Source of the DNA: Entomortierella parvispora E1425
Lineage: Eukaryota; Fungi; Mortierellomycota
Direction: 5' to 3'
DNA length: 64,000 nt
NCBI GenBank assembly: GCA_020891255.1
Contig: BQFW01000016.1
Location: 1 to 64,000, forward strand
A program made the position numbers and the translations under genes. Numbering within the stretch: the first letter of the stretch is position 1; every line of letters begins with the position of its first letter. Shown piece by piece: positions 1 through 64,000 of this stretch. The notes beneath the pieces are model-generated. The model had not been told where the DNA came from. It saw only the letters and a program-made list of their open reading frames with translations, and did no database searches.

Positions 1-28
1 GTAAAAGCCGCTACCTTTAAAGTCAAAA

Positions 29-2080
29 ATGCTGGAGACTCTGCGTGTCGTTAGTCGTGATCCCGCAAAAGCTGAACGAGTAGTCCGTAGAAATGCGGAA
101 GCGTATAGGAGGGAGGCGACGACAGGGGTCCTTATTAATGTTGTACACCCTACTACCCACGCTGTATGCTCCGTTGACAATATGGAACTCCCTGCCCCTC
201 AAGATGGGGCCTCTATGGACCATGCGGAACACCCTGCCACTCAAGATGGAGCCTCTGCGGACCATGCGGTACATCCTGCCACTGAAGATGGGGCCTCTGT
301 GGACCATGCAGAACACCCTGCCACTCAAGATGGGGCCTCTGCGGATCATAATGGTACCCCATGGCACTTGATCGGTCATAGCCTGCTGTCAGACACCGAA
401 TCAGTGCACGAGCTTGACGATTACGATTCTGGCACAATGGTGATTTCCTCGACCCCGCTGCAACCTGCTTTGGGTACCCAAATTTCTCGCGGATCTCCCC
501 TGACACAGCAGCACCGGCACTCCCAGTACCCGCACTGGTCGCCTGACTCTCTGCAGCCCTCTCAGTCAGTTGCCAACAGTCAGTCATCGTTAAGCTTCAT
601 CGTTGATGATCAGTCACAAATTGATCCACAAGCAAGCCAGATGGGCTCCTCATCCCCACTTTGAGCCTCCACCCCTCACAGTGGACACCGATGTCAGGGG
701 AACTCCGATACAGACTGTAGCCTTGGCATCTGGATCCACTCTGCCAGCCTTCCAAAGTTCTCCTCTCAGGGCGGGTCAAGAGCTCTCGCACACACACAGT
801 TCCTCTCCCAGGCCATCATCTGTTGCATTGGGGAAACGTCGTCGCGCGGAGACTCCTGAATCTACTGAGCCAGATTCGCAGAGTTTTCCGCCTGGGGCGG
901 ATCAAGAGCTCTCGCGTCAGCACATGTCCCCTCCCAGACTATCATCTGCTGCATTGGGAATACGACGCCACGCGGAGGGCTGCATGGAGGAAACTACCTG
1001 TCAAAGGAGCAGCCACAGCGTACTGAGGGTCAACCTTTATTCCGAGAGCAGGCTGTCGAGCTATTTACAGCCCAATTGGCGCAATTGGAAGCTCGACTCG
1101 AAGTCCAACTTGCAACCCAACTTCAAGCCGTCATCCAAGCAGAAGTGACAGAGCTCTTCCGTCTGCAACGCGAGTCCAACCAAGCACCACTGACAGCGGA
1201 GGCAGACTCCCGGCCACCTGTCATTCCCGCAACTCGAGTCCAGGCCGGTCTAGCAAAGCCTGTTCGAGTTCGTATCGACTCTGTTCGGCCGCGCCAAGCT
1301 CAGCCTGCCTCTCCTCGGTCCCATTCTGCAGCCAGATCACCGGCAGCAGTTTCTGCTGTTGCCTCGCAGTCCAATTCGCCTGCCAAAGCAAGAACCAAGG
1401 CAACAGTTAACGCTGGTGCTGCTCGCCAAGGTCCTAGTAAGGCTCAGATGGACATTGTCAAGTCCATGAAGCCTCCAAGACCTTTCAGAGCACGCAAAAC
1501 TGCTGCCGAGGCCGCAAGACCAACGATTGCTCCTGTCCGAGTATATTTTTCTGGTGTTCAGTCCGGGCCTCTCAAGGTTTTCAAGGCAAAGTTGCGTGGT
1601 TTGAGAATTTGTACCTCACTGATTTACAACATCTCATTTGTTGGGAAGTCTATGTGCGAATTTTTGGTCGATGCTGCCTACCGAGCCAAGTTCATTGAGT
1701 CTATGAAAAGCTTCACTTTCAGACACTTGCCCAACTATGACCCAGCCGTTCCTCAAGATCCCAATGTCACTGAAGAGACTGCAGAGCTTCTGAGAGGGGC
1801 GTACATTCGCCGCCTTGAAACAACGGCTTCAACGACCAACCGCGATTTCGTGCGAGATGATTTCCTGAGCATGCTTGCTGCAGCAGATCCCACAGCTCCC
1901 ACATCTGCCACAGATCTCCCTGATCTCTCTGGACCGATGGACACTGGCACTGTTGCCGCGACGGCCTCTGCTTCTTCCGGGCTGGTGGAAACTGATATCC
2001 CTCTGACTGGTGCTGCTTCTGAAGCCGCCTCTGCTGCAATGGATATTGATCCCCCTGGCTGCTACTGCAACCGCCTCTGA
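29..2080 (+). pseudogene. LINE ORF1 (gag-like), split across frames 29-664, 603-1148 and 1076-2080
   Basis: Low-complexity N-terminus, a coiled-coil-like segment (MAQLEARLEVQLATQLQ) and a globular region (RVYFSGVQSGP...NISFVGKSMCEFLV...YDP) directly upstream of ORF2. Confidence 0.7.
190..350 (+). repeat. 42-bp coding tandem repeat, about 4 copies (HPATQDGASADHAE)
   Basis: Unit CCTGCCACTCAAGATGGGGCCTCTGTGGACCATGCAGAACAC repeated in frame in ORF 29-664. Confidence 0.9.
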
Positions 2081-2187
2081 TTCTGAGCTAGTTGACACTC
2101 ATACGCATCCCGCTGCCGAAGACACAGCTGGTGCCAGTGCTGACGCTCTAAGCGCTAATGAGGAACCCACACGCCCCGCTTCCTCTC

Positions 2188-5100
2188 ATGAATAATCAGG
2201 TCCTCCGTACTGGTTACTTGAACTGCCGCGGTCTTCAGGCAGGTTCATTTGACAGAATCGTTTCTTTCGTTTCTGGCCCATCCCCCTTCGATATCATCTT
2301 CTTATCAGAGACATGGTATATCTGCCCTGACTATTACAGTCGCCATCCTCTCTTCCTTTGTTCTACGCCCATACCTGGAAGTCGACCAGTTAATGGCCGG
2401 CTTTATGGTGGTATCATCTGTGTTGTCTCCCACCAACTCAAGCGATCACACTGCACCTTTTCAGTCACTCGGCACTCAATTGACGTGTCCATCTTTGGCA
2501 CCAACATCCGCGCCTTATATCTTCCTCCTTCTCTCAAGAACCCCAGCTTCCGTTCAGCTTTGTTCGATCCCGTCGCCCACCTTTCTTCGAGATCTCGTCC
2601 AGATATTCTTCTCGGAGACATCAACACCAAGCTAGGAGAACCAAACCTTCCCCTATCGGTGAACGTGTCACCATAGTTCAGGAGCTGGTCCATCATTACC
2701 ATTACAACCGAGTTTTCCCTCTTCTGTCTACGCCAAGAACCATCATGTATTGGCTCGCTTTCACCCAGACTTCTCTTGGAGGTATGAACGGGTTGACCCC
2801 TCAGTATGGACAGATACGGACCACAGTCTCATGTCTTGCAAGTTCACGCCTCGTGATATACATGATACTGGCACTACCGACGAGTGTTACCGTATCAGTC
2901 TGAAGTACTTGGAACTAAAAGCAGTTCGTTCTCTCTGCTGTGGTTACTACATGGAACTGGCCAACCAATTCGACAAGTTTATCATGGACACTGTATCGCG
3001 CGTACGGCGACTCTCTGACGCGCGTTCTTTGGATGGAGTTTCCCTCCAAGACAGACAAGCAGTGGTGGATCATCTTGACGATTGTCTTTCTTCAGCTATC
3101 TTGACAGCGGCTGAAGAAGCATGCGGCTCTTATGTCCCCAGCGTCATTCGTACTACTCCAGACAAGCTCTCTGATTCTTTGTCTTCGGTCCCGAAGATGA
3201 ATGACGCCATCCGTATCTTCAAACGAGCGTGTCGCAGCCAGGTGGTGGCTCTGAAATCTCGGGACCCTACCATCTCTCCAGTGGCAGATGTTGTCTCGCA
3301 CTACAGGTCTGTTTTCACTCAGCCCGATCCACGATTCCTACCTGCGGCTCGATCCCTTACCGTGGCATCTCCTTTGAGCCTGATCCTGGCTTGGACGATA
3401 TGTTTACGAAGGATAACATGCAAGCAATCTGGAAGAAATACCCGACCAACGCCTCTGGTGGAGAGGATGGGATCCATGTCCAACTCCTACGAGCACTTCA
3501 AGGCACCGAGCTTCCAGAACACATTGCTGGCCTTTTCAGGATTTGCTGTTTGCTCGGTGTCACGCCATCATCATGGAATGTCTCCGTAATCAATCCTATT
3601 CCGAAGACAGAGGGTGCTACGACCATTGACAAATTCCGGCCAATTTCCCTTACATTGATGATTCGGCGGACCTTCGAAAAGTTCTTTTGGGACATCTTTT
3701 GGAGTCTGATGCCTCCAAGCTTCATCACACTCAAGCTGGCTTCCGTAACGGATTTTCAACTTTGACTCATGCATTGGTTGCTGACGACTGTGCTATCCGC
3801 GGACAAAAGTATCGTGTCTTTTACGATTTTGCCCAAGCATATGATACAGTCCCAGTGCCTCTGCTACTTTCAAAGATGAAAACCCGAGGAGCATCCGCTC
3901 AGATTTTGTCGCTCGTAGACGCCCTCTTTGTCGGCACATCTACTAAGGTTATCGTCAATGGGAGGCAGACAGAGTCTATTCCCTGAGCCGAGGCCTGCTC
4001 CAAGGCTCCATCTTGTCTCCTCTATTGTTTGACATCTTTATCGACGACCTGGCTCACAAGCTTAACAAGGATACTCCGGACCCGAAGAAAATACCGCGAG
4101 CGCTGTTGTACGCCGACGATATAACAGCTGGATCCCATGCACTGCACCACTTGCAAGTTACTTCCAATGACTTGGTCGACTGGTGCCACGAGAACGGTAT
4201 GACGATCAATCTCGCTAAATGCGGGGTGGTTGGTCTGACCCATGGTGATCGTGACTTGGTCCTTCGCGGTATTGGCCCAATCCCTCGGGTTGAATGCTAC
4301 AACTACCTTGGATTCCCATACAAATCCAGAGGGATCGACTGGGCTGAACACTTGAAATCCATGGCTTTAAAAGCATCAAAGACTCTGAAGTTCTGCGAAG
4401 CCAGGGGTAATTCAAGTGGTCTGCAGGTCTACGGCTAGCTTTGTATCGCGCGTTTGTCCGCTCTAGAATGGAATATGGTGCAGGCATCATGTACCACTGG
4501 ATCCAGAATGACAGCAAGTCTAGGACAGAGCACTTGAAGGCTATAGCGACAGTCCAAGACGCGGCCCTGAAATGGATTTTGGAGTTCAAGGACCCTACAA
4601 AGGTTACTCACTCATTTCTTGCCTTGCCAACTATCTACGTGCGATTCTCCGACTTGGCCTGCCTCCTTACGGACCACTTTATTGGAATGGATGGGAACAA
4701 CCCAGCAAGAACCCTCCGTGATGTCCTCTTCGGCAATGTTGGCCGAAATAAGGACCGGATTCTTCCAAAGTGCCACAAGCACCCGGACCGCCTGTTGTAT
4801 CAAAATTATCTGGCAAGACTTAGAAGAGAAGAAAAAGTCGATTCATTGAAGGTCTGGCTGCGGAAGAGGTTCCTTGACGAGTGCTTCCGGACGCTGCGGC
4901 TTTGCAAGTATTTCGAGCCTCAGATGCGCACGAGAGGTATAGGGCCTGTTACCGCCATCTACTTCAAGTCACTCCGCCTACGCAAGAACGCAATTGCTTG
5001 GCACCTGAACAAATTCGCTTGTGGAGCGCGCTGTTCGGAATGCAACAACATTTTTCATCAAACCCATGTTGTCGATTGCGGCTGGCAAGAAAAGCTCCTT

Positions 5101-5346
5101 GATCGTGCCCCTCCGAAAGTTGTTGCCACCTTCTTGGCTCTGCCCCGCTTGCACCAAACAAGTGTCGTCCCAACTTCGTCGACTTCCTCCTCAAGGAGAG
5201 GCACCTTGCCTCCTTGGCCGAGGCATTTGGCTGGTTGGAATTCTGGATGCGTCCTCGGGAAAACTACGATGTATAGTCTTGGATGTTGTCTGTCAGTCAG
5301 TCAGTCTTTTTTTTTGTTCGTGCTCCCTCGCGCCAGAAAAAAATAA
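2188..5346 (+). pseudogene. LINE ORF2 (APE endonuclease + reverse transcriptase + C-terminal Cys/His region) with several frameshifts and stops
   Basis: Fragments 2158-2676 (APE), 2750-3589, 3229-3765, 3687-3986, 4013-4438 (YADD) and 4441-5346 (CSEC...H...C). Confidence 0.9.
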
Positions 5347-5399
5347 AATAAAAAATTGACTAATTGCTGCCACCCTGCTCAGATCGTTGCTGCCCCATG

Positions 5400-5780
5400 T
5401 CTTCTCTCCTAGTAAGTGTTGATCATTACGAAAGAAGATATCTCATTCTAACGACCTCCATGGTCTTTATTGTCCATATTGTCCAGCAATTAGTCCATCC
5501 AGTTGATGACATCTGCTCCTTTTGCCCGTGTCCTCACACTTCTCGTATTCGCTCCCTTGGTAAGCATCTGCTCTTCACGCCTACAATACCCCTTTCAATG
5601 GAAGAGATAGAAAGAAAGAGCAATCGTTCTAACCATTTCAACTGCTTTGTCCATAGAGTTAAGAATGTCAATGGTATATATCTCCTCGGTCCTTTGAATC
5701 CTTGCTGTCAATTCAAGCGGCTGTCTCCTTTTCGCCTACTCTGCTCCCTGCTTCCGTGGCGGCGCCTTGCGGCCTTGACA
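5400..5780 (+). repeat. Block Q, a diverged copy of 7480-7860; carries GTAAG...CTAAC...AG intron-like segments
   Basis: Shared GGTAAG...GCAATCGTTCTAAC...GTCCATAG/GTCGATATAG and a shared ending CTTTTCGCCTACT. Confidence 0.65.
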
Positions 5781-8700
5781 TGATCTGAACTGACAGGGGT
5801 TCTGGGGTCGAGACTGGGCCTCTTTTTTTTTTGCTCCAAAAAAACATTCAGCATATCAAGCTGCAGATGGCGGCTGTTCCTGCCCGGTTGTTATATCTGC
5901 TCTAGTTTCAGTAAGTGCAGCCTACAATTCATACATTCGATGTTCCCTACTGAGGAAGATAAACGGAGAAAGTATTTCAACTGACGGCTTTAGTTGATTT
6001 TATATCCTACGTAGTCTGACCCAGCGTCTGGTCTTCGGTCCTCCATTCAGGTGAGATGTTTCCATTCTTCCGCCTCTTCCTTGCAGACCGTTGCCACATT
6101 GTCATTGTGATTGCTCCTACCATGTCAAAGGCGCCCTTTTCTGGTCTTCTCTCCGGACTTCCATCCTGGCCAATTGGTCTTTTCAGCCCACTCATACCTG
6201 CTTACTCCTCTTGTAGCGGCAACTTGCGGTCTTGACTCAACTTTACGGTTTCCTGGGAGTAGACGTCGTAATTTCATCATGGCATGGACCACAGGAGCTT
6301 TGTTACATGGTTTGGACACATCCTTTCTGTCTTGCTTCCATGTCTATTCCCTGCGGTGAGTGAAGTTGGCTTGTATGGAAGAGAGATAAAGAAAACTTAT
6401 TCTAACGCCCCCTCTTGTTTCATCGTCCATGTAGTCGGGCATGTTGACAGCGTCTGCTCGCCTCGGCTCTAGCCAGTTCCATGTTCCTTGCGATCATTGC
6501 CCTAAGTTTTTGACTGACCGGAACTCTGGATCGGGCGCTGGTTCTTTGATGGCGAGGTCCGTCTCCGCTCAAAAGAAAGGAGGGGCAGCCGTCACAGTTC
6601 TGTTGTCCCATGTCTGGTCCGGTCCATGTCTTCCGCTGAATCGTTGAATACCAACTTTATGCTGGCCAGAAATCCCTCCTGCCCCTGTCGGGTCGGGGCA
6701 CCAAGGGATGAAACCACATTCACGATTCGCATCGTGAGTCACTGGATCTGGGTTAAGGTCTGCCCTCGTTGTCGTCTATGGCTGCTTCCTGGAGTCCTTC
6801 AGTCGAAATGCCTATCGTTGCCTGTCGACTCCATGCTGGCTCTTTCAATCAAGCTGTTGCATGTGTCATTACATGTCATCTCCAAGCCGCTCTTTCGATG
6901 AGGTTGATCTGCCCACCTTTGAAGAACCTCTCCTACTACCTCCGAGGACTGGGTGTTCAAAGGCTGAACCCAAAGCCCGCCCATATGGGTCTTGAGTTTT
7001 GGCATGAAAGACTGGCATTGTTCCTGCTGCTCCGCGGTCTCGACTCAAGTTTCTGGTTTTCTGAAGCGCTGGGAGCTACATCTTGGGTCTGTTTCGTGAA
7101 CCATATTCGCAAAAGAAACAAACTGGCTGTATCCTGCCGTTCCTACCGTTCCTGCAGTCCTGGAAGTTGCATCCGTTCGTATGGTAAGTTTTTGGGGCGT
7201 GTCGTTGAAAAGAGACAAAGACGGATGGGCAGCTCCAACGAGGACGAGAATCGAGTACGAGATGGTTGACGCACGTGATGTGCCTTTTTCGTTTTTTTTT
7301 TTTTTTGTCCGCAGCCAAGCATGTTCAGGAAGACAGGGTATCCTCAGCCTCAGACCTCACAGCACTGGTCTAGTCGACAGGAGTTCGGAGGAGGGGTCCT
7401 TGATTGTGTGGTTCGTTGCCCGCTTAGAAAAAAAGAGTTCCTGGCCTGCTTTGTTGCAAATCCCACTTGTTCAATCCGCTTCTATGGTAAGTGTTGTTCC
7501 TCACGCGTTTGAAAGCCTCTCGTGCAAAAGACAAATGGAGGGACAATCGTTCTAACCCTTCCCATGTTGTCGATATAATCAGGCAGGCTACTTATCTTTG
7601 TTCACACCGCCGTTTTATTCGCTCCTTTGGTAAGTGTCTGCCACGCCTGTGATACTGTGATATCCCTTTCGAGGGATAGAAAAAAGCAATCGTTCTAACG
7701 ACTTTAGCTGATTTTATTGTCGATATAGTCAAGAGCGTCAACGGTATCCATTCTCCTCGATCCTTGAGCTCCTTGCCGTCAATCCAAGTGGGCTGATTCT
7801 TTTTCGCCTACTACGATTCCTGCTTTAGAGACGGCGCCTAGTGGCTTTTGCATGAGTCCTAGACAAACTCGCACACTTGACTAGGTGTGGTCTGATTCCA
7901 CGCAAAATAGCAAGAGGAGAGGGCCGTTGCTGGGTCGTCGTCGATAAGTTCGTTCCAGTATTCCTTGGGGTCGAGCCGTTGAATATTGCCTCCGTGATGA
8001 TTTCTCAGTCAAGTTTATCACCCTCATCGATACCAAGGCGATGAAGGGTGAATCCATCACCCAATCGGTACTCAAGAATCCTGGATCTCCGTTGAGAATT
8101 GCTACCGTTGTCGCCTGTGGCCGCTTCCTGGAGTCTTTCGGTCGAACTGATGCCTGTCGTTACCTGTCAACCACATGTTGGCCCACTCAGTCACATTGTT
8201 GCCTGTCGCTGCCTGTCAACTCCATGCTGGTCTGCTTAGTCAAGTTGTTGCCAGGCGTTGCTTGTCGACTCCTGCCTGGTCTATTCAGTCAAGTTGCTGC
8301 ATGTGACGTACATGTCATCATCATGCTGTCCATCCAGCCAAGCTGGATTGCCCTCCTTTGACCCTCCGCTCCTGCTCCTTCCGAGGACCGGATGTCAGAA
8401 GGATGAGCCCATAACCTGCACCTGTGGGTCTTGAGGTTTTGCATGAAAACCTGCGTTGTCCTGCTTCTGCACGGTCTCGATTCAAGTTTCTGGTTTTCTA
8501 AAACGCCGGAGCCATGCCTCGAGTCTAGTACTTTTTGTTGCATGGGTCCACATTCGCACAGAAGACATAGACTGGTTGCACCCTGCTGTCCTTGCTGTCC
8601 TGGATGTTGCATCCGTTCGTACGGTAAGTTTGAGAAGAGTATCTTTTGAAGAACGGGGAAAGAGTGATTTCTCAGAGCCGCAAAGGCAAAATGAAAGAAA

Positions 8701-9019
8701 ATTGCGACAAGCCACGGACAGCGGAAAGGGAAAAAAAGAAATGCATTCTAACGTGGTCTCTTCTTGCTGTTGCCAACCTAGCCAAGCATGTTCAGGCCAG
8801 CATGTCTCTTTTGGCTTGCGGACAAGGGTTTCCGTTTCCTTCTCCAGTGACCTTGACCTAGGTTCTGACTCGACTGAAGTTTCGAATCAGGTCGAGGTCG
8901 GGGGTTTTCTGGTTGTGTGGTCCGTCTGACGCTTTGCAAAATGAAACGACTTTCTGCACTGCCCGCTCCTCTGGTAAGCAAGGCGACTCTTCACGCGTCT
9001 GAAATCCCTCCCAAGGAAA

Positions 9020-9021
9020 GA

Positions 9022-9073
<52 letters not shown>

Positions 9074-9075
9074 GA
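9020..9075. repeat. (AG)n microsatellite
   Basis: Run of GAGAGA visible directly. Confidence 0.9.
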
Positions 9076-9147
9076 AGAGAAAAAGAAACGCTCATTCTGA
9101 CGTTCTCTTCGTTTTATTGTCTACGCAGTTAGGAAGTCAACAGCGTC

Positions 9148-9335
9148 CTCTTCCTGGTCCTGGTCCTCTTCCTGGTCCTGGCCCTCTTCCTGGTCCTGGT
9201 CCTCTTCCTGTCCTCTTCCTGGTCCTGGCCTCTTCCTGGTCCTGGCCTCTTCCTGGTCCTGGCCTCTTCCTGGTCCTGGCCTCTTCCTGGTCCTGGCCTC
9301 TTCCTGGTCCTGGCCCTCTTCCTGGTCCTGGTCCT
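9148..9335. repeat. 18-bp minisatellite (CTTCCTGGTCCTGGCCCT and variants), about 10 copies
   Basis: Directly visible; produces the PGPGPL / GQDQEE repeat ORFs. Confidence 0.9.
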
Positions 9336-9944
9336 CCTCTTGGCTCATTATTCTGGCCAAACCCTCTATGGCCGGATCTAGCAATCGAAGGACTTTTCTG
9401 TCCGCTTCTGCCATGCCGTTCTGTCAGGCTGTGTCTGCCTCCGACCTGCTGCGGCCCTGATTTTTTTGGTTGCGGAGCCAAAAAGCTTCACCAGGCGTGT
9501 CGTTCTGTCCGCTCCTGCAGTAGGTGTTGCTCCTCAAGCGCTTGATGTTCCTTCTTGGAAAAAGAATCCATGCTGATGTCCTCTTGGTTTTGTCCATATA
9601 GACCTAGCGCCTGCCCGCGCTTGCTTCAGTGGTATTTTGGTTGGGCCCCTTGCTTCCTTTGGTCCTTCAGTCGAGCAGATCTCCTCTGGTGGGTCTCCCC
9701 AGATTGTCCATTGTGGGCCTTGGGTCTTTGGGTCTGTCTGGTCCAGTTGTCGCTAGGGGCGCTCTCTGTGCTCCATCATTCAAGCCCATCGCCTGTCACC
9801 AATCTCCTTAGCCAGAGGGCACTTGCCCATCTCCCCACATGTGGGGATGGAGGCTGAGACTATGTGAGCTGGGACTAGGGCACCAGGACCGACTCTGTTG
9901 GCTTTTGCCCTGTGGCTACTTCCTGGAGTCTTTCGGTCGAACCG

Positions 9945-10215
9945 TTGCCTGTCTTGCCTGTCGACTCCATGCCTGGCCCATTCAGTCAAGTTGCTGCCTG
10001 TCGACTCCATGCTGGCCCATTCAGTCAAGTTGCTGCCTGTCGTTGCCTGTCGACTCCATGCCACCAGCCAATTCAGTCAAGTTGCTGCCTGTCGTTGCCT
10101 GTCAACTCCATGCTTGGCCCACTCAGTCAAGTTGCTGCCTGTCGTTGCCTGTCAACTCCATGCTTGGCCCACTCAGTCAAGTTGCTGCCTGTCGTTGCCT
10201 GTCGTTGCCTGCCGA
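9945..10215. repeat. 50-bp tandem repeat, about 5 copies
   Basis: GTTGCTGCCTGTCGTTGCCTGTCAACTCCATGCTTGGCCCACTCAGTCAA starts at 10081 and 10131, and partly at 10181; shorter variants lie upstream. Confidence 0.9.
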
Positions 10216-10616
10216 CTCAATGCCTGTTGCATGTGACATACATGCCATCATGAAGTTTCTGATTTCTGAAACGCCGGAGCCATGCACCTCGAGTCTAGTA
10301 CTTTTTGTTGCATGGGTCCACATTCGCACAGAAGACATAGACTGGTTGCACCCTGCTGTCCTTGCTGTCCTGGATGTTGCATCCGTTCGTACGGTAAGTT
10401 TGAGAAGAGTATCTTTTGAAGAACGGGGAAAGAGTGATTTCTCAGAGCCGCAAAGGCAAAAGAAAGAAAAGTGCTGCGAAAAGTCACGGACAGCGGAAAG
10501 GGAAAAAAACGAAATGCATTCTAACGTGGTCTCTTCTTGCTGTTGCCAACCTAGCCAGTGACCTTGACCTTGGTTCTGAGTCGACTGAAGTTTCGGATCA
10601 GGTCGAGGTCGGGGTT

Positions 10617-10950
10617 TTCTTCTTGGTCCTGGCCCTCTTCCTGGTCCTGGCCCTCTTCCTGGTCCTGGCCCTCTTCCTGGTCCTGGCCCTCTTCCTGGTC
10701 CTGGCCCTCTTCCTGGTCCTGGCCCTCTTCCTGGTCCTGGCCCTCTTCCTGGTCCTGGCCCTCTTCCTAGTCCTGGCCCTCTTCCTGGTCCTGGCCCTCT
10801 TCCTAGTCCTGGCCCTCTTCTTGGTCCTGGCCCTCTTCCTGGTCCTGGCCCTCTTCCTGGTCCTGGCCCTCTTCCTGGTCCTGGCCCTCTTCTTGGTCCT
10901 GGCCCTCTTCCTAGTCCTGGCCCTCTTCTTGGTCCTGGCTCTTCCTAGCC
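10617..10950. repeat. 18-bp minisatellite (CTTCCTGGTCCTGGCCCT), about 18 copies
   Basis: Directly visible; sits in a block paralogous to 9100-9900. Confidence 0.95.
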
Positions 10951-11359
10951 CTGGTCCTCCTCTTGGCTCATTATTCTTGGCCAAACCCTCCTGACTGGAT
11001 CTGACAATGGACGGACTTTTCGCTTCCCTGCATAGTTGCTATTCACTTCTGTCCTGCGGGCTTGATCTTTTTTTTGGCGGAAACAAAAAGCTTCACTCCA
11101 GCGTGTTGTTCTGTCCACTTCTGCAGTAGGTGTTGCTTCTCAAGCGCTTGGTGTTGCTCTCTTCTTGGAAAAAGAATCCATGCTGATGTCCTTTTTGTTT
11201 TCTTGTTCACATAGACCACAGCCAGCCGGGCTTCTCGCTTCAGTGGTCTTTTGGTTGGGCCTTCTCTCCCTTTGGAGACTGAGCTAGGAGGTCGATCTTG
11301 GTCTTTGCCTCTATTTGCTCTAGTTGTCACTGGTTGGCGCTCCATTCCAATTATGACCA

Positions 11360-12250
11360 TCATGTCACTGCATGTCGATTCCCTGTGGCCAAGTTGTTGA
11401 TCTCGGCGCGGATCTTCCCCTGGCCGGCCCCCACCCACTCCCCGAGGGACTGGGGGCCAGGGGGTTCTCTTCCACTGCCCATCCTTTTGTGTGAGGGATG
11501 GGAGTTGGGATTGGGGGCTGATTCTGCAGCAGCAGCATCTGTGCTATTGCCCCAGATGTCACCGATGGACGCTTCCTGCGCGCCATCCACTCAAGCCCGT
11601 CGCATGTCGCTGCATGCTGATTCCCTTCAGCCAAGTTGTTGATCTCGGCGCGGATCCTCCCCTCTGGCCGGCTCCTGCCCACTCCCCGAGGGACTGGGGG
11701 CCAGGGGTTTTCTCCCCACTTGCCCATCCCTTTTGTGTGAGGGATGGGAGTTGGGACTGGGAGCTGATTCTGCTGCAGCAGCCTCTATTGCTGTTGCCCC
11801 AGATATCACCGATGGACGCTTCCTGCGCGCCATCCACTCAAGCCCGTCGCATGTCGCTGCATGCTGATTCCCTTCGGTCAAGTTGTTGATCTCGACGTGG
11901 ATCTTCCCCTGGCCGGACTCGCCACCCCACTCCCTTCTGAGAGAATGGAGTCCGGGAGGGGGTTCTCTTCTCTTCTCCCCCACTTGCTCATCTTCCTCAC
12001 CTGTGAGAAATGAGATTTGGGGCTGACTCTGCTGCTGCTGCCCTCTGCCGCGGCTGCCCAAGACTCACCACCGATGGACGCTCCTGCGGTCCATCCTTCA
12101 AGCCCATGCAGACTGACTGCTCCAAGTTGGTCTGTTTTGCCCCCTCTGGCCGGCTTCCTCCCACTTCCCCGGGACTGGGGGCCAGAGGAGGTTTTAGCAG
12201 CCCTATCCATAGCCCACTCGTGAGCCGTGGCAATGGGGCTCGGGAGGCCA
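11360..12250. repeat. About 240-bp tandem repeat, 3-4 copies diverging rightwards
   Basis: CAAGTTG(T/G)T anchors near 11390, 11631, 11879 and 12122; shared GGGGCTGATTCTGC and ACCGATGGACGCT. Confidence 0.85.
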
Positions 12251-12792
12251 CTCGCCATCAGCTATCCCATTAGCTTGCACTTGCAGCTTCTTCTTGCGCC
12301 TTTCTGCTCACCGTTGCCGTTCAAGACTCTGCCAGCTTGCGCATCAGCTCGCCCATGCGAGCGCGCAAGCAAGGACTCCCCATTCCCCGCTCACCCCTAC
12401 TTGGGGTGACATGGGCGGGCTTTCCTCCCAAAATGCGAGGCAGACAAAGACAAGACAAGGACACCCTACTTTCCCCACCTTGCACCCTAACTTGGGTGCC
12501 CTGGGCATGGCTCACCCCAATCTGGGGTGTCCCCAGCGTAGGGTCTCCCCATTGCAGGGTTTCCCCATTGTAGGGTTTCTTCACCCTAAAGTCCGTCCAC
12601 CCAGTCTCCCCAGAGACCCCAACTTTCCCCTGACCCCCACTCAGGGGTCATTTGGGTGTGACCAAGAGACCAAGAGTTGGAGAATGCCCTCATGCATCTT
12701 GTCAGGGTCGTGGATGCATGCGATTGGTCCGATCGGGTTCCATCGATCACGCCATCGTCAGGGTGGATTGAGATGGAGTAAGATGGAGCAAG

Positions 12793-13741
12793 ATGGAAAA
12801 GATGAAAGAGATGCCCAACCCAATTGGACCTCTTTCTCTTCTCTCCATCTCTCCATTCCTCCATCCACCCACCCACCCCCACCAACAACAGCACTCCCAC
12901 CATGAACCGCCACGCTGCCCCCAGCACTCCCCAGTGAGCTTCAAGACAGTTGTCCAAACCCCCAAGAAGGTCACCATCGACGACTTTGTTGGCGAGAATG
13001 GCCTGGTTCCCTTAACACAGGCCCACAGCCACCTTAAGGGCTCCATGATGAGTCCTAGACCCATGAACCTCCGCCCCCGCCAGAGGCGGGCCTCCCCCAC
13101 CCACACCGTCTTCGGCGGGTCCGATGACGAGGGCAGGGGAGCGAGGACTCAAGGAGGACAACCACCAAGATGACGACGCCGAGATAACGGACCCTCCCTC
13201 GGGACAGGAGGACGAGACGGGGCAAGGCCATCACGTTGCTGACACCACGTACGTGGCTGATGCGGACGATGAGGCTACCCAACCATTGCCGGCGCTCGAG
13301 CAAGAACAAGACCTGTTGGAGATGGTGCCACAGAGCCCGCTGGAGACAATGGGGGGTGGACTCCCCCCCCTGTCACAGGCAGCGACTGGCACTGTCGACC
13401 AGGCGCCCGTGGTTGACGTTCACCAACCACAAGACGCCCCAACCCCTATGCATCCGAGGCAATATACCCAGGCCCTGGAGACCTTCGTTCAGACTCTCCA
13501 AAGGCGCTTCGAGTATGTCGAAGCGCGCCTCAGAATACCCGAGCAAGCCCAAGTAGGCGAACATTCGGCGATGCAAGGCTTGGATGACCTGGAGGACCAG
13601 TTCATGGATTTGAGTGATCAGATCTCTCATCACCTCTTCCGCCTCAGGCCACAGGCCCATCCCAAGCCCAAGCGTGCCCACTCCCGCCCCAAACCATACC
13701 ACTCCGCCCGCCTCAGGCGTGGCCCCCAAATAACCCCGTAA
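12793..13741 (+). CDS. Hypothetical protein with an acidic disordered region, predicted coiled coil and basic tail; probably one gene with a frameshift near 13150
   Basis: Overlapping ORFs 12793-13173 and 13124-13741; heptad-like YTQALETFVQTLQRRFEYVEARL and LDDLEDQFMDLSDQI; no recognisable family. Confidence 0.45.
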
Positions 13742-13775
13742 ACCATCAAGCATTGAGCCGACTGGCATACCCCAT

Positions 13776-13848
13776 TAAAAACCCTAAAAAACCCTAAAAA
13801 ACCCTAAAAAAACCCTAAAAAACCCTAAAAAACCCTAAAAACCCTAAA
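13776..13848 (+). repeat. Internal telomere-like array (CCCTAAAAAA)x7, i.e. T6AG3
   Basis: CCCT starts at 13782, 13792, 13802, 13813, 13823, 13833 and 13842; decays rightwards into CTAAACTAAACCTTAATTTTAGGGTTT. Confidence 0.8.
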
Positions 13849-15564
13849 CTAAACCTTAATTTTAGGGTTTATAAGCCCTAAACTCGCCTATTTATACAGT
13901 TTAACGATGTCCTGGAGTGTCTGTGCATCGTTTGCTCTATTCAGACTGACCGTACGATGCGTTTTCTGTTATTTCCTAAAAAGGAAATGTGTAGATGTTT
14001 GGTGGCTTAGACTTTCTGGACTATTAGGTGTTCCTTTTGTTTACTTTTGCTCCCGGGTTCGAATTCGGCTTCGGCCTCGCTTTTCTGAAGATAAAAAAAC
14101 AAGGTGTTTTTTTCCTTCGTAGAGATATGAGATACGGTGCATTAGAGAGCTCTCCTCATAAGTATTCTATCAAGCCAACAAAATCGTCAATCCATAAGGT
14201 GGATCTTGAGCTATCGCATTTTTTAATCTCGTTTTTTATGAAAATCGAACGTTTGTTTCTTGACATCTACGGTGATGACCAAGCTGATTTTCATATGAGA
14301 AGGTGCCTATTCATCAGAGGTCTATTATTTATGAAGAAAAACTGGCGAGTGACAAGGTGGTTGATGTGTAATTGCTGAAAAAAAATTGTCTCTTAAGTTG
14401 GAGGAGTGAAGTGGTGACAGGAGCCGAGAGCTAGCTACTTACGACACTTCGTAGCTGCATTTCACGAAGTACGAGAAGGGAAAAGAGCAAAGTCTGCAGT
14501 TTGGGGTGAGAGAACGAATGCTGGTCGCCTTAAAGGACAATCCACTAGTTACAGGAGACCGAGCGTGAACCGTACACATGCTTGCTCTCTCGAGACTTCA
14601 GCGAGAAACTTGCAGCTCTCTCAAACAGTTCTTACTCTCCTCATCGTGCATGTAGACAAGAACATCAGCTCGTGCAGTTGTCACGTAGTTTTTTTTATTA
14701 AAAATTGTACACGCTAGACAAAAGTAGGATCAAGAGGGCAGAGACGAGGAACACATGAGACTGCGGTAACTTTGCCCTGGAACCGTCTCGTTCCTCGCTA
14801 CTGCATGCTCTGCCTGTGGGCCAGAGAAATCTAGCAGTTGATGGTAGAGATGACTTACCTGAGAAGTGCGCGCGCCTGAATTACGGACTTCATGTTTCCT
14901 GCATGCATCTCGTTTGTCGCATGTCCACTCTGGTTCATGGCTAGATTGAATGAGATTATTAGATGTCAAAGAGGTTGTGGTTGACGATAAAAGGAAGGAG
15001 TAGTAGCGAGCAACGCGTGAGAAAGGAAGGAGAAAGCGAGAGAAAACGCGCCCAAGCTTGCGATAGCACGAAGAGAAGAGAGCGAAAACAGAAACAGGCG
15101 CACAAAAGACCCGCTGATGTTTGATGCAAGAGTCGAGTTGGATGCATTGGGTCGGTTGAGACGGCGGCTGCAAAAGGTGAAAGAGTTGAGATGGATGCAT
15201 TGGGTCGGTTGAGACGGCGGCTGCAAAAGGTGAAAGAGTTGAGTTGGATTCACGAGAGGAGAAGGATGCACGAGATGAGAGATGAGAGATGCAACAGAGA
15301 AAAGAGATACAAAAAGGAAAAGGGATGCAGGAGACGAGAAATGCAAGAGAGGAGAAAGATTCAAAAAAGAAGACGGATGCAAGAGACGGGAGGACAGGGG
15401 AAGGATGCAAGAGTCGCGGAGAAAGGAAGGATGCAGGAATTGAAACGAGAGAGACGAGAGGAAAGGGATGCAAAAGTCGAGACGAAGAGGGATACAGCAG
15501 ACGAGAGGGAGGGATGCAAGAATTGTGGAATGCAGGAGACGAGAAGGTCGAAGGATTCAAGAGA

Positions 15565-15925
15565 CAAGATGGATGCAAGAGACAAGATGGATGCAAGAGG
15601 CGAGATGGATGCAAGAGGCGAGATGGATGCAGAGACAAGATGGATGCAAGGGATGAGATGGATGCAAGGACGAGACGGATGGAAGGGACGAGATGGATGC
15701 AAGGGATGAGACGGATGCAAGGGATGAGACGGATGCAAGGGATGAGATGGATGCAAGGGATGAGATGGATGCAAGGGGGAAGATGGATGCAAGGGAGGAG
15801 ACGGATGCAAGGGATGAGATGGATGCAAGGGGTAAGATGGATGCAAGGGGCGAGGTGGATGTAAGGGAGGAGATGGATGCAAGAGACAAGATGAAAGCAA
15901 GAGACGAGATGGATGCAAGGGACGA
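15565..15925. repeat. 18-bp minisatellite (GATGGATGCAAGGGATGA and variants), about 20 copies, inside a GA-rich low-complexity block (about 15100-17050)
   Basis: Directly visible; explains the repetitive ORFs 14730-16496, 15289-15864 and 15693-15944. Confidence 0.92.
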
Positions 15926-18900
15926 GAGGGAGAGGACGGGGTGAATGCAAGAGATGTTGAGAGATGGCTAGAGACGGGAGGGAGACAGACGGAGAACAAG
16001 ATACAAGTTCAAGGACGCTCCATCCAACAAACAACAACCGCCCCGCTTCTGGCCTCTTTTTTTTTCTTTTTTTTTTCTTGGCAAAAAGAGACTGAAAGGC
16101 TGCACTTCCCCCATCCAAAAGAACAATGGTCTTGGGGGGGAAGAGGACAGGAGGAAAGAGAAGAGGAGGGACAAGAGACAAGAGAAGATGAGGGACAAGA
16201 GGGAGGAGTAGAGGAAGAACAAGAGGAAAGAGAAGAAGAGGGGCAAGAGAAGAGGAGGGACAAGAGACAACACAAGGGACAAGAGGCAAGAGAAGAGGAG
16301 GGACAAGAGGTAAAGACAGGACAAGAGCTCGGACAAGAGGAGCGAGGAGAAGGAAAAAGAAGCGACGGAAGGGGGACATGACGGGAGTGATGGACACAGG
16401 GCGTCTTTCCGTCTGGCGGCCCGCCCGCAAGCGGATCCAGCGCGGATCCAACAACAGCTGAGACAAAAAAGGCAAAGTTCGATCAGTCTCGTCCACGCGG
16501 AGGATCCCTGATTTTTAATTAGTTTTTTTTTGTTGGCGCCAACAGCAGCATACCAAGACTTCATATCATTCATACTTTGAGTGGACAGGCATAACCTGTG
16601 GGGATGCAGACAGGGCTGTCACAATCCCACAGAGGAAGAGCGAGAAGGGCAAGAGGGGAGAGATCAAGCTGACATAAGAAAACCAGGGAGGAAAGAAAAG
16701 AAACGATCAAGACTGGCGAACAAGAGGGAAAAGAAGAAAAAAGACGATCAAGGAGGAAGAGAAGAAAGGAAAGAAGGGAGAGACAAGAAGATAGGGACAG
16801 TTGAATTCAACAGACGAAAAAGTGATGCAAGAGAGGGGAAGACCAGACAAGCTTAGCGTAAAGGAGAAGACATCAGCGAAGGAAAAGAAGAGAAAGATTG
16901 ACGAACAAGGAGGAAGAAAACAGAGAAGGAAAGAAGAGAAGAGAGGGAAGAGAGGAGAGGAACAAGAAGTAAGGGAAGGGAAGGGAAGAGAGGGACAAGA
17001 GAGAGAAGAGGAGAGAGGGAGGAGAAGAGGGGAAAAAACCGTCAACAGCTGTGTTCTGCAGGAACGATGATCCGTCCACGAGGAAAAGACAAACATAAAA
17101 AACTTTTTTTTTTTTGGCAGCTGCTGCCAAGTGCTCCTCCTCCTCCTCCTCCTCCCTTTGGGTGGGCAAGTGCGCCGCACTGTGGGAATGCAGGAAGGGT
17201 TGCCTCAAGCAGTCGAGATCATGAGCAGAGTATTTGTCAACGCGACAGTTTTTTGCCCCGAATGCATCACACGTCCGTTCCTGCTGGGTAAGCTAATTCT
17301 AAGTTAAGCAGCGGTACCATAATCATCAAAGGGAGGGATGGAGGTACGTTTGGGTGTTCGGTGTAAGCGATCCAGTAGAGGGAACCTGTGGAAGGCGGAT
17401 GAATGCTGGGGCCATGTCTGCCTTGCCACCTTGCCCTTTCGCCGTCAGAAGACTGTTCCACCAAATGTGCCAGCATTGCTCCACCAAGGTGCCTTGTGGA
17501 CATGAGTTGAGCTTTTGACTGCCAGTATCCTTTTTGGTGTGATCCGTCTTATTCCAAAAAAAATCTGTCAAGCCGAGCCGCTGCATGTCGTTGCATGTTG
17601 TTACATCTCGACTTCATCCCAGTCCCTCCGTTCAAGCTGATTCTAAAACCCACTTGTGGATCGTGGTCCTTACGCGTGGGGTGGACTTTGTTACCCCTGT
17701 TCCAGTCGTCTCCCATGGTTGCTGGCTGCATTCCATCCAGGAAGCTCATTGCATGCCGTGGCACTTCAATTCCATTCTGGAACCCTGCGTCAAGTTAAAC
17801 TGCTCGATCCCCTCCAATTCGTCCCGGGACTGGGGGGGGGGGAGAGAGAGAGAGAGTCTCTTACAGCTCGCCCTCCTGTGAGTCTTGGGTCCATGAGGCG
17901 AGTGGTGGCCCTGTTGCTACCTGCGTCCTATTCCGCCAAGCTCTTTTGCATGTTGCTTCCTGTCAACTTCATTCCATTTGACTTCTATCCGATTCAACAC
18001 TGGGTTCATCTCGGATACATCACACGCCTGCAACAGGCCCAATTAGCAGTGGGCCAACTCCAAGAACAGGAAAAGTCGATGCCAGTCGACATATTATTAT
18101 TGAATGCGAGGCCGATTCCGGATGCCCATTCCGGATCGAATCTCAAATCTCGAACATTTGAGGACACCTGCTGCTGTGGACTCAAGCTACATGGCGTGAA
18201 AGCCATATTATTTGCATGCGCTAGAGCCAATCTGTAGAAAAGACCGCTGTTGGAAACCCTGGATGCACGGTGTGAAACCCAAATTTTTACATGCTCTAGA
18301 ACAAATGTCCAGGTTCCTGATGGCATCATCAGATGGCTGCAACTGAGGACTATTATGAGCCAAGGTACCAGGATCCCAGGAGCTGTGTGTCAATCCTCGG
18401 GCACAACAGACAAGGGACTAGAGACAGCGGCTGGGACCAACAACATCTGCGACAAACGAGCCCGATCGGTCCAAGCGGACAACAAAAAAAAACGATGACA
18501 GGTTCTTTTTTTTTTTTTTTTTTTTTTTGGAGGTAGCCGCTGCAAAGTGCGCATCCCAAGATCAGATCACCCCTCGCCTGGGAAGTGGACATGCACAACC
18601 TGTGGTTAAGCAGTCAGGGCTGCCACAAAGGGAGGAGAGGGAGGAGAGAGGGAAGAGGAGCACAGACAAAATCAGAAGGACTCAGGGGTAATCTGCAGCG
18701 GGAGGGAAAAAAACAAGGACAGAGACATGGGCAAGGCCTGTTCTTTTTTCTGCTTCCTCGACCGTTCCATCTCATCTCCTACCTCGCTCTTCCATCTTGC
18801 AACCTGCATCCATGCCATGCGCTTGCCTTCCATCGCTCTTGCGCCGTCCATCTTGTCGTCTCCATCTTTCTCGACTCTTACATCCTCTCCGTCCTTTGTG

Positions 18901-19174
18901 TCCATCTCATCTCTTTCATCGTCAATGTCAATGTGTTGCTCTTCTCTCCTATTGCATCCCTCAACTCCCTCCTCCGCACCATCTCTTTGAAAGGCCGACG
19001 TGAGGAAGACAATTGAGTGTATACCGAGGCAATAATGAACGGAGTCGATTCAGTTTAGCTTGTTTGGTTTGGAGAAGCAAGATGTGCAGCACTGAAAAAA
19101 AACAACCAAGGTTGGCCTAATCCCTCCCATGCTCGTGAGGAAGAGTGACTACGGTCCGTTTAATTAGGATTGTT

Positions 19175-19620
19175 CGCAATTTTTATTTCTCATTGGTGGG
19201 TGACAGCTCGATGAGAACTGGTTCAATCCTTTTCCCCAGAGCTGGGTTGGATGGGCACCATCAACGAGAGTGTATGGTACAGCAAATCTCAGATCTTTCT
19301 GTGTAAATTGGGGGCCCCTTATGTTACTGTGCTAGACCCATGTAAAATAAGCTATTTTTTTTCTCTTGGGTGGATCATAGCTCAACGAGTAATGGAGCAG
19401 TCTCCTTCCCATTAGCTTCGTTGGAGGGGCACTATCAAGGACGGTGTATGGTACTGGTTGTAGAACTGTGGGCTCTGCATAGCAAGAGCAATGGTGATGC
19501 ATGTGTTTTTGCTTGCCCCTGATGGACAGATGTATAATTGTGCGAATTGAGTACCCCTTAAATGACTGTGCTGGACCGATGCGCTTTTTAATCTCGGATG
19601 ATCATAGCTCAGATGCATTC
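19175..19620 (+). repeat. ~250-bp unit family, cluster A (one full unit at 19323-19561 plus two partial units)
   Basis: Starts ..CTGTGCTAGACCCATGTAAAATAAGCTATTTTT, contains GTTGTAGAAC and GCAATGGTGATGCATGTG, and ends GAATTGAGTACCCC-TTAA. Confidence 0.85.
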
Positions 19621-21706
19621 TTGGGTGCATTGTGGAAAATCTGATCCAGGTATTCCAAGAATGCTGGATCCTTGCCAGACGCCTTCAACTCAGTGTCCAC
19701 CGCCTCAATGACCATGTGAATACCATCAGGCTGAGGTCACAGTTTGCACAAGGACTTGTCCACAAAGTCCGCCTGATCCTTGCCTGCAAAGGATATTTTC
19801 CCGCCGTGAACATGATAGGCCAAAACCACTCTGCAGAGAAGCTGGACCATGTTACCAAATTTATCATTCGCAAGAATAGAACGCACTCCTCTGCGAAGTC
19901 CTTCCAATATATGTTCGATGGACTTGTCGATGGCAGCGTCGAGCACGGCTTCCTTCTTGTCCCCTGGAGACGAAGGCATGGTGAGGCGGTTGACTGCATC
20001 AACAACAAACCGTGCTCGTCCTGACAATCTGCGGCGCTTCGCTTCCGGGATGACACAGCCTTCCATATCAACTTGATCCGAGAGCATCCCAGAGACCTCA
20101 TTTTTGTCTAAGCGAGGGAAGTTCGTGATTTTGGAGTCGTTGGTCTGCATGACAACAGCAGAGTACACATGGTCTGCATTCTGTAGCGAGAAAGCCGTTC
20201 CAAGGACCACCAACGTGGCTTGAAAGTTGCAGAGCGTTGCAGATAACGGGGTAAGAACGCCACAAAGACACTCGGAACGGATCTGGTTACTGTCGTCAAA
20301 GAGTGTATTCCTGTTCTTGAGAGCGGACGGAGAGATGAGCTTCTTCTGCAAAATCAAATTCGCTGCCACCTTCGCTTCATCCAGAGCAATCACGACTTCA
20401 AGATCCCTGAGAAGAAGGTGACGTCGGATGTTGAACTGGACATGTCCGAGCACTGCACCTATTGTGCTGTTGCCGTACGTCTTCAGGTTGCGGACCTGGT
20501 TACCAATGGTCATGGAGCCGTCGTCAGTAACTTGCTCATGGAAGAAATCCCGAGGCTCGAGAGCAGGTCGAAGTTGAGGAGAGAGAGAAGGAAAAGCTGC
20601 CTGGCAAGGAATTCAATCTCCACGCGCGCTCCCCTGCCAAGGCTTTGACTTCTGAATCGGTATCCACTGCATCCTGCCAATCTCCTTGATTCTTGTGAAT
20701 GACGGCCCGTTACATACTCTCGATATCCTTTGCAAGCGTGATAAAGTTTGGATCCGTGAATCCAGACGAGATGGTTGGGCTTGCAATACTACAGACAGCA
20801 TAATCACGAAGTGCCTAGCTGCTAGGTCGATCACTGTGGCAGTCTTTCCTGAGCCATTATGGCTACCATCGCTACCAACCGAAGATCGGTTGATCTGCCA
20901 ACGTCCTTCTCTACAATCTCACGGAGAGTTTCGCCGTCGCTTGTCTTTGCCTCCTTGTCCAACTCAAGCCCTAACATCACCAGTCTCATGTTCTCCGCTT
21001 TTTCGTGGTAAGGTAGAGGCCTATTGTAAAACCAACCCAATACTCTTCGTTGGGTCGCTTCTGCATCCTTGGCGCTGATACCTTTGGTCGTGTTGTGATG
21101 GTCCACGCCTCTGAGTATGTCTTTAACCTCTGCTTCGATGCGTTCCTGGGGAATGAAAATGGATGGGATGGGCGTGCCTGCGTAATTGAAGAGAAAATGT
21201 CAGAAAATGCAACCAGGATTTCTCTCAAAGCATAATGAGCCGAGTTGCTGGGACTTACCAGGGCGCGAAAAATCTCGGGAATTGCGAGGATGAGAGGGAT
21301 CAGGAGCTGTGTCGGAGAAAGACGTGAACAGAGACAAGGTTAGAACAACGAACAGGCTCACAAGGAAGCACAATTGAATGACAATCATTACCTGGTCGCT
21401 GGACAATGATGCTAATTGTTTTCTTGGGCGGCTGAACCTCAAAGACATCAGAGACGTCGTCTGTTGGGTCGAGTTCTGTCGCAGAGTCCCACCCGCTCAG
21501 CTTGCGGTCTTGCAGTGGGCCCAGAGGGATCGCGACAGACCAGAGGGTGATGTCCTTGGCAGCGATTTCCTTGAATGCAGGGGCTTGGTCTCCCTTGACG
21601 ATGAGATTCTTGAGGTCATCGATTGTGTCATTTGGTTAATCTTGACTGAGAACGGGTTTGATTCGCGTTCGATGACGCAGAACAGATTGAGGAGACTGTT
21701 GGTCAT
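19620..21706 (-). pseudogene. Crinkler (CRN)-family gene 1: ubiquitin-like N-terminal header plus NTPase-like body; frameshifted, premature stop, 3'-truncated
   Basis: MTNSLLNLFCVIERESNPFSVKI..DTIDDLKNLI..KDITLWSV..TISIIVQRP followed by a GTAATG intron; body VIALDEAKVA, TLVVLGTAFSL, RLSGRARF; TGA at LCKL*PQPDG. Confidence 0.85.
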
Positions 21707-21790
21707 TTGTGTTGTGAAGCATGAGAAGAGTGGCTATGTGGCGGAAGAAGTTGAGAGTCGAAGTAAGGAAGGGAAATGTCGAACGAAGAA

Positions 21791-21807
21791 ATAATTCGGT
21801 GACGTCA
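21791..21807 (-). promoter_or_regulatory. Conserved motif TGACGTCACCGAATTAT (CRE-like core) 85 bp upstream of the CRN1 start
   Basis: Exact 17-bp match at 33306-33322, 15-bp match at 45059-45073, and an 11-bp core in both MULE TIRs. Confidence 0.5.
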
Positions 21808-22323
21808 TTTTTTTGGCGAGCGGACGCCATGGTGCTGCGCGCATTTTCCTCCATTTTCCATGCTCCCCTCCTCTGTACCATACTCCCCTTCTGACCTTTG
21901 ACAAGACAAACTTTTGCACCAATCTCCTGCTTTTCTAGCGTCATCTTCCAATCAAACTCTCATATACATCCTCTGTTCCTCGTCCTGGAGCTCTGACGCA
22001 GGTAATGGCCCCCTAGCATGCTAGTCAACAGGAATTTACGCATTGTGCACTGGTTCCTTCTTAGCGGTTCCTGTGTCAGTTCGCGACAGGAAGGCGGAAG
22101 GTGGAGTATGCTGTGCTGTGTCTACCGGCTTCGGTGATCATGACTTATCGATCCCCTGTTGTAGCTGGTTCTTTCTTAGCGGATCCTGTGTCAGTTCGCG
22201 GCAGGAAGGCGGAAAGTGGAGTCAAGGGAGATGATGTGCTATGGTCGGGTGACTGATTGGGCGTTTAAATCCTTGAGACAAACATCAAATCTTAGTAGCT
22301 CCTAACGTTCTTCATCTTCATTT

Positions 22324-24550
22324 ATGAGTATTGCTAGAACTAATTATACAGGATTAACCATCTCAGCAATGGAGTCAGACAACGAGCATGTACGCGATGG
22401 CAAGAATCGTCAAGAGTCGGTGCCATTGGAGGTCATCCGTTGGATCCAGCAAAGGACAACTCTCAACGAAGAAATATCTATGCCGATTTTTGCTGAGAAG
22501 TTTGAGTATTATCTTTCGCAGGATGCCCATCAAGCGTTCTTGAATGCCTTGAATTGCTCCGTTGTCCCCCAAAGTTTAAGAAGTGCCCTCCGTGACAAGT
22601 ATAACATCTGGCAACGTAACCAGGGTGATGCGTACTGGGCCTCTCGGTCGGCTATGTCTCAGATTGACATTTCAACTAGCAAAGCAGTGAAGGAAATCGT
22701 TGTGGGGAGCGACAGCATCAGGGAGCAACTTATTAGCCGCCATGTTGAAACAAAAGCGCTTTCCACACGAAGGCGATTAGTCGCAGAGGAGCTATCAGGG
22801 TCGACCGTAAACTCAACGGGTATGGCACTGTAACTGTGCGACTTGCTCTCTACTTCTTGCACTGACTTTATTCTCTGTTTATTAGTTAGCCGAAAGCGTC
22901 CATGCGATCTTTGGGAAAGGGATTATAAAAAGCAATTTGGTACGCTTACTCTTTGGTTTTAATTGAGTTCCACAAAACATAGAATGTGCTGACAACGATC
23001 TATAAATAGGCTACTCGTCGTCCTCCGTACGGACGCCACCATATCGACGTGGGTCAACGACTCCATCGCCCACAATCACCCCTCCAGCACGCCCCCGTTT
23101 TGACGATTCGAGTGATGATGGGAGCGAGACCATCACTTCTCAAATATATGATGTCTTTCAGGATGATACGCCGCCATCAGGAGCATCTCCAAATCTTGCA
23201 TGGATTCAAGAGAGGCCAGCATTTACTTTCAGACTGCAGCTTCAGAACGATTGGGGCCCAAAGGTGACTGAGCTTTACGATATTGCAAGAACCAAGGTTT
23301 CATTCAGTCATAAGAATTTGGATGAAATCTCGTAAGTATTCTCGTCATAATGGGTGACACAAGTAAGGAGAGGTACCTCTTTCGTGAGGCTCACTAGTTT
23401 TTTCTCTCCATAGGCTACTGACTGGAGTCCTGCACGTCAACGAAACTCACATCGGATTGAATTCGAACGACGTTGCTGCCATTCGAAGAGACATCCTTGC
23501 GCGATTTTACACACTCGAATTGCGAACAAAGGACATGCTGAGGGCTGAACATGCTGTTACGTTCTGGAGCTCTATAACACAGGTGTGTTACTTGATTTCT
23601 TTGTAATAGTTGCCAGTATTGATGTTAACCATATCTGCCCATTTTCCAATGAACAAATAGAAATGGAAATCGCTCAAACTGCAACACGATCTAGCCAAGG
23701 AGTTTGCAACTTCGGACTTGGCGGACTTCTCTATGCAGCCTGTTTTAGACATGATCATGGAGGCATATAACACTTGTAAAGATCAAGCGATTTTGCCAGT
23801 GCATGCAATAGCACAATATGTGTTCCGGCATTTAGATGACTGGGGAACACTTGAGAGCGAATCGGACGCCATGGCCTCTGTTGTCACTCCTATTCTCCAA
23901 GAGTTCTTGCGAGTCCCTGACCAAGTCAAGTTTAAATGGTAAGCTGATGCACACGTTCCGTTCCAGCATGGTCGTAAGCCAAGCCTAGCACCGTTTAACA
24001 CCCAATTGCATTTGACAGCCTTAATGCTTCTTGTACTGCTGGAAGGACTAGAAAGGCTGCATTGGATCAGGATGGACAAGCACGACAGCCAGATGTTGTT
24101 GGCCGAACTAAGGATATGCGAGAGGCCTACTATGGTGAACTGAAGGGACCCCACGCAAGATCGATTTCGAAAGATACTGATTTGCTTCGGCTAGCAGTCT
24201 TTACCAAGGACGCTCTCGATCTCTTTTGTAACAAATTAGAGCAAGATCCACCTATCCTGTCCTTTCAGTCTGTGGGCCGTTGTGTCACTTTCTTTCTGGG
24301 TGCAAAGGTGGATAACACTGTTGTGCATGCTCGTCTCTCAGAGATCCATCTACCATCTCGTTTGACAGAGCTGAACCTTGACCAGGAACAGTTCTACCAC
24401 CTATTTCAAGTGGAGACACTGGTACAGATCACAAGTCGTCGAATGCAGCGCAAAAGAGATAAACCCTTAAATCAAACTCCATTTCCTACACTGGGGACAC
24501 CACAACGTGATGCTGCCTTGGGAATAAAGCACAAGGTCAAGTATTGCTAA
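22324..24550 (+). CDS. Multi-exon protein with a C-terminal PD-(D/E)XK restriction-endonuclease-like domain (gene 1)
   Basis: Exon ORFs 22324-22833, 23718-23942 and 24062-24550 are separated by GT..AG introns; motif QPDVVGRTK..YYGELKG..DLLRLAVFTKDALD; N-terminus aligns by eye with the 45866-46290 gene. Exon structure is approximate. Confidence 0.7.
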
Positions 24551-24665
24551 ACCCAAACAAATAATAAAAGTAAGGAGTTTCAGCCACTTTCAGCCACTTT
24601 TCACCCGCTGCTCCTTGTGGATCTTGTGTAAAGACAGCAGGTGCTAGAGCCATGTAAACGAGAAC

Positions 24666-25449
24666 TGTCACGAACCGCCCTGATTCAGATTGGGCTTGGT
24701 ACGCGTCTCGTGTACCCGGCCTAGGATCTTGGATCCATGTAATAAGCACAGAGGGGGGGAATACAAGGAGGAGACCCGGGAGAGGACAAGGGCAGGGAGA
24801 AGCAGAGAAGTGGATGATGTTTAATGAGTTGGAGGGAGGGGGTATATATGTGTCTATCTGGCTATGGTACTGTAACTATGTTTGGATTGGTGGGAGTGTT
24901 GGAGTGGCAGGGGTTGGAGTAGGAGGGGTTGGAGTAGGAGGGGTTGGAGTGGAGTGGTAGGGGTTGGAGTGGAGTGGTAGGGGTTGGAGTGGGGTGGTAG
25001 GGGTTGGAGTGGAGTTACAGGATCACAGAAGCTGTAGACACGCGTTGCAATCCACATCGACTGGCTTGCTACCCAAGCTCCGACCTTTATATCCCCTGCG
25101 CCAATACCCACGCACGGGATGGCCTTCCGATCATAACTATCATTTGTAAGATCGTTATCATATGCCCGCTATACCTATCAGGACTTCTAACACCATCTTT
25201 TCTCCAACGTCGCCATCTCGGTCCCCAACCATAGGTTCAAGCCTTCATCAGTATCTGCTCGAATGATGAACTTACTCCCATATTGTTCCCTCAAGCTCTC
25301 TCTGACTCAACCGTGGACCAGACTGGCCTACGGACCGTCCTAGTATATAATCCCTTCCGCCCACTTGTCTGAATCGTCAGTCTGCAATTCACAATTCTCA
25401 ATAAACCGTACCTTCCCCTCTCTTGTTCCTGCCTTGTCTGACCGTGACA
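24666..25449 (+). mobile_element. LTR family 1 copy (about 467 bp net), interrupted by LTR3
   Basis: TGTCACGAACCG...CTGACCGTGACA termini, TATATAA and AATAAA; 3' 110 bp closely match 60617-60728; flanks AGAAC/GTCCC do not form a TSD. Confidence 0.8.
24738..25049 (-). mobile_element. Solo LTR family 3 nested in LTR1; 5-bp TSD ATCCA
   Basis: TG..CA termini; ATCCA at 24733-24737 and 25050-25054; internal 20-bp repeat expansion; second copy at 57714-57913. Confidence 0.85.
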
Positions 25450-25789
25450 GTCCCCATACCCTACTTTGTACCGCCATACGATCTACCTTGGACCACCAAT
25501 GCAACCACAGCAAAAGACTGATATTTTGTTTTGTCTTTTGTTTTGCTGCCGCCTGCTACCAACAAGTTGATGATCTACCTTGGACAACCACTGCAAAGAA
25601 CTGTCCTCTTGCTCTTTTGTTTTGCTTCCGCCCGCTGCAGCCTGCAACTAACCCATGTAGCCAAGTTTGTACTGCCATATGAGCTACTTTGAACAACCAC
25701 AGCAAAAAAAAAAAAAAAGGCTTGCAATGGATTCGACACGTACTGTAAAACTAAAGAGCAAGTCCACAGCGCGCCACCAACTCTCCTGT

Positions 25790-26154
25790 ATTGCCACCAA
25801 CTCTCGCGTCTTGCCACCAACTTTTTCGCGCCTTGCCACCATGAATTACGTCCAATAAAGTCCAATTAGATGGCGTACTGATCATTTGAAGGACTTTGGG
25901 GCCTGGGGCCATGATCAGAATCCAGAGGACTATGATGTCAAGTCGGTTCCTCGTGCCAGAGCCTGGGTCCCACGTGCTAGAGCCTTGTGAACCCACAAAA
26001 AAAAAAAAAAAGCTGGCCTCCCGTGCTAGAGCCCTGTAAATCTTGGCCCATCATTTTCGGTGGCAAGTTCAGGACCTGGGGCCCTGGTACCTTGGTTGCA
26101 GGTCGTCCCTACGTGTACCTTTCTAATGATGCCATCGGGAACCCGGTACCTTGG
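25790..26154 (+). repeat. About 320-bp direct repeat, partner at 29010-29324; contains GTGCTAGAGCC(T/C)TGTAAA motifs
   Basis: Near-identical GATGGCGTACTGATCATTTGAAGGA...GGGAACCCGGTACCTTGG in both copies. Confidence 0.9.
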
Positions 26155-26699
26155 ATACATCGCGAGCATCATGACGTCAAAGGGGGCCTCCCGTGCTAAA
26201 CCCATGTAAGGTTGGTGGCGTTGGGTCGACTTTTCGATGTTTTTAGGGTCGTTTGGGGCCCTTTTTTGGTGGCAAGGTCAGATCCTGGGGCCCTGGTTCC
26301 TTGGCTCATAGTAGTCCTCGGCTGCGGCTATCCTCTGATGCTGTCAGGAACCCGGAACCCTAATCAGGATCTCGAGCATCTTGAGATCAAAGTTGGACCC
26401 CGAGTGGTCCCCCGTGCTAGAGCCATGTAAACCCACCCTTTTTTTTTTTTTTTTTTTTTTTGTGGCCCCCCGTGCTAGAGCCATGTAAAACGAAACGCAT
26501 TTTCTTAACCAAATTATGACGTCGACTTTGCTCTGGTTAGCTGACGTCATGCAAACTGGCCCCGTGCTAGAGGTAAAAGAAAACGCCGTTACTTAACGTG
26601 TACTTGACGTGTACTTAACGTCGCCTGTCGTCTCTCGACCCAGCCCTCTCTCCTCGCCACGTGACCTGCCAAAGGCGGTCATGTCCTCGTAGAGGGTCT

Positions 26700-27250
26700 G
26701 TAAGAAAATGTGGCCATTTTCATACTGTAAGCTATTTTTTTATTCTTTTGTAGGTAATATCTCGATGAATAATGCTTCAATCTTCTTCCTTTTAGATTTG
26801 ATGGATGGGCACCATAGAGGAGAATGTATGATACAAGTTGTAGAACTCTAGGTAGTGAATTGCAGAAGCAATGGTGATGCATGTGTTTTTTTGCCAGTCA
26901 ATGGGGTCGGGCACATTTTTTTTTTGTTTGCGATACTTACCCTTTTGTGTTCAAGATACAGGCCTTCCAAGACTCCATTGCTCACAGGTATACGCAAATA
27001 CCCGCCATGGATGCTCTGTTGTGAGTATCTGGTTTCCCTCGCCCTTCTAGAGACAAGTCTGGGGTGTTTTTTTTTACAACAGCAAAAAAAAAAAGGGACT
27101 GAATGGTCTGGGCTATGTTTTTTTATTTGAACCTCCAACCCGCTCCTTATCCTTGATTCTCGTCCTTCTTCTCCTTGCCCTTCTTGGTGGGGGTCACTGC
27201 GTTGAGGGCCATTTAGATCATGTTCTGGCCCCTGTTAGCAACATCCCTTT
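26700..27250 (+). repeat. Duplicate of 30430-30950 (one ~250-bp unit plus the 3' end of the AT-hook gene)
   Basis: Near-identical TTTGCGATACTTACCC...GAGACAAGTCTGGGGTG...GCGTTGAGGGCC. Confidence 0.9.
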
Positions 27251-27309
27251 TTTTCATCACCCTTTTTTATCCCTCGATTTTTTTTTTGGACACACGATTT
27301 TACTGCCTT

Positions 27310-27345
27310 AAGGTTGGAACTTAAACTCATTTAAGTTCCAACCTT
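27310..27345. other. Perfect 16-bp hairpin with a 4-nt loop
   Basis: AAGGTTGGAACTTAAA-CTCA-TTTAAGTTCCAACCTT. Confidence 0.9.
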
Positions 27346-28472
27346 GAGATAGTTTGTTAGAATAGTTTCCATCCCCTTCATTTTTATCCCTAGCACATCT
27401 GGGGAGAGAGACAACTGCCTCTTTCTTTTGTTGAAAAACGTGTCTGGGGCATGCGAACTATGGGGTTTGATGAAGAGAATAGCTTCTAAAGTTGGGTGAT
27501 CTGCCCAAGTGTTATTTCACGCCTTGTGGCGGAAACAACACTGAGAATGAAGGTTGCTCCGCACATTGGCGAGCGGGAGAGATGATGGCGGACGTGTTAC
27601 AGAGGAGTGCAAGAGAGGCTGTTTTGCAATTCGATGTCTCTATGTCCGAAGCCTCGATCCAACACAATAGCAGGGCCCACATTTGGAGTTCAAAAGGGAG
27701 GGTGAAGAGAATGTGCGATGAGAAGAAGACACGTCATTATGTACTTCAACTACTCAAGAACAGCACCTTAGAGGAAGAAAACTATTCGAACTTTCTCCAC
27801 TAAGGTCATGAGCCTTGCGGCAATAAAGTCAAACCTTGGAGCAGTAAAATCTATACACCCATTTTTTTTATGTCTTGTTTCTTCGCTTTTTTTATGTATT
27901 GTTTTTCTGATCCCTTGCTCTTCCCACCAGATTTTTTTTGTATCCCTTGCTCTTTTTTCGATCTCTTAATTTGCTCATCTTTGACTTAAGTGTTGCCCTT
28001 GATTTGGCTGCCTTTGATTTAATTGCTCTTGAGTCTTGATCTTTTTCTTGCCTTGGTCTTCTCATCCCTCCATCTTTTTTCTCTTCTCTCTTTCCCCTGA
28101 TCCCCCCTTTTTTTGAAATCTTTCTTTGCCCTTGATCCCCCTTCTTTTTTGAAGTCTCTATCTGCCTTTGCATCTCTCCTCCCTTCTGCATCCCGTCCCT
28201 CATCTTGCCCGTTTCTCTTTTTCCGTCCTTCTCTCATCTTGCCCAAGTGGGATAATTGACCTAGATTCTTAAGTATATAAAGAAGCGCTACTTGTCCAGC
28301 ATCCGTATTTGATCCCACCTCAAGGCTCTGAAATCGCAACAGCACTCCTAACGCTCCAAGAACCATCGCAAGAGCCGCCACACAAACGATCCGTTGCACG
28401 ACCGTACAGACCAGTACCAAAAACGATTCTCTCCCAGAAACCGCCGCAAGATTGCCACATACCATCCCATTC

Positions 28473-28715
28473 ATGATGATTACTCTTCCTTTTGTCCTGG
28501 CTATCTTTTTGGCCAGCACCGTTCTTGCCGATGGAGTGTGCCCAGATTTCTTGTACTCAGTCCCCCAATGCTGTGGACCTAATACGTTGAACGTTGCAAG
28601 TCTTGACTGTAAGGCACCTTCATCTGCCGGGACATGTTCTGGTGGTGAACTACAGTGCTGTTCAGTACCTGCAGCGCAGCAAGGTGTTCTCTGCATCGAC
28701 CCCGTAGGCGCCTGA
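28473..28715 (+). CDS. Secreted 8-cysteine hydrophobin, class II (cerato-ulmin/HFBII)-like, 80 aa, intronless
   Basis: Signal-peptide-like MMITLPFVLAIFLASTVLA; C-x9-CC-x11-C-x8-C-x6-CC-x10-C; class II-like words VCP..LYS.PQCC, LDC..P and QGVLC..P.G; TATATAAA at 28274-28281. Confidence 0.85.
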   Translation: MMITLPFVLAIFLASTVLADGVCPDFLYSVPQCCGPNTLNVASLDCKAPSSAGTCSGGELQCCSVPAAQQGVLCIDPVGA

Positions 28716-29009
28716 GAATATATTCAAAGGAGTCCGCATACACACAGCCATCTTCCTCACCGACGATGCCACCTTGTGGGAGGGCAATGCCCTCTCTGAC
28801 GATGCCCCCTGGAATGACTTTGTCGACGCCTCCCGTGCTGCTTTCCAACCTACCGGATTCATCGACCAAATGCGCAACATGTTATTCGATATCAGGTGTA
28901 AAAGGAATACGGAGACATCACGCGATGTGCACCTATAAAAGATAGAAACTTGCAATATAAAAAAACTCAATTCTTGTGTCCATTCAGTCCCCCTGTCGGC
29001 CTATTGTAC

Positions 29010-29324
29010 TTTCGCGCCTTGCCACCAACTCTCGCGTCTTGCCGATGGCGTACTGATCATTTGAAGGAATTTGGGACCTGGTACCATGATCAGAATCCAG
29101 AGGACTATGACGTCAAGCTGGTTCCTCGTGCCAGAGCCTGGGTCCTACGTGCTAGAGCCTTGTAAACCCACAAAAAAAAAAGTTGGCCTCCCGTGCTAGA
29201 GCCCTGTAGATCTTGACCCATCATTTTCGGTGGCAAGTTCAGGACCTGGGACCCTGGTACCTTAGCTGTAGGTCGTCCCTACGTGTATCTTTCTAGTGAT
29301 GCCATTGGGAACCCGGTACCTTGG
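29010..29324 (+). repeat. Second copy of the ~320-bp direct repeat
   Basis: Matches 25790-26154. Confidence 0.9.
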
Positions 29325-29699
29325 CTGGAAAGAATCAAAGTACAGACAGTATCAATGGCGGAGAGAATCAAAGCAGAGTATCAAAGACGCGGCACGCTTG
29401 CATGCCGAACAAAAACAGAATAAAGAATCATGGTCCAATTTCCTTCTGTCGTAGCTCGTACGATGATAATTTCCGTAGCCAGAAGATGCAAGTCTCAACC
29501 CAATGGGACCGCAGAGTAATGGTGGTGCACGTGTCCGTTGCCAGCCATTCAGATGGACCAAACGGTAGTCGAAAGTATGTGGGTCCTAGAAGCATGTAAA
29601 TGGTACCCAGTAGACCTCTATGGACCCGCCATGTACTATGTGGTAGTCCCCTATAAGAAATAATATACCCACCTTTGTTTTCTTTGGTGGACGATAGCT

Positions 29700-30620
29700 T
29701 TATGGAACCGGGATCAATTGCTCTCTCTCGAGCTATTTTAGATAGGTTCCATCGTGGAGGATGTGTGGGCCAAGTCTCAAGACGGTAGGACTTGAATTGA
29801 AGGAGCAATGGGGATGCATGTGATTGAGGGAGCATGGATCACCAAGGTCGGTCTTTTATACACTTTGGTTCTAGCCCATGTACAAAATTGCGTGCTAGAC
29901 CCATGTAAAAGGTACGCGGTCAATCCATGCAGTATTTTTTCTTTGGTATGCGATAAATCTATGAGGACAGACTCAATCACCTTACCTTTTGCTTTGTTCG
30001 ATAGACCTTATCGAGGAGGGTGTATGGTAATAGTTGTAGGACTGTTGGTTGCGAATGGAAGGAGCAATGGCGGTGCATGTGCTTTTGTCAGCCATTGGGT
30101 CCAGCCCACCAACAAAAATTTTCTTGCGAGAAATTGGGCACCCCTTAACTGACTGTACTAGACCCATGTAAAAATAGCCTTTTTTTTTCTCTTTGGTGGA
30201 TCATAGCTCGATGATTAATGGTGCGATCGTCTTCCCTTTTGCTTGGTTGGATGGGCACCATCGAGGAGAATGTATGATACAAGTTGTAGAAGTCTAGGTA
30301 GTGAATGGCAGAAGCAATGGTGATGCATGTGTTTTCTGGTTGTCCTGATGGGCAGGTGGTATGTGCAAGATTTTTTTGTGCGGAATTGGGCACCCCTTAA
30401 ATGATCGTGCCAGGCCCATGTAAAATTAAGGTTTTTTTTTCTCTCTTGGATGGATCGCAGCTCAACAAGTAATGGTCCAATCGTCTTCCCTTGAGCTTTG
30501 TTGGATGGGCGCCATCGAGGAGGACGTGTGGTGAAAGTTGTAGAACTCTAGGTAGTGAATGGCAGAAGCAATGGTGATGCATGTGTTTTTTTTGCCAGCC
30601 AATGGGGTCTTGAGCACAAT
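29700..30620 (+). repeat. ~250-bp unit family, tandem cluster C (3-4 units; full unit at 30149-30400)
   Basis: Units separated by AATTGGGCACCCC-TTAA at 30145-30148 and 30397-30400. Confidence 0.9.
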
Positions 30621-30850
30621 TTTTTTTCGTTTGCGATACTTACCCTTTTGTGTTCAAGGCAGGCCCTCCAAGACTCCATTGCCCACAAGTATACTTAAAT
30701 ACCCGTCATGGATGCTCTGTTGTGAGTATCTGGTTTCCCTCGCCCTTCTAGAGACAAGTCTGGGGTGTTTTTTTTACAACAACAAAAAAAAAAAAAAGGG
30801 TACTGAATGGTCTGGGCTATGTTGTTTTATTTGAACCTCCAACCCGCTCC

Positions 30851-31992
30851 TTATCCTTGATTCTCGTCCTTCTCCTTGCCCTTCTTGGTGGGGGTCACCG
30901 CGTTGAGGGCCTTTTGGATCATGTTCTGGCTCCTGTTAGCACCGGCACCAGATCCCTTTGGCCTTCCCCGACCCCTCCTGGCGGGCGAAGGTTGACTGCT
31001 GCTGCTGCTGCCGGCCTCTTCTTGTGCAGGCACAGAAGAGGAGATAGCAGAGCTGGACCTCTTGTCCAAGCTGACTTGAGAGGGTGTGGAAGAGGAGGCT
31101 CCTGCCTGTGAGTGTGTGGGGGAAGCCCCTGCTCTGCTGCTCTGACCAAAAGCATAGAGAGGAGCTCCAGCAGTGGAGCTACTGCTCTTGATGGACACCG
31201 CAGACGCGACCCATAGTAGTAAATGATGTAAAGAATATGAGTTAAATGTCTTGACGTGTGCAAGCCGGTGCAGAGCCTCTTTACCGAAGATGTAACCACA
31301 GGCAGAGTATCATAGGCCCGCGTTTGACTAGGTGCTGCCCCTTTGCAGCAGACATGGAGGACAAGAATGTTGCGAGGGTAGCCTAAGAGCCAAGATGGTT
31401 TTTTAAAAAAAAAAAAAAAAAAGGGACGGCAAAAAAAAAAGAGATCAAGGAACTTTCTGTCATTACCCGTGGCCCTTCCTCTGGCATGGGTCTCTCCTCG
31501 GCCGAAATGATGGAGGTGGTTAGCGTCATGCGAACCAACTATAATAGAGAAGGAGGAAAAGGAGCCAGAAGTAAGTTGTTACGTGGAGTAAAAGACTGTT
31601 CAATGAGTTGTGATGCTGTACATCCGCCTCGGCCGGATCCGAGCGTGTGAGGGGGGATGGGGAATGGGCGGAATAGTTTTGCAACACCGAAGGGAGGTGT
31701 TGTGGTGGGGGTGGGGGTGGTGTTGTTGGTGTGGGACCTTGTCTTTGGGTTGAATCGGATGACTCCTTTATGGTGCGGATGAAGAACGTAGAAAAGACAA
31801 AAGGTTCAACAAAAGAAGCAGTAGATATAAGGAATACTGTAGATGTAACCATGGGGGCTCTTTACTTACCGAAACATAGGATCCAGACCCGTAACCGAAT
31901 GACCGCGGTGAACGACCGGACAAGACCTGAAGAAGAAGGAAGGATGGAAAGAGTGAGCAAAAAAGTAGATTTGGTCAGTGAAAGACTTTCTT

Positions 31993-32025
<33 letters not shown>

Positions 32026-33000
32026 TTTTTTTGGCCTTCATTGTGAGGATCCACTGTGGTGAGGTCGTGCCCATGAAAAGAGATTGAAAAAAAAAAAAAA
32101 AAAGACGAATTACCTCATGACGTCCCAAGAGAGGCGTGTCATACAGCTCGAATTCTTCGTCATAGGTGAACCGAGGGTTCTCTGGGCGCCTGGACGATGG
32201 GCGGTATTGCTGAAACTCAGATGAGGGCAAGGTGCAGGTTGGGAGCGGGAATCATACTCCCAGTCTCTGGCGTAAGAGGCCTCCCGCTGTTGGATAGTCC
32301 TGACCAGAGTGGGTGCTGAACCATCATCGGGTGTCTCAGTCACCTGGGCAAGAGAAGGTATGATGGAGGGTGAGCCACCTTTTCTCAGTTGTACAAGTAT
32401 AGCATATAGCAACAACAATGAAAAAGAAGAAAAACAAAAGAGAAAAATAAAAGCTGGAAATACGAACCGTCTGTCCAAAAGCTCGCGCGACGGGCAAGTT
32501 CTAGAACGATGGTATGCAGGGAATGATCCTGGCCGGACCTTCGAGAACAAACTTGTGGGTGAACCCACGGCCCTGAATCTCATATTCGTCAATCATGTAG
32601 TGTCCGCAGAAATCGATGACATCTCCCACCTTGATTTTGCCGCTGACCATGTCCTGCTCGAGCTGCTGATGGGGGCTCGGAGGAATTTTGGCGCGATCAA
32701 CATAAGACAAAATTATCTTGGCCTTGGGACTGGTCCCTTGGCAGGGCATCTTCACAGAGATGATAATGTCCGACGTGGGGCTGTTGTCCTTCCTCACAGG
32801 GGAATCAGTGATGACGAGCATGGTAGAGTTGATGTAGATGGAGTGGTGCCACATCTGTGTGGAGAAAGAGAGCGAGAGTGGCAAAAAAAAAAAAAAAAAA
32901 AAAAAAAAGGGTTAAAAAGGCGTCCACTGACTGTTCTTCCAGGACGGTCTCGAGTACTTGCCGCTTTGGATGCTCCACGGGAAGGTTGTGATTGTGCCAT
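30851..33000 (-). CDS. Multi-exon hypothetical gene: N-terminal possible OB-fold, Pro/Ser-rich middle, C-terminal AT-hook; may be degenerate
   Basis: Exon 1 MAQSQPSRG..GRT, then a GTCAGT..CACAG intron, then MWHHSIYINST..IKVGDVIDFCGHYMIDEY..HKFVL; last segment has RRGRGRPKG. Joining all segments into one gene is inferred. Confidence 0.45.
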
Positions 33001-33699
33001 GGCTGTGTGGTCGAGTTCGAGGTCTAAGGTAGGTCAAAGGATGCATTAGATGCATGGTTGGAGAGAGAGAGGTCAGAGAAAAGTGTCGCGTCCAGGTCGC
33101 GTCCAGTCGGCGTACGAGCGGAGTTTTTGTTCATCCTAGGCAGCGCGTCTTACCCTGAAGTAAAAGCGGTTATGAATGCAGCTCTGGGTGCAAGTGTTTG
33201 TTTTTTGGCGCAAAGAGTGGTGGTTGTAGCTGCGTTGGTGCGAGAAAGGATGGAGGAACAGGCTGAACAGAGCCAAAAAAGAGAACTGAAAAAAACTGGA
33301 CCTTCTGACGTCACCGAATTATTTTTCGCAAAAATAAAGTCACTCAAGAAGCTCAATGTTGGCCCAATGCTCCTCACCTTTGCCCTGTTCTTTGTATGGT
33401 CGACCATTGTACCCTTCTATCGTTCCTTTTGACTCGAGCACAACATGACAGAATAAAGAAAGTACACAAGTGGTCATTGAGCCATCATATGGTTCAGTTG
33501 GGGGATTACTCGTGTTGTCATTAATGGATGGTCCATGCCTTTGCTCAATGCCTGTGGACATTTTCTAAAAGAGCTGCAGGCGTCGACGACAATGAGGACG
33601 TATCAGAGTCGCCGTCATTGCAGGGACGATTGTCACAAAGTCGTAGCAGTGGCCATGGTCTTTTCGGCTCGAGTTCGTCTGCATCTGCATCGCGCCAGC

Positions 33700-36636
33700 G
33701 GTAGTGGGTTGTTTCATGTGGAGTGACTTTCGGAGATGCTGCCGTGAACTCAACAACCGACTCCATTGCCTTTATGCATATAGACATCCTAGCAGGGGCG
33801 ACTCTAGTATGGAGCAGCTGGAAAGGCTTGGATCAGCACTGTCCATTGAGGACCCCAGAGAGTCTCCAGCGCCCTCGACGGGCTTGATGTCGGGCACCCA
33901 GGAAGCAGAGGACGATGGCAATGACCATGGCAGCGACAATGAGGAGAACGCATCAGCCAATGGCTGGACAAGGACCGTCACCGCCGCCACAACAACGACG
34001 CCAACGCCGACGATGGGCGCCGCCAGCCCAGCCACCGCCTGTCCTCCATCCGATGACATACAGGAGCAGCCTAGAGAATGCTCAACGTCCCCCTGAATAT
34101 TTTTGCTTCGTGTGCTGCCGGATCCTCTTTCGGGAAGAGACGGTGCTCCTGATTGTGGCAGAAGCACTACAACTGGACCCTGCCTTTGATCTCGACGCTG
34201 TACAATGGCCCTGTTTGCAATACGGTGTCGAACCAACAAAGAAAAGAAATAACCTCACGGCGTGCAAGTCTCACCAGCATCTGTCCAGCAAATCATTGGA
34301 ATGGGTATGTGTTTCTCGTCCTTTTTTTTTTTTTTTTTTTTAAAAAAAAACCCCCCTTTCCCTCATATTAACAGTCTGCATGTTTCAATCTAGATAGCCT
34401 TTGTCAATGAGAACTGAGGGAATCCACTGAGACGGGTGGATCAGCATGGCAACGTTGTCTTGGAAAACGTTCCAGTGGCGCTCAGAGGACTGTACTGGAG
34501 CGATTTTCGATACCTATGTCGGGTCACGACCTTTTGTTCGTTGATGCCCTCCATCCCTGGTCAGTCCCTGTCTTTTCCATGCGTCAGTGGACACGTTTCC
34601 ATCTACCGATCAAGGTTATCTCCTCCAATGCGGGCATGACCTCGTTCGTTCAGGATGCGACAGTACCTCCCGCCGACCGGAGCCGCATCATCAGGGCGTG
34701 GAACTGGCTCCGTGTCCATAATCCAGAGTGGCTGAATTGTCCGCCAGTACCAGCCATGCCGGAGCAAATTGGGGAGGGCCTTGTGAACATTGGGAATGGG
34801 CAGGCCGAGCATATGGGCCAACTGAATTTCCCAGGAGTGTTTTGTGCAGGCATGGACCCAGGTCCTAGGGCCGCGGACGCCCAGATGGAGAACTTGGTCG
34901 TAGGCGTGAATGTAGAGGATGACACAGGAGTGACCTTCAAGAGCCCCACGCTGATGCTCAATCTCTTTCCCGATCTCTTTCCGTATGGGCATGGTGACTT
35001 CAAGTTGGAGCATTACAAGACAAACCTGCGACAGGCACCAGAGGCTGTGCAGGGAGAAGACATTCCAATGGAACCAGAAGGGGAGCAAGAAGTCGTAGAC
35101 GCTGGCGCAGAGGAGCTTTCAGAATTTGAACCATTTGACATTGAACCATTTGACGTTGACAGTCTTGGCCTGGATCCAGACCAGGGCGGGGACGTCAGCA
35201 TCGACAGCGACCCTGACGGAGATGACGACGACGACGACGACCCTGGCGACGATGAAGACGAAGATTCTGATGTGGATATGGACGTGGAGGATGAAGAAAA
35301 TGAAGTGACCAGGGAAAGCACAGCAATTCAGTATCAGGGTGTTCTGCGTCGCCTTCAACCGGAATGGCACCGTGTTCTTTCATACATTCTCTCGAAATGG
35401 GCTCCAAAGGTGATTGGCAAGGTGAAGGACTATGCCTGGGTCACAAGTTTCAGCAAAGAGAAGCGCCTCATGTCCATTTTGTCCTCTGGTCCGAGCGAAC
35501 TGTTGACGAGTTGATAACCCAAAACAACTCTGGAGACCCGACAAAGGTTGTTGTTTCCTGCAAGCGACGCACTGGAGACCCGATCGTGGATGGACTCGTC
35601 GCTCTACACCAGATGCACCGCCACACGCCCTATTACTGCATGAAACGGTCCAAAAAATGTCACTTTGGATTCCCCATGGTTGTCTCGGACAAGACCATTT
35701 TTGATGAGGACACTGGAAAAGTGGTCTTGGAGCGAGGTCAGGAGGACATGTACGTGAATGCCTACAACCCCGATATCCTGAAGATCTGTCGCTCCAACAT
35801 CGGTATTCAATTGAACAAGGGATCTCGGTCGATTGATTGTCTGCACAAGTACACGTCAAAGGTATCCAGTCTTTCGGAGGGCGTCATTCAAGAAGTACCA
35901 GTGGACCTGCAACAGCCGCCGCCTCAAAACAGACAGAGACTGCCGCCTCAAAACAGACAGAGACTGCGCGACTAGTATGGGAAGTCGGGTAAGTTTTTTC
36001 TTTTCTTTTATTTTCTCAAGGAAACTGAAAAAGTGGAGATTCACCCCAGTCCCCAGTGTCTCTTTGCCCATCTAGTATTCTACTATAACCGTCTGTGCAT
36101 GCCCGAAATATGCATGGATCTGCTGGAATTATCACTGTCGCTGTCGTTCGGTCGTGTACTTGCCCACCCACGACAAAGACCAGCGAAGGAATCTATTAAG
36201 AACGGCGGCAGACTTGGCAGCAGAGGAGGACGAGTCTGACAACATCTTTCTGGATGGGATTTGGGTCAAGTACCTGAACCTGCCCGCAGGTACGGCTTTC
36301 AACGACCTGACCTACGAAGAGTTTTATGAACAATACCAGCAATATTTTGGACCGAAAGCGACCGCCTTGCCACCCTATGACGCAGAAGACTATGCACAGT
36401 TGATCCTATTCAAGGACAAGACCAGTCGTCGCAAGTGCAAGGCAGTCGGGGGTGCGATCACAAGAGTCCGGCCCATCCCCATGTCCTCTATGGAGGAGGC
36501 CTGCAATCACCTGTTGATGTTGAAGGTGCCCATGAGGGTTGACTGTGATGAGTGGCTGGAGGTCGCTGGGTGCGAGTCCGTGTTTGAGCTTACGGTCGCT
36601 TGGCTGTGCAAGTCTTGGAGCAGAGCCCTTCGATGA
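33700..36636 (+). pseudogene. Helitron/Helentron Rep remnant (Zn-finger-like, DUF6570-like and HUH Rep regions); no helicase seen
   Basis: FCFVCCRILF; WLRVHNP; LFPDLFPYGHG; QQREAPHVHFVLW; HQMHRHTPYYC..CHFGFP; VNAYNPDIL..RSNIGIQ; motif 3 reads CLHKYTSK instead of YxxKYxxK; frameshifts. Confidence 0.8.
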
Positions 36637-36789
36637 CAACTAATCCAACATCGTTACCTGAAGGTGAATTTGCGGTTTACGTCGGGTGCAAGTTTCAAGC
36701 CTCTAGGACATGCATGGGCCGAGTAATGGATGTGCATGGCCAGCCATTCGTTCGTTCTCACAATGCGTACTAGATCGATGTAAAGTTGG

Positions 36790-37030
36790 TGGCGGTGTAC
36801 TAAACCCATGTGTAAAAAGAGTCTGTACTGACCCCTGTAAACAAGTCTGTCTGGAGTCTGTGCTAAATCCATGTAAAAACAAGCTATTTCTATTTTATTT
36901 TTCATGGGAACTGGTTCAATCGTCTATCCTGTAGCTTTATTGGATGGACGCCATAGAGGAGGATGAGCGGCACAAGTTATAGCACTCTGAATGGAAAGAG
37001 TAATGGAGATGCATGTGTTTTGAACACCCA
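36790..37030 (+). repeat. ~250-bp unit family, copy D, preceded by three motif repeats
   Basis: GTGCTAAATCCATGTAAAAACAAGCTATT...GAGTAATGGAGATGCATGTG. Confidence 0.75.
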
Positions 37031-37139
37031 TGGGTCTCCCAGAGGGGTCTTTGGGAAAGAAGAGAGAGGGAAAAAAAACGGAGCTAAAATGGCCCAAAAA
37101 GGAAACTGAAAACAAAAAAACCCGATTTTGATCAAATCC

Positions 37140-37692
37140 TAGTCTCGTCACCATCCCCTCCGCCGGTTCACAGGAGAGTCACAAGTGCTGACGCACCTGC
37201 CTTTTTAGGCAGCTCTCACTGAAAACCTCTAGAGGGGCTGGTCGGCAAGTAAGGTTTCCACTATGACCCTGCAGAGCTCTGTCAAAAAAATAACGGCAAA
37301 GTCGAAAAACAGCTCAGTTTTGCTCATCCTCCCTTCATCATTCACCTCATCTCGCACCATTAATCTATGGTCGCCTTGCCATTCCACTCCCATTCCCCTC
37401 CCATTCCCCTGTTTCCATCGCAATCTTCCACTCTCAGTGCGTTCTCGCTCTCTTGACGACCTTCATACAAAGCGCCTCCGCCGTTCCCCGTCTCTCAGGT
37501 TATTTGTTTTCGCTGAGAAAAGTGCTCCAGGTACGCCTTCATGGACACGAATATATGAACTAGCACGCTCTGGCCATGGAAACTAACAGCTATTCCCTCT
37601 TCTACACCAAAAGCCCAGTCCTCAATTGATCCCCCCGCTCTTCAATTGATCCCTCCGTCCTCATATCCCGTCCAATTGGTATCACGCTAGTA
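37140..37692 (+). repeat. Left TIR of the AcademH-type element (553 bp)
   Basis: Reverse complement of 42842-43395; gives identical ORFs 37263-37586(+) and 42949-43272(-). Confidence 0.95.
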
Positions 37693-37971
37693 AAGTTCGC
37701 GATTTTTTCGCGTTTGATGAAAAAATCATTGTTCTAACGGCCGATATCAGTTCTCCCGTCCTGTTGACAGCCCCCCCCCCCCCACGATAAAAAAATATGG
37801 TCACATCTCTTCATCGTCGCATTCCCCCGAAGCCAGTGGGTCAAACAACCAAAGGAGAGGCCTGTCTCTGAGGACCAAGGCAAAAATCTCGTTGCTATTC
37901 TAGAGTATATCAGAGATTGCGGGCTTTCGTTTGGTTCGTTCATTGAAGCCTGTCTCAATTCAGATGACATT

Positions 37972-40225
37972 GTGGTGAAAAGAAAAGTTGATCACTTCCT
38001 CGCACATGGATGCCCCGCCCGTTGCTTCGATATCTGGAAGGACAGCATCAAGAAGGACCATTCTAAAACTCTATTGACTTCTGCCATGGATTTCGTGCTG
38101 AAGTTCGCACGGCCAGAAATCGAACGAGCCAGCCATACCATGAATATTGGGCTCCCTGCCACTGCAGTAACCGGGGAAGCTCTGGAACAGTTCCGCCTCG
38201 AAAATATCCTGCGAGAAATGGAGGGGCATGCCCCCATATCCCTAGCCTTGCTGCGTGGTCTCATAAACGACAAGAGGCTTTCACCTTTCGAACCAGAAAT
38301 CCCCGCCGTCCCTGTAGTCGCCAGTGTCGTCCTCAGGACGTGGAATAGACGGGCAAATTTCCTCCAAGGTATCTTCAGTCTCTACTTTTATAGCCAGGGT
38401 GCTACAAAGTCGTTGGTCAGTGTTCTCCAAAGAGCTGGACTCAGCAATAGCTTTGACTGGATTATGGAGGGCTTGGATCATCTGACCACGGCACATTTAG
38501 AAAAAATCCAGTCAATTTTGAAGGACAGGAAACAACCGTTCATGATTGTGTACGATAACATCAACATGGCATTTCGGCGCTACAATCAGAGAACGACAAA
38601 CAAAGATTCATTCGAAAATGGTGCCACAGCGACGGCAATTCTCACTTCTGAGATGCCTGCTGTTGAAGGGGTGCAAGATGCCACGAGGCATATACGTGCC
38701 TCCGATTTGTACCCCTCCAAAGAACAGGACAGTCATTTGAAGGAAACATACCGTTATCATCTGATTGAGGCGCTGCGAAGACGAGGAACCATATCTCTCA
38801 AAAACCCTATTCCTGAGCCAGTCAAGAACAAACTCAAAGTGGAGAGAACCAAAGCTTACCCACTTCCATCCATGCACATTGACCAGTCAACCGTGGAAGG
38901 CAACAGGGATATTCTTGACAAGATCATGAAGGTGCTTCAGCTTTCGCCAGAGACTTTCTTTGATCAGACGCGTCTTGTTGTTGCAGGAGATCAACTCACC
39001 TTGGCCAGAATACGAAGTGTAGCAAGATTACGATGGGATGAGGACTTGGCGTACTACCGTGTGGAATGGGCAATCCCTGTCCTTCAACTTTTTCATCTTC
39101 AGATGGTTCTGGCATCAACAATTTTGAAGACGCACTGGGGCACTCGAACAACACCTGGATCGCTCAGCTCCTTCGTCGCGGCCTTGGAAAAAAAGCGGAT
39201 CAGCCCAGACAAGTCTAGTTTCCATGATCTTGATGAATTTCTTCGCCATGTTTTTGATGCCATAGTCTTGCTCATTTGGGAAATCAAGCTCAAGAGTGAA
39301 GAGGAATTGTCCAGCAAGTCCTCCGGACAGATGCCTCACTCATCAATGGATGTCATGGATAAGGTTGACGGTATCATCGGCCAATATTTGACAGCAACAG
39401 GCCTTGGTGGCATGGCAAATCAGCAGTCAGTCAACGCCGCGTTGTTCATTCGGGACATGCTGTTCTACATTGAGCTGGGATCAGCGATCAAAGCAGGGGA
39501 TATAGGGCGAATTCTGGAGATGATCCGATGGCTTACCTTGACCTTTCAAGCTGGAGGCAATAGAAACTACGCAAATGAGCTTCTACGACTTCACTGTGGC
39601 CTCTTTTATTCTTGGAAGACAGAGGATAGGAATACCATATTATCCTCGATGCTAGTTAATACTACTGGACAACCAAACAGATGGATACCCACCGACCTTT
39701 ATCAAGAGCACAACAATCTTCTTACAAAAATCAGACACGCGGCAAAAGTCCAGCAATCTGAACTGGGGTATTTTAGAGAAAAAAATTGCGCCAAACGTTC
39801 GCACGTTCCAGGAGATTGCGAGGACGGTCGAGAAAATGTTCAAAACGCCTCATTGTGGAACCAACCACTCAGCTCCATCCTCTGTGGCGGACATCGATAT
39901 AATTAAGCAGCGGTGCATCGAGGCTGGCTTTTTCACGCATGACGATATATCTCCTGATCTTGTGGTTCCTGCTGTGAGAGATCTTTTGGCAGAGGGACGC
40001 AATAATATTGTAGATAAGCGTCGAATTGCTGTTTTCAAGAAATGCTGTGGTCGCTATTGTAATGAAGACGCTGGTGAGATGGATGTCGAGATGGAGGAGG
40101 AGGAGGAAGATGCTGAGATGGACGAGGAACGCCCTACAATTGCTGATGATGAAGCACTAGAGTTTCCTGAATTCGACATCTCACAATTCGACCTGGACGA
40201 GTTCGTTGAAAATAACTTTTGTTAA
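37972..40225 (+). CDS. Academ/DUF6589-like DDE transposase; one frameshift near 39745; true start probably further upstream
   Basis: IVYDNIN (D), VAGDQLT (D), LFHL, GGNRNYANE, RWIPTDLYQEHNN (E); the frame continues SNLNWGILEKKIAPNV..MFKTPHCG into 39836-40225. Confidence 0.8.
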
Positions 40226-41224
40226 ATAAAGCAGCACCTCCCTGCAATGTACATCTAACCGCAGAGCCACACGGCGCCCCTGCCGACAAGTATCTGTCCA
40301 TTGGATTGGGACCACTCTGTGGTGTACTTCGGTTCTCATTTTTTTTCGAGGTCGGCGCACATTTTTGGAACCGTGGTTCTAGTGATTTTTTTTTTCCGGA
40401 AATTTTTCTCGGTCCATTGCTTTGATCGTACGCAGCCTGAGCTGAAATACAGATCCCTCTCCTCTCTTTTGCTTCCAATCCTCCAAGGGATGTCACTGGT
40501 GTTGGTGACATTGTTTTCTCATACTACTCTTTGAGGTCTCTGTTTTCTTGTTTCGACCCTTCTCAGCCTCAATAAATTGGTCCAGGGAAAAAATGAAGAA
40601 AAAAAATTGAGTGAGAGCAGTGAACCAGTTCGGCGCACTGGCTTTTTTTCTTTTGAGAGACGCAGTGCACCGGTTCCTCTTTTTCGCCCAGTCCCAGTCC
40701 CCTTGCCCAACTGCAACGTTTGTGCAGGCTGCCGGTAGTATACCTCCACCTCCTCGACTTTCATGAGCGAGGTTTTTTTTATTTCTATTTGAAGTGCTGT
40801 TATAGTTGTCACCGCTTCAGAGCAGAGGGGCCGAAATGTTGAATAATTGATATTGTAGGAGGCGTGGAAGTATTGTCTTGAACTTGATTGCTTCTCTGTG
40901 GTGATGGCGGAAGAAAATATTGGATTACCTTGAGTTCCTTTTGTTTAGACGAAGGGTTGTTCTCTGTTGCTGTTCCTCCCTTTTTTCGTATCGCCTTCGT
41001 TTTTTTTGGAGGTGTTTTCGGGGGTTTAAGCAGCAATTGCGTGAGATTTTTGCTTTCCTTGACTTGTTGCGGTGGAAGGTTTTGATCAATCTGCCGCTGG
41101 CCATAGCCGTCCTGCAGCGAATGAATCTCCATTTCATCTTCACTTATTAGTTGGTCTGACTGTTGCTGGTCGCGACTGGCTGTGGAAACGACTTGCATTT
41201 CCTGCTGATCCGTTGTGGCACTGA

Positions 41225-42808
41225 TCAAAGGAGGAATTTGAAAAGATGGGGCCATTCCAAATTGCCGCCGTCGCTCCTTTTCTTGGCGATTTTTTTTTCC
41301 TTCTCGTCCTTCTCCTCCAAGAATTGCTTGCCCAAACCCATGATGATCTCTAGCACCTGGCTTGGATATGTTTCATTCAGTGGGTCCCAGTATAGCATGT
41401 CGATTGATCTGGCAGCAATTATACTCTTGTACTTCTTGACGGTCTTGTTTAACATGTAGTCGGTCATGACCGTTTGTTCTGTGTCGTGCATGCGGCCCTT
41501 AAAGTGCAAGTCATACATATTATCCCTCCATACTATCAGCGCATTCCGGACTTGTTCCGCCTCATTCTTATCCCATTTCTCTCGTTTCGATGCCTTGTCT
41601 GCTGGCTGAATTGTTGACGACTCGTCCTTGTCATCAGCTTCATCCGGATTGCAGATATTGCAGCACACGTCCGTAACTGGGACGTGCTCGTTCCCGTAGT
41701 AATCGTTAAAATACTTTCGGATACATCCAGGAGAGTTCGCTAGGTCAATAAGGTCTTTAAGATCTTGCTGAACGGGATCTTTTTTTTTGGGGGTAACTTT
41801 TGGTGCCGATTTTGGGACCAAAAATATACCGTATCCTTGGATTGTGCCGTCCCTTGCAGCTCGTCCAAATCGCTGAAAAAGACAATTTATATCCCGAGGG
41901 TAGCCATACTGGACAACACGAGCGATATCCCTAATGTCACATCCCATACCTGCGGCTTCCGTTGCTAGCAAAATAGGATATTTGCCTTCACGGAACTCCT
42001 TCATGCGACGATTCTTGAGATCATCGGTTTTGAAACCATGATACACCCGAACTTGTTCTTGGCCGAACCAAGTGCGTAGAAGGTGTCCAGCTTGCTCTGC
42101 TAAATCCCGGTTGTCGAAATAAACGATGGTCTTGGCCTTGTCCTTCAAGAAAAGGAGATCTTTAAATGATGATACGGCCTCCTTAAATGAAGTGACCTTG
42201 TACATGATATTGGGTCGATCGTTACCGATGTTGATGATAGTCGGGTTCATCATGTCCAGTGATAGTATTGTAGTCTTCAAAATTGATCTGGGAAGTGTAG
42301 CCGAGGCAGCTATGAAAGGTGCTCGATTGTTTAGCCTGTAGCGCAACTTAGCAAGCTCCCCAAAAGCGTGGCGAAATGACGATCCCCAGGCGTGGATGCA
42401 ATGGGCTTCATCAACAACAACAGCGCGTATGCTTTCAGCCCATTTGCTGTTTTCCCAAAGACCCTTTAATCGTTTGGATTCAAGAAGCATCTCTGGAGAT
42501 AGAAAAATTGCCCGATATCCACCTTGGAGGACTTTGGAGGCGTTGATATCCTTATCATCCTCCGTGATACTGACACATTCGATGTTGAGATTCTTGAGCT
42601 TGTCTCTTTGTTCGATGCCAAGAGCCTTAAGAGGTGTTATTACAAGGATGGCAGCGTCACTCCACAGAAATAGTGGAAGAGTGAAGGCCAGAGTTTTTCC
42701 CCAACCTGTGGGGGCAATTAAGACGCAATCTCTCCGATCAATAATGGATCGGAGAACGTCCAATCTGCTCGGGCTTGGGGATGACGCCGAGTTTGTCTTC
42801 GCAGACAC
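41225..42808 (-). CDS. RecQ-like superfamily 2 helicase (527 aa)
   Basis: APTGWGKT, VVVDEAH, SAT, LATEAAGMGCD, QRFGRAARDG, and a Zn-binding-like CIRKYF..CCNIC. Confidence 0.92.
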   Translation of the reverse strand: MSAKTNSASSPSPSRLDVLRSIIDRRDCVLIAPTGWGKTLAFTLPLFLWSDAAILVITPLKALGIEQRDKLKNLNIECVSITEDDKDINASKVLQGGYRAIFLSPEMLLESKRLKGLWENSKWAESIRAVVVDEAHCIHAWGSSFRHAFGELAKLRYRLNNRAPFIAASATLPRSILKTTILSLDMMNPTIINIGNDRPNIMYKVTSFKEAVSSFKDLLFLKDKAKTIVYFDNRDLAEQAGHLLRTWFGQEQVRVYHGFKTDDLKNRRMKEFREGKYPILLATEAAGMGCDIRDIARVVQYGYPRDINCLFQRFGRAARDGTIQGYGIFLVPKSAPKVTPKKKDPVQQDLKDLIDLANSPGCIRKYFNDYYGNEHVPVTDVCCNICNPDEADDKDESSTIQPADKASKREKWDKNEAEQVRNALIVWRDNMYDLHFKGRMHDTEQTVMTDYMLNKTVKKYKSIIAARSIDMLYWDPLNETYPSQVLEIIMGLGKQFLEEKDEKEKKIAKKRSDGGNLEWPHLFKFLL

Positions 42809-42841
42809 TTATGACGCGATCAGTATCAGACAAAGGAGGCA

Positions 42842-43395
42842 TACTAGCGTGATACCAATTGGACGGGATATGAGGACGGAGGGATCAATTGAAGAGCGGG
42901 GGGGATCAATTGAGGACTGGGCTTTTGGTGTAGAAGAGGGAATAGCTGTTAGTTTCCATGGCCAGAGCGTGCTAGTTCATATATTCGTGTCCATGAAGGC
43001 GTACCTGGAGCACTTTTCTCAGCGAAAACAAATAACCTGAGAGACGGGGAACGGCGGAGGCGCTTTGTATGAAGGTCGTCAAGAGAGCGAGAACGCACTG
43101 AGAGTGGAAGATTGCGATGGAAACAGGGGAATGGGAGGGGAATGGGAGTGGAATGGCAAGGCGACCATAGATTAATGGTGCGAGATGAGGTGAATGATGA
43201 AGGGAGGATGAGCAAAACTGAGCTGTTTTTCGACTTTGCCGTTATTTTTTTGACAGAGCTCTGCAGGGTCATAGTGGAAACCTTACTTGCCGACCAGCCC
43301 CTCTAGAGGTTTTCAGTGAGAGCTGCCTAAAAAGGCAGGTGCGTCAGCACTTGTGACTCTCCTGTGAACCGGCGGAGGGGATGGTGACGAGACTA
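42842..43395 (-). repeat. Right TIR of the AcademH-type element (554 bp)
   Basis: Reverse complement of 37140-37692. Confidence 0.95.
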
Positions 43396-43404
43396 ATCAA
43401 ATCC

Positions 43405-44850
43405 CTTGGGGATCGTGTGCGCACGTCCAGAAGCCTCGTGTCCGTTTCGATTGTTTGTAGGCATTCATACCTGAATGTCTTCCCTTGTGCTTTCGAACAG
43501 GTTGGTGATAAAGTCCGAGAGCACGTTTTCTCTGTGATGTCGAAGCCTGTGGATCTGGCGGAATGGAACATCGGATATGCCCTTATCGAACAGTACGTGC
43601 GGACAAACTTGCAAGAGAGTCCACCTTGCACACGAAAAGGTTGCGCTGGCGCCAGTGACAGATAAACAGTGACGAAGGATGAGCAGGCGAGAGATGGAGA
43701 GCAAAAGTGTCGTCTTTATTGCATAGGCGTTGTTCACAAGTCGGTCTTCCAGAAAGGATTTCCGAGTTTCATGTAAAGCTGTCGACCGTAGAGTGAAAGG
43801 TCATCATGTCCGCAGATCCCCAGTCACCACTTAAAGCATTGAAATAAAAGCCCCAGTGTTAAGAGTGGAGCTCGATGATCTCGATGACAGCGCGAGTCTA
43901 ACCACAACCAGATACACCAAAAACCTAAACAAAAAGAAATCAACTGTTAGAAAAAGGTATGGTTGAGCAACACATAAGGATCCGACACAAGGCCTCTTAC
44001 GGGGGTATAGTTGTTCTCTTTCACCATGTTCAGACTAGACCCAGCCGCTAGATTCCTTGATGTTGAGTCCGGAGAAAAGGGGTCGGGAAGATCCATGAAT
44101 AAAAGAATAGGTCGTGTGGATGGTGGATGGCCGAATTGGTGACGCCATACTCTTGGCAAGCCTCGAATGGATCCGGATGTGTCATCAAGATGCTTCTCGC
44201 CCTTCACGAATGCGTCGAGAAAAGTGGCGATTTTTCCTGGTGCAAAGAATCTGTCTGCAATCCGTTTTGATATAGATCCTGAGGTCATCTATTAACATAA
44301 ATAAGGGATTAGTTCGGCTACACAAGGTTAATTACAAGAAATGTAAAGCAGTTTCGGAAGACTCACCAGACAATGGCGTGCCAGGACGAGATGCATCCGA
44401 GAATGGAGTAGAGCTGCGTGCACGGGCCGGGGCAGGGACAGCGAGAGGAGCTTGAACTATATCGGATTGAGTACACGTGGAAAGCAGAGTTAGAGACAAT
44501 TGGTAACAATCATTCTTGAAATTAAATGTCAAGCAATGCTGCATTACCTGGTCGCTGGACAATGATGTGAATAGTGTCCTCGGGCAATTCAGTGGCAAAG
44601 ACCTTGGAAAGCTTGGAAGTCGCCTTGAGTTTCTTCTTGTCGCCCTCGGGGATATTGTTGATGAAGATGGGGGGCCTCTTCGTTGTCGTCATCGGAGACA
44701 GCAATGGAGACAGACCACAGGGTAAGGTCCTTTGCGGTAATGTCGTCGAAGTCAGGGGTCTGCTTGATCTTGATTGCATCCTTGAGGTCATCAACGGTGT
44801 CGCTGGAGGCAATCTTGACAGAGAACAGGCTCAGGTGGTTGTCAGTCATG
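43405..44850 (-). pseudogene. Crinkler (CRN)-family gene 2; degenerate; cut by the AcademH insertion
   Basis: MTDNHLSLFSVKIASSDTVDDLKDAIK..DLTLWSVSI..DTIHIIVQRP followed by a GTAATG intron; RFFAPGKIATFLDAFVKG; HWGFYFNA..DWGS; ARWTLLQVCPHVLF. Confidence 0.85.
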
Positions 44851-45865
44851 GTGTTACGAAGCATAGGAAGAGGTGGTGATGTCTGAAGGAAGAAGGTGAG
44901 GCTGAAGAAAGGAAGGGAAAAGGTAGACGAATAAAGAAAGGATGATGCCAAGGGAAAGGGTATAAAAGCAAAGGAGGCGTGGCAGTGGTGGAGAAGGTGA
45001 TGGGCGTGGCGGCAAATGGAGATGCATGGAGGATATCCCTGCAACTACTACTGTAATAAATTCGGTGACGTCATAAAAGTCCTGCAGCTACTTAAGGGGT
45101 ATAATGGGCCGAAACATTCAGACGAAAATGACTGCAAAGAATCTTCATTCTTACCCGTCCTCACCACAATCATCATTGCTGTCTTCGTAGCTATCCTCAC
45201 ATCTATCCTCACATCTATCCTCAGGTACAGTCCTTACGAGCATTCTTTCATTGCGCTTGCAAGACGTTAAAGAAATGAAAGACGCATACGCCATTTCCCT
45301 CATTTATCGGCTCCCTCATCCTATTATTCTCTCTGGCCTGATTCTGAACCGCGATTTTGACTTCACAAGGTACTGTACTCCGAAATGTCAGGCTAGCAGG
45401 TCTACTGTTTTCACTTCTTTGCATCAAAAGAGTGATTGTGGTGTCATGTTGGCTTCGATGACCGTAACATCTTGCCGAAATGTGCTGATTCTTTTTTAGC
45501 CACCGCTGTTCAGCTTAATACAGGGCGGCAGAGGGGCGGAAAGTGGAGCATGGCAAGGTGGTAGCTTGCTTTGGCGCTTCCTATGACTGGGAATGTCCAA
45601 CATGCTAAACAGTCGTCACACCTGCAGATAAAACATCCTTTCAATATACGCTCATTTTTTCTTAGCAGCCACTGTTTAGCTTTTGCGCGGCAGAGGGGCG
45701 GAAGAAGGAGCGTGGAACGATGGTGCTTGGGAAATTACTTGTGTTTTACCACGAAGATAACCCTCTCACTCTGCTAATTCGGTAAAAATTTTTTCCTACA
45801 AGACCGAGTCATAAGCTCTCTCTAACAGCCTTCGTCATCCGGACTAGTACACTGCTGTGCCTTCG

Positions 45866-47705
45866 GTCATGGAATTTGAGAGAAAGGGAGGCCGCCAAGA
45901 CCGTACAGTTATTGATACAGACAGCTCGGCTACGGCACATATCAAATGGGCTCTGAAAGCGCTGGAGGAGGGAGAAAAGATAACCGTGCCAGGTTTTGTA
46001 AAGGCTTTCGGCTATTCTTCTGAGCAAAATGCTAATGAGGCCTATTTGAAGCTTATCTCATCGTCCAATTTCACACAACCATTGCGCTCGCGTCTTGACA
46101 AGAATTACAAGACATGGTTGGACAATCACGCCTTGACGTTTTGGGCAGAGAGGTCAGTTGCTCTCAAGGCCAAGCTTGCGCTTACGGCTACTGCTGCAGA
46201 CATGGTGGATGGAGGCAGGCCAATCGCACATTGTGTTCTTCAGGAGGAATCAGACGCCTTTGTTCAATCACGTGAATCTTTGTCTCTTGGTAAGTTTTTG
46301 CATTGAGGCGCAGCGACTGCATGCGAATATGCCATGCATTAACCCAGTTGCCATCTTTATTGTAGCAGGCCAGAAGCATCTACATGATACATTTGACGGC
46401 GAAGGTTCTCAAAACAAATGTACCAAGAGTTCAAAGAGATCGACCACTGCAAACGAAACCATCAGTAAGCACAACCTGTCCAGTCGATCTGAGGTGTGTA
46501 TTCTGAACATGATGTATTTTTTTCGATTGTTATGACTCTGGTTCGGCGTTCACTGATCTTATTTAAATGATCAAAAGGCGACCTATCCTTCTCGTCCTCG
46601 CTGTATTGGATCCCCATCACCTCTGCCTTCAAGTTTGTTTCCTCCGATTGGATCATCAAAATTACCCCCGCCAGTAAACTCAACAGAAGGACTTCAATAT
46701 GCTGTGGTTAATCAGCGCACTGAATGGTCGTCAGACGGAGTTGATATTGGACTGTTGTTTAAGGCGTATAAACAGCACTGTACGGCGTCCTTGGACTTGG
46801 CGATAGATGATATCATCGACCTCACGGCAGACTCGCATTTCATCGCCATCATCAGCGACACAGAATTCAGTGCTGTTCTCAGCGACTTCCCGAAATTCGA
46901 AAGTGATTCAGAAGAACTTGTGGAGCTCACATTGGCTCTTGGAGGTGTCTGTTCGTATGAGCAGTTCCGAGATAGGGTGTTCAATGATGCTCCGAACACG
47001 CCTATCCGTCGGTTCTTGTTCAGAATCGTTGACTGTTATTCGAGATATTTCCCAAAGCACATGGATATCCCGCACCTTCTTGAACGACAAGCCATGTTCG
47101 ATCTCCTCTGCCCGTTCATCCGTGGAGCCCTCTTGGTATATGACGTCGAATCTGACGTAAGTGAAATTGCCATTATTGGATCAGGACAGCGCAAGAACTT
47201 TGGGAAAGATGCATCCGACAAACAAAGCAAGTGTCGGCGAGCCGACATCACGGGGAACGATGGCATGGGTAACCAAGTTCTTCTTGCAGAATGCTCAAAG
47301 ATCTACGAAAAGGATATACGCAAGTTCAAGGAGGATCGACGGAAGCTGGCACGAGCAATGAAAGACAGCTGGGATTTGACTGTTAGGAAGTTTGCCGAGG
47401 ACCAAAGCCGTCCGCCTGAGAATCTGTCTGTCTTTGGGCTGCAAGTGTTTGACGAGAAACTTTTTTTCTTGAAGCTGGACTACCGCGGCCATTACCGACT
47501 CTGGCAAATCGAAACTGCTCAGCTCCCCATGCGCCATCATAATTTTTTCGAGAAGACAGCCATCTGCAGTAAAATCGCGCTCAAGTTTGCCGCTGCTGTT
47601 GCCAAGGAGATCGGCCAGAGGAAAAAACTGTCAGTGATATCTTCTGCTGAAGCACTTATGCTTTCACGTGCGTCACGCAGACTTAAGCGAACTACGGACT
47701 CATAA
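45866..47705 (+). CDS. Multi-exon protein with a C-terminal REase-like domain (gene 2; paralogue of 22324-24550)
   Basis: Exon 45866-46290 (LRSRLDKNYKTWLDNH..FWAERS), GTAAGT intron, exon 46635-47705 (RRADITG..VLLAECSK..DRRKLARAMKDSW..VFGLQV). Confidence 0.72.
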
Positions 47706-47809
47706 GAACGGAATGCCAGTAGGATCGTCAGAACCGGGACCTAGGATTAGGACTTCTAGCAAAGTCCTTCAGCTTCAGATACAGCAGTACCATGAATAAA
47801 GAGTCATCA

Positions 47810-48010
47810 CCCCTTTTTTTTTGGTGGATTATAGATCGATGGAAACAATTATAATCTCTTTCCCTTTCGCTTTGTTAGACGGGTACCATGGAAGAGGATA
47901 TATCATACAAGTTGTAGAACTCTGGATTGAGAATGGAAGGAGTAATGGAGTGCATGTAGATCCATGTCAGTAGACAAACTCGACCCTGCGCGAGATCCTT
48001 GTAAAAATAA
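47810..48010 (+). repeat. ~250-bp unit family, copy E; the next unit start (TGTAAAAATAAGC) is the MULE target site
   Basis: GGTGGATTATAGATCGATG..ACAAGTTGTAGAACTCT..GAGTAATGGAGTGCATGT. Confidence 0.75.
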
Positions 48011-48347
48011 GGGTATATCGAATTTAGTTGAGTGTGCTCACAAGTTGAGTGTGGCATGTTACCTTAAATTCATCGGCACAGGTTGGTGGCGCATCCAATT
48101 ACCTTAAATAAAATGGATACGTCACCGAATCCATTTGAGGCCCATTCAGCAACGCGCCAAAAACACCATATTTTCCCACTTCCCACCCTCGGCGCAAATG
48201 ATGAGACGATGGCACCGTTCAAATCACAGTGCAGGCAGGCGGAATCAATGTGCGCCTCCTAATTCATTGAACCCCGTCAGGCGTTTCAATAAAAAAAAAA
48301 AACCACTCTTTATTTCCCAATATTAGAGACACAACATCTCCTACTCC

Positions 48348-51300
48348 TTATGCCCCATTCTGCTCCAGAGCAACCTCGGCTGAATGATGATACTTGGAGG
48401 GCATTGCCCTCATGCACTCTCTTGTGAAGTGGTAAGACTTGGTGTTACGCCATTTTTTCACATCGTCCTCCAGTGTTGTTAGCAGAAACCTCTTGCTATC
48501 TCGCTCTATTTTTTTCCCACAAGACTGGCAGATAGGAAGCGGGCCGTTCGAAGCAATCTCTCCATAACTGAATCCAATAGGGTGCTTAGTCCGTTTGCTT
48601 CTCCGAAGAACAATCGAATTACTGGCAGCTTCTTGATCTGTGATGGAAGGAAACTCTCGTTTTTTTGTTTCTTTGCCAACATCAGAGGAGCGCGTTGGCG
48701 ACGCGACACCAGACTGCGGCTGAGACGGCACCAGCGCTACGGGCACAGGGCTTTGAGCCACAGTGGGAGAAACGGCGGCGGTCATAGTGTAGTTTTGATC
48801 ATTTTTGCTGCTGGTCTTAGGGTCCATATCTGTCGTATCCAGCGAGGTTGTCTGTTGATGCAAATACCAGAAAAGGATCGGTCGGTACCCTTCGGGTTGG
48901 CAAAAATCCTTCAAAAGCGAAAGATTAATCAGCCTCGTCCGCGGGTATAAGGGCTTGCCATCATAGAGGTACACGCTGTTACCAACGATGACAGCACAAC
49001 AAAAGTGATTGTTGTTGAAGTAGAAAATCGTTGCCAAGTGGTAGATCTCGGCATCAAATCTCAAGACGGAAACAGGCATGATCCACGGCCCCCGGTGTTG
49101 ACTGCTCCTGTATTCTTGGACACAGTCCAAAAGCAGGACAGGCGGATATTCTGCGACCAGCATCGGGCCTTGAGATCTCTGCCCTGAGCATGCAGTCCAG
49201 GACTCCTCGCCCTCGTCGGTGATCGTCCACTCTTGCCGACTGTGGCCCGTGATGTTGAATCCAGCAACCCTTTTGGTACAACTGTGCGGGAATGATGCCG
49301 ACAGTGCTTCATTAAATGTTTTCTGTGTAATGATGTCGGGAGAAAGCATGATGACAGACCGTGGGGCGGCATGATTGACTTCTTGAGGACACCCGGGTAC
49401 ACTGCACGAGGATACCCTGGACACTTCGAACCTTGTCAGGCCTGGCACTAGATCAAGGAAGACCGCCTCAAGACTTAGATAGAGGTCGTGATGTCTATTT
49501 CCAGGTAGCTTCATCACGTCTGTGCACCAGAGGCGCCTAGCCATGTCATATCGCCTTGCGTGGAGGTGGGCCATTACTGACAGAAGAGCCAAGCCTACAG
49601 TTGAAGAAATCATAGCGGGGGGAGCGTCGCTCCAGAAAGTGACACCAACATGTACCACGCCATCAGAGAGGAATCGAGGGCGCAGGTGTTGGTGAGCGCA
49701 AACCGTGCATTGCCTGACAGTTTTGAAGGCTCCACACCCCAGGGAATGCCGAACGTGTTGTGGTCAAATATTTCCCTCGATGAAGGCGCCTTATTTTGGC
49801 TGCCTAGGCGACGCCCTTGCTTCGGCTTCTGGAGTAAGTCTTTGGGCACCTTGGGTTTATAACGCGCAGACTCCCGTTTACGTCGAGCTTCATCTTTAAC
49901 CTGCGCTGCCCTCAATGCTTTCGCGTTATCTGGAGCGCGTCCATCATTGATATAAGATTCTGGAACCGGTGGTCGCTTGCCATAAGTCAGTTTTCCGCCT
50001 CGAAGGACGTGGTCGTAGTCTCGGGCGAATGACTGCTGATAAAGTGCAATGGCCTCAACACATTTGACAATACCGCCTCTGGGCGCTGTCCGCTCGAGAT
50101 AGTTACGAAGATGAGCCCCAAAGCCTTCTTGAGCATTCGTGTCCAAAGCTAATGTCTCCAGAACGTGGGGGTGCCCCCTCAGTGCCGGATAAATAAGGCT
50201 TTTCCGATCGGCATTCATGTACCAGGCGATCCAATTGCGGGCTCGAGGGAATTGTTCAAGAAGGTATGCAACAGACTCTTCAAACTCGACTAGAGTCATA
50301 CCTTCCCGAGTGAGACTCTCAGCAATGAAATAAAATTCATCTGATCTTGCCGCAGGGATAACAGAGGCTTCCCTACACACGCGTCGTAAAGACCGCCGGT
50401 AATGAACAGTGCAAAACTGGTAATGCCCTTCAAGTGAAACAATATCAACGCTGACATTGTAGTGTTCGGCGATTGCGGCTTGGAATCCCTTTCGCTCGGC
50501 ATCAGAGAAGTCGCAGGTCATACCAGGGAAGTTATCATCAAACTCCTCCCAAGACTTGTACTCAAGAGACTGTAGCACGACTGAAAAATGGCGTTTGTAG
50601 TGCTCCGCGGATTTGCCAAACAAGACGGATATAACAATTGGGATGACCTTTGCGGCGAAGGCGCAGTAGGCAACTGTGCATGTGATGTTCGCGTCTTTGA
50701 TATGGATCTCAAACACCGCTCCGTGGAAAGAGTCTGTCTGCATGTGGGTCAGAGGGCCACGGCAACGCTGACGCAGAAATTCAGTCTGCACACAAATGTG
50801 ACCAGCCTTTGCTTCCAAACTGTGAGATTGAAGGAAATGGAATCCCAGTTTGGATTCCAGATTTGCGAGCTCGCCAAGGTTATCGGTTGTCTTCCCATGG
50901 TTGAGGGAACGCAATCGCAGGTATCTCGTATAGCCGAGATTGTGGAGAACCGGATGCTTGATAGAAATTGAAGGTCTTGTCGCGGTTCCGATCACGAGAT
51001 GTTTAGGTTTCGCCTCTGGGGCTGTGTTGACCATCGTTTCAAGATCGTTTAGAGCAACCATACTTGCACGCGCGGGCAACGGTTTAGGATGCTCATGGAA
51101 CCCACGGTGGATGAGCTCAATGCGGTCTACTCCTGCCTGAACCAAATCCATCGTTGCACTACAGCCAGTGGGTTCTAGTGGTAACTGGTGTACACGACAA
51201 ATGGCATCATCGTCTTCCAGCTCCTGTGATAGTTGACTTGAGGAGAAGGTGGTATTTTCAGCAGCCGCCGAGACTTTTGGTCGGCGTACATAAGGGCAGT

Positions 51301-52186
51301 AAGGGAGAGGGCATCGGCTCACACCGAGACAGCGCTTGCGGATAACTTTCCCGGAAGTTCTCAGTGTGTATTGGCTGGTGACCTTCGTTGCCCATCCAAC
51401 GCTGCGAGCCAATTGAAGTGAACTGTAATCTGAAAGTAGTCGTATCAGATGCACATCACCGTTGGGGAACTCATCCGAAGATTCGTGTAGAGGGCTGCGG
51501 TCAAAAAAAAAACTTAGAGACCGACATTTGAAGATCAATTCGTCGGATAGCATCATGGAAAGAAACGTATACTAACATACCTAGATCGAGGCCCATCTTC
51601 AGAAGATACATCTTCTCCTCGAGTGTAGGGACTGGTCTGTGTCAATGTCGGCGGGTAAAACATACTAAGTCTAACGTTTTCAAAAGAAAAAAAAAACTCC
51701 TGTAAATTTTTGTCCCTCCTTGCATGTAGCGTTGATCTTAATAAAACAGCACATGGGCACAGCAACATACCCACTCCTATTCCTAGAATGTACATCAGGA
51801 ACAAGAATAGCACCTCTTTCGCGGGTGCGAGAGATGACCTGCGCCAATCCGAGTGAAGATGAACGATGTGTAGCCCTGAAATCGAATAGAACGAGTTGTG
51901 AGTCTCATTGTGCTACCACAGCACGATTTCCTCCCCGTAATTCTTACCCTGATGTTTTGACGCCAGGCTTATCACGCTTTGTAGAGACGCCGAGAGTAGT
52001 GTCGGCACTGATCACATCAGGCTTAGAGCTGGCACTGGGCGCGACGACTTTGACAGCGCCAGGGATAACAGATTCACTGGGGGGACCGGGGATAACACGC
52101 ACGTCAACCCAACGTTGATCCTGAAGCTCATTCGAATAGCCACCCACGTTGGAGGGAAAAGAGTTGGACACTGCACTAAAAGACAA
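48348..52186 (-). CDS. MULE transposase with an N-terminal GCM domain, a C-terminal USP-like cysteine protease and a PARP-type-like Zn finger; one intron, one frameshift in a C6 run near 49620
   Basis: GCM-like KRCLGVSRCPLPYCPYVRRP..CRVH..C..HRGFHEHPKP; DDE QTDS / TCDFSDAE / CTVH / TNAQEG; Cys box TNTCALDS; His box NHFCC..VYLYDG; CQSCGKKI..YHF..C; intron GTATGT..CGCAG at about 51495-51581. 5' exon extent is uncertain. Confidence 0.82.
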
Positions 52187-52812
52187 GAAAAAAAAAAAAA
52201 AAAAAAAAAGGGAAGAGACAGGGAGTCAGGTCCAAGATCCCATTATCTATTACAACTTTACCTGCTGCTTTTACTTACTCAGTACAAGGCGCAGCTTCAG
52301 TGGCGACTGAAATCGCCTTTCCTTGATTGCCAGATGAACTGACATTAGAGTCATTTGGGAACAAGGATGCTGGGCTGTGGTCAGGGTAACGGTGAGAGCA
52401 AGCAATAGAGAAAAGGACAGAAAATGTTGGAGCCAGCATTAAAGGTCAGTTCTATTGTACAAACTCGTCGTTCCACAGCTAACCCTTACCGAGATGCAAG
52501 TACTGTGGACCGCTTCAAAGCGTCAGCATAGCTGACTCTAGGAGGCATAGAGCTACATCAATGCAAATATATAGTATAGTGGATGTGCAAACACAAGTCA
52601 GAAACGTTTCTGAAGTCTGGCCTTGCATTTTACGACTTACCCTTGGCCGTCATCATCACTTATCAAGCAGTGGAAAGGATGAATAGAATAAGAATAAAGG
52701 GCAGCGAAAAAATGATCAGCTAGCGTAGCAGAGTTTTCATCAGACTTACCTGGAGTCATCGCTGATGACGATCACACCTTTCTCTTGGCTAATAACTTGC
52801 CAGTCGTCGTCA

Positions 52813-53283
52813 TCAGAGAAAAGCGCCTCGTTCGAAGAAATCGACCACGAGGGAGACTTGATGCCTTGATTTTTGAGATGTTGGGCCCTCGTTCAAGCTT
52901 CCAAGGTCTGGTCGTTTGGCGGCTGTCCCCAAGGAGTGATGCGAGGACGAGCCGATACGGTGGGCGGCGGCAGGAGACGAACTCCGCCTTTGGGGTGATG
53001 CACTACTTCTTTGAGAAAGAGAGCTCTGCCTTTGAGGAGGCGAGCTCGGCCTTTGGGGAGGCGAATTCGCGCGCTCCGAGGCAGGGATCGAGGCGGAGTT
53101 GGCGCGCTCCGAGGCAGGGACTGAAGCGGAGTTGACGCGCTCGAGAGGTCGTGTCGAATTGACGGCTAGAATATCATTCACCATCCTTACGACTGAACTC
53201 TCAAGGCGAGGTCTTCCATCCAAGGAGAGTAGGCGAGCAACACTAAGAGATAGACTGAAGTCTTTATCGACGGTGGAGGGCAT
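52813..53283 (-). CDS. Hypothetical Ser/Arg-rich ORF inside the MULE, with short internal repeats
   Basis: 156-aa ORF containing ERANSASIPAS repeats; no family recognised. Confidence 0.3.
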   Translation of the reverse strand: MPSTVDKDFSLSLSVARLLSLDGRPRLESSVVRMVNDILAVNSTRPLERVNSASVPASERANSASIPASERANSPPQRPSSPPQRQSSLSQRSSASPQRRSSSPAAAHRIGSSSHHSLGTAAKRPDLGSLNEGPTSQKSRHQVSLVVDFFERGAFL

Positions 53284-53519
53284 GGGGGTAGTGGGGGGGG
53301 AGAGGTTTTGGTAGGGATTGAAAGAAAGTGTGAATTCTGAAGCTGAAAAACGATGGTGACCGCACTAGTCATACGACAATCAAAAACGACCCCATTCCCA
53401 CGCCCCATCAAATCTCTTATCGCAAAAACGTCGATGAACAAAAAAATAGTGGATACGGTTATAGAGTAGCACGAAAAAGTGGATAGGGAGCCATGAAGGA
53501 GAACAGGGCACAAAAAAAA

Positions 53520-54530
53520 TCAAGTTTTTAATCCTGATTCAGCCACTACATCAAAAACGTGCTCTGAGTCTCGGGAACAGAGAGACTGTGATTCCTGCGC
53601 GCTGCTTTTGGGCAGAGGTTCGAACTTTCGGCGTTTGCTTTCTGACTCTGGGGACTCGTGCGCTCTGGGATGAACGACGTTCACGAGGGCTGCTAAGTCG
53701 CTGAAGATGATGTTGACGCCGCTGACAATGCTGCTCGAGAGGGCACAAACTTGGCATGTGCAATAATTATGACCTAATCCGTTCCAAAAGGCTTCAATCT
53801 TCAGGTTTTCCACATAGTCAGCAGCTGAAGAATATGTTCTCTGCGGGCACTCTGTAGCAGCCATTGGGACTTTTGACGGGAGTTCGGTCTGACATGGGTC
53901 GGCTCGTGTTGAGGCTGAGAGCGATTGTCTGTCCCTTTCCAAAGAGCAATGCCTAGGATGATTGCCGTTCGACATGGTCTGGGTTGTTGGTTCTGATAGT
54001 GACGGCGGGGACCTCCCTATAGGAATATACATCTTATCTCTTGGTTCCACGCCTTTGGCGATCCTTTGCCGATCGTCCCTGCGTCTGATTTCCTCGTCAA
54101 TTTTCACGATCTCCTGCACCATTGCTGACATTCGTGTGTCGACCCATGCATCCCCAGAAGACAGAATATGTTGACTCAGGCCTATTCGTTCTTGCACAAG
54201 ACGCTCATATAGAGGAAATAGCGCTCTTGCAGTAACGCCAGCCAGTATCGGTTCCGCCCCAGCAAGTCTCATCGCCAAATCCCTGAATCCTGCTCCATCT
54301 CTACTGTGAGAGAAATAAAAATCCTCGTCCTGCAACTGAGAAAGTTCGCGGAGATTTTTGTAGAGAAAAAGGACAGCTCTGAAAATATTCTCGCGATTGG
54401 TGCAATTTGCATTGAATTGAAAAAGGCGAAAAACATGGCTAGCTGCAGCATCTGATGTTATTCTTCCGACTTTATGCAGATCTACAAATGGAAGATTCGG
54501 CAAGCTTGTGAGAGAGAGTAGACTGGGCAA
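53520..54530 (-). CDS. Hypothetical 336-aa cargo protein inside the MULE
   Basis: Uninterrupted non-repetitive ORF, helical-looking N-terminal half, HNYCTCQVC near the C-terminus; no family recognised. Confidence 0.55.
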   Translation of the reverse strand: MPSLLSLTSLPNLPFVDLHKVGRITSDAAASHVFRLFQFNANCTNRENIFRAVLFLYKNLRELSQLQDEDFYFSHSRDGAGFRDLAMRLAGAEPILAGVTARALFPLYERLVQERIGLSQHILSSGDAWVDTRMSAMVQEIVKIDEEIRRRDDRQRIAKGVEPRDKMYIPIGRSPPSLSEPTTQTMSNGNHPRHCSLERDRQSLSASTRADPCQTELPSKVPMAATECPQRTYSSAADYVENLKIEAFWNGLGHNYCTCQVCALSSSIVSGVNIIFSDLAALVNVVHPRAHESPESESKRRKFEPLPKSSAQESQSLCSRDSEHVFDVVAESGLKT

Positions 54531-56696
54531 ACATCAAGGACTTCTATAGCTAAAGCTCCCCTACCTTGTCCTGAATTGCCATCCATGAGCTGCATTGCAT
54601 TTGGTGGGTCCATGAATACCTTGGCGTAGTATTCGCGCCTTTCATGCGATGAGGCGTTCGGTTTAATCTCCAGCTTCCTGCTAGGCTTCATAATCCTCTT
54701 TTGTCGATGGGGTGTCATTGCTGGGTCGCTTCAAGGATGGGGGTGGGGGTCAAGAGGCGGTAAATCTTCTCGCTGTCAGTGCTGCAAGCAAAGTAGACTC
54801 GCGTCACGTGGTCATGCAAGTGATATAACATGGTGCTCAATTTTGAGGATTTCAATAATCAGTGGTGGTTTTGCAAGTTTGGGTAGAGCGACTCCTTTTT
54901 TTTCTCTCTCTTGTGCACCCAGGTTCGATACCTCGCTCTTTTTTCCCTTTTTTTTTGTAGTGAAGATGTCCAGCACTTCAAGTGCGTGGAAGCGCGTAGA
55001 TTCGTAAATAGTACCATGTTTGCAGCAAGCTCTTTGGCTGAAATCCTTGTGGTAACCAGGCTTTCAATCGCGGTTGAATGTGGATGGACCACTGACGCGC
55101 ATTGGACACAAAGCCAGCGACAATGTGCCTCCAAGTTCAGAACTGTCGGGGTCGCCGAGGCCGTTACTCGTTTGCTCAATTGGACCTCTCGTAAAGGAAG
55201 GAGTATTTTCACGGAGCTGCACAAGTTTTGAACAAGCTCAGCGACGAGATCGATTCTCGCGAGGATTGGTACAATAAAAGCGCGTCTGCGATCCTACAGT
55301 TTTGTACCTCAACCTCTAATTTTGCCAACCCTGACTTTACCAACATTGACTTTGCAGTATCAAATTCGCCTACAACATGGTCACATAGATCTACTATGCT
55401 TTTCAATCGTTTATTCCCCTTGCTCACTTCACTGACCGTCGCCTTAGCCTATTCCAACTGAGTTGTCAGACGACAGTGCAGTCCGCGCTACCTCGGGTGG
55501 AGAACGATATTAACGGCGCGGTATAGCTACAAACGATTGGGGATCTGATGCAGCTCAGAGGGTGAAGGGCAGTTCACACGTTGTTAGGGAAAGGGGAAGA
55601 CACACAATGGGATCTCTCAGCGGCTGTGTACTGTCACTGAGAGGAAAGATATGGTTTATTGTGAATTGGAGACTGAGAAGTACAGGGCCTAGCTATTTAT
55701 CATGAGTTGAGGAGGACACCAAAGTGGGGACTGGTCTGGTACGGAGGCTGAAGCTGACACAGAGTGGGCTGGACCTTGGGCTCCATGGTCTTGATGTTCT
55801 ATAGTTCATGTCAACTATATCGGGGGTCATGATACTAGGAAAGTGTGTCGAGTCGAAGTCTGATCTGGGCTCTTGGCCGTGACAACAGGTACATCTGATG
55901 TTACACGACGGGCTGGGAAAGACCGTCGTGTCCCATATTTGGCAGTTCGACCGTTCGTGACATGTACTGTACAGAGTCGCTCTCTTTGATCTTGTTGTCA
56001 CTTCTTTTGCTAACATAACACACGAAGGCATTGACACTCTCCCCATCTCGTAATTTAAATAGTCGACCTCTTCTAGAATGTTTAGTGACACGATATCCAC
56101 CCACTTCATAAACCCTTGCAAGTGTTTGTACGCCAAGCTTGTTGAAGCTGATAACGCTGAGACCGTCTATGCCTCGAAGTCCCCTCGAAGCTAGGCCATG
56201 GTGACGACTCTCAAGTTAGAACTTGTGATCTAACACAGTTACAAGGAGGAACCGACCATATCAACTGCACCGGTGGGACAACAGAATTGGAGTGTTGCCA
56301 AATGTGAATGAAATGAGACGTGTTCTGCACCTCGGGGGCCTTTGTTGGACGTGTCGCTAAAGTAGAATGGTTGCATCACAAGAGATGACTTCGAGGATGT
56401 GAAGGTTATGTGAACATAAATACTAGGGCAGATGAAGAGAAAGAGAAAGAGAAGGAGAGAGAGAACAAAGACAGAGGTTCATCGCGATCCTGCAGAGGGG
56501 GAAAAAAAAAAGGGACGGATTGGTGGCGCTTTTCGCTGAATGGGCCTCAAATGGATTCGGTGACGTATCCATTTTATTTAAGGTAATTGGATGCGCCACC
56601 AACCTGTGCCGATGAATTTAAGGTAACATGCCACACTCAACTTGTGAGCACACTCAACTAAATTCGATATACCCTAAAAATAAGCCATTGTATTTC

Positions 56697-56744
56697 GAGT
56701 ATATCGAATTTACTTGAGTGTGCCCACAAGTTGAGTGCGGCAAG
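56697..56744 (+). repeat. Orphan diverged MULE TIR start
   Basis: GAGTATATCGAATTTACTTGAGTGTGCCCACAAGTTGAGTGCGGCAAG versus the TIR at 48011: 5 mismatches in 48 nt. Confidence 0.85.
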
Positions 56745-57085
56745 TGATCCAACCATTCTGAACGAAGAGTCCACTAACAGGATAGAGACCTTGTTCATGC
56801 TTACGGTTCCTCGCCCTGGCTGATTCTCTCCCATGCAATCTACTACCAGCATCTCTTCAATCCCAGCGGCTCTCTCATGCTTCAGCCTCTCGGCGCCTAC
56901 ACCTCTTTCGCGCAATGCGAAAGCAACCGCGGGAACATGTAGACCGGTAGCTGTCTGCACCCTCAGCTCATACTTCAAAGAACCCACATAGTCGATTCAC
57001 AGCGACGACTGCAGCCCTTGACGAACCCCCTTCTTCCTCTCCTCGCAGCTCCTGCTCTTCTTGGGTGAAATTGAGCACCCCTTAA

Positions 57086-57341
57086 CTGTCTGTGCTACAT
57101 CCATGTAAAATAAGCTATTTTTTTTTCTCTTAGATAGATCGTAGCTCTATGAATAAAGGTTCAACTTCCTTCCCATTAGCTTTGTTAGATGGGACCATCA
57201 AGGAGGATGTATGGCTGTATGGCACAAGTTGTATACCTTTTGGTTATGAATGGCAGGAGTAAAGTTGATGCATGTGATTTTGTTTGCCCTGATGGGCGGA
57301 TGTATAGAAGTGAACTCTGCCGAGAAATGGGCACCCCTTAA
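57086..57341 (+). repeat. ~250-bp unit family, single full copy F bounded by GCACCCC-TTAA on both sides
   Basis: TTAA at 57082-57085 and 57338-57341. Confidence 0.88.
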
Positions 57342-57374
57342 GTTTCACCTGAGGAATCGCCATGGGACGCGTTG

Positions 57375-57571
57375 TGCAATAGTAAAGGCCAAGGGAAGAG
57401 CACGAAGATTGAATGATGTTTATTGGTATGAAGTCCGGGTATTTATACTAAAGGTTGCGGTGGTGGCAATGGTGGCAATGGTTGTAGTTGACCCTTTGTT
57501 TGTGGCTTTGTGAGTGAAGGCGCTGCACGGTCAGTCTGATTTGACTGTTGCACGAGGTCTATTTGTTTGCA
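57375..57571 (-). mobile_element. Solo LTR family 2 (197 bp); TSD CGTTG
   Basis: TGCAA..TTGCA termini; TATAAATA and AATAAA on the minus strand; CGTTG at 57370-57374 and 57572-57576. Confidence 0.88.
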
Positions 57572-57713
57572 CGTTGGACGCGTTTGGGTGGTATTTTAGA
57601 ATTTTGGTTTCTGTATTCTCCTGCCTGAAGAGACCCTCTCTCTCTCCCCCTGTCACTCTCTCCCTGTGTTCTCTCTCTCCCCACCTCCATGTCACCTTGT
57701 CTCTCCGCCTGTC

Positions 57714-57913
57714 TGCAACGCGTGTCTACAGCTTCTGTGATCCTGTCACTCCACTCCAACCCCTCCTACTCCAACACTCCAACCAATCCCAACATAGTTA
57801 CCATAGCCAGATAGACATATATATACCCCCTCCCTCCAACTGATTCAACATCATTGACTTCTCTAACTCTGCTTCTCCCTGCCCTTGTATTCCCCCTCTG
57901 AGCCTATTATACC
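57714..57913 (+). mobile_element. LTR family 3, second copy
   Basis: TGCAACGCGTGTCTACAGCTTCTGTGATCCTG.. matches the reverse complement of 24738-25049; no clear TSD. Confidence 0.75.
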
Positions 57914-58074
57914 AGTTAGGCGTATTCGTCGCGCTTGGCGCTCACTAATTTCCATAACCCTTTGTGCCTGCTGGAAAAGACCTCATGTTAGTTTTAAAAG
58001 TAGTGTCCTTTCTTTGTGGGCCCTAGCACGCGCACAATGGGTGGGCAAAAAAGTCAATCAGTGTCAACTGGAAG

Positions 58075-58482
58075 TCAACCCATGACTGGATAGTTCAAGT
58101 CAAACTCCTCGAACAGCTCTTGCTCTGTGTGATAAGGATGGGCTTTCACACTTACCTTAAACTCCTGCAGTCTATCCTTGAAGGTGATCACTCGGTAGCC
58201 TGCTTCGTTCACTTGAGCCACCTCGAGAGAGCTGAATATCGCGATTCTGGCTTCAGCATCGGTCAAATGTCTCTTTAGGAGCTTAAACATTTTCTCTTGG
58301 CGAAGTCCGACTGGGGAATCCGGTGTGAAAATGGTGGCATTGGGAGGGTTTCGTCCCAGGATAGCCATGTTGTCCCCAATCACGGCGGTGTAAACTCCAA
58401 GGATCCTTCTTTGCGTGTTGTTCATCTCTCTTTGCGTGTTGTTCTTCTTGTTACTTTTTGCAGTGGCTCGATCAGTTTGCAA
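58075..58482 (-). pseudogene. Possible gag-like retroelement fragment between ~130-bp direct repeats (57575-57713 and 58860-58975)
   Basis: Short ORF without firm motifs; repeats share CCTGAAGAGAC..CCCCACCTCCATGTCACCTTGTCTCTCCGCCTGTCT. Confidence 0.3.
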
Positions 58483-59098
58483 CTTTTGTCCCGTGCAAGA
58501 TTTTGGGACCCCTTAGGCGATCCTCGGTTGCATTGGAGCTCACTTCTCGGGTTGGGGGCGGATTCTGCGGCCTGAGAGACACTTTCTGACACCCAACCCC
58601 CCTGCCCACTTCTTGTTCTCCATCCCATCTCACCGTTCCATCACTGACACCAGTCTGATCCTTCTATCCTTCTTTGTCCAGCTTTCCGCTCTCTTCCCTC
58701 TCTCCCGCACCGCCACCCCCACTCACACTTATACTGTACGGCCCACAGATATCACGTGCATGACGATGCAGCACATACGACGAAGAAGGAAATCTTCTTC
58801 GTCGTAAATGCTGTGTAAGCCATAGGACCCCCTAAGTCGAATCCTGGACACTTGGCCTGACGCGTCTGTGTGGTATTTCGGTTTGTGGTGATCTCCCACC
58901 TGAAGAGACTCCCCCCCTCTCCATGTGTTATATCTCTCCCCACCTCCATGTCACCTTGTCTCTCCGCCTGTCTCTCACCCCAACTCCCCACCCACTCTCA
59001 CCCCACTTTAATTTGCTCAAGTCTTTTAATGTCAACTAACAGTACCCCTTAAGCGACCGACTTTCAGAAAGATAAAAAGAGAGATGTTGTTCGTAAGA

Positions 59099-59497
59099 AC
59101 AAATCTGTAGAACAATGGGCTTAATCTCAGCAGCTCGTATCAACAAGGATACTCGTCTGCTTACAATACCCCGTTCAATTAAAGTCGTCTGCAATGGATT
59201 TATCTCTTCCAATATTTGAAATTAACATTAGCAGGAGCCTCATAAAGCCTTTCCGCTCTACAAGACCACCCCACGTAATATGATTCAGGAGCCGAAGCTC
59301 TATTCGTATTCAACTAAAAATCGGAAAAGGCGGTAATCGTCGCGTTCTAGCACGGATTCTGACTTAGAGGCGTTCAGCCATAATCCAACGGATGATAGCT
59401 TCGGGCCATTGCCTGCTCAGGCAGGCCCAAATACCAATTATCCGAATAAAGTGTTCCTCTCGTACTAACTTTAATTACTATTGCAACAACATTTCAT

Positions 59498-59552
<55 letters not shown>

Positions 59553-59596
59553 ATTAGTGGGTGAACAATCCAACGCTTACTGAATTCTGCTTCAGT

Positions 59597-59632
<36 letters not shown>

Positions 59633-59672
59633 AACGTCGCTATGAACGCTTGGCTGCCACAAGCCAGTTATC
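59099..59672 (-). rRNA. Isolated 3' fragment of nuclear LSU (25S/28S) rRNA, 574 nt, followed by about 45 nt of 3' ETS-like sequence
   Basis: Minus strand reads GATAACTGGCTTGTGGCAGCCAAGCGTTCATAGCGACGTTGC..AGGGAACGTGAGCTGGGTTTAGACCGTCGTGAGACAGGTTAG..AGTACGAGAGGAAC (sarcin-ricin loop)..GATTTGT; the rest of the gene is absent. Confidence 0.97.
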
Positions 59673-59893
59673 ATACCAATATATAACTTTGTTTCTACCT
59701 TGAAAGTCAAATATGTGGTGACTATCGAGGATCCGGAGATCCGAAAAGCTCAAAACATGTTCGTAGTGCACTTTACTTATAGGTTTTGGAAGAAAAAACC
59801 ATGACATCATAATTTTTTTTTTTTGAAAAAAAAATTCGCACCTAGGAGCAAAAAAAAAAAAAAAAGATGGCCAGTAAGGGATGATATTAGGAC

Positions 59894-60202
59894 AATTAAA
59901 GTTCGGTCATCTTGGACACCAAAATCGAGGTTTTCCTAAAGTCCTTGGCTTTTTTGATGGATTCGAGAACGATATGCCTCTATAAGGCATAGTCTTATTT
60001 GTATGTCTATATCAAGTATCAGTCATTTAGGTCACTTCTCATTGAAGTCTGAGGGGGTTATACAAAAAATAAAAATAGACATGTACAAGTAGAGGCGTGG
60101 TAGGCTAGCCTTATAGAGGCATATCGTTCTCGAATCCATCAAAAAAGCCAAGGACTTTAGGAAAACCTCGATTTTGGTGTCCAAGATGACCGAACTTTAA
60201 TT
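59894..60202. repeat. Perfect 95-bp inverted repeat with a 119-bp spacer (MITE-like, 309 bp)
   Basis: Arms 59894-59988 and 60108-60202 (AATTAAAGTTCGG...CTATAAGGC / GCCTTATAG...CCGAACTTTAATT). Confidence 0.92.
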
Positions 60203-60209
60203 ACTGTGA

Positions 60210-60865
60210 TGCAAACAAATAGACCTCGTGCAACAGTCAAATCAGACTGACCGTGCAGCGCCTTCACTCACAGCAAAGTGTCACGAACCGTCAGATATCA
60301 GCCGCGACCTGTCACGTGCCGCGCTGGGTACCAATTGGTCACTCCATTCCACCCATTGTCGGAACGCGTCTTGCTTGATATAGGTTCCGAACCTAGGATC
60401 TAGGGTCAAACCCATTGGAGTCCCCCAGGGTCTAGACCTCGGATGTTCTATCTATCATTGGTATATATCCGTCGGCTACACCCATTTGGACCTCCATCTC
60501 CTCCTTCATCACCGTTGTCGCCATCTACGACCCAACTCATAGGTCGAGCTTATGATTATACTTCCCGGCGCCCTCCCTAACACAAAGCAGACTGGGTCCA
60601 CGCCAACACCCCTCTCTAGTATATAAACCCCCTTGATTCATAGCTGTATTCCCCAGTCTGCAATTCACAATTCCCAATAAACCATACCTTCCCTCTTTCT
60701 CTTGTTCCTGCCTTGTCTGACCGTGACACAAAGCCACAAACAAAGGGTCAACTACAACCATTGCCACCATTGCCACCACCGCAACCTTTAGTATAAATAC
60801 CCCAGACTTCATATCAATAAACATCATTCAATCTTCGTGCTCTTCCCTTGGCCTTTACTATTGCA
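60210..60865 (+). mobile_element. Solo LTR family 2; TSD TGTGA; interrupted by LTR1
   Basis: TGTGA at 60205-60209 and 60866-60870; the two halves match the reverse complement of 57375-57571. Confidence 0.88.
60279..60728 (+). mobile_element. Solo LTR family 1 (450 bp) nested in LTR2; TSD CAAAG
   Basis: TGTCACG..CGTGACA termini; CAAAG at 60274-60278 and 60729-60733. Confidence 0.9.
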
Positions 60866-61082
60866 TGTGATATATCATGTATCTTTTTTTCTGAGATTTC
60901 TTCTGCGGAAATGAGTGTAAAATAAGCTATTTTTTTTTGACAGCTCCATGAGAACAGGAATATGGTGGCCTCACGCGATGTGCACCTCACTTCCTGTCTC
61001 CACTCCTCCCTCGGCCTTCTTATTGCAGGTTCTGTCGTCTTCCTTAGGCAACACTATGGCTATCCACTTGTGATTTCGTTCG

Positions 61083-62477
61083 TTACTGGTCACACGTCGC
61101 GTGACATGTGCGGGTACCGAGCCAGACTCGTTCGAGATCGTCAAATTTCAGAAGATGTCTTGCCACTCGCGTCTCGATATCGTCAATTTTTTTTGTTTCT
61201 CCCTGCACTGGCTTGTTTTTGGTTTGCTTCCCATCTATCCATAATTTCAAAGTCCTGTCGATCTTCTCTTTCGTATCTAATCCCCGTATGCGAACCCGAA
61301 GGTGACGTAGTCCTTTGCATGCCCATTCGTCTTCCTCTACGATGTCCATGTCCATCTCATGGCGCTCTAGCCTAAGAATCTTAAGATTTGGGCAGCTCCG
61401 TGGCAGTATTTGTAGGGCCAGACTTGAAGAATTAAAGTGGTCGTCCTCGACCGGGATATCGTCCCTCTCAATAGGAGACTCCTCGAAGTCCCAAATAGTG
61501 GATATATCCGATAATGTTGCCTTGTGATTCAATAAAGCCAGAATAACATCCGCAGAGAGATATTCGTATGGAAATCTGACTGATCTCAGTTTACGGAAGA
61601 CTTTGGCAAGGAAATCGGATAAGAGGGGAAGTGGTGTTCTCCACGTTTCAATGTCGCGCACTTTTGGACAGCACAGTTTTGTTTCGAGCATGATACGTTC
61701 AACGGGAACGATTAATGTTTCTTCCGAGGGATAGATAGTGCATTGGGTGAGTTCTGGGAAATGAGCCAGCAATGAAAACCCGAGGGGTGCGATATCTGAA
61801 TCAGGATCGGGTTTGAAAACCTCCTCGAGAGTCACAGTGAATTGGGTCACTCCAGTGTGCTGAAAGGTATCGACGAACGGGCCGGCGAGTAGGGCAACAT
61901 TAGACTGCAGGTCCACTGATCTAAGTAGAGGACAACCCCTTAGCAAAGCTGTGAACGAAGCTCGACTGATGCAGACACGGTAGAGAGTAATGCTAAAGAG
62001 TCGGGATGCGGATGACTGTGGGATGACTGAGTCCAAGGAGATCATCCGAGTTGAGAGATCGTCTGCATTTTCATCATGAATCATCTTTAGTGCCAAATGT
62101 TCGAGGCTTTTGTTGTTGTTCCTGATGAGATCCATGCTGAGAATACGGAATCTGGTGGTTCTAGCGCATTTCAAGGAAAGATCTCGCACGTTGCAGATAT
62201 TCGGATGAAGAAGTGCGTCAAGCTGTCCTTGAGTTGCGATATTGTCGACCTCGCGGAGGTGCTGTCCAAGTCTGGCAGTAACTTTGCTCTCCAGGTCCTC
62301 AAAGGAACCTTGAGTGTTGAAGTCAACTGCACGCCAGACGATGGGAATAAAATCCTCATACCATTCCTTGGAGACTCGAACACAGGAGATGGCATCTGTC
62401 ACAGAGATGTAACGGCTTATGTGACCTCGAATCTCAGGGATGTGGAGTGGACTCTTCTTGACAGACTCTGTCGACAT
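61083..62477 (-). CDS. F-box protein with an LRR/RNI-like C-terminus (464 aa; intact)
   Basis: N-terminal SPLHIPEIRGHISRYIS..DAISCVRVSKEWY..IVW; LRR-like CPLLRSVDL, FPELTQC, CPNLKILRL, WACKGLRHLRVRI. Confidence 0.88.
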   Translation of the reverse strand: MSTESVKKSPLHIPEIRGHISRYISVTDAISCVRVSKEWYEDFIPIVWRAVDFNTQGSFEDLESKVTARLGQHLREVDNIATQGQLDALLHPNICNVRDLSLKCARTTRFRILSMDLIRNNNKSLEHLALKMIHDENADDLSTRMISLDSVIPQSSASRLFSITLYRVCISRASFTALLRGCPLLRSVDLQSNVALLAGPFVDTFQHTGVTQFTVTLEEVFKPDPDSDIAPLGFSLLAHFPELTQCTIYPSEETLIVPVERIMLETKLCCPKVRDIETWRTPLPLLSDFLAKVFRKLRSVRFPYEYLSADVILALLNHKATLSDISTIWDFEESPIERDDIPVEDDHFNSSSLALQILPRSCPNLKILRLERHEMDMDIVEEDEWACKGLRHLRVRIRGLDTKEKIDRTLKLWIDGKQTKNKPVQGETKKIDDIETRVARHLLKFDDLERVWLGTRTCHATCDQ

Positions 62478-62789
62478 GACGCTGGTCTTATTCTATGCGG
62501 GAGGAGAAAACAATTAAGTCTCATATTCTTACACATTTTATTGCATTTGTCCTCCAGTTAATGTGTGTAGTAATACGACTTACTGTCAGGATTTGCTTCG
62601 AAAAGTTTACTGGCAAGATTAGTCAGTGAACGGAAAGCACAGACAACACGATGATGAATGGTTAATGGCAGATCAGATGATGAGATGAAGATGCTCTCGC
62701 TTTTTATTTATTGGGAAGCAAATGCTCTTTCTTTTTGCTTTGTGTCACACTGAGTTTGAAAAGACAAAAAAAGCAGTTATTGAACCATG

Positions 62790-63280
62790 ATCCAATGCTG
62801 GTAAAACTTGCACGCCATGGGATTGTTTCTTTTCCTTGATGGTTCGACTCTATATTGCAAGCATGGCCATTGTACGGCGCCGAGTTCAAAGGTAGGGTCT
62901 ATCTGCAGTGGTTCAGCTACGATTAGGGGCACCGTCTCTTCCCGAAAGAGGATCCGGGAGCACAGGCAACCAAATTATTCAGGTGGACTCTGGGCATTCT
63001 CCAGACTGCTCCTGTATCTCATCGGATGAAGTGACTGGGCTGGCGATGCCCGTCGTCGGCGTTGGCGTCGTCGTTGTTGTTGTGGTGGTGGTGACGGTAG
63101 CTGTTCAACAATGACAGATGCTGCTTGCTCGATCTCCTCGTTGTTGCTGCCATGGTCATTGCCATCGTCCTCTTCTTCCTAGGTGTCCAGCAGCAAACCA
63201 GTCGGGGGCTCTGGAGACACTCTGGGGTCCTCAATAGACAGTGCTGATCCAAGTCTCTCTAGTTGCTCCATACTAGGGTC
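62790..63280 (-). pseudogene. Second, diverged Helitron 5' fragment (homologue of about 33800-34300) in the opposite orientation
   Basis: Reverse complement shares AGTATGGAGCA..CTTGGATCAGCACTGTC.ATTGAGGACCCCAGAG; the antisense ORFs 62808-63029 and 34082-34267 are clearly homologous. Confidence 0.85.
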
Positions 63281-64000
63281 GTTACCGGTGGAGGATCTGT
63301 AAGCATAACAACAATATGTTAGTTGATGGTAGCATCCCTCTCAAATCAATCTTAAAGCCAGCCAATCTACCCCTGGAGCGATGCAAACGACCTCGAGCTG
63401 AAATGAACCCATGACCACTGCGACTCTGTGACAATCGACCCGGCTTGAAATGTAACCCCGAAATGTCCTCATTGACGTGGTTGCTTGTAGACCTTTTCGA
63501 AATGTCCACAGGCATCGAGCAAAGGCATTGGCCATCATTAATAACATGAGCAAATTTCAATTGAATGACATCACTGGCCAAGGGCCTCCTCTTTGTTGTG
63601 TCGTGTTACAAAGGACGATAAAAGGCAGCAAGGGTAGACCAGACGAAGACAGAGCAAGGGCGAGGGTATGCATGCAGGGAGAACGAGAGCCAACAAAAGA
63701 AGCTCGTGCATGCAACGCGTGGCCGCGCCAGAAATGGCCACAGAAAGAACGTTTGACGTGGGTGCAGTGCGCGCATTTTGCAAGGAATGAAGGACAAGAG
63801 GTCAGGAGAGGAGCGAAGGGTAGTCTATTCAGAGTAGATCTATCCGGGGTCTGAGGAAGGCACGCAGATGGTATGGGTGGAGGCAAGATGGAAGAGCGAT
63901 GCAGGAGTTGATGGAAGAACGATGTACTGTTGGAGTTGAGAAGGAACGGTCGCCCAGGAAGAATGGACGCAAGGCCTTGTCCCTGTTGTCTCAGTGCTTT

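What the first reader, a model, noticed from the sequence alone, without database searches (positions are those of the whole stretch)
28274..28715. Intact, intronless class II-like hydrophobin in an apparently non-Dikarya genome
Seen: signal peptide, eight cysteines spaced 9-CC-11-C-8-C-6-CC-10-C, a TATA box about 200 bp upstream, and no disruption although neighbouring genes are decayed. Known: class II hydrophobins (HFBI/II, cerato-ulmin) are regarded as Ascomycota proteins, usually have introns, and have about 16 residues between C4 and C5, which form the alpha helix. Here that loop is only 8 residues. Inference: horizontal transfer from an ascomycete carried in mobile DNA, or an unrecognised Mucoromycota hydrophobin subclass lacking the helix.
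Basis: partly seen in the sequence, partly recalled or inferred. Interest (0 to 1): 0.75.

Follow-up and report, generated by a model that had tools for sequence, protein, structure and literature searches.

The report
Helix-less mosaic hydrophobin gene in Entomortierella
This is a real, intact but unannotated gene for a small secreted water-repellent coat protein (class II hydrophobin) in the non-Dikarya soil fungus Entomortierella parvispora. Such genes were already reported in this fungal family in 2018, so what is new is that this copy lacks the usual helix and looks like a patchwork of two hydrophobin lineages.

Summary
The ORF at 28473-28715 (+) encodes an 80-aa protein with a signal peptide and eight Cys spaced 9-CC-11-C-8-C-6-CC-10. 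It scores 45 bits on Pfam PF06766 (cut-off 24). The host is Entomortierella parvispora (Mortierellaceae), so it is not a Dikarya species. A Logan contig from what is probably the strain's own short-read run confirms the sequence at single-copy depth.

- A class II hydrophobin in Mortierella elongata was published in 2018.
- This scan already found two other copies in this genome (s1-185093, s1-176370).
- The gene shares its promoter, TATA box, leader, signal peptide and last 10 codons with the family's 'hydrophobin 5'. That gene is conserved in Linnemannia, Podila and E. lignicola.
- Codons 35-70 are unlike hydrophobin 5 (48% nt identity). They match a Hypocreales-type lineage at protein level.
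- The closest relative is an intron-bearing, ascomycete-type gene with the same 8-residue loop (about 81% aa identity, no gaps). Its synonymous sites are saturated against ours.

So the short loop is neither a local accident nor specific to Mucoromycota. The gene is best read as a recombinant of a resident 5' module and an old, ascomycete-like helix-less core. Expression and surface activity were not tested.

The parts
27986..28272 (+). CT-rich upstream (promoter) region homologous to the region upstream of Linnemannia elongata 'hydrophobin 5'
   Evidence: blastn matches window 27986-28574 to L016:2324-3042 at 74-93% identity, in three pieces. Three-species alignment A5. About 72% identity to L. 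elongata upstream of the TATA box.
28273..28282 (+). TATA box (GTATATAAAG), 200 bp before the ATG
   Evidence: Read directly. TATATAAAG is invariant in E. parvispora, L. elongata and E. lignicola in alignment A5.
28283..28472 (+). Conserved leader (putative 5'UTR) of the L. elongata/Podila type
   Evidence: 88% identity to L. elongata, 81% to Podila and 74% to E. lignicola over the 200 nt before the ATG. The upstream in-frame ATG used in Podila and the JGI orthologue is ATC here.
28473..28715 (+). Complete intronless CDS (80 codons plus TGA) of a class II hydrophobin
   Evidence: ORF list. PF06766 at 45.3 bits. PDB matches to HFBI, HFBII and NC2. Confirmed base for base by an independent short-read contig. 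The exact protein is absent from the public protein collection, so it is unannotated.
28473..28529 (+). Signal peptide (residues 1-19), the module shared by all Mortierellaceae class II hydrophobins seen
   Evidence: It aligns with hyd5 of L. elongata, Podila, E. lignicola and a JGI contig, and with E. parvispora paralogues C15, C5 and C8. Over codons 1-34 (signal peptide plus N-terminus) DNA identity to hyd5 is 81-85%, and 22 of 23 third positions are identical at conserved residues. The cleavage site is inferred, not predicted with a tool.
28530..28712 (+). Mature domain (61 aa) with eight Cys
   Evidence: AF2 model of this part has mean pLDDT 70.8 and shows strands only, no helix. The top Foldseek hits are HFBI, HFBII and NC2, with TM 0.61-0.71 and probability 0.99-1.0.
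28575..28682 (+). Divergent core (codons 35-70), unlike hyd5 and like the Hypocreales-type lineage
   Evidence: 48% nt identity to hyd5 against 85% in codons 1-34. 66% nt identity and 27/36 aa identical to the Pochonia protein. The maximum chi-square test places the high-difference segment at CDS sites 99-206, with 0 of 200 permutations reaching it.
28611..28634 (+). C4-C5 loop, 8 residues (KAPSSAGT) in place of the 15-16 that form the alpha-helix
   Evidence: Read directly. There are 8-residue gaps against HFBI and HFBII and a 7-residue gap against Pochonia and Mycena. The same length and a similar residual motif occur in L028 exon 2 (KTPSSDGS) and in paralogue C15 (KAPSADG).
28683..28726 (+). 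Last 10 codons, stop codon and 11 nt of 3' flank, again homologous to hyd5
   Evidence: blastn to L016:3178-3221 at 77% and to L017:888-932 at 82%. Beyond this point there is no homology to the well conserved hyd5 downstream region (42-48%).
28741..29330 (.). Repeat-derived DNA (decayed retroelement pieces) starting 26 nt after the stop. It replaces the native 3' flank.
   Evidence: A search of the host genome finds many copies on C4, C5, C8, C11, C12, C15, C16 and C18 for 28741 onward. In contrast, 27350-28740 is unique in the genome. Read depth jumps from 85 to more than 1000.

Best explanation
The ORF is a genuine single-copy gene of Entomortierella parvispora. It encodes a secreted, minimal class II hydrophobin with a 61-aa mature domain.

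It is a recombinant gene.
- Its promoter, TATA box, leader, signal peptide, first ~34 codons and last 10 codons are the local counterpart of the Mortierellaceae 'hydrophobin 5' locus.
- Codons 35-70 come from a different, helix-less class II lineage. The closest known members of that lineage are Hypocreales-type ascomycete genes.
- That core lineage is old in this fungus. Synonymous sites are saturated against every known relative, and a diverged short-loop paralogue sits on contig 15. If it came from an ascomycete, the transfer was ancient.

Inferred mode of action:
- After signal-peptide removal, the four disulfides lock a small beta-barrel.
- The two hairpin loops (C3-C4 and C7-C8) form the hydrophobic patch, which drives assembly into films at air-water or hydrophobic surfaces.
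- The helix that normally packs on the barrel between C4 and C5 is absent. Lateral packing and assembly kinetics should therefore differ from HFBI and HFBII.

Shown here: identity, host, gene structure, mosaic pattern and the short loop. Inferred: secretion, fold details and surface activity. Unknown: expression.
For: Identity:
- PF06766 above its cut-off.
- Sequence matches to HFBI, HFBII and NC2.
- The AF2 model plus Foldseek recover the class II fold without a helix.

Host and authenticity:
- HSP70 is 100% identical to E. parvispora.
- An independent short-read contig matches with 0 differences at single-copy depth.
- The flanks are host-specific repeats.

The 5' module is resident:
- 27986-28574 aligns to L. 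elongata hyd5 at 74-93%.
- The leader is 88% identical to L. elongata.
- 22 of 23 third positions are identical in codons 1-34.
- No other hyd5 copy exists in the genome.

The core differs:
- It is 48% nt identical to hyd5. For comparison, the hyd5 orthologues are 87% identical to each other in the same segment.
- The breakpoint test gives 0 of 200 permutations.
- The AU test rejects a clade of this gene plus hyd5 (p = 5e-5) and a clade of all Mortierellaceae copies (p = 5e-4).

Affinity of the core:
- 74% aa identity to Pochonia and 68% to Mycena.
- 48 of 59 compared codons (81%) are identical, without gaps, to L028. L028 has an ascomycete-type signal peptide, an intron where Pochonia has its phase-1 intron, and a promoter alignable to the Pochonia locus.

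The relationship is old:
- Third positions match at only 18/48 against L028, 11/27 against Pochonia and 15/44 against Mycena.
- Paralogue C15 shares the short loop, and a sister relationship with it is not rejected (p = 0.16).
Against: - No expression evidence. The second run of the same sample (X5, library type unknown) has no contig on the CDS. The gene was also not called in the RNA-guided public annotation.
- The native 3' flank is replaced by repeats 26 nt after the stop.
- The gene sits on a 125-kb repeat-rich contig among decayed ORFs.
- The donor of the core was not found, either in this genome or in metagenomes.
- At the 11 core residues shared with hyd5, 8 third positions agree. This could be shared codon bias, or a hint of divergence in place.
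- The trees rest on 69 columns and most forks are unresolved.
- The groups for the AU tests were named after sequence comparisons had been seen.
- The AF2 model is only of moderate confidence.
Confidence: 0.6

Rival explanations
1. Whole-gene, fairly recent horizontal transfer from an ascomycete, carried in by mobile DNA.
For: - The closest full-length proteins are ascomycete or Mycena proteins.
- The gene lies in a repeat-rich region.
- Class II hydrophobin transfer between fungi has a reported precedent: cerato-ulmin between Ophiostoma and Geosmithia (PMC5856884, listed; the details rest on my own knowledge).
Against: - Promoter, leader, signal peptide and both CDS ends are Mortierellaceae hyd5 DNA.
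- Synonymous sites are saturated against all ascomycete relatives.
- There is no ascomycete-type signal peptide and no intron remnant.
- No transposon boundaries enclose the gene. The 1.4-kb island is unique and merely abuts repeats.
Confidence: 0.05
2. No recombination. The gene is an old paralogue of hydrophobin 5 from a single ancient acquisition, and its core diverged (or hyd5's core diverged) in place. The conserved leader and signal peptide reflect strong nucleotide-level constraint, and the likeness to ascomycete short-loop genes is retained ancestry.
For: - The signal-peptide module is conserved at DNA level even in the old paralogues C5, C15 and C8.
- Third positions in it almost never change in any comparison. 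This points to constraint or concerted evolution.
- 8 of 11 third positions agree with hyd5 in the core.
Against: - Paralogues C5 and C15 share only 51-60 nt of signal-peptide DNA with hyd5 or with our gene, not the leader or promoter. Our gene shares about 490 bp of non-coding DNA at orthologue-like identity.
- The core type and the hyd5 type each have their own ascomycete relatives.
- The AU tests reject Mortierellaceae monophyly.
- There is a sharp breakpoint.
Confidence: 0.2
3. The ORF is a non-functional relic, a silent recombinant copy stranded in subtelomere-like repeats that happens still to be open. This concerns function, not origin, so it overlaps the other readings.
For: - It is unannotated.
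- There is no transcript evidence.
- The 3' flank is lost to repeats.
- The neighbouring ORFs are decayed or transposon-like.
- A fourth copy on C8 is clearly decayed.
- Almost all of the 15 nt differences from L. elongata hyd5 in codons 1-34 are non-synonymous.
Against: - All eight Cys, the reading frame, the TATA box and the leader are intact.
- The loop difference is in frame and is shared with an intact ascomycete-type gene of identical spacing.
- The core shows long-term purifying selection: 81% aa identity with saturated synonymous sites.
Confidence: 0.25
4. Contaminant DNA or a chimeric assembly.
For: C16 is a small (125 kb), repeat-rich contig from a Nanopore assembly.
Against: - A short-read contig spans 27211-28805 into the repeats on both sides, at single-copy depth and with 0 differences.
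- The 5' module is Mortierellaceae DNA.
- The flanking repeats recur on many contigs of the same genome.
Confidence: 0.02

Closest known systems
'Hydrophobin 5' of Linnemannia (Mortierella) elongata AG-77 (P0184) and its orthologues in Podila minutissima, Entomortierella lignicola and a JGI soil contig. This is the 'putative group 2 hydrophobin' of Ahrendt et al. 2018.
   Same: - Promoter, TATA box, leader, signal peptide, first ~34 and last 10 codons are homologous at DNA level.
- Intronless.
- Mortierellaceae host.
- Sits on repeat-rich or short contigs.
   Different: - Codons 35-70 are only 48% nt and about 30% aa identical.
- The hyd5 loop is 15 residues and C5-C6 is 8 residues, against 8 and 6 here.
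- The hyd5 3' flank is conserved between genera but missing here.
Hypocreales-type class II hydrophobins: Pochonia chlamydosporia P0001, Conoideocrella P0189 and the unnamed Logan contig L028.
   Same: - The mature domain is 74% identical to Pochonia and about 81% identical to L028.
- L028 has the identical Cys spacing 9-11-8-6-10 and a similar residual loop motif.
   Different: - They have an ascomycete signal peptide and pro-region (MKSF...QAR).
- They have an intron inside the C4-C5 loop codons (phase 1 in Pochonia).
- Pochonia keeps the 15-residue helix loop.
- DNA identity is only 61-68%, with saturated synonymous sites.
HFBI and HFBII of Trichoderma reesei and NC2 of Neurospora crassa (solved class II structures 2FZ6, 1R2M, 4AOG).
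   Same: - Same family by sequence (E 1e-6 to 3e-4) and by predicted fold (TM 0.61-0.71).
- Same eight-Cys framework.
- The hairpin loops that form the hydrophobic patch are present.
   Different: - The single alpha-helix between C4 and C5 has no room here (8 against 16 residues).
- Patch positions are less hydrophobic (for example T, A, S where HFBII has V, I, G/V).
- The mature protein is 61 aa, against 70-75 aa.
Other natural short-loop class II hydrophobins in databases: Dactylellina cionopaga 'Hydrophobin-2' (P0130, 9-11-8-6-10), Penicillium sp. (P0136, loop of 7) and E. parvispora paralogue C15 (loop of 7).
   Same: A C4-C5 loop too short for a helix, with all Cys kept.
   Different: Only 44-46% identical to this protein. 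They may be independent deletions. None has been characterised, as far as my searches show.
Cerato-ulmin transfer between Ophiostoma novo-ulmi and Geosmithia (PMC5856884).
   Same: A precedent for a class II hydrophobin gene moving between fungi.
   Different: That case is recent, nearly identical in DNA and within Ascomycota. Here only the core is foreign-like and the signal is old.

Membership tests
Class II hydrophobin (Pfam PF06766, Hydrophobin_2) | Significant match to the family profile over its full length | tested here: met
   45.3 bits against a cut-off of 24, E 8.4e-12, profile positions 1-65 of 65. The own-genome scan gives 41.3 bits.
Class II hydrophobin (Pfam PF06766, Hydrophobin_2) | Eight Cys in the order C-CC-C-C-CC-C | tested here: met
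   Read directly from the translation. All eight align with the invariant Cys columns of 44 and 66 homologues.
Class II hydrophobin (Pfam PF06766, Hydrophobin_2) | Canonical spacing C-X9-10-CC-X11-C-X16-C-X6-9-CC-X10-C | tested here: not met
   Every interval is canonical except C4-C5, which is 8 residues. In nearly all homologues examined it is 15-16.
Class II hydrophobin (Pfam PF06766, Hydrophobin_2) | Four-stranded beta-barrel flanked by one alpha-helix (HFBI/HFBII/NC2 fold; PMC12375992) | tested here: inconclusive
   The AF2 model of the mature domain (pLDDT 70.8) is most similar to HFBI, HFBII and NC2 (TM 0.61-0.71). It has no helix, and an 8-residue loop cannot form one. The barrel is supported at moderate confidence and the helix is absent.
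Class II hydrophobin (Pfam PF06766, Hydrophobin_2) | N-terminal secretion signal on a small protein (about 70-100 aa) | tested here: inconclusive
   There is a 19-residue hydrophobic N-terminus homologous to the signal peptides of annotated Mortierellaceae hydrophobins. No signal-peptide predictor was available.
Class II hydrophobin (Pfam PF06766, Hydrophobin_2) | Surface activity and self-assembly into films that dissolve in ethanol/SDS | not testable with these tools
   This needs purified protein.
Mortierellaceae 'hydrophobin 5' orthogroup | Orthologous promoter, leader and signal peptide | tested here: met
   74-93% DNA identity over 27986-28574 to L016. The leader is 88% identical to L. 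elongata and 81% to Podila. There is no other hyd5 copy in the genome.
Mortierellaceae 'hydrophobin 5' orthogroup | Conserved mature core (78-89% aa identity among Linnemannia, Podila, E. lignicola and a JGI contig) and conserved 3' flank | tested here: not met
   The core is 48% nt identical and 10-11 of 36 residues match. The AU test rejects a clade with hyd5 (p = 5e-5). The downstream 300 nt are 42-48% identical, against 81-89% among the three named genera.

The most novel reading that the evidence does not exclude
One conserved Mortierellaceae leader and signal-peptide module has repeatedly been joined to cores from different ascomycete-type class II hydrophobin lineages:
- the hyd5 core groups with Penicillium solitum and Dactylellina 'Cryparin';
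- the C16 core groups with the Hypocreales short-loop type;
- the C5 core groups with Aphanocladium.

This would mean repeated cross-phylum transfer, fixed by homologous 'cassette' replacement at resident hydrophobin loci. The hyd5 locus itself may also be moving between Mortierellaceae species. A further consequence would be that helix-less class II hydrophobins form a functional structural subclass shared across phyla.
Probability: 0.2. Interest if true: 0.7.

Novelty: new variant of a known kind. Interest (0 to 1): 0.42.

Why it matters
- **For hydrophobin structure and function.** A natural, intact 61-residue class II hydrophobin without the helix tests what the helix is for. The same spacing occurs in an ascomycete-type gene, a second paralogue and two database proteins. 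Engineered deletions in the C4-C5 loop are reported to delay assembly (PMC12375992). It could also serve as a minimal scaffold for coatings and emulsifiers.
- **For fungal evolution.** It adds detail to the little-studied presence of class II hydrophobins outside Dikarya. The family in Mortierellaceae has at least four loci in one genome, all unannotated. All share one signal-peptide module, yet their cores do not form one clade. That pattern suggests recombination and old inter-phylum exchange rather than simple inheritance.
- **For annotation.** Three intact hydrophobin genes are missing from the public gene set of this genome.

Tried and rejected
- **Metagenome scans.** Two scans for relatives, one with the single protein and one with the four-protein alignment A4, found nothing.
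- **Full-length AF2 model.** It was poor (pLDDT 60.6) and I did not use it. The mature-domain model replaced it.
- **Mis-splicing idea.** I tested whether the loop deletion came from a mis-spliced retro-copy. The Pochonia intron is phase 1 in the Pro codon right after C4-K-T, four to five codons upstream of the missing residues. L028 has both the intron and the short loop. I rejected the idea.
- **Insertion into an LSU-bearing repeat unit.** I looked for a co-linear repeat unit that would show this. The flanks are a patchwork of repeats, so no conclusion is possible.
- **Expression.** Run X5 from the same sample has no contig on the CDS. Its library type is unknown, and poly(A) loose ends also occur in the DNA run. 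I drew no inference from it.
- **Recent donor.** DNA identity to Pochonia, Mycena and L028 is only 61-68%, with random third positions.
- **Synteny.** Apart from the hydrophobin itself, the L. elongata hyd5 scaffold matched the genome only at repeats or short pieces on other contigs, so there is no synteny.
- **Class I hydrophobins.** A PF01185 search of the genome found nothing, but the control genomes cannot validate that search.
- **Spliced sequences.** The Pochonia CDS was joined from its two annotated exons only inside a script, for codon comparison. L028 was compared exon by exon.
Full report
**What is there.**
On the + strand an ATG at 28473, followed directly by a second ATG, opens an 80-codon frame that ends with TGA at 28713-28715. 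The product has a 19-residue hydrophobic N-terminus and eight Cys spaced C-9-CC-11-C-8-C-6-CC-10-C. It matches Pfam PF06766 (class II hydrophobin) over the whole profile at 45.3 bits, against a cut-off of 24. In the PDB it matches by sequence only HFBI, HFBII and NC2, each with a gap where their helix lies. A TATA box (GTATATAAAG) lies at 28273-28282.

**Host and authenticity.**
- The genome has 38.9 Mb in 20 contigs.
- Its cytosolic HSP70 exon is 100% identical to the NCBI protein of Entomortierella parvispora and 90-94% identical to other Mortierellaceae. Size, contig number and GC roughly fit the published E1425 assembly (PMC8759367). The host is therefore a Mucoromycota fungus.
- The window is the first half of a 125-kb repeat-rich contig.
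- The stretch 27350-28740 is unique in the genome, while both sides are repeats found on many contigs.
- A Logan contig from run X1, probably the strain's own DNA run, covers 27211-28805 with no differences at depth 84.8. That equals the depth of other unique pieces. The short loop is therefore not a Nanopore error, and the gene is neither a contaminant nor a chimera.

**What is already known.**
- Ahrendt et al. [quoted passage not shown] A later survey repeats this (bioRxiv 10.1101/2022.08.19.504535).
- That protein is annotated 'hydrophobin 5' in Linnemannia elongata AG-77. It has 78-89% identical orthologues in Podila minutissima, E. lignicola and a JGI soil contig. All are intronless.
- The E. 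parvispora genome holds four PF06766 loci. One on C5 has canonical spacing. One on C15 has a 7-residue loop. One on C8 has lost the CC pair and has a frameshift. The fourth is the gene studied here.
- None of the three intact ORFs is in the public protein collection.
- This scan had already noted the C5 and C15 copies. An earlier follow-up on one of them reached the same general conclusion.

**The gene is a mosaic.**
- Window 27986-28574 aligns to the L. elongata hyd5 locus (L016:2324-3042) at 74-93% identity. The aligned stretch covers the CT-rich promoter, the invariant TATA box, the leader, the signal peptide and the first ~34 codons.
- The leader is 88% identical to L. elongata and 81% to Podila.
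- In codons 1-34, 22 of 23 third positions at conserved residues are identical to L. elongata.
- Homology returns for the last 10 codons plus 11 nt.
- In between, codons 35-70 are 48% nt identical to hyd5. The hyd5 orthologues are 87% identical to each other in the same segment.
- A maximum chi-square scan puts the high-difference block at CDS sites 99-206: 51% differences against 18% elsewhere, with 0 of 200 permutations reaching it.
- The genome has no second hyd5 copy and no other sequence like the core.
- The native hyd5 downstream flank is 81-89% conserved among the three named genera. Here it is replaced by retroelement debris 26 nt after the stop.

**Where the core belongs.**
- The word-based search and the exhaustive representative search both give ascomycete-type proteins as nearest relatives: Pochonia chlamydosporia (74%), Mycena leptocephala (68%) and Verticillium albo-atrum (54%).
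- On the mature domain, the gene groups with Pochonia, Verticillium, Mycena and Penicillium (support 81/87). The hyd5 orthologues form a separate clade with Penicillium solitum and Dactylellina 'Cryparin' (99/99).
- AU tests reject a clade of this gene plus hyd5 (p = 5e-5) and a single Mortierellaceae clade (p = 5e-4). The alignment has only 69 columns and the groups were named after I had seen the sequences, so I treat this as supportive rather than final.
- The most informative relative is a Logan contig (L028).
  - Its first exon has a Clavicipitaceae-like signal peptide.
  - Its promoter aligns to the Pochonia locus (68% over 768 nt).
  - It has an intron at the same point as Pochonia's phase-1 intron.
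  - Its second exon continues with an 8-residue loop.
  - Its spacing is therefore identical to ours (9-11-8-6-10), the residual loop motif is similar, and 48 of the 59 compared codons are identical without gaps.
- The helix-less form therefore exists in an ascomycete-type gene with ascomycete gene structure. The short loop was most likely inherited with the core rather than made in E. parvispora.
- Short loops also occur in Dactylellina cionopaga 'Hydrophobin-2' (same spacing) and in a Penicillium species.

**Age.**
Third positions at identical residues match at chance level against L028 (18/48), Pochonia (11/27 in the core) and Mycena (15/44). The relationship is therefore old, or the true donor is unsampled. 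Paralogue C15 shares KAPS, the short loop and the family signal peptide but is only 45% identical. A sister relationship with it is not rejected (p = 0.16). This fits a short-loop lineage long resident in this fungus, one member of which recombined with the hyd5 5' module. I could not tell that apart from a direct foreign source for the core.

**Structure and likely function.**
- An AF2 model of the mature domain, built from 66 aligned homologues, reaches pLDDT 70.8 and contains strands only.
- Its best structural matches are HFBI, HFBII and NC2 (TM 0.61-0.71, probability 0.99-1.0).
- The class II fold is described as a four-stranded barrel flanked by one helix, with the hydrophobic face lined by the C1-C2, C3-C4 and C7-C8 loops. 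Deletions in the C4-C5 loop are reported to delay self-assembly (PMC12375992).
- I infer a secreted amphiphile that still forms the barrel and the patch but packs differently in films.
- The patch positions carry T, A and S where HFBII has larger hydrophobic residues, as in its Pochonia-type relatives.

**Is it active?**
- For: the frame, all Cys, the TATA box and the leader are intact, and the core shows long-term purifying selection.
- Against: no transcript evidence, no call in an RNA-guided annotation, a lost 3' flank, a junk-rich neighbourhood, and mostly non-synonymous changes in codons 1-34 relative to hyd5.
- I put function at about even odds.

**Verdict.**
This is a new variant of a known kind: a helix-less, recombinant member of the already reported Mortierellaceae class II hydrophobins. 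Three things remain unexplained and worth following:
- All Mortierellaceae copies share one signal-peptide module while their cores are not one clade.
- The hyd5 locus is far better conserved in non-coding DNA between genera than the HSP70 locus, whose flanks do not align at all.
- Our leader is of the Linnemannia/Podila type rather than the E. lignicola type.

Noticed in passing
window 59101-59707 (-); also L016:1808-1939 and L001:806-876: The LSU rRNA 3' fragment is a dispersed repeat of about 620 bp with more than 40 copies on at least 9 contigs, not part of an rDNA unit here. A 70-130-nt piece of it lies about 1 kb upstream of L. elongata hyd5 and about 550 bp upstream of the E. parvispora C5 hydrophobin (93% identity). 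With about 40 copies in 39 Mb, that is unlikely by chance.
   Followed up: partly
L016, L017, L026, L027 (hyd5 loci of L. elongata, E. lignicola, Podila and a JGI contig): The hyd5 locus is unusually conserved between genera. The CDS is 88-93% identical, the 300 nt downstream are 81-89% identical among the three named genera (68-75% to the JGI contig), and the leader is 70-93% identical. The leader falls into two types that do not follow the genus names. In contrast, the HSP70 locus of E. parvispora and L. elongata aligns only in the coding exon. This could be constraint, paralogy or movement between species.
   Followed up: partly
L018:4001-4417 (Dactylellina cionopaga 'Cryparin', P0143): This Orbiliomycete protein is 83% identical to Mortierellaceae hyd5 and falls inside that clade in the tree, with weak support. 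Monophyly of the Mortierellaceae copies without it is not rejected (p = 0.18). Its gene has introns and an ascomycete signal peptide. It may be another cross-phylum exchange.
   Followed up: partly
L020:2351-2728 (Mycena leptocephala, P0002): A basidiomycete carries an intronless class II hydrophobin of the same subgroup. The annotated start looks too far downstream: the frame stays open upstream and gives an MKSF-type signal peptide.
   Followed up: partly
L004:1380-1629 (G000:C8, about 2982335-2982583): The fourth PF06766 locus is a decayed paralogue. It has the family signal peptide, has lost the CC pair, and has a frameshift before the C-terminal half.
   Followed up: partly
L001:1429-1710 (C5) and L003:1495-1734 (C15, minus strand): Two more intact, intronless class II hydrophobin ORFs in this genome, one with the canonical 16-residue loop and one with a 7-residue loop. 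Both are absent from the public protein set. C5 pairs with Aphanocladium album in the tree (95/86).
   Followed up: partly
window 37972-39906 (+) and 41225-42808 (-): A DUF6589 ORF (305 bits) and a DEAD/Helicase_C ORF lie 9-14 kb downstream. The other long ORFs tested have no Pfam match. The window looks like subtelomere-type repeat DNA on a 125-kb contig.
   Followed up: no
G000, several contigs: There are 37 HSP70-family matches. They include two near-identical mitochondrial-type copies (C12, C4) and several full-length cytosolic-type copies, which suggests gene or segmental duplication in this genome.
   Followed up: no
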